32,000 nt of DNA from positions 240,001 to 272,000 of the forward strand of contig OW818675.1 of assembly GCA_942493095.1 (NCBI GenBank). Direction: 5' to 3'. Below, piece by piece: positions 1 to 32,000 of the stretch. Each line of letters starts with the position of its first letter. The stretch's first letter is position 1. The position numbers were made by a program, and so were the translations under genes. The DNA comes from Candidatus Electronema halotolerans. GTDB lineage: Bacteria; Desulfobacterota; Desulfobulbia; Desulfobulbales; Desulfobulbaceae. The notes beneath the pieces were generated by a model. It saw nothing but the letters and a program-made list of their open reading frames with translations, ran no database searches and was not told where the DNA came from.

Positions 1-8920: not shown

Positions 8921-9831
8921 AGCTAATAAGATTGCAAGGAATCATACCTTGGGTGCATCATTATTATTGGTCGCATCCATTCTTTATTTTTCAGCAGATG
9001 ATCAACGAACGGCTAAAAAATATTGTTCAACTTGATTACGCTGGTGACAGCAGTTTTGTTCCTATTTTTGATCAATTTGATGCAGTCGAATCAGGTGCCG
9101 CAGATGTTGCCTTGGGTATTTCTTCCTATTACACGCACAGAATTCCTGAAGCAATGTGCGTCTTATATAGTCATCACTCTCCTGCTCAATTACGAACAAA
9201 TGGATTCTATGAGTATTTTCGTGAACTGCATCTGCGGAAGGGAAACGTTGTTTATCTCGCAAACACAGGTGGTGTCTGTAAAACTGCATTCCGACTTTTT
9301 TTCAATAAAAAAATAGCTGATTGTGATTCTGTCAAAGGACTCCGCGTCCGAACGCTACCGGTTTATGTTTCCTTAGTCAAAGCATTGGGCGGAATTCCTG
9401 TCAGCATTAAACCGACTGATCTTCTGGCCGCTTTGAAAAAGAACGAAATAGATGGTTATGGTTGGTCATACGGCGGCATTGCAAGTTATGGCTGGGAAAA
9501 TCTGACCAAATATGTGCTGGAGCATTCTTTTTATTCAGCTAACACCTGTTTGCTGATCAATAAAAGCAAGTGGGACTCTTTTCCTGCTGAAGTGCGGATA
9601 GAACTTGAACAGATTGGTTGTGATTTGGAACTGGAAGCAGAACGGGCAATGCGCGCATACAATAAAAATGAGGATGTTTTTCTCAAAGGATTGAATATAG
9701 ACTTTCTCTCCTTTTCTGATGAGGAGAAGCAACGTTTTATCAAAACAGCTTATGATGCAGGATGGTCAAGCCTGTCAGTTCAGGATGATGATGAGCTGAA
9801 TAAGCTGCAACTTTATTTAACAGGAGGATGA
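8917..9831 (+). CDS. DctP/TRAP-type solute-binding-protein homologue lacking a signal peptide
   Basis: DctP-like blocks seen by eye: ..AVESGAADVAL.., LKGLRVRTLP..VKALGGIPVSI...LLAALKKNEIDGYGW, and ..LLINKSKWDSFPAEVR. The N-terminus begins directly at the mature-domain equivalent, and no hydrophobic leader is present in any candidate start. My preferred start is the GTG at 8917 (GTGA overlap, preceded by GGGGAGAAG); the track ORF starts at 8899. Confidence 0.58.
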   Translation: MKLIRLQGIIPWVHHYYWSHPFFIFQQMINERLKNIVQLDYAGDSSFVPIFDQFDAVESGAADVALGISSYYTHRIPEAMCVLYSHHSPAQLRTNGFYEYFRELHLRKGNVVYLANTGGVCKTAFRLFFNKKIADCDSVKGLRVRTLPVYVSLVKALGGIPVSIKPTDLLAALKKNEIDGYGWSYGGIASYGWENLTKYVLEHSFYSANTCLLINKSKWDSFPAEVRIELEQIGCDLELEAERAMRAYNKNEDVFLKGLNIDFLSFSDEEKQRFIKTAYDAGWSSLSVQDDDELNKLQLYLTGG

Positions 9832-9833
9832 AA

Positions 9834-10565
9834 ATGAGTGACATCAAGGAATTCAAAGGCAACGAGCGTAATCAGTATCATGGCATGTCTGAATATTATG
9901 ATGAGGCAATGATGGCTGGTTACTATGACTATAAGTCAACGGCAGAATCCTTGGCTGATTTAATCAAGGACGGCGCAAAGGTTCTCGAAATAGGTGTTGG
10001 CACAGGTCTATTTTTGGACCATCTTTGTAAGTTGAGACCGAATTGCACCTATTATGGAGTTGATCATACAGATGCTATGATCAACAAGGCATTGGAAAAC
10101 GTAAATACTAATAAGTATCAAATACATCTGCTAAAACGTGATGTAATCAAGATGGAGTTCGAGAGAAAGTTCGATGTAATCTTTTCTCATGGTGGTGTGT
10201 GGGTCTTCTTGGAGGAAGTTCTCCTTAGTCATATTTTTGATGACGATAAAAATCGTCAAGGGCTAAAAAATATCAGACACCATTTGAAGAATGACGGGAA
10301 ATTCGTCATTAACATTCAGCCTAATCACTCAAACTCTGACACACCTATGGACAATGGCGTTGTGTTCAAGCAAAGAGTTCAAGAGGAAGAAAACTTTTCT
10401 TATAAGGATTATTGGTTTGAAAAGGATGGCAAAAAGCTGTCTGAGCAAAGATGCACGTATCGTCTATGGAGAAATGAGCAAATTGACAAAGTTCTGCGAG
10501 AATGCGGATTTAAAAAGACAGAAGTGACATCTGATGGCAAATTCCGTATTCTCACTCCATTATAA
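9834..10565 (+). CDS. Class I SAM-dependent methyltransferase (uncharacterised)
   Basis: Motif I VLEIGVGTGLF, then YGVDHTDAM, then FDVIFSHGG. AGGAGG at 9822-9827 is well spaced for the ATG at 9834; the alternative ATG at 9828 overlaps the upstream stop. Confidence 0.75.
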   Translation: MSDIKEFKGNERNQYHGMSEYYDEAMMAGYYDYKSTAESLADLIKDGAKVLEIGVGTGLFLDHLCKLRPNCTYYGVDHTDAMINKALENVNTNKYQIHLLKRDVIKMEFERKFDVIFSHGGVWVFLEEVLLSHIFDDDKNRQGLKNIRHHLKNDGKFVINIQPNHSNSDTPMDNGVVFKQRVQEEENFSYKDYWFEKDGKKLSEQRCTYRLWRNEQIDKVLRECGFKKTEVTSDGKFRILTPL

Positions 10566-10674
10566 TCGTCATTATTATTGAACCAGCAGTTTTTTTCAGT
10601 GAATCTAATCTCTGTTCAGGAGGAGCAGAGATTGTCGGCTGGTTGATCACTAACCATTACGGAGCATTATTCCT

Positions 10675-11838
10675 ATGTCGCGTCACCTTTTCACCTCGGA
10701 ATCTGTATCTGAAGGCCATCCTGACAAGGTGGCTGACCAGATTTCCGATGCCATCCTTGATGCCATCTTGACGCAGGACAAGCACGCCCGCGTCGGCTGC
10801 GAAAGCCTTGTCACCACCGGCTTGGCCATGATTGCCGGCGAGATCACCACCACGGCCTGGGTTGACATGCCGGACATTGTCCGCCAGACCATCAAGGAAA
10901 TCGGCTACAACTCCTCGGACATGGGCTTTGACTGGCAGTCCTGCGCAGTCATGACCACCATTGACAAGCAGTCGCCGGACATTGCCCAAGGCGTGAACGA
11001 GGGCACTGGTCTTGATTTGGATCAGGGCGCAGGCGATCAGGGCCTGATGTTCGGCTATGCCTGCGATGAAACCAGCGTCCTCATGCCTATGCCCATCACC
11101 TACGCGCACCGACTGGTGCAGCGGCAGGCTGAGGTGCGCAAAAACGGCACCCTGCCGTGGCTGCGTCCTGATGCCAAGAGTCAGGTCACGGTGGAGTATG
11201 AGGACAAGCAGCCCAAGCGCATTGAGGCTGTGGTTCTGTCCAGCCAGCACAGCCCGGATGTTTCCTATGATGACCTCAAGGAAGGCATCATGGAAGAGAT
11301 CATCAAAAAAATTCTGCCTGCTGATCTCATTGATGCCAAGACCAAGTATTTCATCAATCCGACAGGCCGCTTTGTCATTGGCGGGCCAGTAGGCGACTGC
11401 GGCGTGACTGGCCGCAAGATCATTGTTGACTCTTACGGCGGACGCGGCTCGCACGGCGGCGGAGCCTTCTCTGGCAAGGATCCGTCCAAGGTTGACCGCT
11501 CCTCTTCCTACATGGGCCGTTATGTGGCCAAGAACATTGTCGCCGCAGGCTTGGCCTCTGAGGCGGAAGTGCAGGTGGCCTATGCCATCGGTATCTCCCG
11601 ACCAGTCTCAATCCGGGTCAACACCTTTGGCACTGGCAAGGTCTCGGAGGAGCGGCTGACCGAGTTAGTCAGCCAGATATTTGACCTGCGGCCCAAGGCC
11701 ATCATCCAGCAGCTTGACCTGCTCCGGCCCATCTATCATCAGACTGCCGCCTACGGTCACTTTGGCCGCGAGCTGCCCGACTTCACTTGGGAGCGCACCG
11801 ACAAGGCCGAGGAATTGAAGGCTGCGGCAGGCATCTGA
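10675..11838 (+). CDS. metK: S-adenosylmethionine synthetase
   Basis: 387 aa with canonical [28 protein letters not shown] and TAAYGHFGR motifs. Confidence 0.97.
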
Positions 11839-11847
11839 CATCTTTTC

Positions 11848-11875
11848 GTAGGGGCGATTCATGAATCGCCTCTAC
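11848..11875. repeat. REP-like 28-nt palindrome GTAGGGGCGATTCA/TGAATCGCCTCTAC
   Basis: A 14-bp arm pairs with its partner with one G-T wobble. It lies 10 nt after the metK stop and belongs to the same family as 11891-11918. Confidence 0.8.
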
Positions 11876-11890
11876 AAATATTGCAACCCT

Positions 11891-11918
11891 GTAGGGGCGA
11901 AAAATTTTTCGCCCCTAC
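11891..11918. repeat. REP-like 28-nt perfect palindrome GTAGGGGCGAAAAA/TTTTTCGCCCCTAC
   Basis: Perfect 14+14 inverted repeat. It shares the GTAGGGGCGA...TCGCCCCTAC arms with the neighbouring element. Confidence 0.85.
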
Positions 11919-11943
11919 GTTATGTTTATTCAGGAGCAAATCT

Positions 11944-13230
<1,287 letters not shown>

Positions 13231-13255
13231 TTCTGCTGATCAACTGACAAGCGGA

Positions 13256-13283
13256 CATGGGAGGCTTGCTCTTCCCATGTTTC
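13256..13283 (+). terminator. Possible intrinsic terminator after ahcY
   Basis: CATGGGA (13256-13262) pairs with TCCCATG (13273-13279) and is followed by TTT. The T-tract is short. Confidence 0.35.
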
Positions 13284-13353
13284 CGCATGCACTATGGACG
13301 GGCAGCCTGCCATGCTGCAAACAGCCGCAGTCAACCCTTACTGAGTGACAGCA

Positions 13354-13713
13354 ATGCGTCGTCTTCTGAATCTGATCAGCACTTGGTGGCTGCCCTGCAC
13401 CGCAGTCACGCTGGCAGTCATCCTTGTCCTCTCGCTCCGTCCATCATTGTCCCTGCCTGATGTGCCGGGCAAAGACAAAACCCTGCACCTGCTCGCCTAT
13501 ACCGCGCTCATCTTCCCAGCCGGCCTGCGCCATCCAAGGCTGCTTCCGGCGATTTTTCTTTTCTTCATCTTCTGCGGCGGCATGATTGAACTGATTCAGC
13601 CCTATGTGGGCCGCTCCTGCGAAGGGCTGGACTGGGCCGCCGACACCCTCGGCCTTGCCTGCGGCCTGCTGCTGACTGAGATGCTCCGCCGTCTGAATGT
13701 CTGCAACGCCTGA
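13354..13713 (+). CDS. VanZ-like family membrane protein
   Basis: Small 3-4 TM protein with KDKTLHLLAYTAL and a C-terminal ..DWAADTLG.. pattern typical of VanZ-like proteins. I prefer the ATG at 13354 over the GTG at 13345. Confidence 0.55.
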   Translation: MRRLLNLISTWWLPCTAVTLAVILVLSLRPSLSLPDVPGKDKTLHLLAYTALIFPAGLRHPRLLPAIFLFFIFCGGMIELIQPYVGRSCEGLDWAADTLGLACGLLLTEMLRRLNVCNA

Positions 13714-13820
13714 ACCGGAATTTGTTTCAGACCGCCGCACGCCTGCTGCCGTTGCCGGGCATCGAGTATCCCCCGGATAAAACGATTACCGATGAATAGT
13801 TTGCCCCATTAGCGATGAAT

Positions 13821-13968
13821 TGGCAGGGCTGTTTGTCAAGCGGCAAGGTGGAACGTATGTTCGAGAAATTCTGAAACGCAGGATCGAGTTTTGCGGGGAT
13901 GGGTGTTCGGAGAAAGGAGAGATTCAACGTGGGCAAACGATAAAGATGTTTGCCCAGCCTACGTGCTA
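13821..13968 (+). repeat. Repeat A1 (~148 bp) ending in the hairpin GGGCAAA-N11-TTTGCCC
   Basis: It shares GGCAGGGCTGTTTGTCAAG, CGGCAAGGT(G/A)GGA(A)CG, GAGATTCA(A/G)CGTGGGC and GCAAACGATAAAG..TTTGCCCAGCCTA with 14126-14257. The hairpin is at 13930-13954. Confidence 0.8.
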
Positions 13969-14121
13969 CGTGCTTTTCGCAAAAGTACTACCGTACTTTA
14001 ACCTGAACTACGGTAGTACTTTGATCCAAACTACGGTAGTACTTTTACCTGAACTACGGTCGTTGTTTTATCCAAATTACGGCAACGCGGAAACCCGGCC
14101 TACGGGCTGTTTGCCGACATA
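13961..14121. repeat. Phased tandem array, 23-bp unit (core CTACGGTAGTACTTT), about 5 clear + 2 degenerate units
   Basis: CTACGG/TTACGG recurs at 14007, 14030, 14053, 14076 and 14099, exactly 23 nt apart. Unit tails alternate between ..CCTGAA and ..TCCAAA. AAAGTACTACCGTA (13981-13994) is the exact reverse complement of TACGGTAGTACTTT (14008-14021). Confidence 0.85.
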
Positions 14122-14125
14122 AGCA

Positions 14126-14257
14126 GGGCAGGGCTGTTTGTCAAGAAGAGAGGCGGCAAGGTAGGACGCAGGTTCGGATTGTTCCGGGATAAACGGTCGG
14201 GGGAAGGGGAGATTCAGCGTGGGCGCGGGCAAACGATAAAGCTATTTGCCCAGCCTA
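14126..14257 (+). repeat. Repeat A2 (~132 bp), direct copy of A1
   Basis: Same blocks as A1, with the hairpin GGGCAAA-N11-TTTGCCC at 14226-14250. It is diverged, and A1 carries an extra ~23 nt. Confidence 0.8.
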
Positions 14258-14283
14258 TGGTGGTTTGCAAATCGACCTGATGT

Positions 14284-14559
14284 CTAGTTTCCTTTTAGCA
14301 CCTGCATAAATGGACAAAGGTTCCAGTCAAATCTTGCGTTAGATATTATGCCGGAACTATAAGTTTTCTTCACGCCACACTTCTCAATCCCTGTACAACT
14401 CTCAAGAGTCTTGCGTGTATTCGTTGCGATTATTTGTCCTATGGTATCAGCCTGCACACTTTGCGCTCTGATTATCGAATGCTTTATCTTCATAGTTTCC
14501 ATTCGGTTAGTGACAGGGCAGTGATACTCTTCTGAGGTGAATCGTATTTCTGGAGTCAT
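14284..14559 (-). CDS. Hypothetical 91-aa protein with four Cys, AT-rich orphan
   Basis: Intact ORF with an SD-like GAGAGGGGA before the ATG. I recognise no family. Its composition is clearly more AT-rich than the flanks. Confidence 0.45.
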   Translation of the reverse strand: MTPEIRFTSEEYHCPVTNRMETMKIKHSIIRAQSVQADTIGQIIATNTRKTLESCTGIEKCGVKKTYSSGIISNARFDWNLCPFMQVLKGN

Positions 14560-14589
14560 TCTTATCCCCTCTCGTTATAACTGATTACA

Positions 14590-14618
14590 ACTTAACTAAT
14601 TAACTTGATTGCTATCAA
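14590..14618 (-). promoter_or_regulatory. Candidate sigma-70 promoter for the 91-aa gene
   Basis: The minus strand reads TTGATA-17 nt-TTAAGT. The -10 matches only 3 of 6 positions, so this is weak. Confidence 0.25.
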
Positions 14619-14662
14619 GTAAAGCAAACAAATGGCGTTATCGTTTGCTCACGTGATTCCTC
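14610..14662 (-). repeat. Repeat A3: partial, inverted copy of the A1/A2 hairpin end
   Basis: The minus strand reads GAGGAATCACGTGAGCAAACGATAACG...TTTGCT, compared with GAGAGATTCAACGTGGGCAAACGATAAAG..TTTGCCC in A1. The stem is 14623-14629 / 14643-14649. It lies just downstream of the lipoprotein gene and may double as its terminator (followed by TTTACTT). Confidence 0.6.
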
Positions 14663-14685
14663 TTGCGATTCCAGCCGCAGCTCTT

Positions 14686-14928
14686 TCACTGCGGCCGACT
14701 CACACATTCATACTTCCTTCTGATATCCCTACTCTTCTTGCCGCCAGTAACCTTGATCACTTGCCCGGTATCGCAACGGCCATCGTTCTCCACATACACA
14801 ATCTGATTATAGGACAGAGAGCCGTTTGCAGGCATTGCTTGCAGCACCTTGTTCTGCCCTCCATGCTGACAGCCTGCAAGGAACAGAATGCTGGCAAGAA
14901 GCACCGCTGCATTGAGTAAAGACTTCAT
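14686..14928 (-). CDS. Small lipoprotein (80 aa), uncharacterised
   Basis: Signal peptide MKSLLNAAVLLASILFLAGC with a lipobox L-A-G-C. The mature ~60 aa has two further Cys (DGRCDTG, YECVS). SD AAAGGAAA. It starts 16 nt after the radical-SAM stop. The 182-aa track ORF is an artefactual 5-prime extension into the upstream gene. Confidence 0.7.
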   Translation of the reverse strand: MKSLLNAAVLLASILFLAGCQHGGQNKVLQAMPANGSLSYNQIVYVENDGRCDTGQVIKVTGGKKSRDIRRKYECVSRPQ

Positions 14929-14944
14929 GATGTTTCCTTTCGTG

Positions 14945-16798
14945 TCAATTGTTGTGCCAATAGAATTCAATGTTCTGAAAGGGCAGGTTGATCGCCTGAA
15001 TATGATAAAAGGCGTTCTTGCGGTGCTTGCTGTAATGATATTCCCGCAAGGCCTTGGTGGTGATGAACAGATTGTTGCGCACTCCCTCCAAATAGAACTG
15101 GGCATGACTGAGCAGCAGCCCTGAGATGTCGAGCAGGGCATAGTTGCCTTCCTGCTTGGCCGCCGCAAAGAAGGAGTTCTTGTAGAGCGAATAGTCGAAA
15201 ATATGCTCCTGCTTGCTGCGCTGCTCGTCGCCATAGACCACGGTCGTGTCGCGCAAGAGCATCAGATGCAGGTAATTGTTCACTTCGTCCTCGCAGGCCA
15301 AACGGAACGCATCCTCCCGCACACCCAGCAGCACGGTGCTCTGCTTGTCCAGCACCTCAATGTCCATTGCATTCTTGAGAATGGCTGAATGCAGGCGGTA
15401 TTCCACCCCGTTGACCCGAAGAAAGAACAGCTCGTTGCTGTACAGCGCCTGCAATGCCGCATCACGCTGGATGATTTCGGTTAAACGGTTGGCATCGGCA
15501 AACAGCTCCGGGCTGATCACCCGCTCCTTTTCCGTATAGGTCTGTTGCAGCTTCTTCAGGTTGTTATTGAGGAAAAAACGCTGGCTATATGCGGCAATCT
15601 TGTCTGCAGGCAAGGGCGGCCAGCGGTCAGGCGCATCCTGATAGAGCTGCTTTTGCAGCAGGCAGGTGTAGCTCTTCTTCAGGCCTGTCTCGTGCCGGAC
15701 AAAGGTGCAGCCAAGGTTGCAGTGCGGCAGCCACGGGCAGCGGGCGCAGTCGTCGTCCATGTCGAGCAGGTTCTCGTTGCGCTCAATCACGTTCCAGCCA
15801 TTGCTGACCACTGCTTCCACGCCGTCCGTGAAGATGTTGCCGTAGCGGTACTCTGGCGAGGACTGGCCGCGTGGACAGGAGAAGACCTCGCCGTCAAACT
15901 GGAGGAGGAAGAATTTGCCGCCGCAGTTGATTGCGGAGCAGCAGTATTCCGGGGTGAATTCCTTGAACCACTCAGTGCGGCAGGCGTGTTCCAGCGGGCT
16001 GCCGAGGAAAGCGCGTTTCACCGCCTGATAGAACTGCACCTGTTCCGTATCCGTGAGCATGGCCGCGCCCTCGTCCTGCGCGCTGAACGTGCTCCTGTTC
16101 TTGATTGAGTCAAAGCCAAACATGACATTGAAGCGGCTCATGTCCAAACCGATCTCATAATGCAGGTGCTTGATTTCGGCAATAAATTCATCTGCCGCAG
16201 CTAAGTGGGCGCGAGTGACCACGCAGGAAATCTTCTTGTTGTGCGGGTAGGCGGCCAGCAGCTTGAGGTTTTCCCTGATCCGGGCCAAGGTGCTGCGGCC
16301 CTGCTTGTCGCGGCGGAACTGCTCGTGCAGGCGCAAGGGCAAATCCACGCTGCCGCTGATCGAAACCCGATGCTTGACAAAGACTTCCCAGTGCCGCTGC
16401 ACATCAAGGAGATTGGTTTTGATATGCGGCGGACTGACCCGGAAGCCCTGCGCCTTAATCTCCTCGCCATAGGTCGCGTAATGGCGGGCGGCAATGCTGA
16501 ACAGGCCGTCAAGCAGCTTGGTCGGCAGGGTGGTGACTTCGCCGCCGTGAAAGGAGAGATTGAACGGCAGATAGCCGTGCGCTAAGAGCTGTTCCAAGGC
16601 GGTGTTGAGGGTGCCGAGCACTTTGTCCGGCTCCGGCCTGGCAGCGGTCAAGTCGCCCAAGTAGCAGTAGCGGCAGCTCATGTTGCAGAACTTGGTCGGC
16701 ACATAGAGCAGATGGATGGCTTTCTTGAACGGCATTGCAGGCTGATCCGCCTGTGCTTGCTCTGCGTTGTGAACTGCGGCGTGTTTTGTGACTGTCAT
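14945..16798 (-). CDS. Radical SAM / SPASM-domain enzyme (anSME/peptide-maturase-like) with a ~210-aa C-terminal extension of unknown function
   Basis: It has the CNMSCRYC (CxxxCxxC) cluster near the N-terminus and a GGE-like FHGGEVT. The SPASM-type Cys pattern is YCCSAINCGG...FSCPRG...CARCPWLPHCNLGC. Residues ~400-617 have no Cys motifs and match nothing I recognise. The start is ambiguous (TTG 16804, ATG 16798 or ATG 16735), and none has a good SD. Confidence 0.85.
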   Translation of the reverse strand: MTVTKHAAVHNAEQAQADQPAMPFKKAIHLLYVPTKFCNMSCRYCYLGDLTAARPEPDKVLGTLNTALEQLLAHGYLPFNLSFHGGEVTTLPTKLLDGLFSIAARHYATYGEEIKAQGFRVSPPHIKTNLLDVQRHWEVFVKHRVSISGSVDLPLRLHEQFRRDKQGRSTLARIRENLKLLAAYPHNKKISCVVTRAHLAAADEFIAEIKHLHYEIGLDMSRFNVMFGFDSIKNRSTFSAQDEGAAMLTDTEQVQFYQAVKRAFLGSPLEHACRTEWFKEFTPEYCCSAINCGGKFFLLQFDGEVFSCPRGQSSPEYRYGNIFTDGVEAVVSNGWNVIERNENLLDMDDDCARCPWLPHCNLGCTFVRHETGLKKSYTCLLQKQLYQDAPDRWPPLPADKIAAYSQRFFLNNNLKKLQQTYTEKERVISPELFADANRLTEIIQRDAALQALYSNELFFLRVNGVEYRLHSAILKNAMDIEVLDKQSTVLLGVREDAFRLACEDEVNNYLHLMLLRDTTVVYGDEQRSKQEHIFDYSLYKNSFFAAAKQEGNYALLDISGLLLSHAQFYLEGVRNNLFITTKALREYHYSKHRKNAFYHIQAINLPFQNIEFYWHNN

Positions 16799-16814
16799 CT
16801 GCAAGGGCGAGGTT

Positions 16815-25026: not shown

Positions 25027-26148
25027 TCACGCCTGCCTCCTTTCATACTGCTGGCCAGGCAGCTGGCAAAGCAGCCCTTTCAGCTCCAAGCCCAGCAGCA
25101 GGCCGTGCAGTTGTCCGGCAGGCAGACCGCTTTTCGCCATCAGCTCCTCAATATCCACGGAAGCGGAGGGAGGCAGCAGCAGGAGCAGAGCTTGCTCTTC
25201 AGCAGACAGCTCCGCAGGTGCTGCGGTTCTGCTGCTGTCAGATGCCGTCGCCTTGAGCGATAGGGCAGGCAGTTCTGCGAGAATATCATCAACTGAATGA
25301 ACAAGATGCGCGCCTTGCTGGAGCAGGCGGTGGGGACCTTCACTTTGCGGCGAATCAATTCTGCCGGGCACGGCAAAGACTTCCCGGTTCTGCTCCAAGG
25401 CCATGCGGGCGGTGATCAAGGCGCCGGACCGGCCTGCCGCTTCAATAACCACTGTGCCCAAGGACAGGCCGCTGATGATCCGGTTGCGGGCGGGAAAACG
25501 GAATCCTTCCGGCGGGGTGCCGAGCGGATATTCACTGACGATCAGCCCGGCGGCGGCAACCTGCTCATAGAGCTTCTTGTGAAAGCGGGGATAGATGATG
25601 TCGATGCCGCAGCCAAGCACGGCAATGGTCCTGCCGCTGGCAGCCAGCGCGCCGGCGTGGGCTTGGCCGTCAATGCCCTCAGCCAGCCCGCTGACCACGG
25701 CAAAACCGGCCTGGACCAGCTGCCTGGCCAGAATGAAGCTGACCTTGCGGCCATAAGAGGTGGCGGAACGGGCACCGACCAAGGCGACCGCAGGCTGAGT
25801 CAGGCAGGCGGCATCACCCCGGCACCAGAGCAGCACTGGCGGGTCATGAATGGTACGGAGCAGGGAAGGGTAACAGGGATTGTCACAGGACAGGAGGAGC
25901 ACGCCGATCCGGGCGGCCCGTTCCTCCTCCTGCGCGGCCCAAGAACGAGTCTGGACAAGAAGGGCTGAATTGGTGAACAGAGCCGCCAGCCGGGGGCCGA
26001 TACCTTCCACTTGAGACACGTCCCGGCCCGCAGCCAAGACGGCTTGAGGACTGCCAAAGGCTGTGGTCAGCCGGTGAATCAGCGCGCAGCCCAAGCCGGG
26101 CAGGGCGGCAAGGGTCAGCCAGTCTCTGACCGCATCAGGTCCGGCCAT
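25027..26148 (-). CDS. dprA: DNA-processing protein DprA (Smf)
   Basis: Rossmann-like core VALVGARSATSYG...VVSGLAEGIDGQAH...AVLGCGIDIIYP...FPARNRIISGLS...VVIEAAGRSGALITA, plus a C-terminal winged-helix-like tail. Confidence 0.88.
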   Translation of the reverse strand: MAGPDAVRDWLTLAALPGLGCALIHRLTTAFGSPQAVLAAGRDVSQVEGIGPRLAALFTNSALLVQTRSWAAQEEERAARIGVLLLSCDNPCYPSLLRTIHDPPVLLWCRGDAACLTQPAVALVGARSATSYGRKVSFILARQLVQAGFAVVSGLAEGIDGQAHAGALAASGRTIAVLGCGIDIIYPRFHKKLYEQVAAAGLIVSEYPLGTPPEGFRFPARNRIISGLSLGTVVIEAAGRSGALITARMALEQNREVFAVPGRIDSPQSEGPHRLLQQGAHLVHSVDDILAELPALSLKATASDSSRTAAPAELSAEEQALLLLLPPSASVDIEELMAKSGLPAGQLHGLLLGLELKGLLCQLPGQQYERRQA

Positions 26149-26162
26149 CGGCCACAGGCCGT

Positions 26163-27698
26163 TCAGTCATAGATGAACGGCTCCAAATAGCGGCTGCGGG
26201 TGGGATGCCGGAGCTTCTTGATCGCCTGCGACTCAATCTGGCGGATGCGCTCTCTGGTCACGGCAAAATGCTGCCCAACCTCCTCCAAGGTGTGATCACA
26301 GCTCACCTCAATGCCATAGCGCAGCCGCAGGACATGCGCCTCCCGTTCGGTCAACTCGCTCATCACTTTGGCCAAGCAGCGCTTCAGGCTCTCTGTAATT
26401 GAATTGTCCTGGGGGTCAGGATTGAGTTCATCGACAAGGAAATCACTGAGCAGGGTGTCCTCCTCATCGCCCACTGGCGCGTCCAAGGAAATCGCGTCTC
26501 TGGCGGTCTTGAGAGCGGCATGAACATAATCAACATCTGTCTCAAGCTGGGCCGCCATCTCTTCCGGTGTAGGCTCGCGGCTCTCAGCCCGCTGGAATTC
26601 TCTGGTGAAACGGAGCATCCGGTTGATGGCCTCAATCATGTGCACAGGCAGACGGATGGTGCGGCCCTGATCAGCAATGCCGCGATTGATGGACTGCCTG
26701 ATCCACCATGTGGCATAGGTGGAGAATTTGTAGCCCCGGTTGTAATCGTATTTTTCCACCGCCTTCATCAGGCCGATGTTGCCTTCCTGAATCAGATCGG
26801 CAAGCTGCATGCCCCGATTGAGGAATTTTTTGGAAATGGAGATCACCAGCCGCAAATTGGCCCGGACCAGTGCTTCCTTGGCCTGCTTGGCCATCAGGCG
26901 ACCGATCTTCATTTCTGTGAACACCGCGTTGAAACCGCGACAGTCCATGCCCACCGCCTCAGCCAAGTCCAAGCTGATCCGCCGCTCCATCTCATCCAGC
27001 TCCGGCAGCTGGCCCATGTCGTGGCTGGCTCTGGCTGTCAGCAGCAGCTCCCGTCTGGCCCTGATCCGCACCTCGCGGAACTTGCTGTTGAATTCCTCCA
27101 CCGCCTTGATCACTGGCAGCAGGCTCCGGTAGCTGATCCGCCAGTGATCGAACAGAGCGGCTATCTCTGCGCCGACCTGCCGCACGGCCTCGGTGATCCG
27201 TTCCTCTTCCTGCAAGGTGCCAAGTTTGTCTTTCAAATCCTGAAACAGGGCTGTCCGTTGCTGATCAAGCAGAAACGCCTCCTCAATGGCGGCGAGAAAA
27301 TGCTCCCGGATGACGGCCAAGCCTTCATCATCATTCTCAGACACGCCATGCAGCACAGAACTGATCCGCAGCCCTCCCTGCGTCAGCCCCTGCTTCAAGC
27401 TTTCCAGCGCTTCCAGCCCGGCACTCAACTGGAGAACAGCATTTTGAATTCTGCCCTCTCCCTCCTCAATCTTTTTCGCCAGCTCAATTTCCTCATGATA
27501 GGTGAGCAGATCCAGCTCGCCCATTTCCCGAAGATAAATATTCATCGGGTCTGCGGCAAACTCTTCCCTCTCTCCCCCAGCATTCTGTTCGCTGCTGCCT
27601 TGCTCTTCTTCAGCATCTGTCGTCTCGCTGCCCGCGTCAACCGTGCTGTCGTCGTCTTCACAGATTTCTTCTGAAGACACTGCCAACTGGTTCTTCAT
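26163..27698 (-). CDS. rpoD: RNA polymerase primary sigma factor (sigma-70)
   Basis: Acidic N-terminus; region 2 [13 protein letters not shown]...[32 protein letters not shown]; region 4 ...[12 protein letters not shown]...[17 protein letters not shown]. Confidence 0.95.
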
Positions 27699-27921
27699 GC
27701 CGATACCTCCTCCGTACCATCAAAAAATCCAGTTTCTGGACAAAAACAGATAGTTTTGCCCGCCCCCTCTTCCCCTGCCGCATGGCCGCTCCTGCTCAAC
27801 CCTTGCAGCTGATCTCTTGCTGTCCTTTTATTGTACAACTTTTTACATCCTTTGCATAGCTTTTTCAGACCACTCTGTGGCTTTTTTACTCAATACGAGT
27901 AATTTTTCCTCAGTCATATTT

Positions 27922-27959
27922 GCAGAACAATTTTTTTCAACAAAAAAACAATGTTCTGC
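27922..27959. promoter_or_regulatory. Long A/T-run hairpin in the dnaG-rpoD spacer
   Basis: GCAGAACA (27922-27929) pairs with TGTTCTGC (27952-27959). These arms enclose T7-CAAC-A7, which can extend the stem. Its function is unknown. Confidence 0.3.
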
Positions 27960-28030
27960 GACGCGCTGTTACTGATCCGGGCAATCTTTTTCAGGAATGG
28001 CTCTTAACAGAGGCTTGTTTCACCATCTTC

Positions 28031-29824
28031 TCAGGGTGCCACCAGAAACTGCGTCAAAAAAATTGTTCCTGCCTGCCAAAGAGTAAAAATTTTTTTCTGC
28101 AGCAAGGCGACAGTGTCCTGCTCCTGCGTCTCTTTCCGCTGCTGCCGCTGCTCTTCTATCTTGAACCAGTTGCAAAGATATTTGCAGTAATCCTGGGCCC
28201 AATCCTCGCTTTCCGGCTTGTCCTGCGCTCCAAGGAGAAGCAGATCAGCCACAAATTGTCTCTCCATGCTTCCGGGCAACGCGCCAACTAACTGCTCCGG
28301 CTGAAATGGCCCTTGTTTCGCCAAATCCTGCATGGCGGCAAGCACTGTTTTCAGGAGCGGCGCACTGCGGGCAGCGTATTCAGTCAGCCCGCCCTGCATC
28401 AATTCCTTGAAAAATTCCGGGTAGAAGAGCAGGAATTCAAGCAGCTGCCGCTCCTTGGCTGACAAGCTGGGAACCTGTGGAGGATCGTCTGCCTCCGCAA
28501 ACGGCGGCGGAGAAGGCGGGGGAGCCTCCTGGACAGGCAAATTTTTTTGATCGAAAAACAGACTGGCGGACACGTCGAGCTTGCTGCTGAAATGCGCAGC
28601 CATCAGTTCCTGCTGGGCCGGGTCAGGCGACTGCTTGATCAGCTCTTGCAGTTCGCTCATGATGCGGCTTTTGCCAGTCAGGGTGAGGCCGTGCTCCTGC
28701 ACCAGCGCATTAAAGACAAACTCCGGCAGGGGCTGGGCCGCATCAAGCAGTTTGCGGAGAGCATCCGCGCCCTGTTCACGGACAAAGCTGTCCGGGTCAG
28801 TTTCTGAGGGCAGCAAGGCCGCTTTGGCCTCCAATTGCCCGGCAAGGAAGAGCGGCACTGCCCGCCGGGCCGCCTTCAGTCCAGCGGCATCGCCGTCAAA
28901 AAGGAGCACGGTTTCCTGACAATAGCTGCGCAGGGTGCGGATATGATCACGGGTCAGGGCTGTGCCAAGAGGAGCGACCGTGTTGGCAATGCCATGCACA
29001 GCCAGCAGAAGCAGGTCAAAATTGCCTTCCACCAGCACGGCCCGGCAGCTGCGGCGGATTTGCTCCCGGTGCTGCCAGAGGCCGAAAAGAATTTTGCTTT
29101 TGCTGAAAATCAGGCTTTCCGGCGAGTTCATGTATTTTGGCTGCCCCTCGCCGAGAATGCGCCCGCCAAAGGCAGCCACGCTGCCCCGCAAGTCGCTGAT
29201 CGGAAACATGATCCGGTCGCGGAAGCGGTCATAATGGCCGCCGCTTGGTCTGGCAACAATCAGTCCGGCCTGCTCCACAGCCGCAGCAGGAAACGTGCTC
29301 CGCAGCCGCACAGCAAGGAAGTCCCATTGCGGCGGCGCATAACCAATCTGATATTTTTCAATAAAATTCGGCGGCACACCGCGCTGCTGCAAATACTGTC
29401 TGGCCGCCTCGGCCTGCGGAGACTGGCGCAGGTGTTCATGAAAAAGCCGGGCCGCCTCGGTGTTGATCTGATAAAGCAGCTCCCGCCGTTGCCGCTGCTC
29501 CCGTTCCTGCGCATTCAGCTCAGGTTCAGGCAGACTGATCTGATACCGCTGGGCAAGACTGCGCAACGCTTCAGGAAAACTGAGATGTTGATATTGTGTC
29601 AGGAAAGAGAAGACATCGCCGCTTTCGCCGCAGCCAAAACATTTATATGTCTGCCACTGCGGATTGACGGAAAAAGAAGGGGTTTTCTCGTTATGAAACG
29701 GACAAAGCCCGGTGAAATGGGCACCGGCGCGCCGGAGCTGGACGTGCTCACCGATCACTTGGACAATATCCGCTGCTGCGCGCACCCGCTCTTTGGCCTC
29801 TTCCCAAGAATGGCTGTCTGCCAT
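28031..29824 (-). CDS. dnaG: DNA primase
   Basis: CHC2 zinc finger CPFHNEKTPSFSVNP...YKCFGCGESGD, followed by a TOPRIM region (LVEGNFDLL..., LLFDGDAAG). I moved the start to the ATG at 29824 (MADSHSW). Confidence 0.92.
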   Translation of the reverse strand: MADSHSWEEAKERVRAAADIVQVIGEHVQLRRAGAHFTGLCPFHNEKTPSFSVNPQWQTYKCFGCGESGDVFSFLTQYQHLSFPEALRSLAQRYQISLPEPELNAQEREQRQRRELLYQINTEAARLFHEHLRQSPQAEAARQYLQQRGVPPNFIEKYQIGYAPPQWDFLAVRLRSTFPAAAVEQAGLIVARPSGGHYDRFRDRIMFPISDLRGSVAAFGGRILGEGQPKYMNSPESLIFSKSKILFGLWQHREQIRRSCRAVLVEGNFDLLLLAVHGIANTVAPLGTALTRDHIRTLRSYCQETVLLFDGDAAGLKAARRAVPLFLAGQLEAKAALLPSETDPDSFVREQGADALRKLLDAAQPLPEFVFNALVQEHGLTLTGKSRIMSELQELIKQSPDPAQQELMAAHFSSKLDVSASLFFDQKNLPVQEAPPPSPPPFAEADDPPQVPSLSAKERQLLEFLLFYPEFFKELMQGGLTEYAARSAPLLKTVLAAMQDLAKQGPFQPEQLVGALPGSMERQFVADLLLLGAQDKPESEDWAQDYCKYLCNWFKIEEQRQQRKETQEQDTVALLQKKIFTLWQAGTIFLTQFLVAP

Positions 29825-30064
29825 AGCAAAAGTTTGAAAAATTTGAATCGGCCAAAAGTGGTACACTACAATTGGAAAAAACGCAATACGTTTTATTGGC
29901 GGCCAGGCTGTTTTTTTTCAGCTCTCTGCCAAGGCGGCAAGGGGCGGCGCAAACAGGAGTTACGTTGCAACACCTTGAAAACATAAATGTTGCTGCTCAG
30001 TGAGCAAGGCCAGAGAGCTGCGGCAAGCGAACTGCGGCAATTTTTGGCATGACATCTTGTTTGT

Positions 30065-30865
30065 TCATCCGCTTGAACGTTGACTTGCATCGGCAAAATT
30101 CCGCACACAGCCTGCGTCATTCAACTGCAAGATGATTTCCACACATCCATGTCTGACTTCAAGATAAGAAAGCAGCGTGTAAATAATTCCAACCACGCCA
30201 AGCATTTCAAGCAACTCTTCGCTGGTGTACAGGAGGCAGTAGATTGCAGAATCATAGCCGTGCAGCTCTGCTTCTCTGCCGCCAAGCATGTCAAAAACAA
30301 CAGCTCCGATTAAATAGACAGCACCAGAAAGCATGAACAGCCTTGCTGTTCGTGCAGGCAGACCAAGAACAAATTTGATGTGGAGCAGAACAAAAAGAAC
30401 TGTCAATAAAATGTAGGGAAGAACCCAAGGGAAATACAGTAAGCCAGTCGCGTGCATATAGCCTGACACAACATCTCCTGCTGCCTCATGCAGTTCAAAG
30501 GCCTCATCTGCTGACAAGAAGAGGAAGGTGAGAAAGAGGCCAAACCAATACATGCTGTTGCGGCTGTCTGTTTTTCGTTCCAAACCTGCCAGAAGAAAAG
30601 AGAGCAGAGAACAGATCAAAATGGCGGCGGCGGAATACAATGAAGGAATGTTTCTTTCGATATCTAAATCAAACCATAAAGTGAAATCGAGCACATTCGG
30701 ATTGTCAGAGTGGAAAAATAAAAAAAGAGCGAGGCAATGGAGCAGTGTCAACAGGATGACCGTCAGCAGAAAAAGGAAGGCGGTCTTTTTGGCCTTGATC
30801 GTTATCTGCACGATCTCTGTCAGTCTGCTGTCCCGCCCAACAAGAGCGCGGGACAGTCCTTGCAA
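30065..30865 (-). CDS. Hypothetical polytopic membrane protein
   Basis: About 7 hydrophobic segments. I recognise no family. The track ORF begins with a TTG 5 nt after the upstream stop, so the start is uncertain. Confidence 0.5.
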   Translation of the reverse strand: MQGLSRALVGRDSRLTEIVQITIKAKKTAFLFLLTVILLTLLHCLALFLFFHSDNPNVLDFTLWFDLDIERNIPSLYSAAAILICSLLSFLLAGLERKTDSRNSMYWFGLFLTFLFLSADEAFELHEAAGDVVSGYMHATGLLYFPWVLPYILLTVLFVLLHIKFVLGLPARTARLFMLSGAVYLIGAVVFDMLGGREAELHGYDSAIYCLLYTSEELLEMLGVVGIIYTLLSYLEVRHGCVEIILQLNDAGCVRNFADASQRSSG

Positions 30866-30872
30866 AAAGGCT

Positions 30873-31454
30873 TCACTTTCTGCCTTTTGAGCCTTTCTCT
30901 TTCTTAGAACCCTTTTTCCACTTTGACCCTTTCTTCTTCGAGCCTTTGTTCCAATCTCCCCTCTCTCTCCAGCTTAGAGCATAGTGCCAGATAACAGCAG
31001 GAACATCTTGCCGCAGCACAATAAACCGTTTTGAGCCGGGTTTAATGCCCAAGGACAGAACAACAGCTCCCCAGCCTTTTCCTTTGTGCTGCCTGAAATG
31101 ATGAATGATTTTTTGGTACGGCTTTCCGCTCAGTCTGACAATCTGAAAGACCATGAAGATATCTGCTGGCTGCATTCTCTCCTTGGCAAACAGCAGGATG
31201 ACCTTTTCTCTGGGAACATGGAACGCCGTGCTGATATCGCCAATATATTGCTCAACGCTTCCCGCAGCGGTTCTGTTGACTTCAATCAAAAAACTGTCAA
31301 AGTCCCGGTCGCCGGTATGAGGCAGATATTGAGGATTGAGCTGGAATATCATGCCGCTGGCCGCTGGCGGCTGCTGGCGGGGAAAATCTTTTCCTTGGAC
31401 GGAATATGCGCCCAAAAGACTGATCAGCAGAATGCTGACAGCAATTTTTTTCAT
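30873..31454 (-). CDS. Hypothetical secreted protein with a Lys/Gly/Ser-rich repetitive C-terminal tail
   Basis: Signal peptide MKKIAVSILLISLLGAYSVQG. The tail is KGSKKKGSKWKKGSKKEKGSKGRK. I recognise no family. Confidence 0.55.
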   Translation of the reverse strand: MKKIAVSILLISLLGAYSVQGKDFPRQQPPAASGMIFQLNPQYLPHTGDRDFDSFLIEVNRTAAGSVEQYIGDISTAFHVPREKVILLFAKERMQPADIFMVFQIVRLSGKPYQKIIHHFRQHKGKGWGAVVLSLGIKPGSKRFIVLRQDVPAVIWHYALSWRERGDWNKGSKKKGSKWKKGSKKEKGSKGRK

Positions 31455-31733
31455 CTGTAGGCCTCCTTTTGCTTGCTTGAAAATGCACGTTGTTCACAGA
31501 ACTTATCTGTCTGACAGCAAGCTGTCAACAGCAATTTTTTCTTTCACGCCATCCAAGAAAGGATGCCGACAGACTTGCCCTGTCCTGCCTTGGAAAAAAA
31601 AGCACACTGCCTTGGAAAAACATCATTTTTTCATCTTTCTTTCATCTTGCACCGGGTAAGCTGGAAATGTAAGGAGACGGCGCAGGCATTGATCCTGCCC
31701 GAAAAACAGCAGTCTGAACAGGAGGGACTGGTC

Positions 31734-31973
31734 ATGAAAACAAAAATATTCGCAGGACTGATCAGCAGTGTTTTGCTGGCCTGTCTGTGGCTGGAGCGGT
31801 CAGCGATTGCAACTGCGGCAGGTTGTGCAGAGGCGCCTGCTGCTCCCCCCGCAGCGCAGCAGGCGGACGCAGTTCTGCGCATCATGAGCAGCACGAACAG
31901 TTCCGCGTTGGAAGATGAGGTGCCGGTTCTCCTGCTCAACTTGAGCTTGGACAAGGAGCTGCCGGGAAAATGA
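31734..31973 (+). CDS. Hypothetical small exported protein (79 aa)
   Basis: GGAGGGA lies 6 nt before the ATG at 31734. The N-terminus is hydrophobic (MKTKIFAGLISSVLLACLWL) and is followed by an Ala/Pro-rich stretch. The track ORF start at 31563 is probably an artefactual extension. Confidence 0.4.
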   Translation: MKTKIFAGLISSVLLACLWLERSAIATAAGCAEAPAAPPAAQQADAVLRIMSSTNSSALEDEVPVLLLNLSLDKELPGK

Positions 31974-32000
31974 CTCGGCAAGCAAAAAAAAGATTATCTT

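Follow-up and report, generated by a model that had tools for sequence, protein, structure and literature searches.

An uncharacterised family of radical-SAM/SPASM enzymes with a distinctive C-terminal domain, and a partial copy of its gene cassette in Candidatus Electronema halotolerans

The locus

The window, a stretch of 32,000 nucleotides from the cable bacterium Candidatus Electronema halotolerans, carries on its minus strand the gene of a radical-SAM/SPASM enzyme and, directly downstream, a small lipoprotein gene (Table 1). The enzyme's open reading frame (14945..16804, minus strand) encodes 617 residues when counted from the ATG at 16798, but 596 from the ATG at 16733-16735 (MPFKK), which is the likelier start. 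The shorter length is probably the real one, because 16735 is exactly where DNA homology to relatives sets in and where most homologues have their start. The lipoprotein gene starts 16 nt past the enzyme stop and its product contains the segments DGRCDTG and YECVS, as a first, sequence-only reading of this DNA had described. The protein belongs to the DUF6719 family (PF20477; 42.7 bits against a cutoff of 27, E=5.3e-11, residues 8-79). The two genes, with no terminator-like site detected between them, are probably co-transcribed, since the 16-nt spacer carries a ribosome-binding site.

Homology of the window to related DNA spans exactly 16735-14686. Just past the end of this block lies a repeat-rich junction with two direct repeats of about 140 nt, a 23-nt unit present four times (13970-14084) and an inverted 26-nt copy at 14629-14654, a pattern found nowhere else in the window. 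The enzyme-lipoprotein block is bounded by rearrangement scars and unrelated flanks. The junction repeats bracket a Cys-containing reading frame of 91 codons, which was considered as an alternative substrate and rejected: it belongs to no family, has no homologue in the related loci and is contained in a repeat-bounded, AT-rich insert.

Table 1. Features of the locus, in window coordinates
Feature	Position	Strand	Basis
Radical-SAM/SPASM enzyme gene (stop codon 14945-14947)	14945..16798	-	ORF list, NCBIfam/Pfam matches, homologues, DNA homology
CxxxCxxC radical-SAM [4Fe-4S] cluster motif (C38, C42, C45)	16664..16687	-	42-sequence alignment
SPASM region (C286, C287, C292, C308, C351, C354, C360, C364, C379)	15662..15943	-	TIGR04085, alignment
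Family-specific C-terminal domain, residues 388-617 (~230 aa)	14948..15637	-	No family match; AF2 model; alignment
Enzyme-lipoprotein spacer, 16 nt, AAGGAA ribosome-binding site	14929..14944	-	Direct reading
DUF6719 lipoprotein gene, 80 aa, lipobox LFLAGC	14686..14928	-	PF20477, family alignment
91-aa ORF, Cys-containing, bracketed by junction repeats	14284-14559	-	Family and homologue searches
Repeat-rich junction just past the conserved enzyme-lipoprotein block	13822..14654		Repeat search; homology block ends at 14686

The radical-SAM/SPASM core

The CxxxCxxC motif and the alignments to radical-SAM models place the enzyme, by its sequence, in the radical SAM superfamily. The cysteines of the motif (C38-x3-C42-x2-C45) are invariant or nearly so in an alignment of 42 sequences. 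Many radical-SAM models of NCBIfam cover residues 30-370, and PF04055 matches with 25.8 bits (E=1.4e-5), slightly below its gathering score of 29.5. The SPASM model TIGR04085 matches residues 292-379 with 40.2 bits against a cutoff of 27. The nine cysteines of this region, arranged as C286/C287, C292-x10-G303-x4-C308, C351-x2-C354-x5-C360-x3-C364 and C379, are all invariant in the same alignment and would suffice for two auxiliary [4Fe-4S] clusters. Both the core and the SPASM-type cysteine pattern had been proposed from the letters of the sequence, and the model matches and the alignment bear them out.

Full-length homologues number in the hundreds (E = 0 to 1e-183), and the enzyme feature is far beyond chance. 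Every named NCBIfam family scores far below its own cutoff on the enzyme, which is therefore of an uncharacterised radical-SAM/SPASM type, as had been supposed. The nearest named families are DynA (79.1 bits, residues 34-365, cutoff 450), anSME (TIGR03942; 78.6 bits, cutoff 349.45), AmcB/GrrM (64 bits; 63.7 for GrrM, TIGR04261), PapB (55 bits) and QhpD (TIGR03906; 53.5 bits, cutoff 453), all of which are peptide- or protein-modifying SPASM enzymes. A PDB search with the full profile of the enzyme family matched anSME, ChlB and CteB alone, over the N-terminal core. The Fe-S motif begins at residue 38 (residue 17 with the likelier start), too early for an N-terminal extension or RRE to precede it, in agreement with the earlier remark that an RRE-sized region is lacking there. 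No PqqD/RRE model of Pfam or NCBIfam matched the enzyme, its C-terminal domain or the two partner proteins, c1 and c2, described below.

The family-specific C-terminal domain

Behind the SPASM region the enzyme continues for about 230 residues. This part is highly conserved, with some 30 invariant, largely polar residues, and the family's invariant motifs YGDExRxKQxHxxDY (residues 522-536) and KNAFYHxQAINxPF (residues 594-607) are both present. The extension had been described as free of cysteine, which is incorrect: it has one, at residue 502, which is partly conserved. That it could not be assigned to any known domain has held up in HMM, sequence and fold searches. No Pfam or NCBIfam model and no PDB sequence matched, and a phmmer search against 1.84 billion representative sequences returned just 82 matches, each either the C-terminus of a protein of about 600 residues or a short sequence, probably a fragment. 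The domain is confined to this enzyme family.

The AF2 model of the domain (pLDDT 87.7) is beta-rich with helices at its flanks. Foldseek found nothing at E<=1e-3 for it in PDB and BFVD, and no TM-score exceeded 0.31. Weak, non-significant resemblances were seen to the lipid-binding beta-sandwiches of PDE-delta, Unc119 and RhoGDI. Judged from the model, these fold matches (E>=0.01, TM<=0.31) are at noise level.

A three-gene cassette in related genomes

The neighbourhood of the enzyme was surveyed by clustering of neighbouring genes in 16 genomes and by HMM scans of 60 loci, which represent 53 distinct enzyme loci. The clustering left two genes alone as conserved beside the enzyme, called c2 and c1 here, and the scans found one or both of them adjoining it in about 46 of the 53 loci. 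The gene order is rSAM-c2-c1 or c2-c1-rSAM and the genes frequently overlap, as in an operon. The cassette occurs in Desulfobulbales, Thiomargarita, Thiothrix, Methylococcales, Psychromonas, Pseudoalteromonas, Aliikangiella, Myxococcota and Campylobacteraceae, that is, in at least four bacterial phyla, and occasionally in phage-like elements. Distant homologues of the enzyme are found in Campylobacter prophage or phage and on an IMG/VR contig. The latter homologue is 42% identical and is followed by a small reading frame ending in N14-R; no poly-Asn neighbour accompanies the Campylobacter phage homologue.

The c2 protein is unannotated, cytoplasmic and 105-155 residues long, with neither a signal peptide nor a transmembrane segment. 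It consists of a conserved N-terminal domain of about 100 residues (LFR..LYxF and YLRFDG..I..L.P.YYLG) and a homopolymeric tail. The tail reads N(6-28)-G-N(2-7)-G, with glycine as the last residue, in 40 of 42 complete copies. It contains no Cys, His or aromatic residue except in two variants that end in Trp (loci L049 and L053). Of the extra genes in these two cassettes, the only ones that could be identified code for a T4SS-coupling-like ATPase and a GGDEF protein, which is uninformative. For c2, AF2 gave a poor model (pLDDT 49), and hhalign found no relationship between c2 and the enzyme family.

The c1 protein is an unannotated membrane protein of about 270 residues. Transmembrane helices lie at its two termini, the first of them followed by a basic stretch, and its central basic domain is probably cytoplasmic. 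The scans with Pfam and NCBIfam gave no informative family for c2 and, for c1, a weak match to GIDE (PF12483) alone, in 3 of 15 members and with a best E of 4.8e-5. GIDE/MUL1 proteins have the same TM-soluble domain-TM topology, but the match is below significance for most c1 members and c1 has no RING domain. Neither protein matched any PDB sequence.

Comparison with known systems

Repeat-targeting radical-SAM/SPASM maturases, known from the work of Haft and others, reportedly include GrrM/OscB with the Gly-rich-repeat protein GrrA, HxsB/HxsC with His-Xaa-Ser repeats, the CXXX-repeat maturase and CefB (Cys-every-fifth). Like these, the present family has a single radical-SAM/SPASM enzyme gene beside a small protein whose low-complexity repeat is the presumed target, and GrrM is among the best HMM matches of the enzyme. 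It differs from them in that all scores fall far below the family cutoffs, the presumed target is an Asn homopolymer punctuated by Gly, the enzyme has its unique C-terminal domain, and a third gene, that of the GIDE-like membrane protein c1, constantly accompanies the pair. We regard the family as a variant of the repeat-targeting maturases.

Other SPASM enzymes are less close. The best relative of solved structure, anSME (PDB 4K36), shares the radical-SAM core and a two-cluster SPASM domain, but the PDB match is limited to positions 12-187 of the family-alignment profile (about residues 33-208 here), and anSME itself lacks the C-terminal domain. It needs no RRE to act on its protein substrate. 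No sulfatase, the type of substrate of anSME, was found among the annotated neighbours in the window and in the related loci, as the sequence-only reading had stated for this DNA. DynA acts as a stand-alone SPASM enzyme and introduces cross-links into a short core, one of them at an Asn C-beta. The substrates of DynA and DarE (dynobactin and darobactin) are short peptides with Trp, His or Tyr as partners, residues that are absent from the c2 tail outside the two Trp-terminated variants. QhpD, also of the SPASM type, acts on a small exported protein; the present enzyme lacks the N-terminal extension of QhpD, and no qhp genes lie near it in the window. Classical RiPP radical-SAM maturases have a PqqD-like RRE, fused or adjacent, which this enzyme does not have. 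They also have a precursor gene beside them, to which c2 may correspond; it adjoins the enzyme in about 46 of 53 family loci and is missing from the window.

Proposed action of the enzyme

The reading that we favour, with moderate confidence, is that the enzyme represents an uncharacterised, widespread radical-SAM/SPASM family, defined by its unique C-terminal domain and encoded in a cassette with c2 and c1 that is partial in this window. From the observed family, its domain architecture, its cassette linkage and the pattern of the tail, we infer that the poly-Asn tail of c2 is most likely what the enzyme modifies. The C-terminal domain would take the place of an RRE and dock the N-terminal domain of c2, so that the flexible Asn/Gly tail could enter the active site. 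There the 5'-deoxyadenosyl radical would take a hydrogen atom from the C-alpha or C-beta of an Asn, or from a Gly, in the tail, and the two SPASM auxiliary clusters would resolve the resulting radical, possibly by epimerisation or by formation of an Asn-derived cross-link. The modification would probably be repeated along the tail, and c1 would afterwards handle the modified c2 at the membrane. Against this reading, the tail offers neither Cys nor an aromatic residue, so that the well-known cross-link chemistries of SPASM enzymes would not be directly applicable; epimerisation in series, or cross-links between Asn residues, may serve as examples of what could occur instead. Adjacency to the enzyme is also no proof that c2 is its substrate.

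Searches of the literature on poly-Asn or Asn-rich sequences with radical SAM/SPASM, on DUF6719, on GIDE with radical SAM and on cable bacteria with SPASM found nothing relevant, and neither a family model nor a paper for the enzyme-c2-c1 cassette was found. More tentatively, and short of what we would call probable, the cassette may make an undescribed class of ribosomal product, in which a C-terminal docking domain would present an N6-28-G-N2-7-G-COOH tail for radical chemistry on Asn and Gly alone, followed by the action of a GIDE-like membrane protein. The sequence-only reading had suggested an undescribed maturase with an exported substrate; an undescribed system for the maturation of a peptide or protein is still the best reading, while the choice of the lipoprotein as substrate is poorly supported.

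Two other readings of the cassette have to be weighed. Its contexts are variable and often lie near toxin-antitoxin or defence-type genes (PIN_12, inserted, in L001; PIN/YoeB in L017; SIR2-NACHT and HNH in L019; TIR-RT in L025). Together with the distant homologues in phage-related DNA and the weak GIDE similarity of c1, this could point to a mobile conflict or defence module, with c1 as a membrane-damaging effector, c2 as a sensor, decoy or regulator and the enzyme as a viperin-like maker of a small-molecule signal or toxin. Such a role is unlikely. None of the three proteins belongs to a known anti-phage system of PADLOC 2.0: c1 and c2 have zero matches, and the enzyme has weak pVip (viperin) matches confined to its cluster-binding region (residues 32-96) and a marginal one to PbeC (E 0.026). 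Moreover, both the auxiliary SPASM clusters and the families nearest by HMM score suggest a peptide or protein as substrate, and the strict tail pattern of c2 with its terminal Gly resembles a constraint on a substrate or product.

It is similarly unlikely that the C-terminal domain binds a lipid, sugar or cofactor precursor as the substrate, c2 and c1 being structural or regulatory only. Small molecules are substrates of some SPASM/twitch enzymes, the gene upstream of the enzyme in the window encodes a CDP-alcohol phosphatidyltransferase, and the faint likenesses of the domain are to lipid-binding folds; but these likenesses do not rise above noise, the phosphatidyltransferase gene is conserved in no related locus, and no biosynthetic genes co-occur with the cassette.

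The cassette in the window

The C-terminal motifs of the cassette-type enzyme are present in the window, but c2 and c1 do not adjoin it. HMM, tblastn and (AAY)n searches of all 32 kb found no c2, no c1 and no poly-Asn coding stretch. No remnants of c1 or c2 lie upstream of the enzyme, where homology to relatives ends at the start codon. The window has just a partial cassette, enzyme and lipoprotein forming a 2.05-kb unit separated from c2 and c1, which are either elsewhere in the genome of this organism or lost. As the cognate partners are absent from the window, the enzyme here may act otherwise or be heading for loss. That it is already a decaying remnant of a broken cassette with no current function would agree with the missing partners, the unrelated flanks and repeat-rich junction, and the existence of at least one further apparent orphan enzyme (L046), but is quite unlikely. 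The reading frame is intact and all the catalytic cysteines and invariant C-terminal motifs are kept. The enzyme has a dN/dS ratio of 0.08-0.17, with 0.08 against the closest relative, and the lipoprotein one of 0.12-0.17, so that both genes are under purifying selection. In addition, c2 and c1 may lie elsewhere in the genome; within the clade their placement with regard to the enzyme is already variable, and the c2-c1 pair of cable bacteria has been relocated several times with respect to the enzyme-lipoprotein pair.

The downstream lipoprotein

Maturation of the lipoprotein before Sec export, for instance by a QhpD-like Cys-to-Asp/Glu thioether at DGRCD or YEC, is suggested by the close spacing of the two genes, by their persistence together under selection in a window without c2 and c1, and by the precedents of anSME and QhpD, which act on exported proteins. 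In cable bacteria (Electrothrix/Electronema) the lipoprotein gene lies directly downstream in 11 of 11 loci besides the window, even where c2 and c1 are elsewhere, although other genes separate the two in L024 and L004. Linkage of the lipoprotein to the enzyme homologues, put forward as a check on this idea, fails outside these cable-bacteria loci. The lipoprotein is absent beside the enzyme homologues of other Desulfobulbales, Gammaproteobacteria, Myxococcota and Campylobacterota, including even a Desulfobulbaceae homologue of 83% identity (L002) and that of Desulfogranum.

The cysteines of the mature lipoprotein argue in the same direction. Two of them, C52 and C75, are invariant in the family alignment. 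Two more distant DUF6719 homologues (51-53% identity) occur in loci without any radical-SAM gene, and C52 and C75 are invariant in these as well. The adjacent acidic residue, D53, varies (D/E/S/K/P), and the lipobox is missing in some homologues. A structural disulfide would fit the two cysteines better than a modification site, since they are invariant in homologues from enzyme-less loci and the neighbouring D53 is not conserved. The motif CxPxR is absent from the lipoprotein, as had been noted. With the scores of the QhpD and anSME models so far below cutoff in addition, the lipoprotein is very unlikely to be the enzyme's substrate and is probably a clade-specific operon passenger or accessory. 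A functional tie between the two within the clade is possible, because the lipoprotein stays directly downstream in cable bacteria while c2 and c1 move. Across the enzyme family the conserved partners, as judged from gene neighbourhoods, are the poly-Asn-tailed c2 and the membrane protein c1, and not the lipoprotein.

Significance

This window is a poor starting point for experiments because its copy of the cassette is incomplete and the lipoprotein beside the enzyme is probably not what the enzyme modifies. The proposed modification of the c2 tail is directly testable in cultivable hosts of the cassette, such as Pseudoalteromonas luteoviolacea (L020), Psychromonas aquimarina (L019), Desulfogranum japonicum (L005) and Thiothrix caldifontis. 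Radical-SAM/SPASM enzymes are a main source of new peptide chemistry, with sactipeptides, darobactin, triceptides and mycofactocin as examples. If a run of Asn residues ending in Gly is the target of the present family, a chemistry not yet seen for the radical-SAM superfamily would be implied, and with it a new, RRE-independent mode of substrate recognition.

The enzyme and its C-terminal domain

The radical-SAM core of the enzyme is C38-x3-C42-x2-C45, and its SPASM cysteines are complete (C286/C287, C292-x10-G-x4-C308, C351-x2-C354-x5-C360-x3-C364 and C379), which bears out both motifs of the sequence-only reading. The NCBIfam SPASM model TIGR04085 is passed with 40.2 bits (cutoff 27); Pfam Radical_SAM scores slightly under its cutoff (25.8 against 29.5 bits). 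Translation probably begins at the ATG at 16735, for a product of 596 aa, because DNA homology to all close relatives starts exactly there and the majority of homologues begin at the equivalent position. The closest relatives, Candidatus Electrothrix and Electronema, share 73-93% protein and 77-88% DNA identity.

For family assignment, NCBIfam scores were compared with each model's own cutoff. All named radical-SAM/SPASM models fall far short: DynA (79 bits, cutoff 450), anSME (79, 349), AmcB (64, 425), GrrM (64, 310), PapB (55, 340) and QhpD (54, 453). The enzyme is outside every named family. A profile of 42 homologues matches only anSME, ChlB and CteB in the PDB, over the N-terminal core only, and a PADLOC scan gave only a weak viperin match on the cluster-binding segment.

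The C-terminal domain, which the earlier reading could not assign, is real. Its conservation matches that of the catalytic core; about 30 positions, mainly polar, are invariant, among them those of YGDExRxKQxHxxDY and KNAFYHxQAINxPF. It had been described as free of Cys and contains one, residue 502. The HMM and structure searches proposed for it matched no known domain: Pfam, NCBIfam and the PDB hold no sequence match. Searched exhaustively with phmmer, 1.84 billion representative proteins gave 82 matches, all C-terminal in ~600-aa proteins or in short sequences, probably fragments; judged by these searches, the domain is confined to this enzyme family. The AlphaFold2 model from a 42-sequence alignment is confident (pLDDT 87.7, pTM 0.76) and predicts a beta-rich fold with flanking helices. 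Foldseek found nothing similar to it at E<=1e-3 in PDB or BFVD (top TM-scores ~0.3).

Features of the window and of related loci (L numbers)
Feature	Position	Strand	Remarks
Radical-SAM/SPASM enzyme ORF	14945..16804	minus	617 aa from ATG at 16798
C-terminal domain	14948-15637	minus	residues 388-617; conserved, enzyme-family-specific
DUF6719 lipoprotein	14686-14928	minus	80 aa; lipobox LFLAGC; Pfam DUF6719, E=5e-11
Repeat-rich, AT-rich junction	13822-14654		end of homology block, directly after lipoprotein gene
Direct repeats, ~140 nt	13822-13961; 14127-14257		in junction
23-nt unit, four copies	13970-14084		in junction
Inverted 26-nt copy	14629-14654		pairs with 14224-14248; both bracket the 91-aa ORF
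91-aa ORF	14284-14559	minus	Cys-containing; without homologues
Putative metK (SAM synthetase) and ahcY (S-adenosylhomocysteine hydrolase)	10675-13230		presumed from their sequences
Low-GC stretch	7000-10600		GC 0.37-0.44 vs ~0.56 elsewhere
CHASE2-adenylate/guanylate cyclase (800 aa) and FecR-domain protein (381 aa)	17706-21259	minus	upstream
L001 PIN_12 gene	5028-5999		inserted between c1 and enzyme
L017 PIN and YoeB genes	16775-19699		near cassette
L019 HNH and SIR2-NACHT genes	9198-13794		near cassette
L025 TIR-reverse transcriptase gene	9304-10258		near cassette
L049 c2-like protein	2942-3280		N7-W tail
L053 c2-like protein	3863-4177		N6-W tail
L017 DUF6719 gene	11871-12107		truncated; enzyme-adjacent

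The conserved cassette

Fifty-three distinct enzyme loci from GTDB genomes, individual homologue look-ups and JGI/ENA metagenomes were scanned with purpose-built HMMs. Clustering of neighbouring ORFs identified two conserved partners of the enzyme, the small poly-Asn-tailed protein c2 and the membrane protein c1; no other gene is conserved near it in related loci. One or both adjoin the enzyme in some 46 of the 53 loci. Gene order is rSAM-c2-c1 or c2-c1-rSAM, and the stop codon of one gene often overlaps the start codon of the next. The contig stops at the enzyme gene in five of the seven loci without them; locus L046 and the window look like true orphans.

C2 (105-155 aa) has a conserved N-terminal domain (LFR..LYxF; YLRFDG..I..L.P.YYLG) and no signal peptide. 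The tail N(6-28)-G-N(2-7)-G, sometimes extended by -NN-G, ends 40 of 42 distinct complete copies (for example ...SSNNNNNNNNNNNNNNGNNNNG and ...SANNNNNNNNNNNNGNNNG), and such tails always terminate in glycine. C1 (~270 aa) has transmembrane helices at both termini, a basic segment behind the first helix, and a conserved central domain (CYV.F.G, PL...C.YY, W.TK.KKP.KGMET). Apart from weak Pfam GIDE matches in 3 of 15 c1 members (best E 4.8e-5), neither protein has a Pfam, NCBIfam, PADLOC or PDB sequence match. A literature search found no description of such a poly-Asn cassette; the enzyme apparently belongs to a three-gene cassette that is new to the literature and includes a poly-asparagine-tailed partner.

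The variant cassettes L049 and L053 encode c2-like proteins with a signal-peptide or lipoprotein-type N-terminus and N6-7-W ends, with no terminal Gly. The accompanying genes differ as well and encode a ~306-aa secreted protein; L049 also has genes for a T4SS-coupling-like ATPase and an HD-GGDEF protein. On a viral-classified contig (IMGVR_UViG_3300029664_000120; L064 5992-9130), a 42%-identical enzyme homologue overlaps a 128-aa ORF ending ...SSGGSSSNNNNNNNNNNNNNNR (...SSSN14R), followed by a 333-aa zinc-ribbon protein where c1 would be expected; poly-Asn partners are thus not limited to the c2 sequence family. In Campylobacter phage CAM-P21 (MW462221.2 28053-29810; L062 5986-7743), the tail module contains a 34%-identical homologue of full length that has the C-terminal domain motifs; it lies between tail-fibre and tail-sheath genes, and genes for a DUF1353 protein and a 337-aa protein come next. 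No poly-Asn ORF occurs in the 35.8 kb scanned of the phage's 39.7 kb. The C. coli plasmid record NZ_CP082878.1 (166056-167786) also carries such a homologue.

The cassette often adjoins toxin-antitoxin or defence-type genes (four loci in the table), which points to variable genomic islands as its setting.

Proposed mechanism

The enzyme is classed among the radical-SAM/SPASM protein maturases, and the cassette architecture resembles those that target repeats: GrrM/GrrA, HxsBC/HxsA, the CXXX-repeat system and CefB. The unique C-terminal domain would stand in for the RRE, the usual substrate-recognition domain of RiPP maturases, and dock the c2 N-terminal domain; the Asn/Gly tail would be the substrate. 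The two auxiliary clusters, both fully ligated, would resolve the radical. The reaction could be epimerisation at C-alpha, the formation of C-C or C-N cross-links from Asn, or chemistry directed at the invariant Gly residues. With neither Cys nor aromatic residues in the tail, sactionine and cyclophane links are excluded. The c1 central domain, probably facing the cytoplasm by the positive-inside rule, may act on the product at the membrane. That the cassette is instead a defence or effector module is unlikely, as is a substrate of the enzyme other than a peptide.

The locus in Electronema halotolerans

Neither c2, c1 nor any poly-Asn coding stretch occurs in the 32-kb window. DNA homology to nine relatives of the cable-bacteria clade (Electrothrix/Electronema) spans only the 2.05-kb unit of enzyme and lipoprotein, 16735-14686. 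In L022, the closest relative (93% protein identity), 10 nt lie between the end of c1 and the enzyme start; where c1 would lie, the window has unrelated sequence and then a CDP-alcohol phosphatidyltransferase gene. The c2-c1 pair has shifted relative to the enzyme-lipoprotein pair several times in cable bacteria, lying upstream and adjacent (L017, L025, L027, L022), upstream with an inserted gene (L001, L023) or downstream (L003, L004, L024, L055). It is thus plausible that c2 and c1 have moved to another part of this genome; their loss is conceivable. Decay of the enzyme gene to a remnant is rather improbable, as the enzyme and lipoprotein frames are intact, with dN/dS of 0.08-0.17 and 0.12-0.17.

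The junction beyond the lipoprotein gene resembles a small insert of a mobile or cassette-like kind; none of the 61 related loci contains its core motif GGGCAAACGATAA. The putative metK and ahcY lie 1.5-4 kb from the radical-SAM gene, and Electrothrix YB6 (L001) has a 449-aa ORF, alike in size and place, at the corresponding downstream position. This vicinity probably reflects synteny of housekeeping genes and not a functional link. Two methyltransferases, a glyoxalase-family protein and a DctP-type solute-binding protein are encoded in the low-GC stretch, which may have been acquired horizontally as an island. The upstream cyclase and FecR-domain genes are not conserved in any related locus.

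The neighbouring lipoprotein

The gene pair of enzyme and lipoprotein in the window is real. The lipoprotein starts 16 nt past the enzyme stop, behind an AAGGAA site, and contains DGRCDTG and YECVS, exactly as first described. The sequence-only reading took it for a possible substrate and asked whether enzyme homologues always sit beside it. Across the 53 loci, only those of the cable-bacteria clade (L001, L003, L004, L017/18, L022-L025, L027, L055 and the window) have a DUF6719 gene downstream of the enzyme, and there the adjacency is stable. None was found beside the 83%-identical Desulfobulbaceae homologue (L002), nor in Desulfogranum, Thiomargarita, Thiothrix, Methylococcales, Psychromonas, Pseudoalteromonas, Aliikangiella, Myxococcota or Campylobacteraceae. 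Two placeable, more distant DUF6719 homologues (51% and 53% identity) lie in loci without a radical-SAM gene, and both cysteines are invariant there too. The clade-limited linkage and these enzyme-less homologues therefore count against the proposal on its own terms, and it is very unlikely that the lipoprotein is the substrate.

In the DUF6719 alignment the acidic residue that follows the first Cys varies, and some members lack the lipobox. On the simplest reading, the cysteines would form a structural disulfide of a small exported protein. In Ca. Electrothrix scaldis (L017) the DUF6719 gene, ending ...GGKAEQGHQKEV before its stop, has lost the second invariant Cys; the lipoprotein therefore seems dispensable even with the full c2-c1-rSAM cassette intact.

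The window thus holds only a partial cassette, which lowers the direct experimental value of this locus; the cassette found at the level of the family is worth following in cultivable hosts.
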